Shown here: positions 1-44,320 of the stretch, piece by piece
How positions within the stretch are numbered: position 1 is the stretch's first letter
How the letters are laid out: the number at the start of each line of letters is the position of its first letter
Sequence record: MZ031013.1
DNA from: Escherichia phage vB_EcoA_fTuEco01
Length of the DNA: 44,320 bases
Strand: one strand, 5' to 3'
Program-made: the position numbers and the translations under genes
Notes under the pieces: generated by a model
The model's input: only the letters and a program-made list of their open reading frames with translations
Told to the model about the DNA's origin: nothing
The model's database searches: none

Positions 1-110
1 TCTCGCCCTCGCCCTCGCCGGATTTCCCCCATATGGGGCCGCGCTGCGGTTGGCTTGGGAATTGGGCTAGGCTGGGCCGATTTCATCGGGTAGGCTGAGG
101 GTTGCCTTGT
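1..110. repeat. Left genome end, terminal-repeat-like region: (CGCCCT)x3 at 3..19 and perfect palindrome CCCCATATGGGG at 27..38
   Basis: Direct tandem CGCCCT x3 and the palindrome are read directly from the sequence. T7 has an analogous TTCCCCCATAGGGGG-type element in its terminal repeat. The extent of the repeat cannot be set because the right end is not in the window. Confidence 0.4.
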
Positions 111-680
111 ACTAGCTTAGTGGTACACAAGGGGAACGCCTAGGAAGCGCTGGGGCACGCCTTAGTATTGGACAAGGTGATTGCCTTAGTGCAACCGCTT
201 AGGGCTTACACAGGCCGTTTTAGGGCCATTCCTGAGCGTTTGACAGGGTGGGCGGGCGTGGGCTATCTGTTCGTTTCGCTCCACTGCGTTACGCTACACT
301 CACCGCGCTTGTGTACCTTAGGTTATTCCTTGATGGATAGCTTAGGTTAGCCTTAGTGGACTACCTTAGTTAAAGCCTTAGTGCTTAGCTTAGTATCAGC
401 TTAGTAGTGTACCTTAGTCAGACTTAGTGTCTTCTCTTAGTGATTGCACATGCAAGCATGTAAGATGCCATTAGGTCGCGGTCGGTAGACCGCTAAAGAA
501 AGAGAATAGTAATAAGATGCAGTAGGAGGAACACCAGAAACCTAGCCAACCTAGCCTATCCTAGCTCTGTATCTATTGCTTTCCTTAGTCTCACATGTTA
601 GACAACCTATGTTTATCTTAGTAGTTGTGACATGTATCACATAAATAATCTATCTTAGTGAAACTTAGTGTTGACATAGG
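110..680. repeat. Array of more than 15 short (C)CTTAGT(G) repeats at irregular spacing, analogous to the heptamer arrays flanking T7 terminal repeats
   Basis: CTTAGT recurs at about 114, 165, 186, 330-440 (about 10 copies, e.g. gccttagtggactaccttagttaaagccttagtgcttagcttagtatcagcttagtagtgtaccttagtcagacttagtgtcttctcttagtg), 586, 618, 653 and 664. The same motif reappears at the right edge of the window (44049, 44138, 44268). Confidence 0.6.
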
Positions 681-700
681 CAATCAACTGGTATACATTA
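638..700 (+). promoter_or_regulatory. Candidate host sigma70 early promoter: TTGACA (671..676), 17-nt spacer, TACATT (694..699)
   Basis: Perfect -35 hexamer with a 17-nt spacer and a 4/6 -10 hexamer, upstream of the early gene block. No transcript data. Confidence 0.4.
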
Positions 701-829
701 GCAATCACTGAGACGGACCTAGCAAGCTGTCTCAGGTTATAAGCAGGAGAATTGATGCGTAAGCCATAGCTAGTGGATGTAGTCGCATGAAGGCTTGAGT
801 AAGGGGCCGCTTAATACCTTCTTCCTCTG

Positions 830-905
830 GAGACAACGCTTATAACACTGCTCTTTAACAATCTGCTTAGTGTAACCTATGTATGCCGTGGTTAATTACT
901 TATTG
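830..905 (+). promoter_or_regulatory. Early intergenic structured element 1 with conserved core CTCTTTAACAATC (851..863); RNase III-site-like
   Basis: The core is shared with three other early intergenic elements. It also contains tgtaacctatgtatgccgtgg (873..893), which is the near-exact reverse complement of 1644..1663 in element 2. Confidence 0.35.
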
Positions 906-919
906 AATAGGAATTAACT

Positions 920-1015
920 ATGAATTATGAAGAAATGTATGAAGTCTATTTCGACTCATTAGATGAAGGAGAAGAAGCATTATCCTTCGCTGAGTTTGTG
1001 GAGGCCTTATCGTGA
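920..1015 (+). CDS. Hypothetical early protein, 31 aa, acidic
   Basis: ATG at 920; the TGA stop overlaps the GTG start of the next ORF (GTGA). Not in the ORF track because it is under 60 aa. Confidence 0.3.
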   Translation: MNYEEMYEVYFDSLDEGEEALSFAEFVEALS

Positions 1016-1239
1016 AAGTACAGGTAAGGGCTTACAACATGCCAGTTGATGAGATTCAGCACTTTCTAGATAAAGGCTATGATTTATGTAAGATGCGCAC
1101 ACCAGATAACTATGACTACTCACCTAAATATCTGCATTATATTGATCTTAAGATGGGTAAGAAGTTAGTTATTACAGGTACTGCATATAACCGCATTATC
1201 AAAGTTCTTAAAGAGGGTGCTAATCATGACATTAAATAA
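1012..1239 (+). CDS. Hypothetical early protein, 75 aa
   Basis: ORF track entry with a GTG start coupled to the upstream stop. No recognisable motif. Confidence 0.5.
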   Translation: MKVQVRAYNMPVDEIQHFLDKGYDLCKMRTPDNYDYSPKYLHYIDLKMGKKLVITGTAYNRIIKVLKEGANHDIK

Positions 1240-1405
1240 CCGTGAACTGCACGTTCTCTTCACCCTGTTATGTTACATGATTCGTAACAACGAATTACTT
1301 ACAGATGATGAGTTAGCCTTGTATCACCGCTTTCTTAACGAAGGTTGGACCGATATAGTTAATCAATACCGTAACATGATAGATGAGTTGAGGGAGGGTA
1401 AATAA
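1226..1405 (+). CDS. Hypothetical early protein, 59 aa
   Basis: ATG at 1226 preceded by an AAGAGGG RBS at 1211..1217; the track ORF starts at an upstream GTG at 1217. Confidence 0.5.
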   Translation: MTLNNRELHVLFTLLCYMIRNNELLTDDELALYHRFLNEGWTDIVNQYRNMIDELREGK

Positions 1406-1629
1406 TGTATCAACATGAGGTATTCTTTGAATCAGCTAGCGAAGCTATTCGCTTCCGTGATGATATGATGCAAGCTGGTGTAGGCGTTGATGTGTATCAC
1501 TATTTGATAGACTACGACACTGAATATCACCGAGTTACCTTAGTATCTGAGTATGACAACCAAGTCATTACTGAGTATCTAGGTAGTGAAGATTATGATT
1601 ACGATGAAGTAATCACGACAAATCTCTAA
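1405..1629 (+). CDS. Hypothetical early protein, 74 aa, acidic
   Basis: ATG overlaps the upstream stop (TAATG). Rich in Asp/Glu/Tyr. Confidence 0.5.
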   Translation: MYQHEVFFESASEAIRFRDDMMQAGVGVDVYHYLIDYDTEYHRVTLVSEYDNQVITEYLGSEDYDYDEVITTNL

Positions 1630-1637
1630 ATTAACTA

Positions 1638-1666
1638 TTGACAACCACGGCATACAAGGTTACATT
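1638..1666 (+). promoter_or_regulatory. Candidate host sigma70 promoter: TTGACA (1638..1643), 17-nt spacer, TACATT (1661..1666)
   Basis: Same -35/-10 hexamers and spacing as the candidate at 671. Confidence 0.4.
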
Positions 1667-1745
1667 AAGCATCAAGACGGCGACGTCTTTAAACATCCCG
1701 CTCTTTAACAATCGGGCTAGTGCCTTGGTAGGCTAACTACTTACT
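1640..1745 (+). promoter_or_regulatory. Early intergenic structured element 2 with core CTCTTTAACAATC (1701..1713); RNase III-site-like
   Basis: Conserved core plus flanking complementary segments, lying between two early ORFs. Confidence 0.35.
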
Positions 1746-1755
1746 AAGGTGAACT

Positions 1756-1968
1756 ATGAACTACTGCGACATCGCTCACGAATTACGCATGGAACGTGAG
1801 AAACAAGAGAAGCGGATTATCAAGAAGATGGCTGTACTGCTTGCACACTATAAGGCAGACAAACAGCCAACACATGATGAGTTCGTGGACTTCTGTAACA
1901 TGTATCTTAATGTGAGTAAGGCCACTGGTTACAGATGGCTTAAAGCACTGAATGATGGAGAATTGTAG
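1756..1968 (+). CDS. Hypothetical early protein, 70 aa, possible small DNA-binding protein
   Basis: ORF track entry; the C-terminal segment VSKATGYRWLKAL looks helix-turn-helix-like. Weak. Confidence 0.45.
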   Translation: MNYCDIAHELRMEREKQEKRIIKKMAVLLAHYKADKQPTHDEFVDFCNMYLNVSKATGYRWLKALNDGEL

Positions 1969-1971
1969 CAA

Positions 1972-2060
1972 TAAGCCAGCTTAATAGCTGGCCTATCAAG
2001 GCACTAACCTAGCCCTTTAACAATCTGGTTTGTGTCTTGATAGGCTTACTAACAGAAAGG
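1972..2060 (+). promoter_or_regulatory. Early intergenic structured element 3 with core CCCTTTAACAATC (2013..2025)
   Basis: Hairpin gccagc-ttaata-gctggc at 1975..1992; arms cctatcaaggcac (1992..2004) and gtgtcttgatagg (2032..2044) are complementary and enclose the core. Confidence 0.4.
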
Positions 2061-2069
2061 TAAATTATC

Positions 2070-2237
2070 ATGGAAACTTTAATCGTTACCACTACAATCA
2101 ACGGCGTAAGTATCAGCATAACTAAGTATTCTTCCGAAGAGTATGAAGTGAATCACGGAATAGCTGCTATGGTGTATGACAACTTGGCAGATGCCGTGGA
2201 GCATTGGATACAGTCATGTAAGGCTGCAATTAAGTAG
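2070..2237 (+). CDS. Hypothetical early protein, 55 aa
   Basis: ATG at 2070 with upstream AGAAAGG; stop TAG at 2235..2237. Under 60 aa, so not in the track. Confidence 0.4.
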   Translation: METLIVTTTINGVSISITKYSSEEYEVNHGIAAMVYDNLADAVEHWIQSCKAAIK

Positions 2238-2244
2238 GAAAGAT

Positions 2245-2360
2245 AAGGCTGGCACTAGCCAGCCTATCAAGGCACAAGCCACGCTCTTTAACAATATGGG
2301 TAGTCGCTTCTTAGTCTGGATAGGTTAAACCTAGGAGATTCTCTTGAGTCTCCTATAATG
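2245..2360 (+). promoter_or_regulatory. Early intergenic structured element 4 with core CTCTTTAACAATA (2284..2296), a further hairpin at 2334..2353 and a perfect TATAAT at 2354..2359
   Basis: Hairpin ggctgg-cact-agccagcc at 2250..2267; arms cctatcaagg and ctggatagg are near-complementary; ggagattc-tctt-gagtctcc forms a second hairpin. Confidence 0.35.
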
Positions 2361-2391
2361 TAACCTAACTAACTAAATGAGGATTAATAAC

Positions 2392-2748
2392 ATGGCTATG
2401 TCTAATAAGACTTACTCTCAGGTTTACAACACCGCTCATGCTGCATTAGTTGAACGTATCTGGGATGATGCTATTGATTGTATCGATAACGCACATGATG
2501 CAATCCATGAGGTGGCGGATAGTGCTGTACCAATCTATTATGCTGACATCTTCTCGGTGATGGCCAGTGAAGGCATCGACCACTTCTTCGAGGATTCTGG
2601 CTTAATGCCAGACACTAAGGATGTGACGGTCGTACTACAAGCCCGTATTTATGAACAACTCACCATTGATTTATGGGAACGTGTTCAAGATATGATTGAT
2701 GCGTACATCGATTCCGCTGAGGATTCAGAAGAAGAGGAGGAAGAATAA
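2392..2748 (+). CDS. ocr: Ocr-like DNA-mimic anti-restriction protein (T7 gene 0.3 homologue), 118 aa
   Basis: The translation MAMSNKTY...[15 protein letters not shown]...[13 protein letters not shown]...[15 protein letters not shown]...EDSEEEEEE matches T7 Ocr as I recall it, nearly residue for residue in the conserved blocks, including the acidic C-terminus. Start moved to the ATG at 2392 to match T7 MAMSN. Confidence 0.85.
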
Positions 2749-2750
2749 AG

Positions 2751-2867
2751 ATGGAAAGGCAATATAACTTCATCTTCTCAGACGGTGTAACCCTGAAATG
2801 TTCCTTACGATTTGCGCAGATTCGTGAGGAAGTACTAGGAACTACATACAAGCCATTTAGCTGACAC
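2751..2867 (+). CDS. Hypothetical early protein, 38 aa
   Basis: ATG at 2751 immediately after the ocr stop, with AGGAGGAAG inside the ocr 3' end acting as an RBS. Confidence 0.3.
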
Positions 2868-2875
2868 TATAAGAG
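2855..2875 (+). promoter_or_regulatory. Degenerate phage-type promoter (ATTTAGCTGACACTATAAGAG)
   Basis: Matches the SP6-type core GACACTATA with a deviant +1 region. It is the most upstream phage-promoter-like site. Confidence 0.35.
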
Positions 2876-2940
2876 AAGGCTTAACAAGGCGTTGCTACGG
2901 TAGCGCCTGATTAAACTTTCACTTACTAGGAGTTAAGATT

Positions 2941-3168
2941 ATGGATTTAGATAGCATCATTATGGCATTTGCTCTTATTGGCTTAAGCTGGTGCTCCTAT
3001 CACCTTTACCGTGAGTTCTTATTTGATAAAGCTAAACGCAAACTAAGAAAGGAAGGCGGTAATTACCTTTGTATAAGAGGTGGCTTAGTCGAATACATTG
3101 CACCTAACGGCATGGAGTGCGCCATTAACAAAGATGCATTTATAGAGACGTGGCATTACATCAAGTAG
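2941..3168 (+). CDS. Hypothetical small membrane protein, 75 aa
   Basis: N-terminal hydrophobic segment IIMAFALIGLSWCSY; GGAG RBS upstream. Confidence 0.5.
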   Translation: MDLDSIIMAFALIGLSWCSYHLYREFLFDKAKRKLRKEGGNYLCIRGGLVEYIAPNGMECAINKDAFIETWHYIK

Positions 3169-3232
3169 CTAGCCTATAGCCTACCTGTGTGGGCTATGTG
3201 ATATTTACTTACCACTATATAAGGTGACTATT

Positions 3233-4117
3233 ATGACTACTGAAAACACCCTCCTGTCTGTCCGCGAAGCTGCAACCGCTGAGATTAAGCAGCATTTGGA
3301 TAATATCGGCACTTCTTACATCAAAGTAGGTGCTTGTCTGAATGAGTTACGCGGAGACTTCGAAGGTCAAAAAGAGTTCTTAGCCTATGTTGAAGCAGAG
3401 TTCGGCATCAAGAAAGCACAATGCTACAAGCTGATGAGTGTAGCCCGTGTCTTTGAAGGTGACGAACGATTCAAAGGCGTGGCTATGCGTGTAATGCTGG
3501 CGCTTGTTCCTTTCGCTGATGAGAGTATCATCATGGAGAAGGCCGCAGAACTTGCCGCAGAGGGCAAGCTGGACACTAACGCCGTAAACGCCCTAATTGA
3601 GTCTAAGAAAGAGCCAAAGGCCGAGACGGTACAATCTAAGGCTGAGCCAGTAAAACCGCAGGAGAACGCGGCTGAGGCCGCAGAATCACAGGAAACGCAA
3701 GCGCCGCAGGTAGTGCCGCCAATGAGTGAGCCGGACACCGACGAATCCGCACCGTGGGAGGGCGAAAGCAAGCCGGAAGCACCTAAGGCTGCGCCTCTGG
3801 ACAACACTGCTAACACAGAGAACGCCGCCATGGCTGGCCTGTTGGCACAAATTAAGGCACTGACTGAGCAATTACAGGCGGCTAACGACCGCATCGCAGC
3901 TCTAACCAGTGCACGTGAAAGCAAGAAGGCAGCCGCGCCTATGCTCCCACAATTCAAATCCAAATGTTTCTATGCTCGCTTGGGTTTGAGTGCTGAGGAG
4001 GCAGAGAAGAAAACAGCAGTGAACAAGGCACGCCGCGAACTGGTTAAACTGGGATACGGTGAAGGCCATGAGGCATGGCCCTTAATCTCTGAGGCAGTAG
4101 AAGAATTAACTAAGTAA
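3233..4117 (+). CDS. Hypothetical early protein, 294 aa, with a low-complexity Ala/Glu/Pro/Lys-rich linker and a C-terminal coiled-coil
   Basis: ATG at 3233 preceded by AAGGTGA. It sits at the position of T7 gene 0.7 but has no kinase motifs that I can see. Confidence 0.55.
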   Translation: MTTENTLLSVREAATAEIKQHLDNIGTSYIKVGACLNELRGDFEGQKEFLAYVEAEFGIKKAQCYKLMSVARVFEGDERFKGVAMRVMLALVPFADESIIMEKAAELAAEGKLDTNAVNALIESKKEPKAETVQSKAEPVKPQENAAEAAESQETQAPQVVPPMSEPDTDESAPWEGESKPEAPKAAPLDNTANTENAAMAGLLAQIKALTEQLQAANDRIAALTSARESKKAAAPMLPQFKSKCFYARLGLSAEEAEKKTAVNKARRELVKLGYGEGHEAWPLISEAVEELTK

Positions 4118-4180
4118 CCTTATCGGTGGCATCTTCTTAGGTGTCACCTATTAAGGTTTCTTTCACTAGGAGTAAACAAG

Positions 4181-6808
4181 ATGCAAGACCTACACGCTAT
4201 TCAACTTCAACTTGAAGAAGAAATGTTTAACGGCGGTATCCGTCGCTTTGAAGCGGACCAACAACGCCAGATTGCATCCGGTAATGAATCAGACACGGCA
4301 TGGAATCGCCGTTTATTGTCCGAGTTAATCGCGCCAATGGCTGAAGGTATTCAGGCATACAAGGAAGAGTATGAAGGTAAAAGAGGCCGTGCACCGCGTG
4401 CATTAGCTTTCATTAACTGCGTAGAAAACGAAGTGGCAGCATATATCACGATGAAAATCGTTATGGATATGCTGAATACAGACGTTACCTTACAAGCAAT
4501 CGCTATGAATGTAGCGGACCGCATCGAAGACCAAGTACGTTTTAGCAAGCTGGAAGGTCACGCAGCTAAGTACTTTGAGAAAGTGAAGAAGTCGCTTAAG
4601 GCTAGCAAGACTAAATCTTATCGTCATGCGCACAACGTAGCGGTAGTAGCTGAGAAATCTGTTGCTGACCGTGACGCGGATTTCTCCCGTTGGGAGGCAT
4701 GGCCTAAAGATACCTTGCTACAAATCGGTATGACCTTGCTAGAAATACTGGAAAATAGTGTATTCTTCAATGGTCAGCCTGTCTTTCTTCGCACCTTGCG
4801 CACTAATGGTGGCAAGCATGGCGTTTACTACTTACAGACCAGTGAACACGTAGGGGAATGGATTACAGCATTTAAAGAACATGTAGCGCAACTTAGCCCG
4901 GCTTATGCACCTTGCGTTATACCTCCGCGTCCGTGGGTTTCTCCTTTTAATGGCGGTTTTCACACTGAGAAGGTAGCAAGTCGTGTGCGTCTTGTTAAAG
5001 GCAGCCGTGAACACGTCCGCAAGCTGACCAAAAAGCAAATGCCAGCGGTTTACAAGGCTGTTAACGCTTTGCAGGCGACTAAATGGCAGGTTAACAAGGA
5101 AGTTTTACAGGTTGTTGAGGACGTAATACGGCTTGATTTAGGCTATGGCGTACCTTCCTTCAAACCACTCATCGACCGCGAGAACAAGCCAGCTAATCCG
5201 GTGCCGTTAGAGTTCCAGCACCTGCGAGGCCGTGAACTGAAAGAAATGTTAACACCGGAACAATGGCAAGCCTTCATCAACTGGAAAGGTGAATGCACCA
5301 AGCTGTATACCGCTGAGACTAAGCGCGGCAGCAAATCGGCGGCGACCGTCCGCATGGTAGGGCAGGCCCGTAAATACAGCCAATTTGACGCAATATACTT
5401 CGTGTATGCTCTGGACAGCCGCAGCCGCGTCTACGCGCAATCTAGCACGCTCTCTCCGCAATCAAACGACTTAGGCAAGGCATTGCTCCGTTTTACCGAA
5501 GGGCAGCGTCTTGATAGCGCTGAGGCGCTTAAGTGGTTTTTGGTGAACGGGGCTAATAACTGGGGTTGGGATAAGAAAACTTTTGACGTGCGCACCGCTA
5601 ACGTGCTGGATAGTGAATTTCAAGACATGTGCCGCGACATTGCAGCGGATCCGCTGACCTTCACTCAATGGGTAAATGCCGACTCCCCTTACGGCTTCCT
5701 TGCATGGTGCTTTGAATATGCGCGTTATCTGGATGCACTGGATGAAGGCACGCAAGACCAATTCATGACGCACCTCCCAGTCCATCAAGATGGTAGTTGT
5801 TCTGGTATCCAGCACTACAGTGCTATGCTACGCGATGCAGTAGGTGCGAAAGCGGTAAACCTTAAGCCCTCTGACTCACCTCAAGATATTTATGGTGCCG
5901 TTGCGCAGGTAGTAATTCAGAAGAATTATGCATACATGAATGCAGAGGATGCGGAAACCTTCACTTCTGGCAGCGTGACTTTAACAGGTGCAGAACTTCG
6001 TAGCATGGCTAGTGCGTGGGATATGATAGGAATCACTCGCGGCCTGACCAAAAAGCCTGTAATGACACTACCTTATGGCAGCACACGTCTAACCTGCCGT
6101 GAATCAGTGATTGATTATATCGTTGATTTGGAAGAAAAAGAGGCCCAACGGGCTATTGCGGAAGGGCGTACCGCCAATCCTGTACATCCTTTTGATAATG
6201 ACCGCAAAGACAGCCTGACACCTAGCGCAGCTTATAACTATATGACAGCTTTAATCTGGCCTTCTATTTCGGAAGTGGTTAAAGCTCCTATAGTGGCAAT
6301 GAAAATGATTCGTCAGCTTGCACGTTTCGCAGCTAAAAGAAACGAAGGCTTAGAATATCCCTTACCAACTGGCTTCATCTTGCAACAAAAGATAATGGCT
6401 ACCGATATGCTCCGCGTATCCACTTGCTTGATGGGTGAAATCAAGATGAGTCTCCAGATTGAAACAGATGTAGTTGATGAAACGGCAATGATGGGTGCGG
6501 CTGCTCCTAACTTCGTCCATGGTCACGATGCTAGCCACCTGATTCTGACTGTATGTGACCTAGTGGATAAAGGTATTACATCCATTGCAGTCATCCATGA
6601 TTCTTTCGGTACTCATGCAGGACGTACCGCAGACCTGCGGGATAGCTTAAGGGAAGAAATGGTTAAGATGTATCAAAACCATAATGCCCTGCAAAACCTG
6701 CTAGATGTGCACGAAGAGCGTTGGTTAGTAGACACCGGAATCCAAGTACCAGAGCAAGGAGAGTTTGACCTTAACGAAATCTTAGTTTCAGACTATTGTT
6801 TCGCATAA
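4181..6808 (+). CDS. Single-subunit DNA-directed RNA polymerase (T7 gene 1-like), 875 aa
   Basis: [22 protein letters not shown] and the C-terminal ILVSDYCFA correspond to T7 RNAP motifs ([22 protein letters not shown], ...FAFA). Size is close to SP6 RNAP. Confidence 0.95.
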
Positions 6809-6816
6809 TATTAATA

Positions 6817-6845
6817 GGCCATTCCTTAGGGAGTGGCCTTTTTCT
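6817..6845 (+). terminator. Rho-independent terminator after the RNAP gene
   Basis: ggccattcc-ttag-ggagtggcc stem (one G-U pair) followed by TTTTTCTTT. Confidence 0.65.
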
Positions 6846-6882
6846 TTACCTACTACCTGTAACATTTCATTAACATAAAAGT

Positions 6883-6898
6883 GTCTCACATGTGAGAC
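6883..6898. repeat. Conserved perfect palindrome GTCTCACATGTGAGAC, copy 1
   Basis: 16-bp perfect inverted repeat read from the sequence; it ends 2 nt before the promoter at 6901. Confidence 0.8.
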
Positions 6899-6900
6899 TT

Positions 6901-6921
6901 ATTTACCGGACACTATAGGAT
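6901..6921 (+). promoter_or_regulatory. Phage RNAP promoter (ATTTACCGGACACTATAGGAT)
   Basis: Match to the window consensus ATTTACyGGACACTATAGAAG (SP6-type). Confidence 0.75.
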
Positions 6922-6924
6922 AGC

Positions 6925-7065
6925 CGTCGGAGACGGGAAAGAAAGGGAAGATAAAGGATATAAAGGAAGTAATAGGTATTAAAGGTTATATAGGTTATCT
7001 AGGAATACCTAGGAATACCTATTACCTTCTTCCTTCCTCTTATTACCACTTAGAGGAAGGGCAGA
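6925..7065. other. Purine-rich / pyrimidine-rich AT-rich block with internal inverted repeat and tandem TAGGAATACC x2; candidate primary replication origin
   Basis: gggaaagaaagggaagataaaggatataaaggaagtaataggtatt ... aggaatacctaggaatacctattaccttcttccttcctcttattacc; the two halves are near reverse complements. The block is flanked by two phage promoters, as in the T7 primary origin downstream of gene 1. Confidence 0.45.
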
Positions 7066-7073
7066 CCTAGGTT

Positions 7074-7089
7074 GTCTCACATGTGAGAC
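7074..7089. repeat. Conserved palindrome GTCTCACATGTGAGAC, copy 2
   Basis: Perfect 16-bp palindrome, 5 nt upstream of the promoter at 7095. Confidence 0.8.
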
Positions 7090-7094
7090 TTCGT

Positions 7095-7115
7095 ATTTAC
7101 CGGACAGTATAGATA
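7095..7115 (+). promoter_or_regulatory. Phage RNAP promoter variant (ATTTACCGGACAGTATAGATA)
   Basis: Consensus match with C to G at -7 and a deviant initiating region. Confidence 0.6.
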
Positions 7116-7142
7116 AGATTAACTCACTTTGGAGATTTAACC

Positions 7143-7271
7143 ATGCGTAACTTTGAGAAGATGGCCCGTAAAGCTAACCGTTTTGACATAGAAGAAGGGC
7201 AGAAGAAAGGCAAGAAGCTGAATAAGCCTGTCCGTGACCGTACATCTAAACGCGCAGCGTGGGAGTTCTAA
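7143..7271 (+). CDS. Hypothetical small basic protein, 42 aa
   Basis: ATG at 7143, basic composition (MRNFEKMARKANRF...). Under 60 aa, so not in the track. Confidence 0.4.
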   Translation: MRNFEKMARKANRFDIEEGQKKGKKLNKPVRDRTSKRAAWEF

Positions 7272-7274
7272 GTT

Positions 7275-9263
7275 ATGGCTATTATTCAGAATGTACCGTG
7301 TCCTGCTTGCCAAAAGAACGGACATGATATTACTGGCAATCATTTAATGATCTTTGACGACGGGGCAGGATACTGTAACCGTGGTCACTTCCATGATAAC
7401 GGTAAACCTTATTACCACAAGCCAGGGGGTGGCATCGAGATAACCGAATTGCCTATTACTGGCAATATCAAATATACACCTTCTCAATTCAAAGAAATGG
7501 AGAAGGAAGGGAAGGTAAGCGACCCTAAGTTGCGCGCCATCGCACTTGGTGGTATGCGTATGAAAGACCGTTGGGAGGTTATGAATGAGCAAGAAAGGGC
7601 AGACCAAGAAGCAGAGTGGAAACTTGATGTTGAATGGTTCCTCACGCTTAAGCGTAAGAATCTTGTTTCCCGACACATTCGCGGCGACATTTGCGCATTG
7701 TATGATGTACGTGTCGGACACGATGAAGATGGTAGAGTCTCACGGCATTACTATCCACGCTTCGAGAAAGGTGAGCTAGTAGGCGCTAAGTGTCGCACAT
7801 TACCTAAAGACTTTAAGTTTGGTCATTTAGGTAAACTCTTTGGTATGCAAGATCTTTTCGGTATGAATACTTTGTCTCACGTGTTAGACAAGGGAAGACG
7901 AAAGGATTGCTTGCTTATTGTAGGTGGTGAACTTGATGCACTAGCAGCACAGCAAATGCTCCTTGATTCTGCCAAGGGTACTAAGTGGGAAGGCCAGCCT
8001 TACCATGTATGGTCTGTCAATAAAGGTGAGTCTTGCCTTGAAGAGATAGTACAGAACCGTGAACACATCGCCCAATTTAAGAAGATTATATGGGGTTTTG
8101 ATGGCGACGAGGTGGGGCAGAAGCAGAATCAGCAAGCGGCTCGCCTGTTTCCTGGCAAATCCTATATCCTTGAATACCCTTCTGGTTGCAAAGATGCTAA
8201 CAAGGCATTGATGGCTGGCAAGGCTAAAGAGTTTGTTGATGCTTGGTTTAATGCCAAGTCATCTGATGAAGTCTTTGGTAGCCAGATTAAATCTATCGCA
8301 TCTCAAAGGGATAAGCTCAAGGCTGCACGTCCAGAGCAAGGACTATCATGGCCTTGGCCTAAGCTGAACAAGGTAACGCTAGGTATTCGTAAGAACCAGC
8401 TTATCATTGTAGGTGCAGGTTCTGGTGTAGGTAAGACTGAGTTCCTCCGCGAAGTGGTTAAACATCTCATTGAAGAGCACGGTGAATCTGTAGGCATCAT
8501 TTCTACAGAAGACCCGATGGTCAAGGTGTCCCGTGCTTTTATCGGTAAGTGGATTGATAAGCGCATTGAGTTACCGCCAACCAATGACCCGAAAGAAGAC
8601 GGATACCGTGAGGTGTTCGACTACACCGAGGAAGAAGCTAACGCTGCCATTGATTATGTGGCTGATACAGGAAAGCTATTTGTGGCTGACCTAGAAGGCG
8701 ACTATTCTATGGAGAAGGTAGAGCAAACTTGCCTAGAGTTTGAGGCTATGGGCATTTCTAATATCATCATTGATAACTTAACGGGGATTAAATTAGATGA
8801 GCGTGCTTTTGGTGGGAAGGTTGGTGCACTTGATGAATGCGTCAAACGAATTGGTACTATCAAAGACCGACATGCGGTTACGATTTTCCTTGTCTCTCAC
8901 CTTACACGTCCTCCGGCAAACCGTACCCAACACGAAGAAGGTGGCGAAGTTATCCTTTCTGACTTCCGAGGCTCAGGCGCTATCGGATTCTGGGCATCTT
9001 ACGCCTTGGGGATTGAGCGTAATACAAGAGCTGAAACGCTTGATGAAAGGACTACCACGTACATCTCGTGTGTCAAAGACCGCGATCAAGGTATCTACAC
9101 TGGAACCAAGGTCATGCTTAAGGGTGACATTCAAACCGGACGTTTAATGGAACCACAAGCTAGAACAAGGTCATTTGATACAGGTGAAACAAGGCAGCAA
9201 GAGGTGCCTGATTTACCGGACACTATAGAAGAGACAACCTTTGACGATGAACAGGAGTTTTAA
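7275..9263 (+). CDS. DNA primase/helicase (T7 gene 4-like), 662 aa
   Basis: N-terminal zinc ribbon CPACQ...CNRGH; Walker A GAGSGVGKTEF; acidic C-terminus DDEQEF ending in Phe, as in T7 gp4 (...TDF). Confidence 0.95.
   Translation: MAIIQNVPCPACQKNGHDITGNHLMIFDDGAGYCNRGHFHDNGKPYYHKPGGGIEITELPITGNIKYTPSQFKEMEKEGKVSDPKLRAIALGGMRMKDRWEVMNEQERADQEAEWKLDVEWFLTLKRKNLVSRHIRGDICALYDVRVGHDEDGRVSRHYYPRFEKGELVGAKCRTLPKDFKFGHLGKLFGMQDLFGMNTLSHVLDKGRRKDCLLIVGGELDALAAQQMLLDSAKGTKWEGQPYHVWSVNKGESCLEEIVQNREHIAQFKKIIWGFDGDEVGQKQNQQAARLFPGKSYILEYPSGCKDANKALMAGKAKEFVDAWFNAKSSDEVFGSQIKSIASQRDKLKAARPEQGLSWPWPKLNKVTLGIRKNQLIIVGAGSGVGKTEFLREVVKHLIEEHGESVGIISTEDPMVKVSRAFIGKWIDKRIELPPTNDPKEDGYREVFDYTEEEANAAIDYVADTGKLFVADLEGDYSMEKVEQTCLEFEAMGISNIIIDNLTGIKLDERAFGGKVGALDECVKRIGTIKDRHAVTIFLVSHLTRPPANRTQHEEGGEVILSDFRGSGAIGFWASYALGIERNTRAETLDERTTTYISCVKDRDQGIYTGTKVMLKGDIQTGRLMEPQARTRSFDTGETRQQEVPDLPDTIEETTFDDEQEF
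9211..9231 (+). promoter_or_regulatory. Phage RNAP promoter embedded in the 3' end of the primase/helicase gene
   Basis: ATTTACCGGACACTATAGAAG is a perfect consensus; in frame it encodes LPDTIEE. Confidence 0.7.
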
Positions 9264-9424
9264 TGGAAATTATTAAACCAGTATTGAATATCGGTATTGA
9301 AATCCTATTCATGCTTGTGATCGCAGATTATGCTGCACGATATGGATTCAAGAAAGCTGTGAAACTTATCGTTGCATCTGGTTTTATGATGTCAATGTTC
9401 TTTATTGTAACACGCCTTATCTAG
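9263..9424 (+). CDS. Hypothetical small membrane protein, 53 aa, two hydrophobic segments
   Basis: TAATG stop-start overlap with the helicase gene; ILFMLVIADYA and SGFMMSMFFIV hydrophobic stretches. Confidence 0.45.
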   Translation: MEIIKPVLNIGIEILFMLVIADYAARYGFKKAVKLIVASGFMMSMFFIVTRLI

Positions 9425-9437
9425 TGTATTTATCAGG

Positions 9438-9461
9438 GCTTGTCTCACATGTGAGACAGGC
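9438..9461. repeat. Conserved palindrome (gcttGTCTCACATGTGAGACaggc), copy 3, extended stem followed by a T-rich run
   Basis: Core 9442..9457 is perfect; the flanks extend the stem to about 10 bp; followed by TCTTATT. Terminator-like. Confidence 0.7.
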
Positions 9462-9496
9462 TCTTATTAAGTACATTAAATAACTGGAGATTGATT

Positions 9497-10180
9497 ATGT
9501 ATAAATTAGTATTGAATGCAGGTGATTATGTTCGTAACATCAATGCAACCTCACGTAGATATCGTTGCCGTGGTACTGTGACTAATGTAAGTGAAAACAG
9601 CTACTATGTAGAGTACAGTAATGGTATTAGACAGGCTTATCAAAAGGAATCAGCACATAACTACCTTGAGAAGATTGGAGAGGTAAGCAATCAATGTAAG
9701 TGCGTACACGATGAGATTTGCGATAAGTGTGCCCGCCAGATGCATAAAATGCTATTATACCCTCTTCGCTATGGTGCTGGCATTCAAACCTTAGCAGAGG
9801 CATATGGCAAAGGTAAGACTACACTTAATAAAGATCGCCGCAATGTAATCACTGGTAAGACTCAAAGTGAAATGATTAAGCAGTGTGGCACTGCACTAGG
9901 TGTTACGCAGTTTAACACTCGTGCTCTTGGTAAATCCACAGGACAAGCTATGGTAAAGATTGGCGAAGCCATGATGCATCCAAATGTACCTGTGCGAATC
10001 ATGGATGTTGACCATGCAATCACAGAACACGGTACACCACGACGTGTAGCTAATAAGCATTTTGCCGACACTATAGAAGGTGTTATCCGTAAGCAAGGGT
10101 TGAAAGGTCTTCACCTCTTGAATGGTGAAGAATTACTGTATCTCCCTATTGTTACTGAAGAAACCTACGTGAATATTTAA
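9497..10180 (+). CDS. Hypothetical protein, 227 aa, Cys-cluster (CKCVHDEICDKC), possible zinc-binding / DNA-binding
   Basis: ATG at 9497 with GGAGA upstream (the track starts at a TTG at 9491). An embedded promoter-like core lies at 10058..10079. Confidence 0.55.
   Translation: MYKLVLNAGDYVRNINATSRRYRCRGTVTNVSENSYYVEYSNGIRQAYQKESAHNYLEKIGEVSNQCKCVHDEICDKCARQMHKMLLYPLRYGAGIQTLAEAYGKGKTTLNKDRRNVITGKTQSEMIKQCGTALGVTQFNTRALGKSTGQAMVKIGEAMMHPNVPVRIMDVDHAITEHGTPRRVANKHFADTIEGVIRKQGLKGLHLLNGEELLYLPIVTEETYVNI
10058..10079 (+). promoter_or_regulatory. Weak phage-type promoter embedded in coding sequence (TTTTGCCGACACTATAGAAGG)
   Basis: Core CGACACTATAGAAG is conserved, the upstream AT-rich recognition region is degenerate; in frame it encodes ADTIEG. 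Confidence 0.35.
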
Positions 10181-10190
10181 GGAGTTAATC

Positions 10191-10406
10191 GTGACTAAAG
10201 TTCTAATTTATAAACAACGAGGTCTTAAGGCTTATGCTATTGTAGCACCAAATGGTGTTAAAAAAGTAAGTTGTAAGCCTCTTGCAATAAAAGGTGCAGG
10301 TATGTCTGCTAACTTCCAATTGCAACTTTTTGGCAATTTCACAGAAGCGCAATTCCGCAATAAACATGAAGTTATTGGTTCTTTTATGGTGAAACATGCA
10401 GAATAA
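10191..10406 (+). CDS. Hypothetical protein, 71 aa
   Basis: GTG start 7 nt after an AAGGAG RBS. Confidence 0.5.
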   Translation: MTKVLIYKQRGLKAYAIVAPNGVKKVSCKPLAIKGAGMSANFQLQLFGNFTEAQFRNKHEVIGSFMVKHAE

Positions 10407-10605
10407 ACACAGCCTTAAGATGTTTGATGGTCACGAAGACCTGCAAGCACACATCACTAACCAAGCCTTCCTGTTTGCACAGTTAACTATGGCTGAAGCA
10501 AAGAAGAATAGCCTGACACGCGAGCAGGTTATCAAGGAGGCTACTTGGGAGCCACACCAAGGTAAATATATGGGCCATAAATTAACTGTAACACGCAGTC
10601 GATAA
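10396..10605 (+). CDS. Hypothetical protein, 69 aa
   Basis: ORF track entry; overlaps the upstream gene by 11 nt. Confidence 0.45.
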   Translation: MQNKHSLKMFDGHEDLQAHITNQAFLFAQLTMAEAKKNSLTREQVIKEATWEPHQGKYMGHKLTVTRSR

Positions 10606-10611
10606 GTCAAG

Positions 10612-10635
10612 GGTTGTCTCACACGTGAGACAGCC
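10612..10635. repeat. Conserved palindrome variant (ggttGTCTCACACGTGAGACagcc), copy 4
   Basis: Stem arms gtctca and tgagac are conserved, with a CACG centre variant. Confidence 0.65.
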
Positions 10636-10662
10636 TTTCATCATGTTGATTGGAGGTGCATT

Positions 10663-10770
10663 ATGCCACGTGATTATGATTCTGATTGGGACTACTATGA
10701 CTCAATGAATCCAAAACCCGAACGTTCAGATGATTACTACGAAACAGAGGCAATGTATGAAGATTACTGA
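10663..10770 (+). CDS. Hypothetical small acidic protein, 35 aa (MPRDYDSDWDYYDSM...)
   Basis: ATG at 10663 with a GGAGGTG RBS. Under 60 aa. Confidence 0.35.
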   Translation: MPRDYDSDWDYYDSMNPKPERSDDYYETEAMYEDY

Positions 10771-13303
10771 TTGGAAGAAGGAGGCAAAAGGCCGTATCCT
10801 AGTAATGGATGCGGAGGCTAAAGGTCTGCTTGATGCCATCCGATATGGACACCGCGAAGATGTGCATATCATTTGCTGCATGGACTTGCTTACTACTGAG
10901 GAGTTCCTCTTCTTTGACCCATATGAGATGCGTGACCCTGAAGCAAGGGAGCGCCTGAAGGAATGGGAAGGGCATCAAGATGGTGACTTGGTTGATGGTG
11001 TTAACTTCCTGAAGCACTGTGAAGCTATCGTGTCACAGAACTTCCTAGGATATGACGGTCTTCTCTTTGAGAAAGCATTCCCTGCTATCTGGAAAGGTTT
11101 TAACTATACCGAGAGGCGAGGCAAGGGCAGACTCCGCGCTGACCTGTGTCCTGTGCGAGTCATGGACACGCTGGTGATGAGTCGCCTGTTAAACCCCGAT
11201 AGGCGCCTCCCTCCGCAAGCATACGCCAAAGGTATGGGTAACGTCGCCCCTCACTCAATTGAGGCGCACGGCATTCGTATAGGCCGTTATAAGCCGGAGA
11301 ACGAGGATTGGTCTAAACTAACTGACCACATGGTACATCGTGTACGCGAGGACGTGGCGATAGGCCGTGACCTATTCCTCTGGCTATTTAACGGAGAATG
11401 GACGGAGCACAAACGCCGTGGCGTGAATAAACGCACTGGCCTAGGTATTGAGACAGCCTTCCACATGGAGTCCATTGTGGCGCTGGAGATGAGCCGTCAG
11501 GCCGAGCGTGGATTCCGTCTGGATATAGATAAAGCATTAGCACGATGCGAGGAATTGGACGCTAAGATTGATGAGACAGTCGCAGCGTTCCGTCCGCACA
11601 TGCCTATGCGTATCAAGTCTAAACCTTTTAAACCGGAAGAAAAGAATGAAGTATGCCAACGCGCAAATGAGTATGGAGCTAGCAACAATATACCTACTGT
11701 TCTTGACCCCTCTCACTTTCTTCACGCAGAGAGACGAGGGGATCGCAAGACAGTATGGAGTGTCACTACTAAGTCTGGTGATTGGTCGGCTAGCGTCAAG
11801 AAAGACTTTCCTCACCTTAGAGGAAACCGTAATGACACGCCAAGCATCAAGTGGATTGGCGCTTACTCGCCTGTTACTTTCGAAGAAATTCCCTTGGGTA
11901 ACAGGGATACAGTTAAGCAAGTGCTCTATGATTATGGATGGAAAGGTGTTGAATTTAACGATACCGAGCAAGCGCATCTCGATGAGCATGGCGTATTACC
12001 CAAGCCTTGGAGTGGGAAGATAAATGAAAAGTCCCTTACTTTATGGCAAGAGAGAGCCGCACGTGAAGGTAAAACAGTCCCTGATTGGTGCTTGGGTATC
12101 GCTGCATGGTACATACTCGTATCCCGTCGTGGTCAGATCCTCAACCGTGGTGACGTTGAAGCCTTCGACCAGAAGGGGGTGTGGCCTTCGCAAGCTGGTA
12201 TACGAAAGTGTCGCGGCCTTGTACCTGTAGCATTTAACAAGGAGTTAGGAATCAATGCGCAGCAATACTACGAAAGGTACGGATGCTGGCCTACGTCAGA
12301 CAAGGATGACGGAGAATGGCGTGTGCCAGCTATTGCTATTAGTATTGGAACTTCTACGTTCCGTATGCGTCATCGTAACGTGGTTAATATTCCTGCCCGT
12401 GGTTTGTATCCTTTACGTGATTTATTCATAGCCGGTAAAGGTAAGCTAATCCTTGGTTGTGATGGTGCTGGTCTTGAACTACGTGTCCTGTCTCACTTCA
12501 TGAATGACCCTGAATATCAAGATATTGTACTGCATGGTGACATTCACACCCATAATCAAATGAAGGCTGGTCTTCCTAAGCGTGACATGGCGAAGACATT
12601 TATATATGCCTTCCTATATGGGTCTGGTATAGCTAACCTTGCAGCAGTATGTGGTGTTACTGAGGAAGAAATGGAGGAAGTTGTGGCAAGATTTGAGGTT
12701 GAACTACCATCTCTTGCACGTCTTCGTGAGAATGTTATCGCACAAGGTAACAAGTTTGGCTACCTACAAGCACCTGATGGTCATTGGGGTCGCATCCGTA
12801 TGTCTGGTGGTGAACTTAAAGAGCACACTATGCTTAACGTACTACTACAGATGACTGGTTCTCTGTGTATGAAATACGCATTGGTCAGAGCGTTTGCAGT
12901 GATGCGCAAGGAAGGTGTGGCCTTAGATAGCATGGGAAACCCTTGCGGTATAGCTAACGTGCACGATGAAATCCAGATGGAAGTCCCTGAAGATGAGGTC
13001 TTGTATCTCAACTACGACTTGCCTTTCACCTTAGAAGGGTTCGAAACAGAGAAGGCTGCTGTGAAAGCAGTGTTCGATGCAGAGGAGAAACGTGTTCATG
13101 TAGATTCTGAAGGACGTATGTGGTCTGCTGCAAATCTCGTTAGCGTTGATGCTGATGCTGGTGTACTTCATTGCCAGCGTCGCTATCACCGTGCAGGGCA
13201 TATCATTGCCGACGCAATGACTTGGGCGGGTCAGTATCTGAAGATGCGTTGTCCGATGGCAGGTGAGTATAAGATTGGTGCAAGTTGGAAGGAAACACAC
13301 TGA
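10757..13303 (+). CDS. DNA polymerase, family A (T7 gene 5-like), about 848 aa
   Basis: 3'-5' exonuclease motif (ILVMDAEAKG), pol motif A (DGAGLELRVLSHF), motif B (KTFIYAFLYGSG) and motif C (VHDEIQMEV). Start chosen at ATG 10757 (MKITDW); the track starts upstream at 10730. Confidence 0.93.
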   Translation: MKITDWKKEAKGRILVMDAEAKGLLDAIRYGHREDVHIICCMDLLTTEEFLFFDPYEMRDPEARERLKEWEGHQDGDLVDGVNFLKHCEAIVSQNFLGYDGLLFEKAFPAIWKGFNYTERRGKGRLRADLCPVRVMDTLVMSRLLNPDRRLPPQAYAKGMGNVAPHSIEAHGIRIGRYKPENEDWSKLTDHMVHRVREDVAIGRDLFLWLFNGEWTEHKRRGVNKRTGLGIETAFHMESIVALEMSRQAERGFRLDIDKALARCEELDAKIDETVAAFRPHMPMRIKSKPFKPEEKNEVCQRANEYGASNNIPTVLDPSHFLHAERRGDRKTVWSVTTKSGDWSASVKKDFPHLRGNRNDTPSIKWIGAYSPVTFEEIPLGNRDTVKQVLYDYGWKGVEFNDTEQAHLDEHGVLPKPWSGKINEKSLTLWQERAAREGKTVPDWCLGIAAWYILVSRRGQILNRGDVEAFDQKGVWPSQAGIRKCRGLVPVAFNKELGINAQQYYERYGCWPTSDKDDGEWRVPAIAISIGTSTFRMRHRNVVNIPARGLYPLRDLFIAGKGKLILGCDGAGLELRVLSHFMNDPEYQDIVLHGDIHTHNQMKAGLPKRDMAKTFIYAFLYGSGIANLAAVCGVTEEEMEEVVARFEVELPSLARLRENVIAQGNKFGYLQAPDGHWGRIRMSGGELKEHTMLNVLLQMTGSLCMKYALVRAFAVMRKEGVALDSMGNPCGIANVHDEIQMEVPEDEVLYLNYDLPFTLEGFETEKAAVKAVFDAEEKRVHVDSEGRMWSAANLVSVDADAGVLHCQRRYHRAGHIIADAMTWAGQYLKMRCPMAGEYKIGASWKETH

Positions 13304-13420
13304 TGGACAGGTTTGATATTGTTTGCCTATTCTCCACCTTCTTTCTTATATTCCTTATGCTTGCTTGCTATGGAAGTATGCGATTAGATATACCTGATGA
13401 AGAGGAGGGTTACGATTGAT
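13304..13420 (+). CDS. Hypothetical hydrophobic peptide, 38 aa
   Basis: TGATG overlap with the polymerase stop; FSTFFLIFLMLACY transmembrane-like segment. Confidence 0.3.
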
Positions 13421-13517
13421 GCAGGCATCTTTTATTATTCTTGGAGTCATATTATTTATGGTAGTATTCTGGGCTTTCTCTGGCATTGACCCAGATTGTG
13501 ATGGTAACTACGACTGA
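13419..13517 (+). CDS. Hypothetical hydrophobic peptide, 32 aa
   Basis: TGATG overlap with the previous ORF; IILGVILFMVVFWAF transmembrane-like segment. Confidence 0.3.
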   Translation: MQASFIILGVILFMVVFWAFSGIDPDCDGNYD

Positions 13518-13585
13518 GTTATACTCAAGGTCACTTACGAGTGGCCTTTATGAATAACTTATTCCTACTTATTTTGTCTAACATG

Positions 13586-13606
13586 ATTTACTGGACACTA
13601 TAGAAG
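13586..13606 (+). promoter_or_regulatory. Phage RNAP promoter (ATTTACTGGACACTATAGAAG)
   Basis: Perfect consensus. Confidence 0.8.
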
Positions 13607-13607
13607 G

Positions 13608-13672
13608 AAAGCCTAGGTAATCTAGGTTTATAAGGTAGTATAGGTAATTAAGTAAATATAGGAGATATAAAT
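13608..13672. repeat. AT-rich TAGGTWA-repeat block downstream of a promoter
   Basis: gcctaggtaatctaggtttataaggtagtataggtaattaagtaaatataggagat; similar blocks occur at 6961..7020 and 38650..38702. Confidence 0.5.
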
Positions 13673-14050
13673 ATGTCTATGGTAACTACTCTGGTATTCG
13701 TGGCTCAATACTTTCGTGGTCTTGCTAATAAGTTCAAGTCCAAGGCTATCAAAGCTATTGAGGCTCGCATCGAAGCAGTACAGGCAGAGCAAGTTAAAGT
13801 TGAAGAACATCGTAGTTCTCAAATGATTGACTGTCATAACCGCTACTATGCATCTCGTGATGAACTAAATGCACGTCAAGTCAAAGAGGTAGAAGATATG
13901 CTGGCACGTCACCAGCAAGAGCGTGACAGCCTGAAAGCTGAATTTGAAGAGAACAAGGCATCAATTGCCCTTGTAAATCAAGCTGCATCTGACAGCCTGA
14001 AGAAAGAGATTGTTATGCTGGAAATAGAACTGGACAACTTGACTAAATAA
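13673..14050 (+). CDS. Hypothetical coiled-coil protein, 125 aa
   Basis: Strong T7 gene-10-like RBS (ataggagatataaatATG); heptad-like charged sequence. Confidence 0.6.
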   Translation: MSMVTTLVFVAQYFRGLANKFKSKAIKAIEARIEAVQAEQVKVEEHRSSQMIDCHNRYYASRDELNARQVKEVEDMLARHQQERDSLKAEFEENKASIALVNQAASDSLKKEIVMLEIELDNLTK

Positions 14051-14056
14051 GGAGTT

Positions 14057-14356
14057 ATGATGGAAGAAGTGATTCAAGCTAAACATGTAGGTATCATCTT
14101 TCGTGATCTAGAGCAGCGTAAAGTTGCAGGTCACACTCGTCTGGCTAAAGAAGACGATACAGCAATCACTACTGTGGAACAAGCAGATGCCTATCGTGGT
14201 CCAGAGTTTACTCAAGGTGAAACTTGTCATCAATTGAGCCTTTCGCTTTGTGACACTATGGCTAGTGTAAATGTACAAGAGGTTGAAGATGGTGAATGTG
14301 TTAGTTATGTCTACCCTCTCGATACTATTGCACGTATTAAGGTAGTTCATAAGTAA
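14057..14356 (+). CDS. Hypothetical protein, about 98-99 aa
   Basis: AAGGAG RBS; ATG at 14057 or 14060. Confidence 0.55.
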   Translation: MMEEVIQAKHVGIIFRDLEQRKVAGHTRLAKEDDTAITTVEQADAYRGPEFTQGETCHQLSLSLCDTMASVNVQEVEDGECVSYVYPLDTIARIKVVHK

Positions 14357-14375
14357 TTACTGGACACTATAGAAC
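14355..14375 (+). promoter_or_regulatory. Phage RNAP promoter (AATTACTGGACACTATAGAAC)
   Basis: Consensus match; overlaps the stop codon of the upstream ORF. Confidence 0.7.
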
Positions 14376-14433
14376 AATAGGTCGGCTTAGTTCGGCCTAT
14401 GATTGTGTAGTGTAACAATAGGAGACTAAATAA

Positions 14434-15240
14434 ATGGCACGTGGTGATTTTGATTTTGGTGCTCAGGTTACTAAAGCTGAAGGTAAAGTATTTAAGAACC
14501 CTGAAGTTGGTGATCATGAAGCAGTAATCTCTGGCATCATTCATGTTGGTTCCTTCCAAGATATCTTTAAGAAAGGTAATACCACTGAAGTTAAGAAGCC
14601 AGCAAACTTTGTTCTTGTTAAAATTACCCTGATGGGCGACGATGACAAGAATGAAGATGATTCTCGCATGGAACAGTGGATGGCTGTGCCCTTGAAGTCT
14701 GGTGACAAGGCAACTCTTACTAAGTTCCTGAATGCAGTGGACCCTAAAGAATTGCTGGGTGGCTTCGATGATTTCATCGGTGAATGTCTGACTGCAACTA
14801 TGGTTGGCTCTGGTGATAAGAATGACGATGGCTCATTCAAGTATGTTAACTGGAAAGGATTTGGTGGTATGCCTGACAAGCTGAAGAAACTGGTCATTGC
14901 TCAGGTAGAAGAGGAAGGTCTGTCTATGACAGGTCATATCACCTTCGACAAGCTGACCAAAGAAATCCTTGATGACATCCCAGCTAACTTGGTACGTCAA
15001 TACTTCCTGAACGAGACACCTCGTGGTAAGAACCTGTCTGTTGCTGGCTCTCACGTAGAAGCTATTATCAAAGCTGCTCGTGAAGAAGACCCTGAATGGA
15101 AGAAGGCTAAGAAGAAAGACGAGGAAGATGCTACCCCAGCTAATCGTAAATCTCTGGATACTGGTGAGCCTGTTCCACAGGAAGTACCTGAAGCAGAAGA
15201 TACTCCTGCACCGGAGATGGATGAGGACGCGGAATATTAA
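14434..15240 (+). CDS. Putative ssDNA-binding protein (T7 gp2.5-like role), 268 aa, acidic C-terminal tail ending in Tyr
   Basis: Highly expressed codon usage and a C-terminal acidic tail ...EMDEDAEY resembling the T7 gp2.5 tail (...DEDGDF), in the replication module. Functional assignment is by analogy only. Confidence 0.4.
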   Translation: MARGDFDFGAQVTKAEGKVFKNPEVGDHEAVISGIIHVGSFQDIFKKGNTTEVKKPANFVLVKITLMGDDDKNEDDSRMEQWMAVPLKSGDKATLTKFLNAVDPKELLGGFDDFIGECLTATMVGSGDKNDDGSFKYVNWKGFGGMPDKLKKLVIAQVEEEGLSMTGHITFDKLTKEILDDIPANLVRQYFLNETPRGKNLSVAGSHVEAIIKAAREEDPEWKKAKKKDEEDATPANRKSLDTGEPVPQEVPEAEDTPAPEMDEDAEY

Positions 15241-15249
15241 GGAGAACGG

Positions 15250-15468
15250 ATGAAAGTACAAATCGTAACTCTGCATTGCAAGAAAGGAATCACCACACTT
15301 GGCGGCAATACTTTTCACTCCTTCTCTGAAGGGGAGACATACGCCGACCTTCACTATATCTGGCGTGACGGGCAGCACGTGGTGAACTACAGCGACCCTG
15401 CGACTGGTAAACGCCACGGCGTGTCGCTTCCGGCGCATGACATTGCTCAGGTGAACACAGTTTTATAA
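15250..15468 (+). CDS. Hypothetical protein, 72 aa
   Basis: ORF track entry with a GGAGAACGG RBS. Confidence 0.5.
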   Translation: MKVQIVTLHCKKGITTLGGNTFHSFSEGETYADLHYIWRDGQHVVNYSDPATGKRHGVSLPAHDIAQVNTVL

Positions 15469-15469
15469 A

Positions 15470-15485
15470 GTCTCACGTGTGAGAC
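15470..15485. repeat. Conserved palindrome variant GTCTCACGTGTGAGAC, copy 5
   Basis: Arms are conserved with a CGTG centre; 15 nt upstream of the promoter at 15501. Confidence 0.7.
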
Positions 15486-15500
15486 AAATCGGTGTCCGGT

Positions 15501-15523
15501 ATTTACTGGACACTATAGAAGAG
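15501..15523 (+). promoter_or_regulatory. Phage RNAP promoter (ATTTACTGGACACTATAGAAGAG)
   Basis: Perfect consensus. Confidence 0.8.
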
Positions 15524-15573
15524 AAGAATTTTAATCGGCGATAATGCCATAACCAACAAAAGGAGAATTTAAT

Positions 15574-15945
15574 ATGTTCAAGATTGAAACTATCGTAAAC
15601 CGTGTTGTTAAAGGTGCTACTCTGGTATCCGTTGAGTCTTTCATTATCGTCGATGAAGCTGATCAACTGGTAGCTGGTACTAAGGCTTACGATACCCGTG
15701 AAGAAGCTCAGGCTAAGATTGACAGCATGGGTAACTTCGCTGCTGGTCTGGAGTTTGCTCGTGCTTGCTTCCCTGAGCAGGCTGACAAAGCCCAGATCGG
15801 TAAGGCTAACATCGTAGCTGAATATCTGGATTGGATTGCTGCTGGTAAACCAGTGAAAGAAGTTAAAGCTGCTGAAGAAGCTGAAGCTCCGGCAGTAGAA
15901 GTGTCTGCACCGGAAGCTCCGGTTAGCGAAGAGGAAGAGTTTTGA
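15574..15945 (+). CDS. Hypothetical abundant protein, 123 aa, acidic C-terminal tail ending in Phe (...SEEEEF)
   Basis: AAGGAG RBS, codon usage typical of highly expressed genes, and a strong terminator downstream. Tail resembles the replisome-docking tails of T7 gp2.5 and gp4. Confidence 0.55.
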   Translation: MFKIETIVNRVVKGATLVSVESFIIVDEADQLVAGTKAYDTREEAQAKIDSMGNFAAGLEFARACFPEQADKAQIGKANIVAEYLDWIAAGKPVKEVKAAEEAEAPAVEVSAPEAPVSEEEEF

Positions 15946-16003
15946 TAATAGCAGGTGTAGCCTCTGTTAGTCCTAGTTGACTATCACGCTCACCTCATCT
16001 AAT

Positions 16004-16037
16004 GCCCTGTCTGCCTTAGTGTAGGCAGGGTCTTTTG
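16004..16037 (+). terminator. Rho-independent terminator
   Basis: gccctgtctgcc / ggcaggg stem of about 8 bp (one G-U pair) followed by TCTTTTG. Confidence 0.55.
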
Positions 16038-16062
16038 CGTAATAGTTATTGGAGAATGAATT

Positions 16063-16335
16063 ATGCCGACTATTGAATCTCGAATTGAACTGGACATTAG
16101 CTACAATGCAATCACCAGACAGTATATTGGGGTTGCCTATGATTACAAAACTGGTGAGAAGCTAGTGGAGGTGAGACAATGGGATGACTATTGGTTAAGA
16201 CAGAACCTCCATGATGCGGTGTCCTCCTTCTTGAAGGAGTGGCCTACATGCGACCAAACTTCGACTTCGGAGCTACAGTATCGGAAGACAATAACCTCAT
16301 CCTGTGGCCAACTGAAGGTAATCGAATCGCTTTAA
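16063..16335 (+). CDS. Hypothetical protein, 90 aa; its 3' end overlaps the exonuclease gene in another frame
   Basis: ATG at 16063 with a GGAGAATG RBS. The roughly 88-nt overlap with the next gene makes the true 3' end uncertain. Confidence 0.35.
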   Translation: MPTIESRIELDISYNAITRQYIGVAYDYKTGEKLVEVRQWDDYWLRQNLHDAVSSFLKEWPTCDQTSTSELQYRKTITSSCGQLKVIESL

Positions 16336-17273
16336 TAGATGCTGATATGTTACCCTACATCGTAGGTTATACAATCAGTGACATGACTTATTTACGAGCC
16401 ACAACTCGTGTTAAGTCAGGACAAGTCCCATCAATCAAAGATACACCTGAGTGTAAGCAAGCATGTGACCGTGTGAACTCCTTGCTTAACTCTTGGGTGT
16501 ATGCAGCAGAGTGTGATGCAGCTAAGCTATTCATGACGAAATCAGAAGCTAACTTCCGTGTCCGCCTAGCATTCACAAAGCCTTATAAGGGTCAACGTAA
16601 GACCGAGAAGCCTCCGTTCTTCTATGAATTGCGAGAGCATCTCTTAGAGGTTCACGGTGCAATCTTGGCAGATGGTGAGGAAGCTGATGACCTCATGAGC
16701 ATCGCACAATGGGATAGCCACCGCCGCTTCCAGCAAGATACAGGTAACGAGTTCGCTATCGGTAGTCCAGAGCATAAAGCATTCTCTGATACTTGCATCG
16801 TTTCCTTAGATAAGGATTTGATGATTGTTCCCGGTTGGCATCTACAGCCGGGTCAAGAGAAGAAGTGGGTAGAGCCTATGGGCTGGCTTGAGCTACGCCG
16901 TAAGGCTAATGGGCAAGTCAAAGATCTAAAAGGTGCTGGCCTCATGTTCCACTATGCACAGATGATTATCGGTGATGATATTGATAACTATGCTGGCATA
17001 CCAGGTCGTGGTGCTAAATATGCCTATGATCTTCTCAAAGATTGTAAGACAGAGAAAGAGTTGTACATGGCAGTGCTGGGTGCTTACAAGGCTAAGTTCG
17101 GGCATGGACAAGTTAAAATTAAGAATTACCGAGGTGGTTATCGTATCGGCAAAGCCTTTGACCTAATGCTTGAGTGTGGTCGCTTAGCTCACATGGCAAG
17201 ATTCAAGGGTGATATATGGCGAGCCGATAAGAACCCAATCTTGTGGGGAGATGAAGGATGGCTACAAAGTTAA
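16248..17273 (+). CDS. 5'-3' exonuclease, FEN/T7 gene 6-like, 341 aa
   Basis: N-terminal IALIDADMLPYIVGY parallels T7 gp6 GILVMDGDWLVFQAM; acidic-cluster pattern and position between polymerase and resolvase. ATG at 16248 lies 8 nt after AAGGAG. Confidence 0.75.
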   Translation: MRPNFDFGATVSEDNNLILWPTEGNRIALIDADMLPYIVGYTISDMTYLRATTRVKSGQVPSIKDTPECKQACDRVNSLLNSWVYAAECDAAKLFMTKSEANFRVRLAFTKPYKGQRKTEKPPFFYELREHLLEVHGAILADGEEADDLMSIAQWDSHRRFQQDTGNEFAIGSPEHKAFSDTCIVSLDKDLMIVPGWHLQPGQEKKWVEPMGWLELRRKANGQVKDLKGAGLMFHYAQMIIGDDIDNYAGIPGRGAKYAYDLLKDCKTEKELYMAVLGAYKAKFGHGQVKIKNYRGGYRIGKAFDLMLECGRLAHMARFKGDIWRADKNPILWGDEGWLQS

Positions 17274-17671
17274 AAGCATCTGAAGTTGCTGCTTATAAGA
17301 AAGAGTTGCTAGAGAAGCAGGGCTGGAAATGTCCTATTTGTGGAGCACCTCTTAAAGCAGTAGCCGAGATTAACCGAGTACTAGACCATTGCCATCGCAG
17401 AGGTTACTGTAGAGCAGTACTCTGTCGTGGGTGCAATGGCGGTATCGGGAAGATAGAAAACCTAGTAAAGACTTATTGTAAGGCTGGGGATAATGAGTAT
17501 TTCATTATCAAGACATTGCGAAACATTGCAGATTATCTAGACTTACATAGTAAGCCTCAGACTGATAAGATTTATCATAAACATCAAACGGAGGCAGAGA
17601 AGCGCGAGGCTAAGAACCGTAAGGCACGCCTTGCTTATGCAAGAAAGAAGAAGGAGGTTAAAGTTGGGTAA
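17258..17671 (+). CDS. Endonuclease VII-type Holliday-junction resolvase, 137 aa
   Basis: CPICG...LDHCH...GYCRAVLCRGCNGG matches the zinc-binding / His-containing core of T4 endonuclease VII (C.IC...LDHDH...G.VRGLLC..CN) as I recall it. Confidence 0.7.
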   Translation: MATKLKASEVAAYKKELLEKQGWKCPICGAPLKAVAEINRVLDHCHRRGYCRAVLCRGCNGGIGKIENLVKTYCKAGDNEYFIIKTLRNIADYLDLHSKPQTDKIYHKHQTEAEKREAKNRKARLAYARKKKEVKVG

Positions 17672-18671
17672 GCTCCGCAGCTTGTACAAAGACTCCGAGG
17701 TACTTGATGCAATCGAGCAAGCTACCGACGAGAAAGGTAATGTTAACTACAATGAGATGGCACGTGTATTATCGTGTCATCCTGTGGGTAAGAAGATTAC
17801 CCGCCAGTTGGCTCGATACTGGCATGGTCAATTCAAGAAGACCAAGAAGAATGGTGATTACTACCAGACTCTTCTGCAAGAGGATAAGCGTATCAAAGAA
17901 GAGCGTAAGCTCAGGACTCCTGACCGCTATGAGGATTTGGCTATTGTACCACTGCCTGACTCGCCTCATCGAAGTGTACTGGTAATTCCTGACACTCATG
18001 CACCTTACGAGCACCCAGATACATTAGAGTTTCTGGCAGCGGTGGCAGCACGTTACCGTCCAGACACTGTAGTTCATCTTGGTGATGAGGCAGATAAACA
18101 TGCCTTATCGTTCCACGATTCAGACCCCAATCTTGATAGTGCTGGCATGGAGTTAGAGAAGGCCCGTGTCTTTATGCATAAATTACACAAGATGTTTCCT
18201 GTGATGCGCCTGTGTCATTCTAATCACGGCTCTATGCACTTCCGTAAGGCAAGCACCAAAGGTATTCCTGTACAATATCTGCGTACCTATCGTGAAGTCT
18301 TCTTCCCGCATGGGGGTGGCGACCAGTGGGATTGGCAGCATACACACGTTCTTGAGTTGCCGAATGGTGAACAGGTTGCATTTAAGCATCAACCCGCAGG
18401 CTCAGTCTTAGCAGATGCAGCGCATGAGCGCATGAACTTAGTGTGCGGTCACTTGCATGGTAAGATGTCTGTGGAGTATGCACGTAATACACATGAACAG
18501 TATTGGGCTGTGCAGGGCGGCTGTTTGATTGATGAGTCATCTCGTGCATTTGCCTATGGTCGTGAGTCCAAATACAAGCCAGCATTAGGTTGTGTGGTTA
18601 TTCTGGAGGGTGTGCCGCACATTGTCCCGATGCAGACCAATAATGACAATCGCTGGATTGGTAAAATTTAG
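17664..18671 (+). CDS. Calcineurin-like metallophosphoesterase with an N-terminal extension of about 100 aa, about 335 aa
   Basis: Motifs in order: IPDTHAP (D-x-H), HLGDEADK (G-D-x-x-D), CHSNHG (G-N-H-like), CGHLHG (G-H-x-H). TTG start at 17664 lies 6 nt after AAGGAGG; the track starts at 17631. Confidence 0.7.
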   Translation: MGKLRSLYKDSEVLDAIEQATDEKGNVNYNEMARVLSCHPVGKKITRQLARYWHGQFKKTKKNGDYYQTLLQEDKRIKEERKLRTPDRYEDLAIVPLPDSPHRSVLVIPDTHAPYEHPDTLEFLAAVAARYRPDTVVHLGDEADKHALSFHDSDPNLDSAGMELEKARVFMHKLHKMFPVMRLCHSNHGSMHFRKASTKGIPVQYLRTYREVFFPHGGGDQWDWQHTHVLELPNGEQVAFKHQPAGSVLADAAHERMNLVCGHLHGKMSVEYARNTHEQYWAVQGGCLIDESSRAFAYGRESKYKPALGCVVILEGVPHIVPMQTNNDNRWIGKI

Positions 18672-18686
18672 TTGACACTATAGAAC
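18666..18686 (+). promoter_or_regulatory. Phage RNAP promoter variant (ATTTAGTTGACACTATAGAAC)
   Basis: Consensus match with variation in the -12 to -9 region; overlaps the stop of the upstream gene. Confidence 0.65.
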
Positions 18687-18739
18687 AAGGGGTAGGTATT
18701 AGCTTGCCCTTGATTGTATAGTGAATGGAGGAATTAATT

Positions 18740-19210
18740 ATGTCAAAGATTTATATTGGCGAATACGTCGTACGCCGTGCAGCTTACCGAGATGCCATCT
18801 GGAATAAACTGTGTGAAAGCCTAGACAAGAAACCAGATGGGGTATTCAAAGTATCCCGTGCAGAACCTAATTATAACTCTATCATGTTAGAAGGTGTTGA
18901 GAAGCGCGAATGGTATGCACCTTACTTCAAGGTTGTTGACTCATTGCAAGGTGAAGACCCTAGCACGTTGGACAACAATATGGTTACTAAGCCTAAGCAC
19001 TACGAGTTCTTCGATGGGGTAGAGGCAATCACTATCATTGCTCGTAGTATGACCGAGAAGCAATTTGCTGGATATTGCATGGGTAATGCTTTGAAGTATC
19101 GTCTGCGTGCAGGTAAGAAATTCAATACTGAAGAAGACCTGAAGAAAGCAGACTACTATAAAGAGTTATTCCAGAAACATCGTCACGAATGTATTGATGA
19201 GGATATTTGA
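18740..19210 (+). CDS. Hypothetical protein, about 156 aa, possibly DUF3310-like
   Basis: ATG at 18740 after a GGAGG RBS; HYEFFDGVEAITII...GNALKYRLRAGKK resembles a phage-associated motif I recall only loosely. Confidence 0.5.
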   Translation: MSKIYIGEYVVRRAAYRDAIWNKLCESLDKKPDGVFKVSRAEPNYNSIMLEGVEKREWYAPYFKVVDSLQGEDPSTLDNNMVTKPKHYEFFDGVEAITIIARSMTEKQFAGYCMGNALKYRLRAGKKFNTEEDLKKADYYKELFQKHRHECIDEDI

Positions 19211-19211
19211 T

Positions 19212-19328
19212 ATGACTTGTCCTAATTGTGGAAGTGAAGAAACAGAACATGTAGTTATGTCAGATACTTATCATTTCTATTTCTGTCATAACTGCGACAC
19301 TACCATTGAAGAGGAAGAAGCTGTATGA
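19212..19328 (+). CDS. Small zinc-ribbon protein, 38 aa (CPNCG ... CHNCD)
   Basis: Two CxxC pairs spaced for a zinc ribbon; ATGA overlap with the ligase start. Confidence 0.4.
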   Translation: MTCPNCGSEETEHVVMSDTYHFYFCHNCDTTIEEEEAV

Positions 19329-20272
19329 ATATCTTTGAGTTCCTAGGTCTTCCAGAAGATCACCGCAATCACCCATTCATGCTAGTGAAACATCGCGGTG
19401 AAGTCCCTGAGAAGAAACTTACTTTTCCCTGTTATGCACAGGTGAAACGAGATGGTATCTTTTCTGCTGTTGTTGTTCGCACTGATGGTGTCGTTGGCAT
19501 TTTTGGTCGCACTGGTAAGAAACTGGCAAACACTGAAGTCCTCGAACAAACATTTGCTACCTTTCCGGTTGGCATTTATCTTGGTGAGCTTCAGTCTATG
19601 GCCGTTGATATCTACCTTGAAGCTCTATCAGGGGTGGTAAATCCTAATCGTACAGAGCCGCTTGACTTTATAGGCCAGCAGATTAAAGACAAACTGTATA
19701 TCGACTTCTTCGATATGTTAACCATTAAGGCATTCCATGATGGATTCACTGATGTTTCTTATCTCAAACGTTACGATGCTTTACATCGTCGCATCGGCAC
19801 TCATCTTAGCGGGTACAACGCTATCCTTCCTATTACTCCTTGCCATAATGAGCGAGAAGTTGAAGCGTTTGCGCAAGAGCAAATAGATGCAGGCCGAGAG
19901 GGTGCTGTGTTTAAGCTGGACTGTGATTATGAAGCAGGCCACAAAGGTTATCGTCAGACTAAAGAAGTTCGTAAGGTAACTTATGACCTTACTTGTATTG
20001 GCTTTGAAGAAGGCAAGGGTAAATACAAAGGTAAGGTAGCTAACCTCATTTTCAAATGGAAAGGAGGCAAGACAATCAAAGCTATGTTAGGTAAAGGGTG
20101 GACTCATGCAGATGCAGAACAGATGTTCCACGATATTAAACATGGCGGGCGATTGAATGTCATTGGTAAAATCTTTGAAGTAAAAGGTCTTCAGGATTCA
20201 AGCAAGGGCAACATTCGTCTGCCCAAAGCGGGAGAATTAAGACATGACAAAGATGAACCAGATTTCTTTTGA
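19325..20272 (+). CDS. ATP-dependent DNA ligase (T7 gene 1.3-like), 315 aa
   Basis: Nucleotidyltransferase motif I (AQVKRDG, cf. T7 EIKYDG) and an EGAVFK motif IV-like block; size is typical of minimal phage ligases. Confidence 0.8.
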   Translation: MNIFEFLGLPEDHRNHPFMLVKHRGEVPEKKLTFPCYAQVKRDGIFSAVVVRTDGVVGIFGRTGKKLANTEVLEQTFATFPVGIYLGELQSMAVDIYLEALSGVVNPNRTEPLDFIGQQIKDKLYIDFFDMLTIKAFHDGFTDVSYLKRYDALHRRIGTHLSGYNAILPITPCHNEREVEAFAQEQIDAGREGAVFKLDCDYEAGHKGYRQTKEVRKVTYDLTCIGFEEGKGKYKGKVANLIFKWKGGKTIKAMLGKGWTHADAEQMFHDIKHGGRLNVIGKIFEVKGLQDSSKGNIRLPKAGELRHDKDEPDFF

Positions 20273-20459
20273 TTCCATGAAGGCAACTCGTGCCGTTGAG
20301 GTGGCAGAGGCTATCTTTGAAACTCTATCTTGTGGCATGGAAGTGCCATATACTTTACTGGCTGATGCAGAAGAACTTGGTCTTTCTGTAGAAGCTATCC
20401 AAGAGAAGGTTGAAGAACTCTATGGTACAGACGAAGAAGAAACCGACTATTTCATTTGA
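20244..20459 (+). CDS. Hypothetical acidic protein, 71 aa
   Basis: GGGAGA RBS before ATG 20244; overlaps the ligase 3' end. Confidence 0.45.
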   Translation: MTKMNQISFDSMKATRAVEVAEAIFETLSCGMEVPYTLLADAEELGLSVEAIQEKVEELYGTDEEETDYFI

Positions 20460-20592
20460 GGGTATGGAGATGCTTGAGATGATTCTCAAGCCTTCTTCTC
20501 CGAAGGTGACTAAGACTCACGAAGAATTAATCGTAGATGAAGTGAAGCGTTACATTATGGATTGTGTTAGAGCACAACTGGTGGTCCAATGA
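20410..20592 (+). CDS. Hypothetical protein, up to 60 aa, start uncertain
   Basis: ORF track entry; several in-frame ATGs, none with a strong RBS. Confidence 0.35.
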   Translation: MKNSMVQTKKKPTISFEGMEMLEMILKPSSPKVTKTHEELIVDEVKRYIMDCVRAQLVVQ

Positions 20593-21050
20593 TACGTCCA
20601 GCTTCATTCCTAGATATTCCTGAGATTATAAACCTTGGGAATAAATATGTGGAAGAGGAAGTCAAGGTTGTAGCCCACCACTCAGCCTCATGGAATGCAG
20701 AACAAAGCGCACATAACCTTTGTGCATCTCTTAGTAGAGAAGATTTATTCCTATGGGTTGCTGTAGATGAAGGGCAGATTGTAGGTTTTCTGTGGGCTGG
20801 CTATCACGAGTTGGCCCCTTGGACACCTGTAAGAGTTGCATCTGACATTCTCTTTTATATTGTACCAGAGAAGCGAGGGACACTGCTCGGTATGCGCCTC
20901 ATCAAAGCCTTGAAGCAATGGGCTAATGGTAGTGGGTGTTCCGAGGTACGCCTGTCTATCGCTTCTGGTATTAATGAAGAACGTGTCGGACGTATGTATA
21001 AGCGACTTGGCTTTGAACAGTTTGGCACTGTGTATAACCTGAAGTTCTAA
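20589..21050 (+). CDS. GNAT-family N-acetyltransferase, 153 aa
   Basis: Acetyl-CoA-binding motif A pattern VPEKRGTLLGMRLIKAL (R-G-x-x-x-G) and typical length; ATGA overlap with the upstream ORF. Confidence 0.65.
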   Translation: MIRPASFLDIPEIINLGNKYVEEEVKVVAHHSASWNAEQSAHNLCASLSREDLFLWVAVDEGQIVGFLWAGYHELAPWTPVRVASDILFYIVPEKRGTLLGMRLIKALKQWANGSGCSEVRLSIASGINEERVGRMYKRLGFEQFGTVYNLKF

Positions 21051-21059
21051 GGAGATCAC

Positions 21060-21269
21060 ATGGGTATTGTAAAGAAAGCATTTAAGGCTGTCGGTCTTGC
21101 TCAAGATGCACCGCGTATTGAAGCCAAGGTTCCTGCTCAGCAGCTTGAGCGTAAGCCTGAGACTGAAGCTGAAGATATACAGATTGGTGCAGGTGGTGAT
21201 GATGCGACTGCATCTGCAAAAGGTAAGCGCGGGCTTGTCCGTCCGGTAGCTTCTAGCTTGAAGGTGTAA
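21060..21269 (+). CDS. Hypothetical Gly/Ala-rich small protein, 69 aa, possibly a T7 gp6.7-like virion protein
   Basis: Position immediately upstream of the portal gene and composition similar to T7 gp6.7; by analogy only. Confidence 0.4.
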   Translation: MGIVKKAFKAVGLAQDAPRIEAKVPAQQLERKPETEAEDIQIGAGGDDATASAKGKRGLVRPVASSLKV

Positions 21270-21270
21270 T

Positions 21271-22821
21271 ATGAAACAGAGCACAGATTTGGAGTATGGA
21301 GGTAAGCGGTCTAAGATACCTAAGCTATGGGAGAAGTTCTCCACTAAACGTAGCTCTTTCCTTGATAGGGCGAAGCATTACTCCAAATTAACCTTGCCCT
21401 ATCTGATGAATGACAAAGGTGATAACGAGACTTCGCAGAACGGATGGCAAGGTGTAGGTGCTCAGGCAACTAACCACCTAGCCAACAAGCTAGCGCAAGT
21501 GCTATTCCCTGCACAGCGCTCCTTCTTCCGTGTAGACCTAACTGCACAAGGTGAGAAGATTCTTAATCAGCGTGGCCTGAAGAAGACAGAGCTAGCTACT
21601 ATCTTTGCTCAAGTGGAAACACGGGCAATGAAAGAGTTAGAGCAACGTCAATTCCGGCCTGCTGTAGTAGAAGCATTCAAGCATCTTATTGTTGCTGGTA
21701 GCTGTATGCTATACAAGCCAAGCAAAGGTGCAATCAGTGCAATCCCAATGCATCACTATGTAGTTAATCGTGACACTAATGGCGACCTGTTAGACATTAT
21801 CTTACTGCAAGAAAAATCCTTGCGTACATTTGACCCTGCTACACGTGCTGTAGTAGAGGTTGGCTTGAAAGGTAAGAAATGCAAGGAAGATGACAGCATT
21901 AAGCTGTACACTCATGCTAAGTACCTTGGTGATGGATTTTGGGAACTCAAGCAATCTGCCGATGATATCCCTGTGGGTAAGGTGAGTAAAATCAAATCAG
22001 AAAAGTTACCATTCATCCCACTGACTTGGAAGCGAAGCTATGGTGAGGATTGGGGTCGCCCTCTTGCAGAGGATTACTCTGGTGATTTATTCGTTATCCA
22101 ATTCTTATCTGAAGCAGTTGCCCGTGGTGCTGCACTGATGGCAGATATCAAGTACCTGATTCGTCCGGGTGCTCAGACTGATGTTGACCACTTTGTTAAC
22201 TCTGGCACTGGTGAAGTTGTCACTGGTGTAGAAGAAGATATCCATATTGTACAGTTAGGTAAGTACGCAGACCTCACACCTATTAGCGCGGTCCTAGAGG
22301 TGTACACTCGCCGTATCGGTGTCGTCTTCATGATGGAGACAATGACACGCCGTGATGCCGAACGTGTTACTGCTGTAGAAATCCAGCGAGATGCGTTAGA
22401 GATTGAGCAGAACATGGGCGGTGTATATTCCCTCTTTGCTACTACTATGCAATCGCCAGTAGCGATGTGGGGTCTGCTGGAGGCAGGTGATTCATTCACA
22501 AGTGACCTAGTTGACCCTGTGATTATCACAGGCATTGAAGCATTAGGGCGCATGGCTGAACTGGATAAGCTGGCAAACTTCGCTCAGTACATGTCACTGC
22601 CTTTGCAATGGCCTGAGCCTGTCCTAGCTGCTGTGAAGTGGCCTGATTACATGGATTGGGTACGTGGTCAAATCTCTGCTGAACTGCCATTCCTTAAATC
22701 GACTGAAGAGATGGAGCAAGAACAGGAAGCGCAGATGCAAGCACAGCAAGCACAGATGCTTGAAGAAGGTGTGGCTAAGGCCATTCCGGGTGTAATTCAA
22801 CAAGAACTTAAGGAGGCGTAA
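21271..22821 (+). CDS. Portal (head-tail connector) protein, 516 aa
   Basis: Size and position at the head of the structural module, followed by an acidic scaffold gene and the capsid gene (T7 gene 8/9/10 order). Assignment rests on synteny and size. Confidence 0.85.
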   Translation: MKQSTDLEYGGKRSKIPKLWEKFSTKRSSFLDRAKHYSKLTLPYLMNDKGDNETSQNGWQGVGAQATNHLANKLAQVLFPAQRSFFRVDLTAQGEKILNQRGLKKTELATIFAQVETRAMKELEQRQFRPAVVEAFKHLIVAGSCMLYKPSKGAISAIPMHHYVVNRDTNGDLLDIILLQEKSLRTFDPATRAVVEVGLKGKKCKEDDSIKLYTHAKYLGDGFWELKQSADDIPVGKVSKIKSEKLPFIPLTWKRSYGEDWGRPLAEDYSGDLFVIQFLSEAVARGAALMADIKYLIRPGAQTDVDHFVNSGTGEVVTGVEEDIHIVQLGKYADLTPISAVLEVYTRRIGVVFMMETMTRRDAERVTAVEIQRDALEIEQNMGGVYSLFATTMQSPVAMWGLLEAGDSFTSDLVDPVIITGIEALGRMAELDKLANFAQYMSLPLQWPEPVLAAVKWPDYMDWVRGQISAELPFLKSTEEMEQEQEAQMQAQQAQMLEEGVAKAIPGVIQQELKEA

Positions 22822-23741
22822 TGTCTTTCTCATTTACTGAACCGTCAACCACTCATCCTATTGCTGAAGACAATCCGGTAGAAACCAAGGAGGTATCAAC
22901 TGATGCTACTACTAATGATGTTCATGCTGATACTAGCACTGATGTACAAGATGACAATGCTAGTACACAACCTGCTGAAGACACCAGAGGAGAAACTTCT
23001 GGACAGCCTTCAGAAGCAAGAGACAATGACGGAGAGAATGGTGAATCTAAGCCAGATGATACCACGACCGACACTGAGGAAGTGCAATACTTCTTCGGAG
23101 AATATGAAGTAACAGTAGATATACCACAGGATGTTACTGATAGCCTTAGAGAGAAAGGTATTGATGCTAAGCAGGTTGCCAAGGAATTCTATGCCAAAGA
23201 TGGCAAGTTTGAATTGTCCGATGCAACCAAGCAGAAGCTGTATGATGCCTTTGGCAAGTTTGCAGTAGACGCCTACTTGTCTGGCCTGAAAGCGCAGAAT
23301 GAAGCCTTCTTCCTGAAGGAAGCCAATGCTGCAAAGGAACTTGAAGCAGCTAACACTCAGCGCTTCTCTGATGTTTCTAAGGAAGTTGGTGGCGAAGAAG
23401 GTTGGTCCCGTCTTGAGGCGTGGGCGCTGGAAGCGCTGTCAGATGACGAACTCACGGCATTCAATGCGGTGATGGAGTCTGGCAACCAGTACCTTCAGCA
23501 ATACGCTGTGCGCGAACTGGAGAGCCGCCGTAAGGCCGCACAAGGTGATGACAAGCCAAACCTGATTGAGCCAACTGCACCTGCTGCCGCATCGGAAGAC
23601 AACGGCCCACTTTCTCGTGAGCAATACATCCGTGAGATGATGACTCTCAGTACCCGCTTTGGTAATGATAAGAAGGCGGCAGCAGAATATCAGGCTAAGC
23701 TGGATGCACGTCGCCGTGCGGGTATGGCTCGCGGATTGTAA
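22821..23741 (+). CDS. Capsid assembly (scaffolding) protein, 306 aa
   Basis: Strongly acidic, low-complexity N-terminal half and helical C-terminal half; TAATG overlap with the portal gene; position matches T7 gene 9. Confidence 0.7.
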   Translation: MSFSFTEPSTTHPIAEDNPVETKEVSTDATTNDVHADTSTDVQDDNASTQPAEDTRGETSGQPSEARDNDGENGESKPDDTTTDTEEVQYFFGEYEVTVDIPQDVTDSLREKGIDAKQVAKEFYAKDGKFELSDATKQKLYDAFGKFAVDAYLSGLKAQNEAFFLKEANAAKELEAANTQRFSDVSKEVGGEEGWSRLEAWALEALSDDELTAFNAVMESGNQYLQQYAVRELESRRKAAQGDDKPNLIEPTAPAAASEDNGPLSREQYIREMMTLSTRFGNDKKAAAEYQAKLDARRRAGMARGL

Positions 23742-23747
23742 TTAAGT

Positions 23748-23768
23748 ATTTACTGGACACTATAGAAG
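23748..23768 (+). promoter_or_regulatory. Phage RNAP promoter upstream of the major capsid gene
   Basis: ATTTACTGGACACTATAGAAG, perfect consensus. Confidence 0.85.
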
Positions 23769-23812
23769 GGAGAAACACCTCCCTAAATTATCAATTTGAT
23801 TTATAAGGAGAT
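23768..23812 (+). promoter_or_regulatory. Capsid mRNA leader: 5' stem-loop GGGAG-aaacac-CTCCC (23768..23783) plus strong SD TAAGGAGAT
   Basis: Hairpin begins at the transcript 5' end, followed by an AT-rich spacer and AAGGAG 10 nt before the ATG. Same architecture as the T7 gene 10 leader. Confidence 0.6.
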
Positions 23813-23820
23813 CATAATAC

Positions 23821-25032
23821 ATGTCTACACCGAATACTCTGACTAACGTTGCTGTATCCGCATCCGGTGAGGTTGACAGCCTTCTTATTGAGAAGTTTAA
23901 CGGTAAGGTTAATGAGCAGTACCTGAAAGGCGAGAACATTCTTTCCTATTTTGATGTACAGACTGTAACGGGTACAAACACGGTTAGCAATAAATACTTA
24001 GGTGAGACTGAATTGCAGGTGTTAGCACCGGGTCAGTCTCCTAATGCTACACCAACTCAGGCAGATAAAAACCAGTTGGTAATTGATACCACTGTTATTG
24101 CCCGTAACACTGTGGCACACATCCATGATGTGCAGGGTGACATTGATAGCCTGAAACCTAAGCTGGCAATGAACCAAGCCAAACAACTGAAACGTCTGGA
24201 AGACCAGATGGCAATCCAGCAGATGCTGTTGGGTGGCATTGCTAACACCAAAGACAAGCGCAATAAGCCACGTGTAAAAGGCCACGGCTTCTCTATCAAC
24301 GTCAACATTACTGAAAGCGAAGCACTTTCTAACCCACAGTATGTTATGGCTGCTGTTGAGTATGCTCTGGAACAACAGCTTGAGCAGGAAGTAGACATCT
24401 CTGATGTAGCTATCCTGATGCCGTGGAAGTTCTTCAATGCGCTGCGTGATGCAGACCGTATCGTAGATAAGACTTACACCATTAGCCAGTCAGGTAGCAC
24501 GGTACAAGGGTTCGTATTGTCTTCTTACAATTGCCCTGTTATCCCGTCTAACCGTTTCCCTTCTTTTGCACAGGGTGCATCTCACCACCTGTTATCTAAC
24601 GCAGATAACGGATATCGCTATGACCCGACAGCAGAGATGAATGGTGCAGTTGCTGTACTGTTTACAGCGGATGCACTGCTGGTTGGTCGCACCATTGATG
24701 TAACTGGTGATATCTTCTATGAGAAGAAAGAGAAGACTTACTACATCGATACCTTTATGGCAGAAGGTGCAATCCCTGACCGTTGGGAAGCTGTGTCTGT
24801 GGTCACAACTAAACGCAACACCACAACTGGTGCTGTTGATGCAGGTGCAGGTGCAGGCACTGACCACGCTACTGTCCTATCTCGTGCACAGCGTAAGGCG
24901 GTGTATGTCAAGAGCGCTAACCCGGCAGGTGCTGCCGCTGCTGCTAGCTTGTCTGCTGAAGACTTGGTTGCTGCTGTACGTGCAGTGATGGCTAATGACA
25001 TTAAGCCGACTGCAATGAAACCTACTGAGTAA
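23821..25032 (+). CDS. Major capsid protein, 403 aa
   Basis: Strongest promoter/leader/RBS combination in the window, optimal codon usage, a terminator immediately downstream, and position after the scaffold gene. Confidence 0.85.
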   Translation: MSTPNTLTNVAVSASGEVDSLLIEKFNGKVNEQYLKGENILSYFDVQTVTGTNTVSNKYLGETELQVLAPGQSPNATPTQADKNQLVIDTTVIARNTVAHIHDVQGDIDSLKPKLAMNQAKQLKRLEDQMAIQQMLLGGIANTKDKRNKPRVKGHGFSINVNITESEALSNPQYVMAAVEYALEQQLEQEVDISDVAILMPWKFFNALRDADRIVDKTYTISQSGSTVQGFVLSSYNCPVIPSNRFPSFAQGASHHLLSNADNGYRYDPTAEMNGAVAVLFTADALLVGRTIDVTGDIFYEKKEKTYYIDTFMAEGAIPDRWEAVSVVTTKRNTTTGAVDAGAGAGTDHATVLSRAQRKAVYVKSANPAGAAAAASLSAEDLVAAVRAVMANDIKPTAMKPTE

Positions 25033-25040
25033 TACCTATG

Positions 25041-25075
25041 CCCTATCTACCTTGCGTAGGTAGGGTTCTTTTTGT
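25041..25075 (+). terminator. Rho-independent terminator after the capsid gene (T-phi analogue)
   Basis: ccctatctac-cttgc-gtaggtaggg forms a 10-bp stem followed by TTCTTTTT. Confidence 0.75.
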
Positions 25076-25086
25076 TAGGAGGATTC

Positions 25087-25824
25087 ATGCCTGTAATTAG
25101 ACAAACCAGTAAAGTAGGACATATGATGGAAGATGTGGCCTTCCAGATTATTGATAGTAAGCTGGAAGCGGTAAACTTGTGTATGCGAGCTATTGGTCGT
25201 GAGGGTGTGGATTCTCTCGACTCAGGTGACTTGGACGCAGAAGACGCAAGCAAGATGATTGACATCGTATCCCAGCGGTTTCAGTACAACAAAGGAGGTG
25301 GCTGGTGGTTCAATCGTGAACCAAACTGGCAGATTGCACCTGATACCAATGGTGAAGTCAATCTGCCTAACAACTGCCTAGCAGTATTGCAGTGTTATGC
25401 TTTAGGTGAGAAGAAAGTACCCATGACTATGCGAGCAGGTAAGCTCTACTCTACATGGAGTCATACCTTTGATATGCGTAAGCATGTGAATGCTAATGGT
25501 ATGATTCGTCTTACCTTACTCACCTTACTTCCATATGAGCATCTACCTACTAGTGTAATGCAGGCTATTGCCTATCAAGCTGCTGTAGAGTTTATTGTGT
25601 CTAAGGATGCAGATCAGACTAAGCTAGCCACTGCACAGCAGATTGCCACTCAACTTCTTATGGATGTGCAATCCGAACAAATGTCACAAAAGCGACTGAA
25701 TATGCTTGTGCATAACCCTACGCAGCGTCAGTTCGGCATTATGGCGGGTGGTTCTCAGAATGTACCTGCTTACTCTCATTCACCATATGATAGTTGGGCA
25801 CTTCGTCCGTGGGAGGATCGTTAA
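25087..25824 (+). CDS. Tail tubular protein A (T7 gene 11-like), 245 aa
   Basis: AGGAGG RBS 4 nt before ATG 25087; synteny capsid - tubular A - tubular B. Confidence 0.75.
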   Translation: MPVIRQTSKVGHMMEDVAFQIIDSKLEAVNLCMRAIGREGVDSLDSGDLDAEDASKMIDIVSQRFQYNKGGGWWFNREPNWQIAPDTNGEVNLPNNCLAVLQCYALGEKKVPMTMRAGKLYSTWSHTFDMRKHVNANGMIRLTLLTLLPYEHLPTSVMQAIAYQAAVEFIVSKDADQTKLATAQQIATQLLMDVQSEQMSQKRLNMLVHNPTQRQFGIMAGGSQNVPAYSHSPYDSWALRPWEDR

Positions 25825-28226
25825 TGGAAGTACAAGGTTCATTAGGGAGGCAAATCCAAGGGATTAGCCAGCAACCTCCAGCGGTACGTCTTGATGGTCA
25901 ATGTACGACTATGGTGAACATGGTCCCTGATGTAGTGAATGGGACTCAATCCCGCATGGGTACAACTCACATTGCTAAGCTCTTGGATGAAGGTACAGAT
26001 AATATGGCAACGCACCATTATCGCAGGGGTGAGGGGGATGAAGAGTATTTCTTCACCTTAAAGAAAGGGCAAGTGCCAGAGATATTTGATAAGCATGGAC
26101 GCAAGTGCAATGTCATCTCTCAAGATGCACCTATGACCTACCTTTCTGAAGTTGTTAACCCTAGGGAAGATGTGCAATTCATGACTATAGCTGATGTTAC
26201 TTTTATGCTTAACCGTAGGAAAGTGGTTAAAGTTAGTAATAGGAAGTCACCTAAAGTTGGAGATAAAGCCATTGTGTTTTGTGCATATGGTCAATACGGT
26301 ACATCTTATTCTATCATAATTAATGGAACTACAGCTGCTAGTTTTAAAACACCAGATGGGGGAAGTGCAGAACATGTTGAACAAATACGAACGGAACGTA
26401 TCACTTCTGAATTGTACTCCAAGTTGCAGCAATGGAGTGGTGTGAATGACTATGAAATACAAAGAGATGGTACGAGCATATTTATAGAGAGACGCGATGG
26501 TAAAAGTTTCACAGTAACAACTACCGATGGTGCAAAAGGTAAGGACTTAGTGGCTATCAAGAATAAAGTTAGCTCTACTGACCTACTCCCTTCTCGTGCG
26601 CCTGCTGGTTATAAAGTACAAGTGTGGCCTACTGGCAGCAAACCTGAGTCTCGTTACTGGCTGCAAGCTGAGCCTAAAGAGGGAAACCTTGTGTCTTGGA
26701 AAGAAACAATAGCTGCTGATGTATTACTTGGGTTTGATAAAGGCACAATGCCTTACATTATTGAACGTACAGGTATTATTGACGGTATAGCTCAATTCAA
26801 GTTAAGACAAGGTGATTGGGAAGATCGTAAAGTAGGGGACGACTTGACTAACCCTATGCCCTCTTTTATTGATGAGGAAGTGCCCCAGACAATAGGTGGG
26901 ATGTTCATGGTACAGAACCGTCTATGCTTTACAGCAGGCGAAGCGGTTATTGCTTCTCGTACATCATACTTCTTCGATTTCTTTCGTTATACGGTTATCT
27001 CTGCACTGGCAACTGACCCATTTGATATTTTCTCAGATGCGAGTGAAGTTTATCAATTGAAACACGCAGTAACCTTAGATGGCGCTACCGTGTTATTCTC
27101 TGATAAGTCACAATTCATTTTGCCAGGAGATAAACCGCTAGAGAAATCCAACGCCTTACTCAAGCCTGTCACAACATTTGAAGTTAACAATAAAGTGAAG
27201 CCAGTGGTAACTGGTGAATCGGTAATGTTTGCCACTAATGATGGTTCTTACTCTGGTGTACGAGAGTTCTATACAGACTCTTATAGTGACACTAAGAAGG
27301 CACAAGCAATCACAAGTCATGTGAATAAACTCATCGAAGGTAACATTATCAACATGGCAGCAAGTACCAATGTCAACCGATTGCTTGTCACTACTGATAA
27401 GTATCGTAACATAATTTATTGCTATGATTGGTTATGGCAAGGTACAGACCGTGTACAATCAGCATGGCATGTATGGGAGTGGCCTATGGGTACAAAGGTG
27501 CGAGGTATGTTTTATTCTGGTGAATTACTTTATCTACTCCTTGAGCGAGGCGATGGCGTCTATCTGGAGAAGATGGACATGGGTGATGCACTAACCTATG
27601 GTTTGAATGACCGCATCAGAATGGATAGGCAAGCAGAGTTGATCTTCAAGCATTTTAAAGCAGAAGATGAATGGATATCTGAACCACTTCCTTGGACTCC
27701 TACTAACCCAGAACTTTTGGATTGCATCTTAATAGAAGGGTGGGATTCATATATTGGAGGTTCTTTCCTGTTCAAATATAACCCTAGTGATAACACCTTG
27801 TCTACAACCTTTGACATGCATGATGATAACCACGTAAAAGCGAAGGTTATTGTTGGTCAGATTTACCCTCAAGAGTTTGAACCTACACCTGTAGTTATCA
27901 GAGATAGGCAAGATCGTGTATCCTATATTGATGTACCTGTTGTGGGGTTGGTTCACCTTAATCTTGATATGTATCCTGATTTCTCTGTGGAAGTTAAGAA
28001 TGTGAAGAGTGGTAAAGTACGCAGGGTGCTAGCGTCAAACCGTATAGGTGGTGCTCTCAACAACACAGTAGGTTATGTTGAACCAAGGGAGGGTGTCTTC
28101 AGATTCCCACTGAGGGCTAAGAGTACGGATGCTGTTTATCGTATTATTGTAGAATCACCTCATACATTCCAGCTTCGCGATATTGAGTGGGAAGGGAGCT
28201 ACAATCCAACCAAAAGGAGGGTCTAA
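25824..28226 (+). CDS. Tail tubular protein B (T7 gene 12-like), 800 aa
   Basis: TAATG overlap with the upstream gene and GGGAGG RBS; size matches T7 gp12 (794 aa). Confidence 0.75.
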   Translation: MEVQGSLGRQIQGISQQPPAVRLDGQCTTMVNMVPDVVNGTQSRMGTTHIAKLLDEGTDNMATHHYRRGEGDEEYFFTLKKGQVPEIFDKHGRKCNVISQDAPMTYLSEVVNPREDVQFMTIADVTFMLNRRKVVKVSNRKSPKVGDKAIVFCAYGQYGTSYSIIINGTTAASFKTPDGGSAEHVEQIRTERITSELYSKLQQWSGVNDYEIQRDGTSIFIERRDGKSFTVTTTDGAKGKDLVAIKNKVSSTDLLPSRAPAGYKVQVWPTGSKPESRYWLQAEPKEGNLVSWKETIAADVLLGFDKGTMPYIIERTGIIDGIAQFKLRQGDWEDRKVGDDLTNPMPSFIDEEVPQTIGGMFMVQNRLCFTAGEAVIASRTSYFFDFFRYTVISALATDPFDIFSDASEVYQLKHAVTLDGATVLFSDKSQFILPGDKPLEKSNALLKPVTTFEVNNKVKPVVTGESVMFATNDGSYSGVREFYTDSYSDTKKAQAITSHVNKLIEGNIINMAASTNVNRLLVTTDKYRNIIYCYDWLWQGTDRVQSAWHVWEWPMGTKVRGMFYSGELLYLLLERGDGVYLEKMDMGDALTYGLNDRIRMDRQAELIFKHFKAEDEWISEPLPWTPTNPELLDCILIEGWDSYIGGSFLFKYNPSDNTLSTTFDMHDDNHVKAKVIVGQIYPQEFEPTPVVIRDRQDRVSYIDVPVVGLVHLNLDMYPDFSVEVKNVKSGKVRRVLASNRIGGALNNTVGYVEPREGVFRFPLRAKSTDAVYRIIVESPHTFQLRDIEWEGSYNPTKRRV

Positions 28227-28948
28227 TGGCTATAGGTTCAGCCGTTATGGCTGGTATGTCTTCTATTGGTAGCATGTTTGCAGGCAGTGGTGCAGCAGCC
28301 GCTGCTGGAGGTGCTGCCGCAGGTGGCGGAGGTTTGCTAGGTTCACTAGGTGGATTCCTAAGTGGCTCTACTGCTGGTTTCTCTAATGCTGGCCTTCTTG
28401 GTGCTGGCCTTCAAGGGTTAGGCTTGATTGGTGATCTATTTGGTGGAAGTGATGAAGCCAAGGCGATGAAGAAAGCACAAGAAGAGCAATGGCGGCAGCA
28501 GCTTATTGCTACACAAGAGGCGTACAAGACAGTGGCAGACGCAGAACGTTCTGCTGCTAAACAATATCATGCAGATGCAATCAGTAATCAGGCTTCACTG
28601 CTACAGCAGCGAGCACAGGTTGCATTACTTGCTGGGGCTACTGGTACTGGTGGTAATTCTGTGTCCTCTATGCTTAATGACTTAGCAGCAGATGGCGGCA
28701 GGAACCAGAGTACCATCATTGATAACTATGAGAATCAGAAGATTAATTTCACCAACCAACTTAAGTCTATCCAACGTGGTGGTCAGATGCAGATGCGTGA
28801 GTTTAAGAAGCCTTCTGCTATGAGTACCTTGGTTCAAGGTATTCCAAGTCTGGCATCTGCCTATGTAACTGGTAGTAAGTCTGGCAAGGCATTGGGTAAA
28901 GCCTTAACTGATTCTCGTACATATTCATCTGGAACAAGAGGTATTTAA
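28226..28948 (+). CDS. Internal virion protein with Gly-rich hydrophobic N-terminus (T7 gp14-like), 240 aa
   Basis: TAATG overlap; N-terminal AGMSSIGSMFAGSGAAAAAGGAAAGGGGLLGSLGGFLSG is membrane-inserting-like; position in the internal-core gene block. Confidence 0.65.
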   Translation: MAIGSAVMAGMSSIGSMFAGSGAAAAAGGAAAGGGGLLGSLGGFLSGSTAGFSNAGLLGAGLQGLGLIGDLFGGSDEAKAMKKAQEEQWRQQLIATQEAYKTVADAERSAAKQYHADAISNQASLLQQRAQVALLAGATGTGGNSVSSMLNDLAADGGRNQSTIIDNYENQKINFTNQLKSIQRGGQMQMREFKKPSAMSTLVQGIPSLASAYVTGSKSGKALGKALTDSRTYSSGTRGI

Positions 28949-31896
28949 TGGCAATTGAGCGACAAGCAGTACAAGGTCTGCCACAAGTGCAGGCCACTTC
29001 TCCTAATGTCATGACCTTTGCACCTCAACAAGTGGGAGGTGTGGAGGCTGGCGTGGCTTCTACCTCCGGTAGTAGGTTTATCGAAGACCTTATTCGTGCA
29101 GCAAGCAGCGTGGCTGATGTTACCACTGGTATCCTTAATCAGAAGATTGAGGAAGATAAGGTTGTTCAAATGGAACGGGCATATAACGGATTAATGCCTT
29201 CTGAGGATGCAACTCGTGGTGGCGCTCGTGCTAACATGCTTGTCAAAGCTCAACTGCTAGCTAATGATGAAGCAGCACGAATGAAAGACATGGCTACTCG
29301 TTTCCAAGGAACGGATGACGAATGGACACAACTTATGGTTGACTCTCGTAATGAGATGCAGAATAAGCTGTTCCGGCAATACCCTGAGTTGCAAGGTGAC
29401 AAAGATACTATGCGTATGGTCACTAATGTCTTCCAAGAACAGCAGCCTCAGATTTGGGCTACACGAACCCAGCATAAACTTGACCGTGAACAAGCCGACC
29501 GTGAGGATACCTTTGACGGGCGAGTGGCTTCTACTTGGGACTCTAATATTGACCATGAAGCCTCTGGCTATGCTTTACAGGAACGAATCCGCGAAGGTCT
29601 GACTCAAGGATTACTACCTGAACAGATGCACAAGAAGTTAGTCCAGCGGGCAATTTCACTTGCACAAGGTGGTGATGTTAGCATGGCTGAAGCCCTGAAG
29701 TATGTGAAGGACGATAAGGGCGTTTCTGTTTATGCTAAGAATCCACAGCTTATCACAGCCATCACTAGTGGTAATGCAGTTTGGGCTAGGAATAATGTAG
29801 CTGATGTAACTCGTATGTCTTTCGAAGTTAAAGAATCATACCTTGCAGGTGATTTAACTGATGAAGAATTGTTGGAACGAGCACAGCACATTAATAATCT
29901 GACAGGTAACTCTGTCTTCTCTAATCCAGAACTAGAGGCACTGATGCGCCAACGGGCTAAGCAGAATGCAGAGCTAGGTGCAATGCAGGATATGCGACGT
30001 GAGCTTTACTCCGACCGCCTGACTGGCTTCCAAGGTAAGACTGATAAAGAGAAGAAGGCTTACATTGATGTTATCAAACAGGATAGCCAACTTTATGCAG
30101 ACCAGCAAATCAAACAACGTGGCTTGGACCCTTACAGTCAAGAGGCTGAAGCTATTCGTGGTGCAGTGGAAGTGCAGCGCCTGCAATTCATGAACTCCAA
30201 AGGTTTAGTGGATGATACCTTTGAATCTCGTATCAAGGCTATGGAATCCATGCTATCACCTGAGCACTTTGCTAAAGGTGAACCACAGGAGTTAATGACC
30301 ATTCGTCAGTTGTGGGAGCAGTTACCTGAAGAAAGTCGAGGTGTCTTCGGTGACACTGTGAACGGTTATATGGATAACTACAATACTGCATTACAAATGG
30401 GAGAGACACCTTTGCAGGCTGCAAGGTTTGCCCGTGAAGCACAGCAGAAATTCTCTCGTACTGAGAAGGAAACCAAGAAGTTCAACTCCGCTATTGGAGA
30501 TGCACTGGATGAGGTATCTGGTGCTGGCTGGTTTGATGGTAAAACCGAGGTGTCAGACTTAGGTAAAGCTATTGCGGAAGAAGAGTTACGAGCTAAGGCC
30601 AATATGTTGTGGTCTAGCGGTATGCGTAACATGGATTCTATCAAGAAGGCTTTAATCACTTGGGGCAATAAACGCTACACTCAATCAGAGGATGCAAAGA
30701 CTTCCGGTGGCTATTTCATTAAAGGTGATTACACTTCTGCATCTGATATGCTTATGTCAGTTGGGAAAGGTGTAAACCCTACCGATGTCCCTCTGGCGCT
30801 TGGTAGGTATGTAGAAACACAGATGCCAGAATTGAAGAAGGAGCTTCAAGAGTGGGAAACTAAGGATGATGTGTACATTGATTACAATGAACAGAAAGGA
30901 ACTTTTGTGATTCGTGCTGGTGCAGCAGGTCGCCCTCTTTCTGGAGTAATCCCTGTAACTTCTTTGGATACCACTTCACTACTGGATTCTGCCTATCAGA
31001 AGAAAGTAGAAGAACGAGATAAAGGCGAGTATGTTCCTCCCTATCGTACAGATATCGGTGCACAAGAACCAATGCCAGCTAAGCCAACTGCCAAAGATAT
31101 TGGTAAATTAGGATTAGCTAACTTCCTCATGTCTTCTGCTTTTGCTTCTGGTGAGAATCTACCTTCTAACTTCGAGATTAACTATCGAGGCAATATGAAA
31201 CAATTCTATGACAAGCTAGCTATGGATGAGAATAAAGATAAAGTTGGCTTTAATAAGGCAACTGGAACCTTTACTCCATATAAAGACGCTCACGGTGAGT
31301 CTATCGGTTACGGTCATTTCTTAACGGAAGAAGAGAAGCGAGACGGGTATATTAAGATTGGCGATGAACTAGTTCCCTATCGAGGGTCTATGTCTCAGCT
31401 TACAGAGAGTAAGGCTCGCGCTCTTATGGAGCAAGATGCTAGGAAGCATGTGCCTCCTACTCGTGACTGGAAGATTCCGTTTGACCAGATGCATCCTGCA
31501 CAGCAACGTGGCTTGATGGATTTAACCTACAATTTAGGTAAAGGTGGAATCCAGAACTCACCGCGTGCTCTTGCTGCATTCAAAGCTGGTAAACTTACGG
31601 AAGGCTTTATCGAAATGCTGGGTACTGCATCAAGTGAAGGTAAACGTATTCCGGGCCTACTGAAGCGACGCGCTGAGGCATACAATATGGCAGCTGCTGG
31701 TGGTGTACCTAAGATCACAGAAGTGGAGACTAGGGAAGATGGCTCTATGTGGGTTAAGTTTGGTGGACCTATGCCAGCAGGCTCTGTTTCTGCGTGGACG
31801 CATAAACGTATTGGAGCCGATGGCTGGTATCAGGTTTATGAGGCTGCACCTACCAAGTTAGCTAAAGACTCTAAGGTAGGTAAAGTTAAATTGTAG
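28948..31896 (+). CDS. Internal virion protein with a C-terminal lysozyme-like (T4 lysozyme / GH24-type) domain, 982 aa
   Basis: The C-terminal region YKDAHGESIGYGHFL...QRGLMDLTYNLGKGG...GKRIPGLLKRRAEAY parallels T4 lysozyme blocks (YKDTEGYYTIGIGH..., ALINMVFQMGETG..., RAKRVITTF) as I recall them. Confidence 0.7.
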   Translation: MAIERQAVQGLPQVQATSPNVMTFAPQQVGGVEAGVASTSGSRFIEDLIRAASSVADVTTGILNQKIEEDKVVQMERAYNGLMPSEDATRGGARANMLVKAQLLANDEAARMKDMATRFQGTDDEWTQLMVDSRNEMQNKLFRQYPELQGDKDTMRMVTNVFQEQQPQIWATRTQHKLDREQADREDTFDGRVASTWDSNIDHEASGYALQERIREGLTQGLLPEQMHKKLVQRAISLAQGGDVSMAEALKYVKDDKGVSVYAKNPQLITAITSGNAVWARNNVADVTRMSFEVKESYLAGDLTDEELLERAQHINNLTGNSVFSNPELEALMRQRAKQNAELGAMQDMRRELYSDRLTGFQGKTDKEKKAYIDVIKQDSQLYADQQIKQRGLDPYSQEAEAIRGAVEVQRLQFMNSKGLVDDTFESRIKAMESMLSPEHFAKGEPQELMTIRQLWEQLPEESRGVFGDTVNGYMDNYNTALQMGETPLQAARFAREAQQKFSRTEKETKKFNSAIGDALDEVSGAGWFDGKTEVSDLGKAIAEEELRAKANMLWSSGMRNMDSIKKALITWGNKRYTQSEDAKTSGGYFIKGDYTSASDMLMSVGKGVNPTDVPLALGRYVETQMPELKKELQEWETKDDVYIDYNEQKGTFVIRAGAAGRPLSGVIPVTSLDTTSLLDSAYQKKVEERDKGEYVPPYRTDIGAQEPMPAKPTAKDIGKLGLANFLMSSAFASGENLPSNFEINYRGNMKQFYDKLAMDENKDKVGFNKATGTFTPYKDAHGESIGYGHFLTEEEKRDGYIKIGDELVPYRGSMSQLTESKARALMEQDARKHVPPTRDWKIPFDQMHPAQQRGLMDLTYNLGKGGIQNSPRALAAFKAGKLTEGFIEMLGTASSEGKRIPGLLKRRAEAYNMAAAGGVPKITEVETREDGSMWVKFGGPMPAGSVSAWTHKRIGADGWYQVYEAAPTKLAKDSKVGKVKL

Positions 31897-31910
31897 TACC
31901 TAACTCAAGG

Positions 31911-31932
31911 CTTGTCTCACATGTGAGACAGG
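31911..31932. repeat. Conserved palindrome (cttGTCTCACATGTGAGACagg), copy 6, followed by TCTTTA
   Basis: Perfect 16-bp core at 31914..31929, lying between two internal virion protein genes. Confidence 0.7.
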
Positions 31933-31960
31933 TCTTTATGATAGGCACTATGGAGGAACT

Positions 31961-34900
31961 ATGGAACAAGATATTAAGACTAATTGGGCTGGATATGTCC
32001 AGTCTACTCCTGAGCCGTTTTCTATTGAGGCGGCTCCGGTATCGGCTCCTACGATACGCCAGCGTAATGAGTTACAAGAGCAAGTTCTTGAAGCCAAAGC
32101 TGATGCGGACATCTTAGGTGCTGTAGGTGCTGCCTTCCAGAATGAATGGTTGGCATTCGGAGGTAAGCGATGGTATGACCGTGCCACTGCTGATTTCACA
32201 CCCCAACCTGACTTTGAAATCCAACCAGAGCAACGTGAAGCTCTTCGCTTCAAATACGGAACGGATATGATGCAGACAATCACTGAGGGTGTTCGTTCTG
32301 AGGATGAATTAAACTTCCGTATTCAGAATGCTGATGAAGACCTTGAGCGCAATAAGCGCATTGCTCAGGCTGGATGGGCTGGCTCTGTGGCAACGATTGG
32401 CGCTGCTGTGCTTGACCCAGTGGGTTGGGTTGCCTCTATCCCAACTGGCGGTGCAGCCAAAGTCGGCCTCGTAGGTCGTGCCGTGCGTGGAGCTATCGCC
32501 GCTGGCGTGAGCAATGCCGCTATTGAATCCGTGTTAGTACAAGGCGACATGACTCGTGATTTAGATGACATTATGGTAGCACTAGGCTCCGGTATGGCTA
32601 TGGGTGGCGTTATTGGCGCTGTAGCGCGTGGTAGGGCCACTAAGCTCAGTGAGCAAGGAGATGACAGGGCTGCGAGTGTTGTGCGCAGTGCAGACGCAGG
32701 GGACCGCTATGTGCGTGCTGTTGCTGATGACAGTATCGGTGCGATGCGTGTTAAGGGTGAAGAGGTACTCACTGAGGGTGCATTTGATATCTCTAGCAAA
32801 GGTGAAGATTTGCTGAAAACCCTACAGCGGGAAGGTAATGCAATTGATATGACACCTCGCCGCTGGGCCGGAACTATGTCTGCCCTTGGGACTGTCGTGC
32901 ACTCCTCTCAGGATGCTAGTGTTCGTGGCCTCGGTGCTCGCCTGTTTGAGTCTCCGCAAGGTTTAGGTATGCAAAAGGCATCTGCCAGTCTTATGCAGAA
33001 TACCAACTTGAATCGACTGAAGTCTGCTGATATGAACCGTTTCAATGACGGGTTTGACTTATGGCTCAAAGAGAATAATATCAATCCAGTTGCAGGCCAT
33101 ACTAACTCTCACTATGTGCAACAATATAATGAGAAGGTATGGGAAGCTGTACGCATCGGTATGGATGAGTCTACGCCTAAGTCTATCCGTATGGCAGCAG
33201 AGGGACAGCAAGCTATGTATCGTGAAGCATTAGCATTACGTCAACGCTCTGGTGAAGCTGGGTTTGAAAAGGTTAAAGCAGATGATAAGTACATGCCTGA
33301 TATTTTTGACAGTATGAAGGCTCGTCGTCAATTTGGTATGCACGATAAGGAGGACATCATTGAGCTATTCTCTCGTGCATACCAGAATGGTTCTCGTAAG
33401 GTTCCAAAGGAAGTGGCTGATGAGATTGCACGTGCACAAGTAAACCGTGTTGTGGATGCTACTCTGACAGGACGTATGAGTTTCGAAAAGGCTATGTCTG
33501 GTCAGACTAAAGCAGAGTATGAAGCAATAATGCGCAAGGCAGGCTTCAGTGATGAAGAAATTGAAAAGATGGTAGAAGCTCTGGATAATAAAGAAACCAG
33601 AGATAATATCTCTAACCGAGCTAAGATGAGTTTAGGCTTAGATGTTACTCAAGAGTACAATGGCATTCGTATGCGTGACTTTATGAATACTAACGTGGAA
33701 GAGTTAACAGATAACTACATGAAGGAAGCGGCAGGTGGTGCTGCCTTGGCTCGTCAAGGTTTCTCTACCTATCAGGCTGCACTTAATGCAATTGACCTTG
33801 TAGAGCGAAATGCACGAAATGCAGCTAAAGATACAAAAGCACACGCACAATTCGAAGCAGAGTCTGCTAAGATTCGTCAATCAGAGCCTGATTACAAGAA
33901 GGCACAAGCGAAGATTGAAGAGTTAAAGAAGCGACTTAAATTGAAAGAGAAAGACGAAGCAGCGGGTCTGGCTATTGATGAGGAAATCCGTCAGATGCGA
34001 GAAGGGCTTCGCTTGATTATGGGTAAATCTATCGATGCAGACCCACAGGCTTTATCTACTAAAATGCTGCGTCGTGGTCGTGACATTACAGGTGTACTTC
34101 GCTTAGGTCAGATGGGCTTCGCACAGCTAGGTGAACTTGCTAACTTCATGGGTGAGTTTGGTATTGCTGCAACCACTATAGCTTTAGGTAAGCAATTCCG
34201 CTTTACATCTAAGGCTTTGCGGAGCGGTGATGGCTTCTTCCGAGATAAGAACTTGGCAGAAGTAGAGAGGATGGTAGGTTACATTGGTGAGGATAACTGG
34301 CTAACAACCAAGGGTGCACGTCCAGATGAGTTTGGTGATGTAACCACAGTAAGAGGGATGATGGCTCACTTTGACCAATCCATGAACTCAATACGTCGTG
34401 CTCAGACCAACCTATCACTCTTCCGCATGGCACAGGGTTCTCTGGAGCGAATGACCAATAGGCAAATAGCTTTGTCTTTCATTGACCACCTTGAAGGCAA
34501 GAAGATTATTCCTCAGAAGAAACTGGAGGAACTTGGTCTTACTCAGGAGTTCATGACTAATCTACAGAAGCACTATGATGCTAACTCTAAAGGTTCTGGC
34601 TTGCTTGGCTTTGATACAATGCCTTATGCCATGGGTGAAACTTTAGCTAATGCTATTCGTCGTAAGTCAGGTCTAATTATCCAACGTAACTTCATTGGTG
34701 ATGAAGGTATCTGGATGAACAAAGCACTAGGTAAGACATTTGCACAGCTTAAGTCATTCTCTCTTGTATCTGGTGAGAAGCAATTTGGTCGAGGGATTCG
34801 CCACGATAAAATTGGTCTTGCTAAGAAGACAGCTTACGGGTTTGCTTTGGGTTCAATAGTGTATGCGGCAAAAGCCTATGTGAACTCTATTGGGCGAGAA

Positions 34901-35269
34901 GACCAAGATGAATATTTGGAAGAGAAGTTATCGCCTAAAGGGTTGGCCTTTGGTGCAATGGGTATGATGAGTACAACTGCTGTATTTAGTCTAGGTGGAG
35001 ATTTCTTAGGTGGCCTAGGTGTTCTACCTTCTGAGTTAGTACAATCCCGTTATGAGGCTGGCTTTCAGACTAAGGGTTTGATAGACCAAATACCACTAGT
35101 AGGTGTTGGTCAAGATGCATATCGTTTAGCAGATTCTATAACTAAATATGCAGAGGGTGATACAGAAGGTGTAGATGTGGCACGTAGGGCTTTACGCTTA
35201 GTGCCTCTAACTAATGTAATAGGAATCCAGAACGCATTGCGTTATGGCTTAGATGAACTGGAGGATTGA
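31961..35269 (+). CDS. Internal virion protein, largest core/ejection protein (T7 gp16-like role), 1102 aa
   Basis: GGAGGA RBS; size and position; no lytic transglycosylase motif recognised in it. Confidence 0.7.
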   Translation: MEQDIKTNWAGYVQSTPEPFSIEAAPVSAPTIRQRNELQEQVLEAKADADILGAVGAAFQNEWLAFGGKRWYDRATADFTPQPDFEIQPEQREALRFKYGTDMMQTITEGVRSEDELNFRIQNADEDLERNKRIAQAGWAGSVATIGAAVLDPVGWVASIPTGGAAKVGLVGRAVRGAIAAGVSNAAIESVLVQGDMTRDLDDIMVALGSGMAMGGVIGAVARGRATKLSEQGDDRAASVVRSADAGDRYVRAVADDSIGAMRVKGEEVLTEGAFDISSKGEDLLKTLQREGNAIDMTPRRWAGTMSALGTVVHSSQDASVRGLGARLFESPQGLGMQKASASLMQNTNLNRLKSADMNRFNDGFDLWLKENNINPVAGHTNSHYVQQYNEKVWEAVRIGMDESTPKSIRMAAEGQQAMYREALALRQRSGEAGFEKVKADDKYMPDIFDSMKARRQFGMHDKEDIIELFSRAYQNGSRKVPKEVADEIARAQVNRVVDATLTGRMSFEKAMSGQTKAEYEAIMRKAGFSDEEIEKMVEALDNKETRDNISNRAKMSLGLDVTQEYNGIRMRDFMNTNVEELTDNYMKEAAGGAALARQGFSTYQAALNAIDLVERNARNAAKDTKAHAQFEAESAKIRQSEPDYKKAQAKIEELKKRLKLKEKDEAAGLAIDEEIRQMREGLRLIMGKSIDADPQALSTKMLRRGRDITGVLRLGQMGFAQLGELANFMGEFGIAATTIALGKQFRFTSKALRSGDGFFRDKNLAEVERMVGYIGEDNWLTTKGARPDEFGDVTTVRGMMAHFDQSMNSIRRAQTNLSLFRMAQGSLERMTNRQIALSFIDHLEGKKIIPQKKLEELGLTQEFMTNLQKHYDANSKGSGLLGFDTMPYAMGETLANAIRRKSGLIIQRNFIGDEGIWMNKALGKTFAQLKSFSLVSGEKQFGRGIRHDKIGLAKKTAYGFALGSIVYAAKAYVNSIGREDQDEYLEEKLSPKGLAFGAMGMMSTTAVFSLGGDFLGGLGVLPSELVQSRYEAGFQTKGLIDQIPLVGVGQDAYRLADSITKYAEGDTEGVDVARRALRLVPLTNVIGIQNALRYGLDELED

Positions 35270-36231
35270 TGAGTTATACTTTCACAGAACATATAGCCAA
35301 CGGTACGCAAGTAACCTATCCCTTTAGATTTGCTGGCAGGGATAAAGGCTATCTTCGTGCCTCAGATGTGATAGTGGAATCTCTTCAAGGTAACACTTGG
35401 ATTGAGGTTACATCTGGCTGGCAATTAACTGGTACGCATCAAATCACTTTTGATGTAGCACCTGTTGCAGGTTTGAAGTTCCGTATTCGAAGGGAAGTAC
35501 AAAAGGAATATCCATACGCTGAGTTTGACCGTGGTGTTACCTTGGATATGAAGTCTTTAAATGGCTCTTTCATTCATATACTGGAGATTACACAGGAGTT
35601 ACTTGATGGGTTTTATCCAGAAGGATACTTCATTAAGCAGAATGTAAGCTGGGGCGGCAATAAGATTACTGACCTAGCTGATGGTGAGAATCCAAAAGAT
35701 GCAGTAAATAAATCACAGCTAGATGCTATCGACAAGAAGCATACTGATTGGAACTCTGCACAAGATATAGAGATTGCTGGTATTAAGAGAGGAATGGTGT
35801 CTGGTGTATCTCATCGCACTATTCCTTGGTATATGGTCGCCTCCGGTGGAGAGCAAATCATTCGACCACCTTACTCATTTGATGATGCTATGGTGTTTAT
35901 AAACGGTGTATTCCAGCATGAACTAGCAGGTGCAGTATCAGTGGGGTATGATGTTATAACCCTGTCCGAGCCATTACAGGCTGGGGATGAAGTTTATGTG
36001 CTTATCGGTAGTCGCTTAACCCCACCTACAAGTGCGGATACTATCCTCTTTACACAAGCAGTGAGTGAAGGTACACAATCTATCGACATTGTAACGGCTT
36101 TCCAACGTCTTGATGTATACTTGGATGGCCTGTATCAACCTAATAATGCTTATGAAATCGTAGGGTCTACTATCACTTTCAGTGAGCCATTACCTGAGTG
36201 TGTCGTAAGTATGAAGCTACAACTAGTGTAA
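35269..36231 (+). CDS. Tail-fiber-like adaptor protein (homologous to the N-terminal tail-attachment domain of T7 gp17), 320 aa
   Basis: TGATG overlap; pattern ...GGNKITDLADGENPKDAVNKSQL resembles T7 gp17 ...RIVNLANAVDDRDAVPFGQL. Too short to be a full fibre, so probably anchors the tailspikes. Confidence 0.65.
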   Translation: MSYTFTEHIANGTQVTYPFRFAGRDKGYLRASDVIVESLQGNTWIEVTSGWQLTGTHQITFDVAPVAGLKFRIRREVQKEYPYAEFDRGVTLDMKSLNGSFIHILEITQELLDGFYPEGYFIKQNVSWGGNKITDLADGENPKDAVNKSQLDAIDKKHTDWNSAQDIEIAGIKRGMVSGVSHRTIPWYMVASGGEQIIRPPYSFDDAMVFINGVFQHELAGAVSVGYDVITLSEPLQAGDEVYVLIGSRLTPPTSADTILFTQAVSEGTQSIDIVTAFQRLDVYLDGLYQPNNAYEIVGSTITFSEPLPECVVSMKLQLV

Positions 36232-36240
36232 GGAGGTGAG

Positions 36241-36435
36241 ATGATTAACTCCGAACTGGTAGATAGTGGTGTGAAGCTGGCGCCACCTGCATTAGTATCA
36301 GGTGGGTACTTCCTCGGTATCAGTTGGGATAATTGGGTGTTAATAGCAACATTCATTTATACCGTGTTGCAAATTGGAGACTGGTTTTATACCAAGATTA
36401 AACTATGGAGGAGGAGCCGTGAGCGTACACAATAA
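36241..36435 (+). CDS. Holin-like small membrane protein, 64 aa
   Basis: AAGGAGGTG RBS; hydrophobic WVLIATFIYTVLQIGDWFY segment and highly basic C-terminus KIKLWRRSRERTQ; position equivalent to T7 gene 17.5. Confidence 0.5.
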   Translation: MINSELVDSGVKLAPPALVSGGYFLGISWDNWVLIATFIYTVLQIGDWFYTKIKLWRRSRERTQ

Positions 36436-36718
36436 ACATGCAGCTACGGAAGACGAGGTTGGCATTCTACATGGTGCTATTACCAAAATCTTTAATAAGA
36501 AAGCACAGGCAATACTGGACACTATAGAAGAAGACCCAGATGCAGCACTGCATTTAGTCTCTGGTAAAGACATTGGAGCTATGTGTAAGTGGGTTCTTGA
36601 TAATGGTATTACCGCTACACCCGCTGCACAGCAGGAGGAGTCCAAGCTATCTAAGCGCCTCAAGGCTATCCGAGAGGCATCAAGTGGCAAGATTATTCAA
36701 TTCACTAAGGAGGATTGA
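36419..36718 (+). CDS. Putative terminase small subunit, 99 aa
   Basis: GTG start 5 nt after GGAGGAGG; lies immediately upstream of, and is translationally coupled (TGATG) to, the large terminase gene. Confidence 0.45.
   Translation: MSVHNKHAATEDEVGILHGAITKIFNKKAQAILDTIEEDPDAALHLVSGKDIGAMCKWVLDNGITATPAAQQEESKLSKRLKAIREASSGKIIQFTKED
36510..36530 (+). promoter_or_regulatory. Phage RNAP promoter embedded in the putative small terminase gene
   Basis: CAATACTGGACACTATAGAAG; in frame it encodes ILDTIEE. Confidence 0.6.
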
Positions 36719-38616
36719 TGGCTAAGGCAAGAGAATCACAAGCGGAGGCTCTTGCCAGATGGGAGATGCTACAGGAGTTACAGCAGACCTTTCCTTACAC
36801 AGCGGAAGGTTTGCTTCTCTTTGCAGACACAGTTATTCATAACTTAATTGCAGGCAACCCTCATCTGATTCGTATGCAGGCTGATATCTTGAAGTTCCTA
36901 TTCTACGGACACAAGTATCGCCTCATCGAAGCGCCTCGTGGTATCGCTAAGACAACACTATCAGCAATCTATACAGTATTCCGTATCATTCATGAACCGC
37001 ATAAGCGTATCATGGTTGTATCCCAAAACGCCAAGCGAGCAGAGGAAATCGCAGGTTGGGTAGTTAAAATCTTCCGGGGCTTAGACTTTCTTGAGTTTAT
37101 GCTGCCGGATATCTACGCTGGGGACCGTGCATCCGTTAAGGCGTTTGAGATTCATTACACCCTACGTGGTAGTGATAAGTCTCCTTCTGTATCCTGTTAC
37201 TCAATCGAAGCAGGTATGCAGGGTGCTCGTGCTGATATTATTCTAGCGGATGACGTAGAGTCGATGCAGAATGCTCGTACGGCAGCGGGCCGTGCCTTGC
37301 TTGAGGAACTGACTAAGGAGTTTGAATCTATCAACCAGTTTGGGGACATCATTTACCTTGGTACACCTCAGAACGTAAACTCTATCTATAACAACCTACC
37401 TGCTCGTGGTTACTCTGTTCGTATCTGGACTGCGCGTTACCCTTCAGTAGAGCAAGAGCAATGTTATGGCGACTTCCTTGCACCTATGATTGTTCAAGAT
37501 ATGAAGGACAACCCAGCACTTCGCTCAGGGTACGGGTTGGATGGTAATAGTGGTGCACCTTGTGCCCCTGAAATGTATGATGATGAAGTCCTGATTGAGA
37601 AGGAAATCTCTCAGGGTGCTGCTAAGTTCCAGCTTCAGTTCATGCTTAACACTCGCATGATGGATGCTGACAGATACCCATTACGCCTGAACAATCTAAT
37701 CTTCACCTCGTTTGGTACAGAGGAAGTCCCTGTGATGCCTACGTGGAGTAATGATTCCATAAACATCATTGGTGATGCACCTAAGTATGGTAACAAGCCT
37801 ACGGATTTCATGTACAGACCTGTAGCTCGCCCATACGAATGGGGTGCTGTCTCCCGCAAGATTATGTATATTGACCCTGCGGGTGGTGGTAAGAACGGAG
37901 ATGAGACGGGTGTAGCCATCGTATTCCTGCACGGCACATTCATTTATGTGTATCAGTGCTTTGGTGTACCTGGCGGATACCGAGAGTCGTCCCTGAATCG
38001 CATTGTGCAGGCCGCAAAGCAGGCGGGTGTTAAAGAGGTATTCATTGAGAAGAACTTTGGTCATGGCGCGTTTGAGGCGGTAATTAAGCCGTACTTTGAA
38101 CGAGAGTGGCCTGTAACTCTGGAAGAGGATTACGCCACCGGACAGAAAGAGTTGCGTATCATTGAGACGCTGGAGCCGCTCATGGCAGCCCATAGGCTTA
38201 TCTTCAATGCAGAGATGGTGAAGTCAGACTTTGAGTCGGTACAGCACTATCCGCTTGAACTACGCATGTCCTACAGTCTTTTCAATCAAATGTCGAACAT
38301 AACGATTGAGAAGAACAGCCTCCGGCACGATGACCGCCTAGACGCCCTGTATGGCGCTATACGGCAATTAACTTCTCAGATAGACTATGACGAGGTTACA
38401 CGGATTAATCGCCTCAGAGCGCAGGAGATGCGCGATTACATCCATGCTATGAATACACCTCATCTACGCAGGGCAATGCTATATGGAGATTACGGTACTG
38501 AGCGAAGAGTGACCAACACTTCCGTAGCGATGCAGCAGCGAGTTTACGGGCAGAACTACCGAAATAAATCGGCAAGCAGAAATACACTTTCTGCAAGGAT
38601 TTCAAGGACTTATTAA
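36718..38616 (+). CDS. Terminase large subunit (T7 gene 19-like), 632 aa
   Basis: Walker A-like APRGIAKTT, a Walker B-like hydrophobic stretch followed by DD (ADIILADDVES), and a C-terminal nuclease region; AAGGAGG RBS. Confidence 0.9.
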   Translation: MAKARESQAEALARWEMLQELQQTFPYTAEGLLLFADTVIHNLIAGNPHLIRMQADILKFLFYGHKYRLIEAPRGIAKTTLSAIYTVFRIIHEPHKRIMVVSQNAKRAEEIAGWVVKIFRGLDFLEFMLPDIYAGDRASVKAFEIHYTLRGSDKSPSVSCYSIEAGMQGARADIILADDVESMQNARTAAGRALLEELTKEFESINQFGDIIYLGTPQNVNSIYNNLPARGYSVRIWTARYPSVEQEQCYGDFLAPMIVQDMKDNPALRSGYGLDGNSGAPCAPEMYDDEVLIEKEISQGAAKFQLQFMLNTRMMDADRYPLRLNNLIFTSFGTEEVPVMPTWSNDSINIIGDAPKYGNKPTDFMYRPVARPYEWGAVSRKIMYIDPAGGGKNGDETGVAIVFLHGTFIYVYQCFGVPGGYRESSLNRIVQAAKQAGVKEVFIEKNFGHGAFEAVIKPYFEREWPVTLEEDYATGQKELRIIETLEPLMAAHRLIFNAEMVKSDFESVQHYPLELRMSYSLFNQMSNITIEKNSLRHDDRLDALYGAIRQLTSQIDYDEVTRINRLRAQEMRDYIHAMNTPHLRRAMLYGDYGTERRVTNTSVAMQQRVYGQNYRNKSASRNTLSARISRTY

Positions 38617-38636
38617 TTACTGGACACTATAGAAGG
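38614..38636 (+). promoter_or_regulatory. Phage RNAP promoter (AATTACTGGACACTATAGAAGG)
   Basis: Consensus match overlapping the terminase stop. Confidence 0.75.
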
Positions 38637-38649
38637 AAGGCCCAGATAA

Positions 38650-38702
38650 TAAGAGAAAATAATAGGTAATATATAGGTTAACCTAGGTTATATAGGTATG
38701 CC
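38650..38702. repeat. AT-rich TAGGTWA-repeat block downstream of a promoter
   Basis: aataggtaatatataggttaacctaggttatataggtatgcc; the same motif family as at 6961..7020 and 13608..13672. Confidence 0.5.
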
Positions 38703-38709
38703 TTAGTAT

Positions 38710-38729
38710 GGGTGTACTCCTGTACACCC
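38710..38729 (+). promoter_or_regulatory. Perfect hairpin GGGTGTAC-tcct-GTACACCC in the leader of the paralogue cluster
   Basis: 8-bp perfect stem with a 4-nt loop, read directly from the sequence. Confidence 0.45.
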
Positions 38730-38773
38730 TATTCCTTACTACCTTACTATATTTACATAATAGGAGAGAGACA

Positions 38774-39049
38774 ATGGCTAATGATTATAGTAGTCAACCA
38801 TTAACAGGTAAGTCTAAGAGAAAGCAGGTACAACCTGTAAGTGAAGAACTAATGCTTCCGGTAATCCCAAAAGAGGCAGCTAGTAAGAAAAGCAATGTTA
38901 TTAATGATGCCACCAAATCAGGTAAACAGAAAGGGGCCATGGTATGCCTTGAAGTGGACGGTGCATGGCAGATTGCTATCGCTGTTGATGGCAAAGAAGA
39001 CTCAGAGTGGAAGTTAGTGACAAGGGAACCCACTGTTACCCCAGTTTAA
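38774..39049 (+). CDS. Hypothetical protein P1, 91 aa, first of three tandem paralogues
   Basis: TAGGAGAGAG RBS; shares the ...SGKQ.GAMV...IA.A..G.E...W... core with the next two ORFs. Confidence 0.6.
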   Translation: MANDYSSQPLTGKSKRKQVQPVSEELMLPVIPKEAASKKSNVINDATKSGKQKGAMVCLEVDGAWQIAIAVDGKEDSEWKLVTREPTVTPV

Positions 39050-39067
39050 GAGAAGGAGGAAGATTAC

Positions 39068-39355
39068 ATGGCTAAATATGGTACTACAGGTTCTGTTACG
39101 GGTCAGGCTTTTCGAGTGAAAGCAGTACAAACTATTGCAACGGCAATTCCTATGCCTGTTGTTGCTGAAGAAGACCTTAAGAAGAAAGATCATCCTATCA
39201 ACATCAAATATTTATCAGGTAAACAGAGAGGTGCAATGGTTGTTATTTCGAGAGCGGACACAACCGTGCATATTGCTGTTGCACGTGGTAGTGAGCCCAC
39301 CGACGTTTGGGATGTAACTGCTATGGACCCCATTGCTGTTACACCAGGGGAGTGA
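39068..39355 (+). CDS. Hypothetical protein P2, 95 aa, second tandem paralogue
   Basis: GAAGGAGGA RBS; KYLSGKQRGAMVVISRADTTVHIAVARGSEPTDVWDV aligns with P1 and P3. Confidence 0.6.
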   Translation: MAKYGTTGSVTGQAFRVKAVQTIATAIPMPVVAEEDLKKKDHPINIKYLSGKQRGAMVVISRADTTVHIAVARGSEPTDVWDVTAMDPIAVTPGE

Positions 39356-39362
39356 TATTATC

Positions 39363-40040
39363 GTGTTAGGTATTACAGGACAACGAAGTGTAAGTCATCA
39401 AGCTAAGGTTGCCACGGAAGTGGCTCCTATCGTTGATATCTCAGATGTGTCTGACGTTAACTCTTATCTAAACCAAAAGTACCTATCAGGCAAACAGGAA
39501 GGGTATACTGTTATGACTAAGAAAGGTTCACGTTATTCATTGTATGCTGCAACAGGTTCTAAGCCAGAAGATAAGTGGTTGCCTTTAGAGCAAGCAACCC
39601 TACCTGATTCGAGTGCATTAGAGCTAATTGACACCATCGATGTTGAAGTTGCAAGTGCAAGCGACACAGTAGAGGTTAATGTAACCAAAGAGAGGACTGT
39701 GTGCATCCAGACTCCTATGAAGGACTTAGCAGGTGATACAGTTTACCGGCAAGAATTGACTGCCAACATTAACCTTACCATTAATGAAAACGGAAGCCCA
39801 AGCGATACGGTTAAATTAAACATATCAATTCCTAATTTGCCAGGAACATCTAGTGGGTCTTACTATACAGTTGACAATGTGCTGTGTACTTCTTTTGGAG
39901 ACGACAGTCCTGTTATTGCCAATATAGATGTCGATAAGGCTACCACTAACTTGATTGCTGTTACACTTCGTAAAGAGACGGCAACAGATATTAGGCTGTC
40001 TCTTGTAATTAGGTGGTCAATGCCAGTGGAGGTTGTATAA
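39363..40040 (+). CDS. Hypothetical protein P3, about 225 aa, third paralogue with a C-terminal extension carrying internal DTVEVNVT / DTVKLNIS repeats
   Basis: N-terminal 90 aa align with P1/P2 (LGITGQ...KYLSGKQEGYTVM...AATGSKPEDKW). GTG start at 39363 is inferred; the track starts at an upstream TTG. Confidence 0.55.
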   Translation: MLGITGQRSVSHQAKVATEVAPIVDISDVSDVNSYLNQKYLSGKQEGYTVMTKKGSRYSLYAATGSKPEDKWLPLEQATLPDSSALELIDTIDVEVASASDTVEVNVTKERTVCIQTPMKDLAGDTVYRQELTANINLTINENGSPSDTVKLNISIPNLPGTSSGSYYTVDNVLCTSFGDDSPVIANIDVDKATTNLIAVTLRKETATDIRLSLVIRWSMPVEVV

Positions 40041-40384
40041 TGCTTAACAAATACTTCAAGCGTAAAGAGCTTGCTTGCCGTTGTGGGTGCGGTACATCCA
40101 CTGTTGATGCTGAATTACTACAGGTAGTCACAGATGTGCGTGAGCACTTTGGTTCCCCTGTAGTTATCACTTCTGGGCATCGCTGTGCTAAGCACAATGC
40201 TAATGTAGGAGGAGCTAAGAACTCCATGCATCTTACTGGTAAGGCTGCTGACATTAAGGTACGAGGCATCTTACCTTCTGATGTACATAAGTATCTTACT
40301 GATAAGTACCAAGGCAAGTATGGTATTGGTAAGTATACCTCCTTTACTCATATTGATGTACGTGACGGGTGTGCACGATGGTAG
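40040..40384 (+). CDS. Endolysin, peptidase M15-type zinc peptidoglycan peptidase, 114 aa
   Basis: SGHRCAKHNANVGGAKNSMHLTGKAADI matches the M15 motifs (S-x-H-R ... G-G-x-x-x-S-x-H ... A-x-D). TAATG overlap; GGAGGT RBS. Confidence 0.7.
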   Translation: MLNKYFKRKELACRCGCGTSTVDAELLQVVTDVREHFGSPVVITSGHRCAKHNANVGGAKNSMHLTGKAADIKVRGILPSDVHKYLTDKYQGKYGIGKYTSFTHIDVRDGCARW

Positions 40385-40492
40385 GTTGTGTTGCATGGTG
40401 TGAACGCATGGTTGCTAAGGCTTCAGAGGAAGGCAACTATGAAGATTGGCAGAACTACTCAACTTTATTAGCTCAATGGAAAGGGAGATGCA

Positions 40493-40642
40493 ATGAAAAA
40501 GCTGTTCAAATCTAAGAAGGTTGTAGGTGCACTAGTTGCATTGGCAATTGCTCTTGTTTCTGTAGGTCTTGGTGTAGACCTTGGCTCTGGCACGGAATCC
40601 TCTGTGACAGATGTGGTCTGCCAAGTGATCACCTGTGAATAA
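40493..40642 (+). CDS. Small membrane protein, 49 aa, in the lysis cassette (holin/antiholin or lysis regulator candidate)
   Basis: AAGGGAGA RBS; basic N-terminus MKKLFKSKK followed by the hydrophobic VVGALVALAIALVSVGLGV. Under 60 aa, so absent from the track. Confidence 0.4.
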   Translation: MKKLFKSKKVVGALVALAIALVSVGLGVDLGSGTESSVTDVVCQVITCE

Positions 40643-40856
40643 GTTTCTAGAAGTGCTGGCAGGTCTTATTGGCCTGCTTGTCTCTGCTAAGAAGAAACAA
40701 GAAGAGAAGGAGGCACAAAGTGAAGCGAATCATGCTAGCGACAACCCTGCTGATTGGTTCGCTGATCATTTCAGGGTGTCAGACGGCGTTACCAGAGAAT
40801 CCAAAGGTGAAGCCTCTGAAGCCGACGCTTACGGCAGTCTACGAGGTGGACGATAA
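40635..40856 (+). CDS. Putative i-spanin (Rz-like), 73 aa
   Basis: N-terminal transmembrane segment FLEVLAGLIGLLVSA followed by a charged periplasmic region; contains the start of the overlapping lipoprotein ORF. Confidence 0.5.
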   Translation: MNKFLEVLAGLIGLLVSAKKKQEEKEAQSEANHASDNPADWFADHFRVSDGVTRESKGEASEADAYGSLRGGR

Positions 40857-40929
40857 AGTCTGCTTCAGTAAGCCTGACGCTACAAAATTAGGTCTGTACA
40901 TTCTCTCGCTAGAACGCGGGTATAATTAA
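40732..40929 (+). CDS. Putative o-spanin (Rz1-like lipoprotein), 65 aa, overlapping the i-spanin in the +1 frame
   Basis: Signal peptide MLATTLLIGSLIISGC with lipobox LIISG|C, followed by a Pro-rich mature region (PENPKVKPLKPT). Confidence 0.6.
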   Translation: MLATTLLIGSLIISGCQTALPENPKVKPLKPTLTAVYEVDDKVCFSKPDATKLGLYILSLERGYN

Positions 40930-40968
40930 TACATAGTTTTATGTATCAGTGTCTTACGATTTACTGGA

Positions 40969-40989
40969 CACTATAGAAGAGATAAGATA
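40969..40989 (+). promoter_or_regulatory. Phage RNAP promoter upstream of the tailspike genes
   Basis: ATTTACTGGACACTATAGAAG, perfect consensus. Confidence 0.8.
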
Positions 40990-41060
40990 GTGCCGTTCTT
41001 TTGAGCGGCCTATTACTAGCCAATCTTCATAGGGAGGATTGGGAAGTAATAGGAGAGTAT

Positions 41061-41396
41061 ATGACTAAGTTAACTAAACCCAAGACAACTGGCTTACTAC
41101 ATAGAGATACTGTACTAGCTACATTATTGGATAATTTACTATCTAAAAGGCGTGTTACATTTGAAGGTGTAGTTCCAAGTGAAGATACTAAAATTGAGAT
41201 AGAAGTACCTGCAACAGGAGATTTAGATTCTTCGTGGGCATCACTTGTATCATTAAGTACACCTACACTTTGTACAGCTTGGATTACTAAAGTGTCAGAT
41301 ACTAGATTAGAAGTACATGTGTTCCATACAGCACAAGTTGAAATAGACATAGATGTAGATGTTTACATTCTAGGTAAACACATTGTCAGTGCGTAA
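41061..41396 (+). CDS. 111-aa protein, candidate remnant or N-terminal adaptor-binding module of a second tailspike
   Basis: TAGGAGAG RBS before ATG 41061 (the track starts upstream at 41001). A 111-aa ORF at this position upstream of the endosialidase gene is what I recall for phage K1E, where K1-5 carries a full lyase gene. Confidence 0.5.
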   Translation: MTKLTKPKTTGLLHRDTVLATLLDNLLSKRRVTFEGVVPSEDTKIEIEVPATGDLDSSWASLVSLSTPTLCTAWITKVSDTRLEVHVFHTAQVEIDIDVDVYILGKHIVSA

Positions 41397-41463
41397 GCAC
41401 TGCTTTTCGCGCAACTTTTCTTAAAGGTTATCATGATGGTAGCCTTTCAGAAAAGGAGGTTAC

Positions 41464-43899
41464 ATGATTCAAAGACTAGGTTCTTCATTAGTTAAATTCA
41501 AGAGTAAAATAGCAGGTGCAATCTGGCGTAACTTGGATGACAAGCTCACCGAGGTTGTATCGCTTAAAGATTTTGGAGCCAAAGGTGATGGTAAGACAAA
41601 CGACCAAGATGCAGTAAATGCAGCGATGGCTTCAGGTAAGAGAATTGACGGTGCTGGTGCTACTTACAAAGTATCATCTTTACCTGATATGGAGCGATTC
41701 TATAACACCCGCTTCGTATGGGAACGTTTAGCAGGTCAACCTCTTTACTATGTGAGTAAAGGTTTTATCAATGGTGAACTATATAAAATCACGGATAACC
41801 CTTATTACAATGCTTGGCCTCAAGACAAAGCGTTTGTATATGAGAACGTGATATATGCACCTTACATGGGTAGTGACCGTCATGGTGTTAGTCGTCTGCA
41901 TGTATCATGGGTTAAGTCTGGTGACGATGGTCAAACATGGTCTACTCCAGAGTGGTTAACTGATCTGCATCCAGATTACCCTACAGTGAACTATCATTGT
42001 ATGAGTATGGGTGTATGTCGCAACCGTCTGTTTGCCATGATTGAAACACGTACTTTAGCCAAGAACGCACTAACCAATTGTGCATTGTGGGATCGTCCTA
42101 TGTCTCGTAGTCTGCATCTTACTGGTGGTATCACTAAGGCTGCAAATCAGCGTTATGCAACAATCCATGTACCTGATCACGGATTATTCGTGGGCGATTT
42201 TGTTAACTTCTCTAATTCTGCGGTAACAGGTGTAACTGGTGATATGAAAGTTGCAACAGTTATAGATAAGGACAACTTCACGGTTCTTACAGCCAATCAG
42301 CAGACCTCTGATTTGAACAATGCTGGAAAGAATTGGCACATGGGTACTTCCTTCCATAAGTCTCCATGGCGTAAGACAGATCTTGGCCTGATACCTCGTG
42401 TTACTGAAGTTCATAGCTTTGCTACTATTGATAACAATGGCTTTGTTATGGGTTATCACCAAGGCGACGTAGCTCCACGCGAAGTTGGTCTTTTCTACTT
42501 CCCTGATGCTTTTAACAATCCATCTAATTATGTTCGTCGTCAGATACCCTCTGAGTACGAACCGGATGCGGCAGAGCCATGCATCAAGTACTATGACGGT
42601 GTGTTATACCTTATCACTCGTGGTACTCGTGGTGACAGTCTTGGAAGCTCTTTGCATCGCAGTAGAGATATAGGTCAAACTTGGGAGTCACTAAGATTTC
42701 CACATAATGTGCATCATACTACTTTACCGTTTGCTAAGGTAGGAGATGATCTTATTATGTTTGGTTCAGAACGTGCAGAAAATGAATGGGAAGCAGGTGC
42801 ACCTGATGATCGTTACAAGGCATCTTACCCCCGCACCTTCTATGCACGATTGAATGTAAACAAGTGGAGTGCAGATGACATTGAATGGGTTAACATCACA
42901 GACCAAATCTATCAGGGTGACATTGTTAACTCCAGTGTAGGTGTAGGTTCGGTGGTAGTTAAAGACAGTTACATTTACTATATCTTTGGTGGTGAAAACC
43001 ATTTCAACCCAATGACTTATGGTGACAACAAAGATAAAGACCCATTTATTGGACATGGACACCCTACTGATATATACTGCTATAAGATGCAGATTGCAAA
43101 TGACAGTCGTGTATCTCGTAAGTTTACATATGGTGCAACTCCAGGTCAGGCTATACCTACCTTCATGGGTACTGATGGTATTCGTACTATCCCTGCTCCA
43201 CTTCACTTATCAGGAGAGGTAGTTGCCGCAGATATGACTGTCGAACATCTTACCCTGAAGGCAAGTACAAGTGCTAATATTCGCTCAGAGATGCTGATGG
43301 AAGGTGAATATGGGTTCATTGGTAAGACTATACCAACGGATAACCCAACCGCACAACGTGTTATCATCTCGGGTGGAGAAGGTACAGCAGCAGATAAAGG
43401 TGCTCAGATTACCCTACATGGAGCAGGTTCTAGTACTTCTAGACGCGCAGTGTATAATGCCAATGAGCACTTGTTCCAAAGTGGGGCTATCATGCCATAC
43501 AACGATAACCTGTACCCTGCTGGCGGTCCTCATAATAGATTCACCACTATCCATCTTACAAGTGACCCTATTATTACATCGGATGCCACTCATAAGTATG
43601 GCTCACAAGGTATTGATGAGAGTGTACTAAAGGCATGGGGTAAGGTTGCCTTCAAGCAGTACAAGTTGATTGGCGAGATGTCTCGTGGTGTGCATCACAC
43701 TCACTTTGGTGTATTGGCACAAGACATTGTAGCTGCTTTTGCATCCGAAGGGTTAGATGCAATCGACTTCGGCATTGTCTCCTTCGAAGAAGGTCAGTTT
43801 GGTGTTAGATATAGTGAAATCTTAATCTTGGAGGCTGCTTATACTCGCTATCGTTTAGACAAGTTAGAGGAGATGTATGCCACTAATAAAAGCAGTTAA
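41464..43899 (+). CDS. Tailspike endo-N-acetylneuraminidase (endosialidase) with C-terminal intramolecular chaperone domain, 811 aa
   Basis: Two sialidase Asp-box motifs (SGDDGQTW and SRDIGQTW), a C-terminal region typical of self-cleaving tailspike chaperone domains, AAAGGAGG RBS, and a length of 811 aa that matches K1E/K1-5 endosialidases as I recall them. Confidence 0.8.
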   Translation: MIQRLGSSLVKFKSKIAGAIWRNLDDKLTEVVSLKDFGAKGDGKTNDQDAVNAAMASGKRIDGAGATYKVSSLPDMERFYNTRFVWERLAGQPLYYVSKGFINGELYKITDNPYYNAWPQDKAFVYENVIYAPYMGSDRHGVSRLHVSWVKSGDDGQTWSTPEWLTDLHPDYPTVNYHCMSMGVCRNRLFAMIETRTLAKNALTNCALWDRPMSRSLHLTGGITKAANQRYATIHVPDHGLFVGDFVNFSNSAVTGVTGDMKVATVIDKDNFTVLTANQQTSDLNNAGKNWHMGTSFHKSPWRKTDLGLIPRVTEVHSFATIDNNGFVMGYHQGDVAPREVGLFYFPDAFNNPSNYVRRQIPSEYEPDAAEPCIKYYDGVLYLITRGTRGDSLGSSLHRSRDIGQTWESLRFPHNVHHTTLPFAKVGDDLIMFGSERAENEWEAGAPDDRYKASYPRTFYARLNVNKWSADDIEWVNITDQIYQGDIVNSSVGVGSVVVKDSYIYYIFGGENHFNPMTYGDNKDKDPFIGHGHPTDIYCYKMQIANDSRVSRKFTYGATPGQAIPTFMGTDGIRTIPAPLHLSGEVVAADMTVEHLTLKASTSANIRSEMLMEGEYGFIGKTIPTDNPTAQRVIISGGEGTAADKGAQITLHGAGSSTSRRAVYNANEHLFQSGAIMPYNDNLYPAGGPHNRFTTIHLTSDPIITSDATHKYGSQGIDESVLKAWGKVAFKQYKLIGEMSRGVHHTHFGVLAQDIVAAFASEGLDAIDFGIVSFEEGQFGVRYSEILILEAAYTRYRLDKLEEMYATNKSS

Positions 43900-44026
43900 G
43901 CAAGCGGCTGTACGCCAGAACACAGAAGAACTTATTCAATCAGGACGTGACCATAAGCAGGCTTATGCCATTGCTAAGGATGTACAACGTCGTGCCATGA
44001 AGAAACCTTCTGCATCTTCTGCGTAA
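43877..44026 (+). CDS. Hypothetical small basic protein, 49 aa (T7 gene 19.5-like position)
   Basis: AGGAG RBS inside the 3' end of the tailspike gene; ATG at 43877 in the +1 frame; the last gene before the right-end repeats. Confidence 0.3.
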   Translation: MPLIKAVKQAAVRQNTEELIQSGRDHKQAYAIAKDVQRRAMKKPSASSA

Positions 44027-44164
44027 GCAGGTTAATATCTTAGTGTACACAAGGGCAGACCTATGATAGCTCACAGCACACCTATGAGTGCCGCTCTGGA
44101 GTCTATGACTTGTCCCCTGACTATCTAGGTTTGCTCTTAGTGTGTGTTTCAAAAGGAGGTATGT

Positions 44165-44254
44165 ATGCTGTATATAATGGCTGGTAGCTTATGGGTAATC
44201 ATGGCTTTCTTCTTTATAGCATGGTTATTAGGTTGGAGGCCAAGATGTTCATAG
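44165..44254 (+). CDS. Hypothetical hydrophobic peptide, 29 aa
   Basis: AAAAGGAGGT RBS 5 nt upstream; a single hydrophobic segment. Confidence 0.25.
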   Translation: MLYIMAGSLWVIMAFFFIAWLLGWRPRCS

Positions 44255-44320
44255 GGCGCACCTTAGTGTTGTACAAGGATTAACCAAAGTCAAAATTTTG
44301 ATATAGGCGTGTGTGAGGTG

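Follow-up and report, generated by a model that had tools for sequence, protein, structure and literature searches.

Lambda gpD and other beta-tulip proteins, T4 Soc, and phage L Dec are proteins of approximately 9–15 kDa that are trimeric at (quasi-)three-fold sites, and the N-terminal arms of these trimeric cement proteins become ordered on the capsid. T4 Hoc and T5 pb10 place dispensable, outward-facing Ig or beta-sandwich domains on a separate capsid-binding module, and weak glycan adhesion has been proposed for them. [quoted passage not shown] The short form in these claw/paw-type systems is the capsid-binding motif alone, and the long form adds a projecting arm or spike. No cryo-EM or proteomics study of decoration proteins from Vectrevirus or Zindervirus turned up in a literature search.

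In Klebsiella phage Kp7 (ON148527, Molineuxvirinae), three genes between the large terminase (TerL) and the endolysin encode gp45 and gp46, each of 88 aa, and gp47, of 178 aa. GenBank labels gp45 and gp46 'minor capsid protein' and gp47 'minor capsid protein with Ig-domain', and gp47 clears the Pfam Ig_3 (31.2 bits, cut-off 30) and Ig_2 models. Mass spectrometry of the bands that silver staining made visible in purified Kp7 virions, after their excision, identified gp32, gp45, gp46, and gp47 among the proteins present (bioRxiv 10.1101/2024.05.19.594906). The authors class gp45–47 as minor capsid proteins and list the tail proteins apart (bioRxiv 10.1101/2024.05.19.594906). Virion presence is known for these Kp7 proteins only, from one preprint and a GenBank label without a published map. 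The 'minor capsid' label may have been loosely assigned.

Results

Organization of the locus

The window is the entire 44,320-nucleotide DNA sequence analyzed, from Escherichia phage vB_EcoA_fTuEco01 (MZ031013.1), a K1E/K1-5-like coliphage (Vectrevirus, Molineuxvirinae, SP6 supergroup). Escherichia phage vB_EcoP_KAW1A4500 is 98.4% identical to window positions 38600–40100. All genes are carried on the plus strand, and the minus-strand ORFs in the region are unconserved by-products. The P1–P3 module has TerL (36715–38616) as its 5' neighbor and a Peptidase_M15_3 endolysin (40040–40384; Pfam E = 4e-33) as its 3' neighbor. P1 (38774–39049) encodes 91 aa and starts with ATG behind an AGGAG Shine-Dalgarno sequence, and P2 (39068–39355) encodes 95 aa and starts with ATG behind AAGGAGG. 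Each consists of a single core domain. Their orthologues are gp41 and gp42 in K1-5, gp42 and gp43 in SP6, and gp45 and gp46 in Kp7, respectively. P3 (39363–40040) encodes 225 aa, starts with GTG after a GGGGAG Shine-Dalgarno sequence, and ends with the stop codon at 40038–40040. The mechanically called P3 ORF opens earlier, at TTG 39333; the start was placed at 39363 because the homologues keep the N-terminus MLG(I/V)TGQR. The lysis cassette (endolysin, holin, and spanins) adjoins the module, and the tailspike gene shares a late block with it.

P1, P2, and P3 share a core domain

The original prediction held that three tandem paralogues between terminase and endolysin arose by duplication and share a core of about 80 aa, and it proposed pairwise and profile alignment as a check. 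These alignments were run and the similarity is significant. BLASTP gave 34% identity for P1 and P2 (E = 5e-13), 37% identity over 52 aa for P2 and P3 (E = 1e-8), and E = 6e-4 for P1 and P3. This paralogy supports tandem duplication and the common core, and TerL and the M15 endolysin do flank the trio. The shared domain is approximately 85 aa long. The invariant or near-invariant columns in the family alignments are an N-terminal T-G, N, S-G-K-(Q)-x-G-A, A, and W, and the core motif quoted in the prediction matches them. The duplication is ancient, because P1-type and P2-type groups are separately conserved in Vectrevirus, Zindervirus, Ulipvirus, and Kp7.

P1–P3 had no match in Pfam or NCBIfam, and searches of the PDB by phmmer and by the family profile found no match for the family. 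P2 scored E = 0.3–0.5 in the PDB against ribosomal L4 and the haloarchaeal virus capsid protein VP4; these were treated as chance, and the family profile did not recover either. The PHROG search placed P1 (E = 2.5e-36) and P2 (E = 6.3e-41) in phrog_2725 and P3 (E = 3.7e-119) in phrog_32357. A PHROG 12934 'head protein' score of E = 0.16 was also taken as chance.

The trio corresponds to Kp7 gp45, gp46, and gp47

BLASTP comparisons with Kp7 gave 44% identity for P1 and gp45 (E = 7e-21), 45% for P2 and gp46 (E = 7e-18), and 31% for the N-terminal domains of P3 and gp47 (E = 1e-6). Judged from sequence, the trio is orthologous and syntenic to gp45/46/47. The proteins of the two loci belong to one family, and their genes come in the same order and lie in both phages between TerL and the M15 endolysin, with two proteins of about 90 aa followed by a longer third that has the core domain at its N terminus. 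The phages have similar capsid platforms: the product of the window's major capsid gene (23821–25032) shares 76% identity with its Kp7 counterpart. The loci differ in the C-terminal domain of the third protein, which is an Ig domain of about 90 aa in gp47 and a predicted, unrelated beta-sandwich of about 130 aa in P3. Kp7 gp32 (68 aa), also labeled 'minor capsid protein', has its homologue in the window ORF at 21060–21269.

The gp45–47-type grouping corresponds to PHROG 2725, 32357, and 27324. The window shares its features: homology of the core, a position after TerL and before the endolysin, and short copies first with the extended copy last. The statement that no assigned function was known for the module does not hold, since GenBank already lists the Kp7 orthologues as minor capsid proteins and the Kp7 preprint reports them from gel bands of virions. 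These data identify the trio as a further member of a kind already recognized, and barely characterized, in Kp7, with a different display domain on P3.

Predicted structure of P3

Structure prediction had been suggested as a check on the trio, and the AF2 model of P3 shows a C-terminal beta-sandwich. The model was computed from a 39-sequence alignment and has a mean pLDDT of 77. Residues 1–20 form a disordered arm, and residues 21–77 form a core of two short helices and a three-stranded sheet with a pLDDT of 83–91. This N-terminal part (residues 1–77; 39363..39593) consists of the arm and core domain as in P1 and P2. A low-confidence linker separates the core from the predicted beta-sandwich (residues 93–220; 39639..40022), which is presumed to be an outward-facing display or adhesion domain. 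The AF2 model of P2 (pLDDT 64) likewise has a disordered N-terminal arm and a small alpha/beta core with a beta-hairpin fold.

The nearest likenesses of the P3 C-domain model are the tips of trimeric fibres or tail fibres, such as those of pyocin R1/R2, AP22 gp53, and PSA gp15, and they also include the adenovirus and reovirus fibre heads. The sandwich model resembles carbohydrate-binding modules as well, and a BFVD relative from Marinomonas phage CPP1m is labeled 'tail fiber protein'. The Pfam search of P3 returned no Ig-like match; the C-domain is another type of beta-sandwich.

The P3 extension had been described as beta-rich with internal DTVEVNVT/DTVKLNIS repeats. The extension of about 145 aa is beta-rich in the model, but the repeats are marginal. 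Their local alignment score is 36 compared to 25 ± 4.6 for shuffled sequences, about 3% of which score as high, and the repeat is not kept in P3 orthologues. A true internal duplication was therefore rejected. In the AF2 model, DTVEVNVT and DTVKLNIS are two beta-strands within one sandwich.

Copy number and divergence

A tblastn search detected the core domain in 176 phage records. All are podophages of approximately 43–47 kb. An HMM census that covered the window together with 16 related loci showed that the domain is confined to the post-terminase module with 1–3 copies per phage. Vibrio AS51 and Ralstonia Reminis have one copy. K1-5 has two short copies, and Era103 has one short and one long. 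Three copies with the last extended are found in the window, mutPK1A2, KAW1A4500, Koku, CrRp3, K44PH129C1, Kenya-K30, NTNC80A, and Kp7. All three copies are short in POP72, and the third is truncated in SP6 (gp44, E = 1e-10). The C-terminal extension, where present, is always on the last copy in these 17 sequences. P3 appears dispensable, because K1-5 lacks the third gene and SP6 gp44 is truncated. The C-terminal domain is exchangeable, being an Ig domain in Kp7 and, by structure prediction, another beta-sandwich in phages of the window type.

The module diverges rapidly. The endolysin of this phage is about 80% identical to those of six relatives across genera. In the same six comparisons, P1 is 38–63% identical and P2 is 44–73% identical. 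P3 is 28–34% identical in four of the six phages, with values of 67% for NTNC80A and 28% for Kp7. These data show that the P1–P3 module evolves fast, unlike the adjacent endolysin.

Single-chain relatives with three domains

An exhaustive core-domain profile search of 1.84 billion representatives (E ≤ 1e-3) returned 269 family representatives. Many of these are single polypeptides of 256–300 aa with three tandem copies of the domain. Three domains were detected in 26 of the 304 proteins fetched and two in another 20, of which about 14 (256–290 aa) probably have a weak third copy. Single-chain triple-domain proteins number roughly 26–45, and none of the 304 proteins has more than three domains. 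Two to four of the triple-domain chains bear a C-terminal tail of 125–135 aa after domain 3. On a 27-kb metagenomic contig of a T7-like phage (L012), TerL precedes two such proteins, one of 279 aa with three domains and one of 389 aa with three domains plus the tail, and translation of the DNA met no stop codon in either. Among the records of the phage collection, none spanned 80% or more of a triple-domain protein. The position of the display domain after the third fused module mirrors the P1-P2-P3 gene order.

Three is both the upper limit of copies and the size of the fused unit, and the display domain follows the third module, which suggests a functional unit of three modules. The 1–3 copies per genome mean that a fixed P1:P2:P3 heterotrimer cannot be universal, and single-copy phages must use homo-oligomers. 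Comparison of domains 1, 2, and 3 of the fused chains with P1, P2, and P3 gave no clear pattern, and positional orthology was rejected. Within the set of fused proteins, domain position carried only a modest signal. P1 and P2 lie in one frame, separated by TAA and a further 18 nt. In K1E-type phages, a single tblastn HSP with a fused-protein query covers both genes. Programmed read-through from P1 into P2 was considered and rejected; the in-frame layout is present in only about half of the relatives examined.

Promoter, leader, and hairpin upstream of P1

A late promoter of the K1E/K1-5/SP6 phage RNA polymerase type, TTACTGGACACTATAGAAGGAAGG (24 nt), lies at 38617..38640 on the plus strand with an inferred transcription start at G38632. 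The window contains three further copies at 13588, 15503, and 23750 with 1–3 mismatches, where 0 are expected by chance. The copy at 23750 sits just upstream of the major capsid gene, so the module and the capsid gene have a late-promoter class in common. The site before P1 is kept in 11 related phages. These observations substantiate the proposal that the trio has its own promoter.

The leader (38663..38705, plus strand) contains repeated AGGT(A/T)nnCCTAG-like motifs and two overlapping 10-bp palindromes, and an alignment of the spacers shows that its columns are near-invariant across Vectrevirus, Ulipvirus, Zindervirus, and Kp7. The hairpin that follows (38710..38729, with the element extending to 38739, plus strand) has a perfect 8-bp stem, a 4-nt loop, and then the tract UAUUCCUU, which is pyrimidine-rich and not a clean U-run. 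Alignment of the TerL–P1 spacers showed that the stem is retained in 11/11 phages by compensatory changes and is followed by a pyrimidine-rich tract in all. At least five distinct stem sequences occur: GGGTGTAC, GAGGGTAC, GGGAGGTA, GGGTACTC, and GGGTAC with outer GG/CC. The KAW1A4500 record annotates the corresponding hairpin as a putative terminator, and a positionally equivalent hairpin in Vibrio phage phiA318 is a predicted terminator (PMC4099482). The hairpin is placed downstream of the promoter that a terminator there would terminate. The perfect stem was correctly recognized in the original prediction, but it was called a 5' hairpin. It begins some 79 nt after the inferred transcription start and is therefore not 5'-terminal in the transcript. 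Its sequence features are better described as those of a putative conserved terminator- or attenuator-like stem-loop 3' of the promoter, which may attenuate transcription or stabilize RNA ends.

Discussion

We propose, with a probability of roughly 0.7, that P1, P2, and P3 are capsid-accessory, or head-decoration, proteins of the virion. Decoration of the head exterior is the most likely function because the trio is orthologous to the 'minor capsid' proteins of Kp7 virions. Decoration is favored by the Kp7 synteny, by the bands from Kp7 virions, and by the similar major capsid platform, and also by the promoter type that precedes both the module and the major capsid gene. A disordered N-terminal arm with a small core and an optional display domain is typical decoration architecture. 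The absence of the third gene in K1-5, its truncation in SP6, and the fast divergence argue in the same direction, as do the recurring three-domain chains, the pair on the 27-kb contig, and the confinement of the domain to the post-TerL module. Capsid or tail decoration, a receptor-binding accessory, and an injected or host-directed factor had all been put forward as candidates; the Kp7 orthology and virion bands favor capsid decoration, and the others are less well supported.

The proteins would be late-expressed accessory capsid proteins. The attachment module would be the flexible N-terminal arm plus the small alpha/beta core of about 60 residues. P1 and P2 would be bare attachment modules, and P3 would be a module plus a linker and a lectin- or knob-like beta-sandwich projecting from the head. 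The sandwich would probably mediate weak adhesion to surface glycans of the host or the environment and would be dispensable and exchangeable. The functional unit is most likely three modules in a homo- or heterotrimer, which would occupy the three-fold or quasi-three-fold positions of a T=7 HK97-type shell. This specific trimer model is tentative and falls somewhat short of an even chance. We infer the exterior capsid location, the trimeric stoichiometry, the binding site, and the adhesion role.

A location at the neck or tail, with P1–P3 forming whiskers or accessory fibres on the portal, adaptor, or nozzle and the P3 knob acting as an auxiliary receptor-binding protein, is unlikely but merits the most weight among the alternatives. 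It would accommodate the likeness of the P3 model to trimeric fibre tips and the 'tail fiber protein' label of the Marinomonas phage relative, and a conserved N-terminal module with a variable C terminus in the late block of the tailspike is classic receptor-binding-protein architecture; however, P1 and P2 lack any distal domain, and K1-5 and K1E keep both proteins yet lack P3. The tail organization of K1-5 and K1E was reportedly studied in detail by Leiman et al. in 2007. The Kp7 authors group gp45–47 with the capsid and not with the tail proteins, and visible gel bands from proteins of about 9 kDa suggest a high copy number.

It is improbable that P1–P3 are non-structural late proteins, for example with a lysis-timing, assembly-chaperone, host-directed, or anti-defence role, that merely co-purify with particles. 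The lysis cassette is next door, the proteins are small and without a known fold, and the virion evidence comes from one preprint, yet the three distinct bands that purified Kp7 virions gave on gels speak against contamination. Ig or beta-sandwich display domains, a late promoter of the capsid type, three-domain fusions, and fast, surface-like divergence are all unexpected for cytoplasmic regulators. The anti-defence genes of T7-like phages are typically early.

There is little chance that P1–P3 are internal head proteins packaged in the capsid and ejected into the host, as also suggested in the original prediction. They are small virion-type proteins and the 68-aa Kp7 gp32, with its 'minor capsid protein' label, could be internal, but the internal core proteins of this group are encoded upstream in the gp35–37 block (Kp7 gp38–40), and extracellular-type Ig and lectin-like domains are implausible inside a DNA-filled head. 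Thiolases are proteins of about 390 aa with two thiolase domains. The identification of P1–P3 as acetyl-CoA acetyltransferases, which has the label in PHROG 2725 and in many RefSeq and GenBank records as its one argument, is effectively refuted, because P1 and P2 have 91 and 95 aa, contain neither the N-terminal nor the C-terminal thiolase domain, match no other model in Pfam or NCBIfam, have no sequence match in the PDB, and, in the AF2 model of P2, adopt a small beta-hairpin fold.

Head decoration by P1–P3 finds its closest analogy in the logic of the claw/paw systems, which is a shared anchor with an optional display domain. The claw and paw proteins are helix-turn-helix dimers at the two-fold axes and occur in twos, whereas the P1–P3 domain is predicted to be beta-rich with short helices, had no fold match in the PDB, and occurs in threes. 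Comparison of P1–P3 with alpha-claw and alpha-paw found no helix-turn-helix dimerization motif and no similarity to the deposited chains. The P3 display domain would parallel those of Hoc and pb10. These proteins bind hexamer centers as monomers, their sequences are unrelated to P3, and the P3 C-domain lacks an Ig match in Pfam. The size and presumed stoichiometry of P1–P3 would parallel those of gpD, Soc, and Dec, although no fold similarity to these three proteins was found.

A broader reading is possible but doubtful. The domain of about 85 aa may be a capsid-binding fold not described before, acting as a pseudo-three-fold unit realized in several ways. One gene would give a homotrimer, as in Vibrio AS51 and Ralstonia Reminis; two or three diverged genes would give hetero- or site-specific trimers, as in K1-5 and this phage; and a single polypeptide with three tandem domains would serve in uncultured T7-like phages. 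A single exchangeable display domain, whether Ig, knob-like sandwich, or other, would always occupy the third position. If this is true, P1/P2/P3 would be a heterotrimer of defined asymmetry that distinguishes among non-equivalent environments in the T=7 lattice, and the family would be a natural split or fused 'single-chain trimer' system.

The new findings are the approximately 270 representatives from the exhaustive HMM search, the single-chain triple-domain relatives, the rule that the extension is on the last copy, and the predicted beta-sandwich of P3. For this family, which has no solved structure, the three-domain fusions supply a stoichiometry that is concrete and can be tested. Many of the 176 phage records that match carry the label 'acetyl-CoA acetyltransferase', which should be replaced by minor capsid or decoration protein. 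Phage therapy of K1 E. coli, Klebsiella, and Salmonella makes use of K1E/K1-5/SP6-like phages. A head protein that is conserved, abundant, and apparently not essential, and whose outward domain can be exchanged, would be a natural site for display and engineering, comparable to Hoc, Soc, gpD, and pb10. Such a protein is also a likely determinant of particle stability and of mucus and serum interaction, and a probable immunodominant antigen.

Annotation and arrangement of P1 and P2

Homologs of P1 and P2, the first two of the three paralogous genes (38774-39355 in the window for the pair), are labeled 'acetyl-CoA acetyltransferase' in PHROG 2725, in the RefSeq entries of K1-5, K1E, and SP6, and in others. 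This label is unsupported and has been widely propagated through many RefSeq and GenBank phage records. P1 and P2 share a common reading frame and are separated by TAA and 18 nt alone (39047-39070). A fused triple-domain protein was used as a tblastn query, and in K1E-type phages a single HSP spanned the P1 and P2 genes. The in-frame layout is probably incidental because only about half of the relatives have it.

P2 (39068-39352) gave weak matches to haloarchaeal virus VP4 capsid proteins (PDB 6h82 and 6h9c; E = 0.35-0.41), and a weak match to a PHROG 'head protein' (E = 0.16) parallels this similarity. A family-profile search recovered neither the VP4 nor the 'head protein' match; therefore, both similarities are most likely due to chance.

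The third paralog in SP6

SP6 gp44 (3045-3290 of the SP6 locus, L010) is an 81-residue protein that aligns to residues 2-61 of P3, the third paralog, and its C-terminal end falls inside the core domain. SP6 gp44 is what remains of the long third paralog after truncation.

Small open reading frames

A 73-residue ORF downstream of the holin gene (40635-40856) is overlapped out of frame by an 86-residue ORF (40669-40929) that contains the lipobox-like sequence LIISGCQ. The two look like an embedded Rz/Rz1-type spanin pair. Two small ORFs, encoding 70 and 62 residues, lie between the two triple-domain genes of a T7-like metagenomic contig (L012, 5591-6001). Both products are predicted to be lipoprotein-like, having a signal-peptide-like N terminus with a Cys at its end.

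A 69-residue ORF on the plus strand (21060-21269) is located directly upstream of the portal gene. Side-by-side translations, judged by eye, reveal a clear likeness to gp32 (68 residues) of Klebsiella phage Kp7. Kp7 gp32 is annotated as a 'minor capsid protein' and was reported among the Kp7 virion proteins (bioRxiv 10.1101/2024.05.19.594906). With the product of the 69-residue ORF, the small virion proteins of vB_EcoA_fTuEco01 may number four.

The leader and promoter-proximal hairpins

The leader at 38663-38705, between the module promoter and a downstream hairpin, is conserved and near-invariant across genera. Motifs of the AGGT(A/T)nnCCTAG type recur in it, and it contains two perfect 10-bp palindromes that overlap each other, AGGTTAACCT and AACCTAGGTT. 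The Kp7 leader carries AGGTAyGCCyTAG twice.

The hairpin (38710-38739) is also present in the TerL-P1 spacers of ten loci from related phages (L001-L010) and at the equivalent position in Vibrio phage AS51/phiA318 (L017, 2905-2950). Compensatory base changes maintain it in no fewer than five stem variants among Vectrevirus, Ulipvirus, Zindervirus, and Kp7. Judged from these sequences, the hairpin is an RNA structure under selection. It is terminator-like, yet it is sited 3' of the module promoter.

A promoter copy ahead of the major capsid gene has a short hairpin directly 3' of it, at the transcript start (23750-23790). The sequence of this hairpin is GGGAG-AAACAC-CTCCC. The late transcripts of vB_EcoA_fTuEco01 may generally carry promoter-proximal hairpins.

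Follow-up and report, generated by a model that had tools for sequence, protein, structure and literature searches.

Which of the small proteins encoded beside the endolysin gene of a K1E/SP6-like podophage acts at which layer of the host envelope is a question that public records answer in mutually incompatible ways. We addressed it in Escherichia phage vB_EcoA_fTuEco01 (record MZ031013.1), and refer to the whole 44,320-nt stretch analysed as the window. The window represents a member of Vectrevirus and is 99.4% identical to phage Phi100-A, with relatives classified as Vectrevirus. Its cassette is the late lysis cluster of a K1E/SP6-like podophage, ordinary and already catalogued, with nothing new in kind: SP6, K1-5 and K1E share its lysis genes and their order, with nucleotide identities of 74-99% (SP6 gp46-gp48, K1E gp43-gp45; PMC6139136 and GenBank). 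The homologous ORFs of relatives nonetheless carry conflicting names across several GenBank/RefSeq records, three small proteins being called 'holin', 'i-spanin', 'o-spanin', 'gp48' or 'hypothetical'. A first-pass annotation of this DNA had described two of the small ORFs as unannotated, which is wrong for the lineage, as several GenBank/RefSeq relatives annotate ORFs of the ORF45 and ORF49 types. In the literature searched we found no functional or lysis study of the cassette genes; the tests in the KBNP1315 paper are confined to a holin and to another endolysin, which is secreted, and the CSP1 paper proved unrelated to these genes. With a probability of roughly two in three (about 0.68), we read the locus as a holin gene at 36241, an M15 endolysin gene, a short spanin made of ORF73 and an overlapping lipoprotein, and a holin-related accessory protein, ORF49. 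The features concerned are:

36241..36435, plus strand: putative holin of the T7 gp17.5 family, 64 aa (PF10746, phrog_920 and gene position)
38615..38637, plus strand: K1E/SP6-type phage RNA polymerase promoter, matching the consensus with 3 mismatches and opening the late unit that contains the cassette
40040..40384, plus strand: endolysin, a soluble M15 zinc peptidase of 114 aa, ATG to TAG (PF08291 and phrog_894)
40378..40515, plus strand: ORF45, 45 aa, ATG to TAA (phrog_1312 'unknown function', 1.3e-17)
40493..40642, plus strand: ORF49, a single-pass membrane protein of 49 aa, ATG to TAA (phrog_4712 'holin', 3e-27)
40635..40856, plus strand: ORF73, a short i-spanin candidate of 73 aa, GTG to TAA (phrog_9219, 1.7e-34)
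40720..40929, plus strand: o-spanin, an outer-membrane lipoprotein precursor of 69 aa, GTG to TAA (phrog_8971 'Rz-like spanin', 9.2e-39)
40959..40981, plus strand: next phage promoter, with 0 mismatches to the consensus, ending the lysis unit and beginning the tailspike genes

The promoter consensus matched the window 8 times against 0 expected, and the scan found no further phage promoter between 38615 and 40959. Transcription from 38615 would yield one mRNA carrying three paralogous genes followed by the endolysin, ORF45, ORF49, ORF73 and o-spanin genes. From the endolysin onward, neighbouring genes are chained through stop/start overlaps, as where the ATG of ORF45 overlaps the endolysin stop (ATGGTAG), and both ORF49 and the o-spanin have ribosome-binding sites of their own.

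Codon-position diversity indicates that all four small genes are coding and not chance ORFs. We took mean pairwise diversity at positions 1/2/3 of the named frame across 11 genomes with identities between 99% and about 67%, which gave 0.18/0.14/0.475 for the endolysin, 0.33/0.28/0.50 for the ORF45-only segment in its own frame, 0.22/0.16/0.54 for the ORF49-only segment, 0.285/0.126/0.427 for the ORF73-only segment (26 codons overlapping nothing) and 0.17/0.04/0.39 for the o-spanin-only segment. The 45-aa ORF after the endolysin and the 49-aa membrane ORF, the latter with one predicted transmembrane helix, are present where the first-pass annotation had placed them and show codon-position conservation. 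Where ORF73 and the o-spanin overlap, constraint lies mainly in the ORF73 frame over the first half, which encodes the o-spanin signal peptide, and mainly in the o-spanin frame over the second half, which encodes the mature lipoprotein. ORF73 could alternatively be untranslated, its conservation being nothing more than that of the o-spanin signal peptide and ribosome-binding site superimposed on it; the start codon is GTG, no Shine-Dalgarno sequence is recognisable before it, the K1E, K1-5 and LL11 annotations lack the ORF, and the AAGGAGG of the o-spanin falls on its conserved K-E-A-Q codons. We find this scarcely credible, as the periodicity in its own frame extends over the 26 non-overlapped codons, the ORF73 frame outweighs even the o-spanin signal-peptide codons, PP99-like phages have ATG at the same position, and the protein belongs to a family of 245 clusters with a conserved NPxxWFxxHF motif.

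Curated-family matches fell to the endolysin and the holin, and PHROG matches to all cassette genes (5/5); in Pfam, ORF73, ORF49 and the o-spanin all lacked a match. The gene at 36241 is the best-supported candidate for the holin, being the only one with an above-threshold match to a curated holin family. Its product contains a single hydrophobic segment, ends in a basic C-terminal tail (KIKLWRRSRERTQ) and matches Pfam PF10746 Phage_holin_2_2 (E 5.5e-27; 93.7 bits, cut-off 25.4) and phrog_920 'holin' (1.5e-27). The gene lies between a tail gene and the small terminase subunit gene (PF11123), directly 5' of the latter; T7 has the same order, with gene 17.5 at this position, and the product is a true member of the gp17.5 family. 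The first-pass annotation had correctly placed a holin-like gene with these ends 4 kb upstream of the cassette, but its label of 'second holin candidate' does not survive the above-threshold PF10746 match and the T7 gene 17.5 position. Its view that sequence cannot separate a holin from an antiholin or regulator holds for ORF49 and ORF45, although the sequence of ORF49 does reveal a relationship to holin-like proteins. From its family membership, this gp17.5-type holin would permeabilise the inner membrane.

The endolysin aligns with PF08291 Peptidase_M15_3 over the full length of the domain (residues 4-106 to profile positions 1-108; E 4.3e-33; 114.1 bits, cut-off 23.2) and with phrog_894 'endolysin' (2.7e-44), in agreement with the earlier M15 call and its ends. 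Residues 62-71 read SMHLTGKAAD, an instance of SxHxxGxAxD, which we take to be the zinc-binding motif of M15 (LAS-type) peptidases. Because the protein has no hydrophobic segment (maximum 19-residue Kyte-Doolittle mean 0.71), it should carry neither a signal nor a SAR sequence and should be holin-dependent; as a soluble peptidase without an export signal, it would pass the holin lesion and cut peptidoglycan. The endolysin of T7 is the gp3.5 amidase, in place of the M15 peptidase of the cassette.

ORF45 is, from its sequence, a conserved cytoplasmic microprotein: it is predicted to be non-membrane and conserves a CxxxC (C-x-x-W-C) motif and a G-N-Y-x-D-W-x-N-Y..LL..W core. It is kept in SP6, Proteus, Klebsiella and PP99-like phages and is absent from phD2B, POP72 and ICP3. 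Membership of DUF3012 was rejected, with only 2 of 12 homologues matching and the best E, 0.047, below cut-off.

The start codon of the o-spanin gene lies 85 nt inside ORF73 in its +1 frame, and the gene extends 73 nt beyond the ORF73 stop. Its product has a signal peptide with the lipobox IISG/C (MKRIMLATTLLIGSLIISG/CQT), Gln and no Asp at +2, and a mature part of 50 aa with the conserved C-terminus KPTLTAVYEVDDKVCFSKPDATKLGLYILSLERGYN. The GTG start is preceded by an AAGGAGG Shine-Dalgarno sequence ending 6 nt upstream, and SP6 has ATG at the same position. The gene is listed as o-spanin in Kongari 2018 (PMC6139136), and the tables of that paper for SP6, K1-5 and K1E make the identical assignment.

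The i-spanin is disputed. The Kongari 2018 supplement (PMC6139136) enters the 49-aa protein as 'i-spanin' in K1-5, K1E and SP6, flagged 'too small', and the LL11 GenBank record gives the same protein this role; the Kongari 2018 tables (PMC6139136) nevertheless take a 69-aa ORF73 homologue as the i-spanin of UAB_Phi78, in the overlapped class. The comparative data favour ORF73 over ORF49 as a candidate short i-spanin for the whole K1-5/K1E/SP6/UAB_Phi78 group. ORF73 comprises an N-terminal hydrophobic helix, a KKKxEEKEAQ stretch, the conserved motif DNPADWFADHFRV and an unconstrained acidic tail, and its family, phrog_9219 ('unknown function' in PHROGs), spans 245 clusters at E<=1e-3. ORF73-family loci were retrieved by searching DNA for the NPxxWFxxHF motif, written as two degenerate patterns. 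The choice of ORF73 is backed by the finding that a lipoprotein ORF starts inside the gene, in the +1 frame, in 58 of the 58 distinct family members examined, these lipoproteins sharing the same ..LG.YIL.LER.. C-terminus. The first-pass annotation had proposed an i-spanin with the o-spanin beginning inside it in the +1 frame and running past its stop, and both the coordinates and the family-wide pattern bear this out. The pairs adjoin differing endolysins (M15, Amidase_3 and C92-like) and in most lineages occur without ORF49, the neighbour there being a two-TMD holin-like protein or an endolysin.

If ORF49 were instead the i-spanin, the pair would be a separated one, with the lipoprotein as o-spanin 77 nt downstream and ORF73 something else or irrelevant. 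In ORF49 a lysine-rich N-terminus leads into a transmembrane helix of 19 aa, after which comes a ~21-aa tail ending CQVITCE; with five lysines ahead of the helix the protein is predicted to be a strong N-in, C-out type II anchor, and its KD19 of 2.64 equals that of the lambda Rz transmembrane helix (2.63). Two cysteines of ORF49 lie on the periplasmic side, as does a conserved one in the o-spanin. ORF49 is also entered as i-spanin for K1-5, K1E and SP6 (PMC6139136), LL11 and SP6 record XGX93925.1, and Vibrio phage ICP3 has an ORF49-like gene and a lipoprotein gene exactly at the T7 18.5/18.7 slot. We nevertheless hold this assignment to be very unlikely. The periplasmic part is only ~21 residues, on which Kongari 2018 (PMC6139136) comments 'too small?' and 'too short', and that same paper treats the ORF73 homologue as the UAB_Phi78 i-spanin. 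What would be a 77-nt gap is occupied by a conserved coding gene, and the o-spanin family is accompanied by ORF73-family genes in 58/58 members, mostly without an ORF49-like gene. ORF49 persists in pKP-M186 without a lipoprotein gene, and the ICP3 lipoprotein comes from another family (phrog_10167). Neither an i-spanin-like periplasmic length nor a consistent o-spanin pairing was found for ORF49, and each family occurs without the other: ORF49 lacks the ORF73/lipoprotein pair across the whole pKP-M186 genome, where no spanin or lipoprotein gene was found elsewhere, and at the phD2B, POP72 and ICP3 loci examined.

The role of ORF49 is most likely holin-related, as an accessory holin or holin regulator and not a spanin partner, judging from its sequence relatives. 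It aligns with two-TMD, class II-like holin-like proteins encoded at this position in other phages (phrog_34682, holins by annotation only), with an hhalign probability of 93% and E of 3.1e-7, although the match is mostly to the transmembrane segment and composition may inflate the score; BLASTP gave E 6e-4, and three two-TMD proteins cross-match phrog_4712. The alignment runs from the N-tail of these proteins through their first transmembrane helix to the loop, and like them ORF49 sits directly upstream of an ORF73-family gene, translationally coupled to it. The phrog_34682 proteins, however, have a second transmembrane helix and a basic C-tail, whereas ORF49 ends earlier, in a conserved CxxxxC tail; no charged cytoplasmic C-tail was found in ORF49, its tail being short, acidic and predicted to be periplasmic. 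As a one-helix relative of two-helix holin-like proteins, ORF49 would act at the holin or membrane step. That it could be the working holin for the adjacent endolysin, with the gp17.5-like gene as an auxiliary or timing factor, is suggested by the phrog_4712 label 'holin' and the same name in RefSeq records, by its position in the holin slot next to the endolysin and by its homology to the two-TMD proteins. We consider this unlikely: ORF49 is without the second helix and charged cytoplasmic C-tail of those relatives, the 'holin' label is not traceable to any experiment in the literature searched, and the window itself encodes a bona fide holin of the T7 family, as do the relatives checked (ICP3 and pKP-M186).

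The ORF73 anchor is weakly hydrophobic. It reaches a KD19 of 1.25 and has an uncharged run of 12 aa; the corresponding values are 1.35 and 12 aa in T7 gp18.5, and 2.63 and 20 aa in lambda Rz. Because gp18.5, an accepted i-spanin, scores alike, hydropathy thresholds are not decisive for an ORF73 transmembrane helix. A KKK cluster follows the hydrophobic helix and therefore leaves the positive-inside rule ambiguous on orientation. AF2 modelled helices at residues 2-36 and 38-46 and then disorder (pLDDT 70). Beyond the anchor lie ~55 residues without a coiled-coil-sized domain, at the low end of the lengths in PMC6139136, and the C-terminal tail, corresponding to the part of lambda Rz that binds Rz1, is the least constrained part of the protein. 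An exhaustive profile search for longer canonical i-spanin relatives gave almost only proteins of 58-90 aa; matches of 157, 132 and 103 aa were rejected as read-through or mis-called ORFs. A PDB search with the family profile returned nothing meaningful. P0268, a natural 95-aa protein, has the ORF73 domain after an N-in transmembrane helix, the classic i-spanin layout, and its gene carries the same +1 lipoprotein gene. From this architecture and the family-wide association, the N-terminal hydrophobic helix of ORF73 would tether the protein to the inner membrane, and ORF73 and the outer-membrane lipoprotein would jointly form a short spanin of two components, destroying the outer membrane.

P0268 also invites a three-part arrangement, in which ORF49 as a detachable membrane anchor and ORF73 as a periplasmic adaptor jointly serve as one i-spanin and bind the o-spanin. 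In P0268 the ORF73 domain is fused behind an N-tail, transmembrane helix and DLG loop resembling those of ORF49, and the P0268 gene follows an M15-like endolysin gene; the weak hydrophobicity of the ORF73 helix on its own points the same way, as does the translational coupling of ORF49 and ORF73, whose GTG overlaps the ORF49 stop (GTGAATAA; TAATG in PP99-like phages). We think this improbable, given that most ORF73-family pairs have no ORF49-like neighbour, that P0268, from one marine contig found in two samples, is the only such fusion, and that ORF73 would in any case have to cross the membrane by a route of its own. A frameshift fusion of ORF49 and ORF73 was rejected: ORF73 is +1 relative to ORF49 in the window but +2 in PP99-like phages, and because the frame relation differs, the junction looks like termination-reinitiation, with no conserved slip. 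Distant members of the ORF73 family mostly have an amphipathic helix, with a median uncharged run of 7 aa. The phrog_9219 proteins might be a distinct, widespread class of very short outer-membrane lipoprotein partners with an amphipathic N-terminal helix, not classical integral-membrane i-spanins. Their way of reaching or acting on the envelope would then differ: they might escape through the lesion made by the holin, or a neighbouring helix of the holin type might hold them, with ORF49 a holin remnant kept as that anchor, as P0268 suggests. We regard this as decidedly unlikely and retain ORF73 as a candidate short i-spanin.

That candidate pair shares with lambda Rz/Rz1 and P2 LysB/LysC an outer protein with a predicted N-terminal hydrophobic anchor and charged helical region, and a small lipoprotein gene in the +1 frame, but no sequence similarity. 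The cassette lipoprotein runs past the outer stop, which places it in the 'overlapped' class (to which file 5 of PMC6139136 assigns many phages), and the pair comes last in the cassette. Lambda Rz has 153 aa against 73 aa for ORF73, which is without a long coiled coil; and the conserved element of ORF73 is the mid-protein NPxxWFxxHF and not the C-terminus, its anchor being weakly hydrophobic. T7 gp18.5 has the same anchor hydrophobicity as ORF73, but we found no similarity that would make ORF73 and the o-spanin diverged forms of gp18.5/gp18.7 and treat the pairs as not homologous; T7 18.5/18.7 lie between the terminase subunit genes, whereas the cassette spanin genes follow the terminase and endolysin genes.

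The cassette is routine, and its value lies in annotation, where automated pipelines propagate contradictory labels. K1E-like phages are used against K1 E. coli, which gives some practical use to knowing their lysis-control genes. Beyond this group, the +1 Rz1-like lipoprotein gene in 58/58 family members offers a simple annotation rule for a widespread putative short spanin pair, and the ORF73 pair bears on how short a spanin can be.

The lysis cassette proposed in the first-pass annotation is real and was correctly described, with every ORF at the position assigned to it. It is ordinary in kind: both the cassette and the phage lineage that carries it were already known. Its genes, the upstream holin-like gene and the promoters flanking the region are as follows.

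36241–36435, ATG/TAA, holin-like gene, 64 aa
38615–38637, K1E/SP6-type promoter
40040–40384, ATG/TAG, endolysin, 114 aa
40378–40515, ATG/TAA, ORF45, 45 aa
40493–40642, ATG/TAA, ORF49, 49 aa
40635–40856, GTG/TAA, ORF73, 73 aa
40720–40929, GTG/TAA, lipoprotein (o-spanin), 69 aa
40959–40981, K1E/SP6-type promoter

The cassette's five genes are chained and use all three reading frames: the endolysin stop is overlapped by the ORF45 ATG (ATGGTAG), an AAGGGAG ribosome-binding site precedes ORF49, whose start lies 23 nt 5′ of the ORF45 stop, the ORF49 stop is overlapped by the ORF73 GTG (GTGAATAA), and the lipoprotein GTG, preceded by AAGGAGG, lies inside ORF73 in the +1 frame. The region (39900–41050) shares 99.4% identity with Escherichia phage Phi100-A, 85–97% with many Vectrevirus genomes (K1E, K1-5, LL11, mutPK1A2), ~74% with SP6 and ~67% with Proteus Acadevirus phages. 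K1E/SP6-type promoters occur eight times across the window against none expected, and the two that bracket the region place the cassette within a single late unit of transcription in a K1E-like podophage. Three consecutive genes that have a promoter in common with the lysis genes (38708–39049, 39068–39355 and ~39333–40040; 95–235 aa) share one N-terminal domain (phrog_2725) and are thus tandem paralogues; their PHROG label, 'acetyl-CoA acetyltransferase', looks dubious, and the longest, the only one scanned, had no Pfam match.

The small ORFs behave as genuine genes. In an alignment of 11 genomes (99% to ~67% identity), mean pairwise diversity at codon positions 1/2/3, in each gene's own frame, was 0.18/0.14/0.475 for the endolysin, 0.33/0.28/0.50 for the ORF45-only segment (40385–40492), 0.22/0.16/0.54 for ORF49 (40516–40634), 0.285/0.126/0.427 for ORF73 (40643–40719) and 0.17/0.04/0.39 for the o-spanin (40857–40926). 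Within the overlap, diversity follows the ORF73 frame across the o-spanin signal peptide codons (40720–40790) and the o-spanin frame across the mature lipoprotein codons (40791–40856). These patterns indicate purifying selection on the protein product of each of the four small genes. In ORF73 the core under constraint comprises the N-terminal helix, a KKKxEEKEAQ stretch and a DNPADWFADHFRV motif, and its acidic tail is free to evolve.

The endolysin matches Peptidase_M15_3 over its full length (E 4.3e-33) and carries the SxHxxGxAxD motif; hydropathy of the 114-aa protein revealed no hydrophobic segment, so it would depend on a holin. The gene at 36241, initially ranked as a second holin candidate, matches the T7 gp17.5 holin family (93.7 bits against a curated cut-off of 25.4) and, like its T7 counterpart, precedes the small terminase gene. 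By family and position it ranks first, as the best-supported holin. The longest small-terminase ORF (36374–36718, from TTG 36374) would overlap it by 62 nt; since residues 1–23 of that ORF lie outside the Pfam match, its true start is probably 3′ of the holin stop.

Existing records disagree on the lipoprotein's partner. PHROG places ORF45 in phrog_1312 and ORF73 in phrog_9219 (both unknown function), ORF49 in phrog_4712 ('holin') and the lipoprotein in phrog_8971 ('Rz-like spanin'); RefSeq and Pharokka-style records also name ORF49 'holin'. In their supplement, Kongari et al. 2018 (PMC6139136) enter K1-5, K1E and SP6 as separated spanin pairs, with the 49-aa protein as i-spanin and the lipoprotein 77 nt further downstream, a reading repeated in the LL11 annotation, whereas their tables list UAB_Phi78 as overlapped, the i-spanin there being the 69-aa ORF73 homologue. 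Among the SP6 GenBank records examined for names (AAP48787.2, XGX93925.1, NP_853607.1), the ORF49 homologue appears as both 'holin' and 'i-spanin', and one public record names the ORF73 homologue, trimmed to 65 aa, 'o-spanin' despite no lipobox. A literature search found no functional study of these lysis genes; the KBNP1315 paper confined its tests to a gp17.5-like holin and a secreted endolysin that differs from this one.

Phyletic association favours ORF73. Searched against 1.84 billion representatives, its family profile retrieved 245 clusters (E ≤ 1e-3), almost all of them 58–90 aa long, and distant loci were reached through contig look-ups and with two degenerate DNA patterns built on the NPxxWFxxHF motif. 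A lipoprotein ORF begins within the ORF73-family gene in the +1 frame in 58 of 58 distinct members examined (one truncated, one running past its contig end), always with the same C-terminal domain (..KPTL..(C)..A..LG.YIL.LER..). These pairs adjoin M15, Amidase_3 or C92-like enzymes; outside Molineuxvirinae, the gene immediately upstream usually encodes a translationally coupled, 55–77-aa two-helix holin-like protein (phrog_34682), and in some cases the endolysin itself. The ORF49 family also occurs without the pair, in Klebsiella phage pKP-M186 (whole genome, with no lipoprotein gene), phD2B and POP72 (cassette loci) and ICP3 (5-kb locus). ORF73 and the lipoprotein therefore form a conserved, co-inherited unit and ORF49 a separable module, which supports the original assignment of ORF73 as the i-spanin partner. 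Such co-inheritance also supports the UAB_Phi78 entry and argues against those for K1-5, K1E and SP6.

pKP-M186-2.1 keeps the endolysin, ORF45 and ORF49, lacks an ORF73-family gene and any plausible lipoprotein gene genome-wide, and is a naturally spanin-less relative. In two PP99-like IMG/VR contigs (L032 and L033, ~1500–2500), a 185–217-aa protein (phrog_3108, unknown function) replaces the M15 endolysin, an extra 104-aa gene (phrog_38226) separates the ORF45-like and ORF49-like genes, and the ORF73 homologue starts with ATG. A large terminase subunit on another IMG/VR contig (L094, 5585–7084) has an N-terminal '...RLEKNPEEWFKYHF...' whose weak match to the ORF73-family motif (small search, E 1e-4) is probably coincidental. 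At 13303–13419 of the window, a regular-expression scan alone picked out a 38-aa ORF (MDRFDIVCLFSTFFLIFLMLACYGS...) with a hydrophobic segment and a lipobox-like LAC.

ORF73 resembles a typical i-spanin only in part. It has a short hydrophobic helix (best 19-residue Kyte–Doolittle mean 1.25, uncharged run of 12 residues), on par with the accepted T7 i-spanin gp18.5 (1.35, 12 residues) but below lambda Rz (2.63, 20 residues), and many distant members have an amphipathic-looking N-terminal helix with regularly spaced charges (median uncharged run, 7 residues). An AlphaFold2 model from 70 sequences, of moderate confidence, has a long helix (2–36), a short helix (38–46) and a disordered tail; neither ORF73 nor the lipoprotein showed sequence similarity to T7 gp18.5 or gp18.7. 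A 95-aa protein from a marine TARA metagenome contig (P0268; L050, 329–616) joins an ORF49-like N-tail, transmembrane helix and DLG loop directly to an ORF73 domain; its gene lies 3′ of an M15-like endolysin and contains the +1 lipoprotein gene. The K/R residues that precede its helix give this protein the textbook i-spanin layout, which argues that the ORF73 domain works in the periplasm. The periplasm is roughly 20–25 nm across, and by rough estimate the ~55 ORF73 residues past the anchor plus 50 of mature lipoprotein would have to be largely extended to span it; the 21 residues of ORF49 could barely span it.

ORF49 consists of five lysines, a strong 19-residue transmembrane helix (Kyte–Doolittle mean 2.64) and ~21 residues ending in a conserved CxxxxC. 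Three two-helix holin-like proteins in the equivalent slot each weakly match its PHROG (E 0.002–0.007); profile–profile alignment pairs ORF49 residues 2–43 with residues 7–47 of these proteins (93% probability, E 3.1e-7), covering N-tail, first helix and loop, and BLASTP against one (E 6e-4) recovers a common D-[IL]-G-x-[DG]-T-E...D-[IV]-V loop. ORF49 lacks their second helix and basic tail, and on these alignments looks derived from the cassette holin, with a single helix left. Because the phage also has a T7-type holin, we infer an accessory or regulatory role for ORF49 at the holin step. Against this, in Vibrio phage ICP3 an ORF49-like gene and a lipoprotein of another family (phrog_10167, unknown function) fill the T7 18.5/18.7 slot. 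That second small lipoprotein family (C-x-V-x-I-V-x-D-S-x-x-V..SSY) accompanies ORF49-like genes at the following loci; its members in phD2B and POP72 are encoded upstream of the endolysin and have a mature part of just ~21 aa.

ICP3 (L046), 2767–3105
phD2B (L016), 1185–1301
POP72 (L017), ~1170–1286

The conserved microprotein ORF45 has an invariant C-x-x-x-C, a second helix-like stretch and no hydrophobic segment, and it gave no significant family match. SP6-, K1E-, Proteus-, Klebsiella- and PP99-like phages all carry it, the PP99 group with a different neighbouring enzyme. In LL11 (L005, ~655–670, corresponding to window 40378–40400), the conserved Trp codon of its C-x-x-W-C motif is TGA, leaving a 33-aa C-terminal ORF; either this is a sequencing error or the N-terminal motif is dispensable.

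The analysis establishes which genes are present, that they are coding, and what their families, architecture and phyletic associations are; each biochemical step of lysis we infer as follows: the T7-type holin would open the inner membrane, the soluble M15 peptidase would degrade the wall, and ORF73 with the lipoprotein, as a minimal overlapped spanin, would then breach the outer membrane, with ORF49 and ORF45 modulating or assisting. For this known cassette, the comparative argument settles the lipoprotein's partner as far as sequence can, and ties ORF49 to holin-like proteins.

Follow-up and report, generated by a model that had tools for sequence, protein, structure and literature searches.

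Tailspike locus of a K1E-like Vectrevirus: a small slot-1 stub upstream of the endosialidase in a probably exchangeable cassette

Organization of the locus

The window, meaning the whole stretch of 44,320 nucleotides analysed here (Escherichia phage vB_EcoA_fTuEco01, MZ031013.1), comes from a K1E-like Vectrevirus. Its DNA is 90-99% identical to that of K1E-like phages, whose records annotate gp46 and gp47 in the matching segment, and the locus is the already known tailspike locus of K1E-like coliphage, whose arrangement has been on record since the 1990s. The features given below are on the plus strand. An SP6/K1E-type phage RNA polymerase promoter (40959..40981, ATTTACTGGACACTATAGAAGAG) matches the window's own promoter consensus perfectly and would start transcription at approximately 40976. 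Scanning the window for this promoter gave eight matches against zero expected by chance, two of them perfect copies, this one included. The promoter is identical in K1E, K1-5 and Mt1B1_P10 and is annotated as such in X78310 and Y10025. A 5' leader stem-loop, GCCGTTC-TTTT-GAGCGGC (40992..41009), was read directly from the sequence; it falls in a block that is near-identical among K1E, K1-5 and Mt1B1_P10, and any function that it may have is conjectural.

The first gene of the locus is the gene 46 homologue (41061..41396), which encodes a stub of 111 amino acids (aa) corresponding to K1E gp46, to the '12 kDa ORF' of GenBank X78310 and to phrog_15083. It starts with an ATG at 41061 behind AGGAG (41051-41055) and has 111 codons plus a TAA stop (41394-41396). 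The list of open reading frames places the start at a TTG at 41001, but all annotated relatives begin at the ATG. A spacer of 67 nt (41397-41463) separates it from the gene 47 homologue (41464..43899), the endosialidase tailspike of 811 aa. The promoter scan of the window found no phage promoter between the two genes, and therefore they are co-transcribed. The preliminary description had proposed a promoter at 40969 driving a 111-aa ORF and then an 811-aa endosialidase; position 40969 lies inside the perfect promoter copy, and every element of that order was found at or beside the place proposed.

The gene 47 product matches five Pfam families, End_N_terminal, End_beta_propel (E 1.5e-221), End_beta_barrel, End_tail_spike and Peptidase_S74 (PF12218, PF12217, PF12195, PF12219 and PF13884, all above cut-offs), and follows the endosialidase plan of an N-terminal extension, a beta-propeller with inserted beta-barrel, a stalk and a C-terminal chaperone domain. 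Against the PDB it matches the endoNF-type structures 3gvl and 1v0e with E = 0. The undecapeptide MIQRLGSSLVK, specified by codons 1-11 (41464-41496), is common to the slot-2 proteins of K1-5, CrRp3, P433.1, LL11, VEc3 and K5; the slot-2 proteins of the family share M-I/L-Q-R/K-L. The adaptor gene, a gp37 homologue (35269..36231), has the Pfam PF03906 Phage_T7_tail N-terminal domain and matches the 'tail adaptor protein' 7y22_e over its full length (E 1e-83). This adaptor would carry both docking sites.

The gene 46 product: a docking region joined to an orphan part

The 111-aa protein is 96% identical to K1E gp46 and matches phrog_15083 from position 1 to 111 of 111 (E 7e-73). Gene 46 follows the late promoter and precedes the endosialidase gene, an arrangement collinear with K1E, ACG-C91, KAW1A4500, ULINTec4 and ULINTec6, and its family, with 26 phage records and three protein clusters, is confined to K1E-like phages. 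Among 5.8 billion proteins, a word-indexed search returned this 111-aa family alone; a HMMER profile search run in full over 1.84 billion representative proteins yielded no longer parent spike, and neither tblastn nor blastn, run on 50,697 phage records, found protein or DNA relatives outside K1E-like phages. No Pfam domain was found in the stub, and Pfam, PDB, fold and spike-body homology searches gave no receptor-binding or depolymerase body (beta-helix or similar). An antisense ORF of 107 aa (41027-41350) was dismissed, its open frame being only 85-101 codons in relatives.

Codons 1-45 (41061..41195) encode the docking heptapeptide MTKLTKP and a region resembling the N-terminus of the K5 lyase. 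In BLASTP, residues 1-46 align to residues 1-46 of the K5 lyase with 17 of 46 identical (37%, E 3e-6), and the 479-aa slot-1 spike of Mt1B1_P10 is matched by residues 1-27 of the stub (E 5e-5). Smith-Waterman comparison of residues 1-45 with shuffled sequences gave z-scores of 12.2 for the K5 lyase and 11.2 for the Mt1B1_P10 spike, and the sole PDB sequence match of the stub is the N-terminus of the K5 lyase structure 2x3h. The heptapeptide is one substitution away from MAKLTKP and aligns with its counterparts in K1-5, K5, LL11, VEc3 and Mt1B1_P10; the slot-1 proteins of the family share M-A-K/G-L-T-K/R-P/V/A, the SP6 version being MSLTKP. According to reviews citing Leiman 2007 (PMC6872550, PMC6966330, PMC5380687), MAKLTKP docks the slot-1 spike on the adaptor gp37, which links gp46 and gp47 in K1E, the undecapeptide is the corresponding slot-2 docking element, and K1E gp46 is a truncated spike of very small size that gp37 holds in place. 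Reviews citing Leiman 2007 also report trimeric gp46 on the adaptor of the K1E virion by cryo-EM. The physical docking of gp46 to gp37 is thus taken here from the literature. The earlier suggestion that the short ORF is an adaptor-docking N-terminal module, to be checked by alignment to the K1-5 lyase, agrees with this match, with the refinement that only about 45 residues look spike-derived.

The remainder, codons 46-111 (41196..41393), encodes a predicted beta-rich C-terminal part that is an orphan by sequence and cannot be recognised as a piece of a spike. It has no homologue in 1.84 billion representative proteins, its codons have no DNA match outside K1E-like phages, and it shows no similarity to the K5 lyase (z -1.8). 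The AF2 model of the stub is poor (pLDDT 49.8, five strands), and Foldseek against the PDB returned nothing with E below 0.9, only generic Ig-like sandwiches; no conclusion is based on the model. Weak Smith-Waterman similarities between residues 46-111 and rungs of the beta-helix in the spikes of P433.1 (z 3.5) and CrRp3 (z 2.8) were dismissed, as they look compositional between beta-rich sequences.

These results bear on the origin of the gene. PMC5380687 attributes to Clarke et al. 2000 the proposal that K1E arose from a K5-type phage by endosialidase gain and truncation of the lyase gene kflA. Gene 46 and the K5 lyase gene do occupy the same slot, and the similarity of their first 46 residues fits such a descent. 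Nevertheless, that gene 46 is literally a truncated kflA seems to us very unlikely: the shared part is just 37% identical while the flanking non-coding DNA exceeds 95%, residues 46-111 resemble no part of the lyase, and the DNA from 41125 to 41393 has no match in K1-5 or K5 in any frame. Besides, the N-terminus of the unrelated Mt1B1_P10 spike is similar about equally well, and gene 46 has a G+C content of 35% and a GC3 of 17%, whereas the genome stands at 45%; such a composition suggests that the donor was another one, rich in A+T.

Could gene 46 instead be a functionless remnant that drifts to loss, its ORF persisting since deletion of the spike body is recent? The orphan C-terminal sequence would suit this reading, and the ORF enters the conserved junction and ends with the TAA that the hairpin 1 loop holds, which is what a deletion fusing a gene to the junction should leave. 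Frameshifts are also found: the deposited genome of phage mutPK1A2 has a 1-nt deletion in gene 46 that leaves a product of only 46 aa, and a frameshift is present in the K1A entry EF507428 too. On the other hand, all informative pairs, those with the 83%-identical copy of ACG-C91 (dS 0.28-0.38) among them, give a dN/dS of 0.15-0.44, and this purifying selection indicates that the gene is not simply decaying. The six intact copies compared have exactly 111 codons each, with no stops or indels at approximately 17% protein divergence, 24 of the 26 phage records give a single unbroken tblastn match across residues 14-111, and the antisense and other frames across the gene are not kept open. We consider drift to loss improbable, and retention under selection the better account. 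Because of the mutPK1A2 frameshift, the C-terminal part of the stub appears dispensable for propagation. Slot 1 was always occupied in the endosialidase-bearing Vectrevirus records examined, by the stub, the K5 lyase or the 479-aa spike, and was empty in none. In Pectobacterium phage PP1, the promoter and both hairpins accompany just one fibre gene, and no slot-1 gene is present; therefore an occupied slot is not universally needed in the subfamily.

Conserved junctions and RNA hairpins

Two hairpins lie at the boundary between the genes. Hairpin 1 (41385..41404) has the stem CAGTGC/GCACTG and the loop GTAA, which holds the stop codon of gene 46, and is followed by a TTTTC tract. It is kept with compensatory changes in SP6, CrRp3, P433.1, PM93 and PP1; four pairs are changed on both sides, and the observed score was reached in none of 500 shuffles. 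The covarying stem has 6-8 bp, then UUUUC, and was not picked up by a simple terminator scan, but the annotations of KAW1A4500 and LL11 list hairpin 1 as a terminator. With no separate promoter for gene 47, hairpin 1 must allow read-through and is excluded as an efficient terminator. Hairpin 2 (41415..41455) consists of an inner stem of 11 bp (41423-41433/41437-41447) and an outer stem of 7 bp, and abuts the Shine-Dalgarno sequence. Across 11 phages, 99% of its cells are paired, with U.G pairs on the plus strand only and one-sided changes from U.G to C-G or U-A. The RNA fold of 41378-41470 has -29.9 kcal/mol (z -4.08). When 40900-41520 was scanned against Rfam, nothing rose above the noise below threshold, and neither hairpin matched a family.

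Regardless of the cassette carried, 117 phage records share the left junction, and 107, from the SP6 family, share the right one. Identity between cassettes stops just past the docking codons and returns inside hairpin 1. The conserved right block begins at 41387 (at 41384 when only K1E-like phages are compared) and extends to approximately 41500; it takes in the final codons of gene 46 and roughly the first 12 of the endosialidase. The idea that the spacer acts as a recombination junction, for which comparison of flanking sequences across SP6-family genomes had been suggested, is borne out in that the spacer lies at the cassette boundary in relatives and the right junction is conserved among records with different cassettes; the block is nevertheless wider than the spacer and holds the two RNA hairpins. 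Among K1E-like phages, all four combinations of gene 46 and gene 47 alleles occur, and crossovers within the K1E clade map somewhere between 41384 and approximately 43000, not specifically to the spacer. Phage alia also has a copy of the junction; the 49-aa gene that follows it there proved not to be homologous to the 49-aa ORF downstream of the endosialidase.

As the block holds two RNA hairpins, its conservation probably comes from an RNA-level function, in which case recombination there would be a consequence and not a purpose. We lean towards the reading that 41384-41500 is kept for a role in the RNA, whether in its processing or stability, in partial termination or in controlling translation of the slot-2 gene, not as a dedicated recombination site, and are equally inclined to think that cassette boundaries fall there only as the nearest shared homology. 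The compensatory changes in hairpin 1, the strand-specific G.U pairs of hairpin 2, the fold z-score and the contact of the outer stem with the Shine-Dalgarno sequence argue for it, as do the terminator annotation by two groups and the occurrence of the block in PP1, which has a single fibre gene, led by this block, and no cassette to exchange. The lack of an Rfam family and the need for read-through at hairpin 1 weigh on the other side. An RNA function complements the exchange of cassettes proposed below and does not exclude it. A more ambitious combination, in which residues 46-111 are a selected domain (for instance a slot cap orienting the endosialidase, or a stabiliser of the adaptor trimer) and the hairpins are an uncatalogued slot-2 expression element of the SP6 family, is put forward tentatively, as we find it rather doubtful.

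Proposed explanation and comparison with known systems

Taken as a whole, the locus is, with good confidence, the tailspike operon of a K1E-like Vectrevirus with a docked stub, an endosialidase and an exchangeable slot-1 cassette. One phage promoter (40959-40981) would give a bicistronic late transcript. MTKLTKP and approximately 35 further residues would dock the stub into the slot-1 site of the trimeric adaptor gp37, and the rest of the stub may form a small beta-rich orphan domain without depolymerase. The stub would fill the site that is held by the K5 lyase in K1-5, leaving a phage presumably specific for K1, and filling of the site may be what selection acts on. The endosialidase would dock to the second adaptor site through MIQRLGSSLVK. 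On the left, the slot-1 cassette would be bounded by the promoter, leader and docking-peptide codons, and on the right by the conserved leader of the slot-2 gene with its two RNA hairpins; these flanking blocks would supply the homology at which slot-1 cassettes were exchanged within the SP6 family.

In broader terms, the locus is textbook modular host-range evolution: one adaptor, two docking sites, N-terminal peptide plugs and exchangeable cassettes. These properties make the locus useful when therapeutic phages are to be designed against capsulated E. coli. For the window itself, the locus only confirms a single-specificity (K1) member of the K1E group. The three ideas of the preliminary description, the K5 lyase slot, the docking module and the junction, are supported with refinements, and all were already published. 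What is added here are small points: the purifying selection on the stub, the lack of recognisable K5 lyase derivation past approximately 45 residues, a stub composition foreign to the genome, a stop codon in a covarying hairpin loop, and two RNA structures outside Rfam.

The closest known system is K1E gp46 (CAJ29457), which likewise has 111 aa, the same promoter, a position upstream of the endosialidase and a stop inside hairpin 1. The stub of the window differs by four substitutions, including A2T (MTKLTKP here, MAKLTKP in K1E); ACG-C91 gp46 has G at position 2 of the heptapeptide, so this position is variable. In K1-5 and K5, gp46 is the K5 lyase KflA (632 aa, PDB 2X3H), found in the K1-5 slot as the preliminary description had stated. 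It shares the slot, promoter, leader and downstream junction, and its N-terminal 45 or so residues with the docking heptapeptide are related. In contrast to the stub, which has 66 unrelated residues and no enzymatic domain detected, it comprises a complete lyase body of the beta-helix type, followed by a C-terminal region. The dual tailspike system of SP6 (tailspike, tail fibre and adaptor gp37) has the same two-slot architecture, hairpins and docking-peptide logic, with 78-80% identity in the left junction and 88% in the right, but carries full receptor-binding proteins in both slots, aimed at Salmonella O-antigens, with MSLTKP as slot-1 peptide. Lastly, in Klebsiella KP34-like phages a truncated first receptor-binding protein retains the attachment function only (Latka et al. 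2019, PMC6872550). It is likewise a shortened protein in a receptor-binding position, but has no sequence relation to the stub, and while it anchors a second protein, the stub of the window would be a passenger on a separate adaptor.

Layout of the tailspike locus and identity of the 111-codon ORF

The locus opens with the phage promoter ATTTACTGGACACTATAGAAGAG (40959-40981, + strand), which fits the genome's own consensus for phage promoters perfectly; the window has eight copies, each on the + strand, where chance predicts none. The homologous site is an annotated promoter in GenBank X78310 and Y10025. Downstream are a short leader stem-loop (40992-41009), the ribosome-binding site AGGAG (41051-41055), a 111-codon ORF (gene 46, 41061-41396), a spacer of 67 nt (41397-41463) and the 811-aa ORF of the endosialidase (gene 47, 41464-43899), so that every element of the promoter, short ORF and endosialidase arrangement proposed in the preliminary description is present. 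Because the promoter scan of the window found no match between genes 46 and 47, the two form one transcription unit. The 811-aa protein has all the Pfam endosialidase domains (End_N_terminal, beta-propeller, beta-barrel, tail-spike stalk and Peptidase_S74 chaperone) and matches solved endosialidase structures with E = 0. A 49-aa ORF (43877-44026, + strand) shares its first 23 nt with the end of the endosialidase gene. It is a member of phrog_2423 (E 1e-22), a family of unknown function, and K1-5 and other relatives list it as gene 48.

In DNA comparison, the 3-kb region matches K1E-like Vectrevirus phages end to end, with identities of 98.8% to vB_EcoM_SHAK7704, 98.5% to KAW1A4500, 96% to K1A and mutPK1A2, and 90.3% to K1E. 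In the closest database relative, vB_EcoM_SHAK7704 (OR594181.1, 4187-7237), the tailspike region is annotated 'similar to RNA polymerase / DNA primase-helicase', apparently an automatic annotation that slipped out of register. With gp46 of K1E, whose genome (AM084415) annotates the small ORF as gene 46, the 111-aa protein shares 96% identity; it is the "12 kDa ORF" of GenBank X78310. Its family, phrog_15083 (function unknown), forms three 90%-identity clusters among 5.8 billion proteins, all of 111 aa; an exhaustive HMMER search of 1.84 billion representatives with the family profile found its own cluster only. In the phage collection, tblastn identified 26 K1E-like records, and blastn with gene 46 DNA found no similarity outside the K1E group.

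Docking, origin and selection of gp46

The slot of gene 46 (slot 1, the first of two spike positions whose products dock on the adaptor gp37) holds a 632-aa K5 lyase in K1-5, K5, LL11, VEc3 and AAPEc6, as the preliminary description stated for K1-5. Elsewhere it is occupied by a 479-aa spike (Mt1B1_P10 and T145P2), a 550-aa spike (SP6), a 578-aa protein (CrRp3) or a 684-aa spike (P433.1). The first 46 residues of gp46 align with the first 46 of K5 lyase (17/46 identical, E 3e-6), and its residues 1-27 with the beginning of the Mt1B1_P10 spike. Smith-Waterman scores of residues 1-45, compared with 200 shuffles, give a z of 12.2 for K5 lyase and 11.2 for the Mt1B1_P10 spike. The sole PDB sequence match of the family profile is the K5 lyase N-terminus, 2X3H. 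The slot-1 proteins begin MAKLTKP in K1-5, K5 and K1E, MAKITKP in Mt1B1_P10, MSLTKP in SP6, MAGLTKV in CrRp3 and MAGLTRA in P433.1, and the window's begins MTKLTKP. Slot-2 proteins begin M-I/L-Q-R/K-L-G/S, the window's endosialidase with MIQRLGSSLVK; the slot-2 N-terminal region is shared with a 668-aa "phage tail fiber" (PDB 7y5s), which we infer from chain length to be Klebsiella phage Kp7 gp51.

According to reviews citing Leiman 2007 (PMC6872550, PMC6966330, PMC5380687), the heptapeptide docks the slot-1 spike at the middle of gp37 and an undecapeptide docks the endosialidase on its C-terminal part; in K1E cryo-EM, gp37 connects gp46 and gp47, and gp46, called "very small and truncated", lacks enzymatic activity. 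The window carries the adaptor gene at 35269-36231; Pfam assigns its product a Phage_T7_tail N-terminal domain, and in the PDB it matches the "tail adaptor protein" 7y22 (E 1e-83). The suggestion that the 111-aa ORF is an adaptor-docking N-terminal module is thus borne out by the N-terminal matches, the heptapeptide and the presence of the adaptor gene.

Clarke et al. 2000, as quoted in PMC5380687, proposed that K1E arose by truncation of the K5 lyase gene kflA. On sequence comparison, this origin would apply at most to the first ~45 residues of gp46, and even these have only 37% protein identity to K5 lyase, whereas the neighbouring non-coding DNA is >95% identical. Residues 46-111 have no similarity to K5 lyase (z -1.8) and, against the other slot-1 spikes, nothing beyond compositional noise. 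The composition of gene 46 is foreign (GC 35%, GC3 17%, versus 45% for the genome; endosialidase GC3 is 35%). The gene runs into the conserved junction: its final two codons (S, A) and stop are encoded by hairpin 1 (41385-41404), with the TAA in the loop, as expected if a foreign 5' gene fragment was fused to the junction. We infer that the stub arose by such a fusion, through deletion or illegitimate recombination. AlphaFold2 modelled gp46 with low confidence (pLDDT 49.8), placing a helix at 15-24 and five strands, and Foldseek with this model found nothing.

The dN/dS of gene 46 is 0.15-0.44 (Nei-Gojobori, pairs among six intact copies, including ACG-C91 with 83% protein identity and dS 0.28-0.38), and that of the endosialidase 0.06-0.15 (Nei-Gojobori). 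All six intact copies have exactly 111 codons. In relatives, an antisense 107-aa ORF (41027-41350, - strand) keeps just 85-101 codons free of stops; it is most likely spurious. The dN/dS values, constant length and unpreserved antisense frame indicate purifying selection on the protein, and slot 1 is filled (stub, K5 lyase or 479-aa spike) in every endosialidase-bearing Vectrevirus record examined. Other observations speak against this. In mutPK1A2 (L008, MG004687; 161-301), a 1-nt deletion, annotated by the depositors as premature termination, leaves a 46-aa product that still includes the docking region. The older entry of K1A (L009, EF507428; ~163-500) has a frameshift as well, at an A-run close by, and this one could be a sequencing error. 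Pectobacterium phage PP1 (L019, 2400-2580), a relative with a single fibre, lacks a slot-1 gene and has the promoter, both junction hairpins and then its fibre gene (MVQRLGSS...). The selected function of gp46 is probably that its N-terminal part occupies the adaptor site, with the C-terminal domain perhaps adding something weaker.

Junctions, hairpins and cassette exchange

At the left junction, the window, K1E, K1-5 and Mt1B1_P10 are nearly identical over a stretch that starts upstream of the promoter and reaches the ribosome-binding site, and identity fades within the first ~50 nt of coding sequence; 117 phage records match 40930-41100, among them SP6 (78%) and phages of Proteus and Klebsiella. 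At the right junction, identity restarts at CAGTGCGTAAGCACTG (from 41387) and extends through the first ~12 codons of the slot-2 gene, and 41380-41500 matches 107 records, among them phages of Salmonella, Proteus, Pectobacterium, Lelliottia, Citrobacter and Klebsiella.

The right junction contains hairpin 1 and hairpin 2 (41415-41455), whose conservation was scored on an 11-phage alignment. Hairpin 1 has an 8-bp stem and a four-base, mostly GNRA-like loop; four pairs change on both sides (12 cells), a covariation reached in 0/500 shuffles, and 94% of cells are paired versus 29-49% with the partners slid. The 11-bp inner stem of hairpin 2 is nearly invariant (99% paired), and its U.G pairs, possible in + strand RNA only, are replaced by C-G or U-A in some cases. 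The window's hairpin 2 has an extra 7-bp outer stem (41415-41421 / 41449-41455) that reaches the first G of the Shine-Dalgarno, and the fold of 41378-41470 has an energy of -29.9 kcal/mol (z -4.08). No Rfam family matched the region of either hairpin. Two annotators called hairpin 1 a terminator; an efficient one is unlikely, as gene 47 has no promoter of its own and PP1 has hairpin 1 in the leader of its sole fibre gene. Since PP1 keeps both hairpins without a slot-1 gene, they belong to the slot-2 gene leader, with slot-1 cassettes sitting upstream. We conclude from these comparisons that what keeps the block conserved is probably a function in the RNA, be it stability, processing, attenuation or control of translation; as the nearest shared homology, it also marks the cassette exchange point.

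The spacer had been proposed as a recombination junction. A conserved block does lie at the cassette boundary, but recombination in the K1E group is not localised to the spacer, which is itself invariant: apart from pairs that involve ACG-C91, every pair has 0/80 differences. Two main allele types of the gene 46 body occur in this group. For the 3' third of the endosialidase gene (43001-43950), which encodes the stalk and the C-terminal chaperone, K1E-like phages have two alleles ~24% apart (114-129/500 nt), and the 5' part differs by <2% among those compared, ACG-C91 excepted; the gene is itself mosaic, with transitions near 42000 and 43000. All four combinations of gene 46 body and 3' alleles occur (window, KAW1A4500, K1E and ULINTec4), which proves recombination between these two loci without pinpointing the spacer.

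A copy of both hairpins is also found in phage alia (L017, MN850632; 2995-3080), a 147-kb Justusliebigvirus of the subfamily Stephanstirmvirinae, which has no relation to the SP6 family, with 85% identity over 74 nt to window 41387-41460. It lies directly 3' of the tailspike gene alia_23, with no slot-2 gene after it, and the spike body is ~47% identical to fibres of the 40-kb phages Sarma103 and P151. This suggests joint transfer of a spike cassette and its junction.

Comparison with earlier descriptions

Scholl et al. in 2001 reportedly described both the 111-aa ORF in the lyase's place and the conserved region between the genes, with its dyad symmetries. Three reviews (PMC6872550, PMC6966330, PMC5380687) credit Leiman 2007 with the view that gp46 is a second spike, truncated and bound to the adaptor. 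The docking-module interpretation is right and already accepted in the field; the locus finding is real and already known. To this the present analysis makes modest additions: gene 46 is under selection and appears to come from an AT-rich source other than the lyase, its stop codon falls within a hairpin loop, and the junction shows covariation.

Follow-up and report, generated by a model that had tools for sequence, protein, structure and literature searches.

The open reading frame at 41464..43899 of the window, by which we mean the whole 44,320-base stretch of DNA analysed here, is best read as gp47, the endosialidase tailspike of a K1E-like Vectrevirus. We put the probability at about 95% that it encodes a tailspike with a self-cleaving S74 chaperone domain, mounted on the gp37 adaptor and cutting the K1 capsule. 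In the mechanism that we propose, the gp47 precursor (811 aa, 90 kDa) would fold as a homotrimer, with its S74 domain (aa 706-811) acting on the stalk as an intramolecular chaperone. Cutting between T705 and S706 by a Ser706/Lys711 dyad would then leave a mature subunit of 78 kDa. The mature trimer, built from a propeller that carries two Asp-boxes and the catalytic residues, an inserted beta-barrel and a stalk, would bind and cleave alpha-2,8-polysialic acid, allowing the virion to tunnel through the capsule of E. coli K1. Its aa 1-38 would dock on gp37, whose gp17-like N-domain would bind the tail, and a truncated gp46 occupies the site of the second tailspike gene of K1-5. Family membership by sequence, the order of the domains and the conservation of all functional residues come from the sequence itself; activity, self-cleavage, mounting on gp37 and the K1 host are predicted from homologues studied by experiment. 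Among our findings none contradicts this K1E-type reading, and the only oddity is a serine at position 392.

The gp47 gene and its genomic setting

Along their whole length, the window's first 25 kb align with Vectrevirus genomes, including that of K1E, at 94-96% identity and beginning at K1E base 1, which indicates that the window is an essentially complete K1E-like genome (Autographiviridae, Molineuxvirinae, Vectrevirus). No terminal direct repeat was found in the window. The genes of its right arm run in the order internal virion protein gp36, gp37, holin, terminase subunits, gp41, gp42, endolysin, lysis genes, gp46, gp47 and ORF 48, the same order as annotated in K1E, K1-5 and KAW1A4500. 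As in SP6/K1E-type phages, the gp46/gp47 pair lies near the right end of the genome, behind a phage promoter-like site:

40962..40979, + strand: phage RNA-polymerase promoter-like site TACTGGACACTATAGAAG, upstream of gp46-gp47

The core of this site, GACACTATA, is common to 12 sites on the + strand, where chance would give 0.24 pattern matches over both strands. A scan around the gp47 gene for sigma-70 promoters and intrinsic terminators returned sites no more numerous than in shuffled sequence.

The gp47 frame runs through 811 codons without a stop, and 5 nt upstream of its ATG lies a good ribosome-binding site (AAGGAGG). Its domains are laid out as follows:

41464..43899, + strand: gp47 endosialidase (endo-N-acetylneuraminidase) tailspike precursor, 811 aa, 90.2 kDa (ORF, Pfam and PDB matches)
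41464..41577, + strand: N-terminal peptide, aa 1-38, a probable docking peptide for the gp37 adaptor
41578..41769, + strand: endosialidase N-terminal extension, aa 39-102 (Pfam End_N_terminal, E=2.2e-35)
41770..43098, + strand: catalytic six-bladed beta-propeller, aa 103-545 (Pfam End_beta_propel PF12217, E=1.5e-221)
42103..42351, + strand: beta-barrel domain inserted in the propeller, aa 214-296 (Pfam End_beta_barrel PF12195, E=7.3e-46)
43099..43578, + strand: tailspike stalk, PK1A-type allele, aa 546-705 (Pfam End_tail_spike PF12219, E=6e-84)
43579..43896, + strand: intramolecular chaperone domain (Peptidase S74), aa 706-811, 11.8 kDa (Pfam PF13884; PDB 3gw6, 3gud)

All four endosialidase Pfam domains were matched, with E-values from 1e-35 to 1e-221; End_N_terminal, End_beta_propel, End_beta_barrel, End_tail_spike and Peptidase_S74 each exceed the curated Pfam cut-off, and the PF12217 match covers the whole model (positions 1-367 of 367). 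When gp47 was searched against the PDB, the catalytic fragments of the K1F endosialidase endoNF (1v0e and 3gvl) matched aa 38-705 with E=0, and the phi92 endosialidase 4hiz matched with E=8.7e-225. The family to which these phage enzymes belong is CAZy GH58.

Catalytic residues and a private serine

Two canonical sialidase Asp-boxes had been claimed for this protein in an earlier note made from the sequence, and both were located:

41917..41940, + strand: Asp-box 1, SGDDGQTW, aa 152-159 (motif scan)
42661..42684, + strand: Asp-box 2, SRDIGQTW, aa 400-407 (motif scan)

When all 44,320 bases of the window were scanned in six frames for S-x-D-x-G-x-[TS]-W, no other match came up, and the composition of gp47 itself predicts about 0.0008 such matches per 811 aa. 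Both boxes are identical in the endosialidases of K1F (at 362 and 610), K1E, K1-5 and PK1A. We aligned gp47 with K1F gp17, K1E gp47, K1-5 gp47 and the PK1A, mutPK1A2 and KAW1A4500 endosialidases. The K1F residues reported to be catalytic or critical, H350, R549, E581, R596 and R647 (PMC12632334), correspond to H140, R339, E371, R386 and R437 of gp47 and are invariant across this alignment.

Over the protein, gp47 is 99.6% identical to the KAW1A4500 endosialidase, 97.4% to that of PK1A, 89.5% to K1E endoNE and 74.8% to K1F endoNF. The four Pfam domains, the endoNF structures at E=0, the PK1A identity and the retained catalytic residues thus bear out the note's assignment of the gene to an endosialidase. 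The PK1A protein is an active polysialic-acid-cleaving enzyme that has been used experimentally (PMC5715158), and at 97.4% identity to it gp47 would be expected to cleave alpha-2,8-polysialic acid internally.

One position in the propeller stands apart:

42637..42639, + strand: Ser392 codon AGT, a private substitution; arginine (endoNF R602) in every close relative compared

Codon 392 reads AGT in the window, AGG in KAW1A4500 and AGA or CGA, again arginine, in the other four aligned relatives, so that the window differs from KAW1A4500 by a single G to T change at the third position. Ser392 lies six residues after the catalytic R386. This proximity raises the question of whether gp47 has impaired catalysis and still binds polysialic acid, in the manner of the endosialidase from mutant phage PK1A2. 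That phage is described as a polysialic-acid binder alongside a control, PK1A, whose endosialidase is catalytically active (PMC5715158). The deposited mutPK1A2 endosialidase differs from that of PK1A at just three residues (H417Y, N489D and R614G), and Ser392 occurs in no other record that we compared: of 134 phage records, 0 are identical over the 40 aa that surround it. Against such an impairment, all five catalytic residues are intact, gp47 keeps the PK1A residues H and N at 417 and 489, and the substitution is one G to T change within an otherwise intact phage genome. Moreover, the phi92 endosialidase, which is active, has an alanine at the position aligned to 392, and loss of function through R392S is unlikely for this reason. 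We consider a catalytically impaired gp47 very unlikely, and rejected an inactive, binding-only variant of the PK1A2 kind because H417Y and N489D are absent and the catalytic residues are all in place.

We found nothing on position 602, the endoNF equivalent of 392, in the K1F deep-mutational-scan preprint and its supplement. Judged from the aligned sequences, R392S is probably neutral. It seems to us improbable that R392S is something other than a neutral polymorphism or sequencing error and, together with the PK1A-type stalk, adjusts the enzyme's activity, processivity or binding, perhaps to suit a certain K1 host or O-acetylation state.

Chaperone domain and probable attachment to the virion

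Directly behind the stalk, Pfam places Peptidase_S74 ('chaperone of endosialidase') at aa 706-763 of gp47 with 35.1 bits against a cut-off of 22. Two structures match the same region: PDB 3gw6, which holds the end of the endoNF stalk and its chaperone domain, at aa 589-764 (E=4.6e-57), and PDB 3gud, the chaperone domain of the GA-1 neck appendage, at aa 706-778 (E=1.3e-10). Self-cleavage in endosialidase chaperone domains is performed by a Ser/Lys dyad (PMC3742443), and the C-terminal domain of the K1F endosialidase is cleaved off (PMC12632334). In gp47, S706 and K711 align with S911 and K916 of endoNF (Ser, four residues, Lys), and the crystallised mature endoNF chains in 1v0e and 3gvl terminate at the residue aligned to T705. 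These chain ends, together with the dyad description in PMC3742443, place the predicted cut:

43576..43581, + strand: predicted autocleavage site Thr705 / Ser706 (endoNF chain ends; dyad alignment)

The released domain would therefore comprise aa 706-811, that is 106 aa. The resemblance of the C-terminus to an intramolecular chaperone, as previously suggested, holds up by the S74 match, the dyad and 3gw6, but the length of roughly 120 aa given for it does not. With this processing, a precursor calculated at 90.2 kDa would yield a mature subunit of 78.4 kDa and a fragment of 11.8 kDa. By analogy with its experimentally studied homologues, gp47 is expected to cleave itself once the trimer has folded.

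At the N-terminus, gp47 gives no Pfam match to Phage_T7_tail at E<=0.1, whereas the 1064-aa gp17 of K1F carries this domain at aa 10-115, followed by Tail_spike_N. The protein is thus without a T7 gp17-like N-terminal domain, as the note had stated. It does not have the fused tail-binding domain of the T7/K1F type, and its aa 1-38 have no counterpart in endoNF residues 2-224. The separate adaptor invoked in its place was found where it had been put, in the right arm, followed nearer to gp47 by a second small gene:

35269..36231, + strand: gp37 tail adaptor with a T7 gp17-like N-terminal domain (Pfam, K1E gp37 identity, PDB 7y22_e)
41061..41396, + strand: gp46, a truncated 111-aa remnant at the position of a second tailspike gene (96.4% identical to K1E gp46)

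Counted from the ATG annotated in its relatives, gp37 is 320 aa long and matches Phage_T7_tail (PF03906) at aa 4-154 with 27.6 bits against a cut-off of 25.2. Its sequence agrees with K1E gp37 at 99.1% identity and with K1-5 gp37 at 74%, and it matches PDB 7y22_e, the 'tail adaptor protein' of Kp7, with E=1e-83. Its gene follows that of an internal virion protein, the placement found in SP6/K1E-type phages (Vectrevirus/Zindervirus).

According to the summary in PMC6966330 of the cryo-EM work (Leiman 2007), gp47 of K1E and K1-5 sits on the gp37 adaptor. The first 102 residues of the gp47 described here are 100% identical to those of K1E and K1-5 gp47. The endoNF crystal constructs start at residues aligned to aa 38-39, so that aa 1-38 are absent there, and the tail fiber of Klebsiella phage Kp7 (7y5s) has an N-terminus that aa 2-47 resemble (E=4.6e-6). 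The Kp7 resemblance and the K1E/K1-5 identity fit a conserved docking peptide at the N-terminus of gp47, and aa 1-38 probably dock onto gp37.

This docking role is one that we infer, which leaves some room for gp47 to be a free soluble depolymerase or to attach to the tail directly. Both arrangements are, in our view, extremely unlikely: the N-terminus is identical to that of K1E and K1-5 gp47, which is mounted on gp37, the gp37 of this phage is nearly that of K1E (99%), gp47 itself has no tail-binding domain, and a homologous pair of adaptor and tail fiber has been solved for phage Kp7. By homology, then, gp47 is likely to be mounted on gp37.

The neighbouring gp46 has no Pfam domain that we could find, and over its first 45 aa it shares 37% identity with the N-terminus of K1-5 gp46, a K5 lyase. 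The K1E counterpart is a small, truncated protein with no apparent enzymatic activity, and it is reported to be connected to the virion via the same gp37 adaptor (PMC6966330).

Stalk allele, likely host and comparison with known phages

At the nucleotide level, the gp47 gene is 99.3% identical to that of vB_EcoP_KAW1A4500 (MK373773), 95-98% identical to those of K1 phages including PK1A/mutPK1A2 and vB_EcoP_B, C, D, K and R, and 88% identical to those of K1E, K1-5 and AAPEc6. This identity is unevenly distributed along the gene. Nucleotides 1-1650 are 90-100% identical to all relatives compared, and nucleotides 1651-2400, which encode the stalk and chaperone domain, are 58-81% identical to K1E and K1-5 as against 92-99% to PK1A. 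From this pattern, gp47 carries a PK1A-type stalk and chaperone allele; the stalk itself is 96% identical to that of PK1A and 71% to that of K1E. Compared with K1E and K1-5, the gene thus reads as a mosaic in which a PK1A-type stalk and chaperone allele is joined to a propeller shared with K1E, and the different stalk allele suggests recombination near aa 550-580.

Phages whose genes are 88-99% identical have recorded hosts such as E. coli O18ac:K1:H7, K1 strain EH954 and K1 LU_100. A host with a polysialic acid capsule had been predicted for this phage, and E. coli K1 is indeed its likely host because relatives this close were isolated on E. coli K1 strains. A divergent stalk might, however, shift the substrate to another sialic acid polymer or to an O-acetylated form, in which case the host would not be a standard K1 strain. 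The stalk and chaperone region is just 71-73% identical to K1E and K1-5, and Ala643 of gp47 takes the place of endoNF S848, which we take to be a residue of the sialic-acid site in the stalk. We regard such a shift as highly improbable nonetheless, because a 96% identical stalk allele is found in PK1A, a K1 phage with an active endosialidase (PMC5715158), because phages isolated on O18ac:K1:H7 have the same allele (95.7-95.8% at the nucleotide level), and because identity in the active-site propeller is 94-98% among all the K1 phages compared.

The main value of assigning gp47 to the K1E-type endosialidases lies in correct annotation, which identifies a K1-capsule-specific Vectrevirus and predicts its receptor. 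This bears on phage therapy and enzyme treatment against the E. coli that cause neonatal meningitis and urinary-tract infection. Biochemistry, crystallography and cryo-EM have made the endosialidase family, the self-cleaving chaperone domain and the mounting on gp37 familiar since the 1990s and 2000s. For this phage group, the enzyme, the chaperone domain and the adaptor arrangement of gp47 are accordingly ordinary and raise no new biological question. The minor new points are the private R392S and the combination of a PK1A-type stalk and chaperone allele with a propeller shared with K1E.

Among the known systems, the closest is KAW1A4500, whose endosialidase (QBQ76762.1) is likewise 811 aa long and differs from gp47 at three positions (N248S, S392R and Q672K). 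The two phages share the order gp37, lysis and terminase genes, gp46 remnant, gp47 and small ORF 48, although identity between their genomes is no more than about 95.5% over the window's first 25 kb. The PK1A endosialidase (EF507428, ABP02011.1) is 97.4% identical over all 811 aa, with 96% in the stalk and 98% in the chaperone domain, and none of its 21 substitutions relative to gp47 falls on a mapped catalytic or dyad residue. K1E endoNE and K1-5 gp47 share length and domain order with gp47 and, if mounting here follows its homologues, the adaptor-mounted arrangement as well; their propellers are 97-98% identical to that of gp47, but their stalk and chaperone domain only 71-73%. K1-5 differs further in that its gp46 is a full-length K5 lyase, whereas gp46 in the window is a remnant. 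The fourth enzyme compared is K1F endoNF (gp17; PDB 1V0E, 3GVL, 3JU4 and 3GW6). Its propeller is 93.7% identical to that of gp47 but its chaperone domain only 32%, and the Asp-boxes, the catalytic residues and the Ser/Lys dyad are identical in the two proteins. At 1064 aa, endoNF carries fused gp17-like tail-binding and Tail_spike_N domains, in place of which gp47 has a putative docking peptide of 38 aa.

Mosaic structure of the endosialidase gene

The endosialidase gene (gp47, 41464..43899 on the + strand) is a mosaic whose divergent part, at window positions 43114..43863 (gene nt 1651-2400, counted from 41464; aa ~551-800), covers most of the stalk and the C-terminal chaperone domain. Across the first 1650 nt, identity is 90-100% to K1E, K1-5 and PK1A alike. 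In the stalk and chaperone region, by contrast, nucleotide identity to K1E and K1-5 is only 58-81%, whereas PK1A remains at 92-99%. Because identity falls after nt 1650 for K1E and K1-5 and not for PK1A, the alignments suggest that the stalk/chaperone module was swapped by recombination.

Within the propeller, six residues past the catalytic arginine R386, the enzyme carries a private Arg to Ser substitution at residue 392 (window 42637..42639; codon AGT, where KAW1A4500 has AGG) that is absent from all 134 phage records searched. Because the phi92 endosialidase has an alanine aligned to this position, the substitution is probably neutral.

Promoter-like sites and genome ends

Twelve sites between window positions 2858 and 40976, every one on the + strand, have in common the core GACACTATA (mostly TACTGGACACTATAG), for which chance predicts 0.24 matches on both strands. 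They constitute the predicted promoters for the phage RNA polymerase, a set typical of SP6/K1E-like phages.

Comparison of positions 1..600 with 43421..44320 found no terminal direct repeat between the window ends. For KAW1A4500, 266-bp terminal repeats have been reported (PMC6563267), and the window probably contains a single copy of the repeat.

Gene content compared with related phages

Three features bear on the comparison with relatives:

39363..40040 (ORF listed from 39333), additional gene of 678 nt between gp42 and the endolysin gene
43877..44026, ORF of 49 codons, in a different frame from the endosialidase gene, whose final 23 nt it overlaps
36718..38616, intact large terminase gene (about 632 aa)

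Over its N-terminal ~70 aa, the additional gene's product is a paralogue of gp41 and gp42 and has the motif 'SGKQ.G' in common with them (blastp, 1e-8 to gp42 and 6e-4 to gp41; gp41 against gp42, 5e-13). K1E and K1-5 lack this gene; its counterpart by position and length (678 nt) is KAW1A4500_00051, which was reported in KAW1A4500 and mutPK1A2 only (PMC6563267). Positional counterparts of the small ORF are '48' of K1-5 and KAW1A4500_00057. The large terminase gene is likewise intact in K1-5 and KAW1A4500, whereas that of K1E is interrupted by the homing endonuclease gene 40.5 and thereby split into 40A and 40B.
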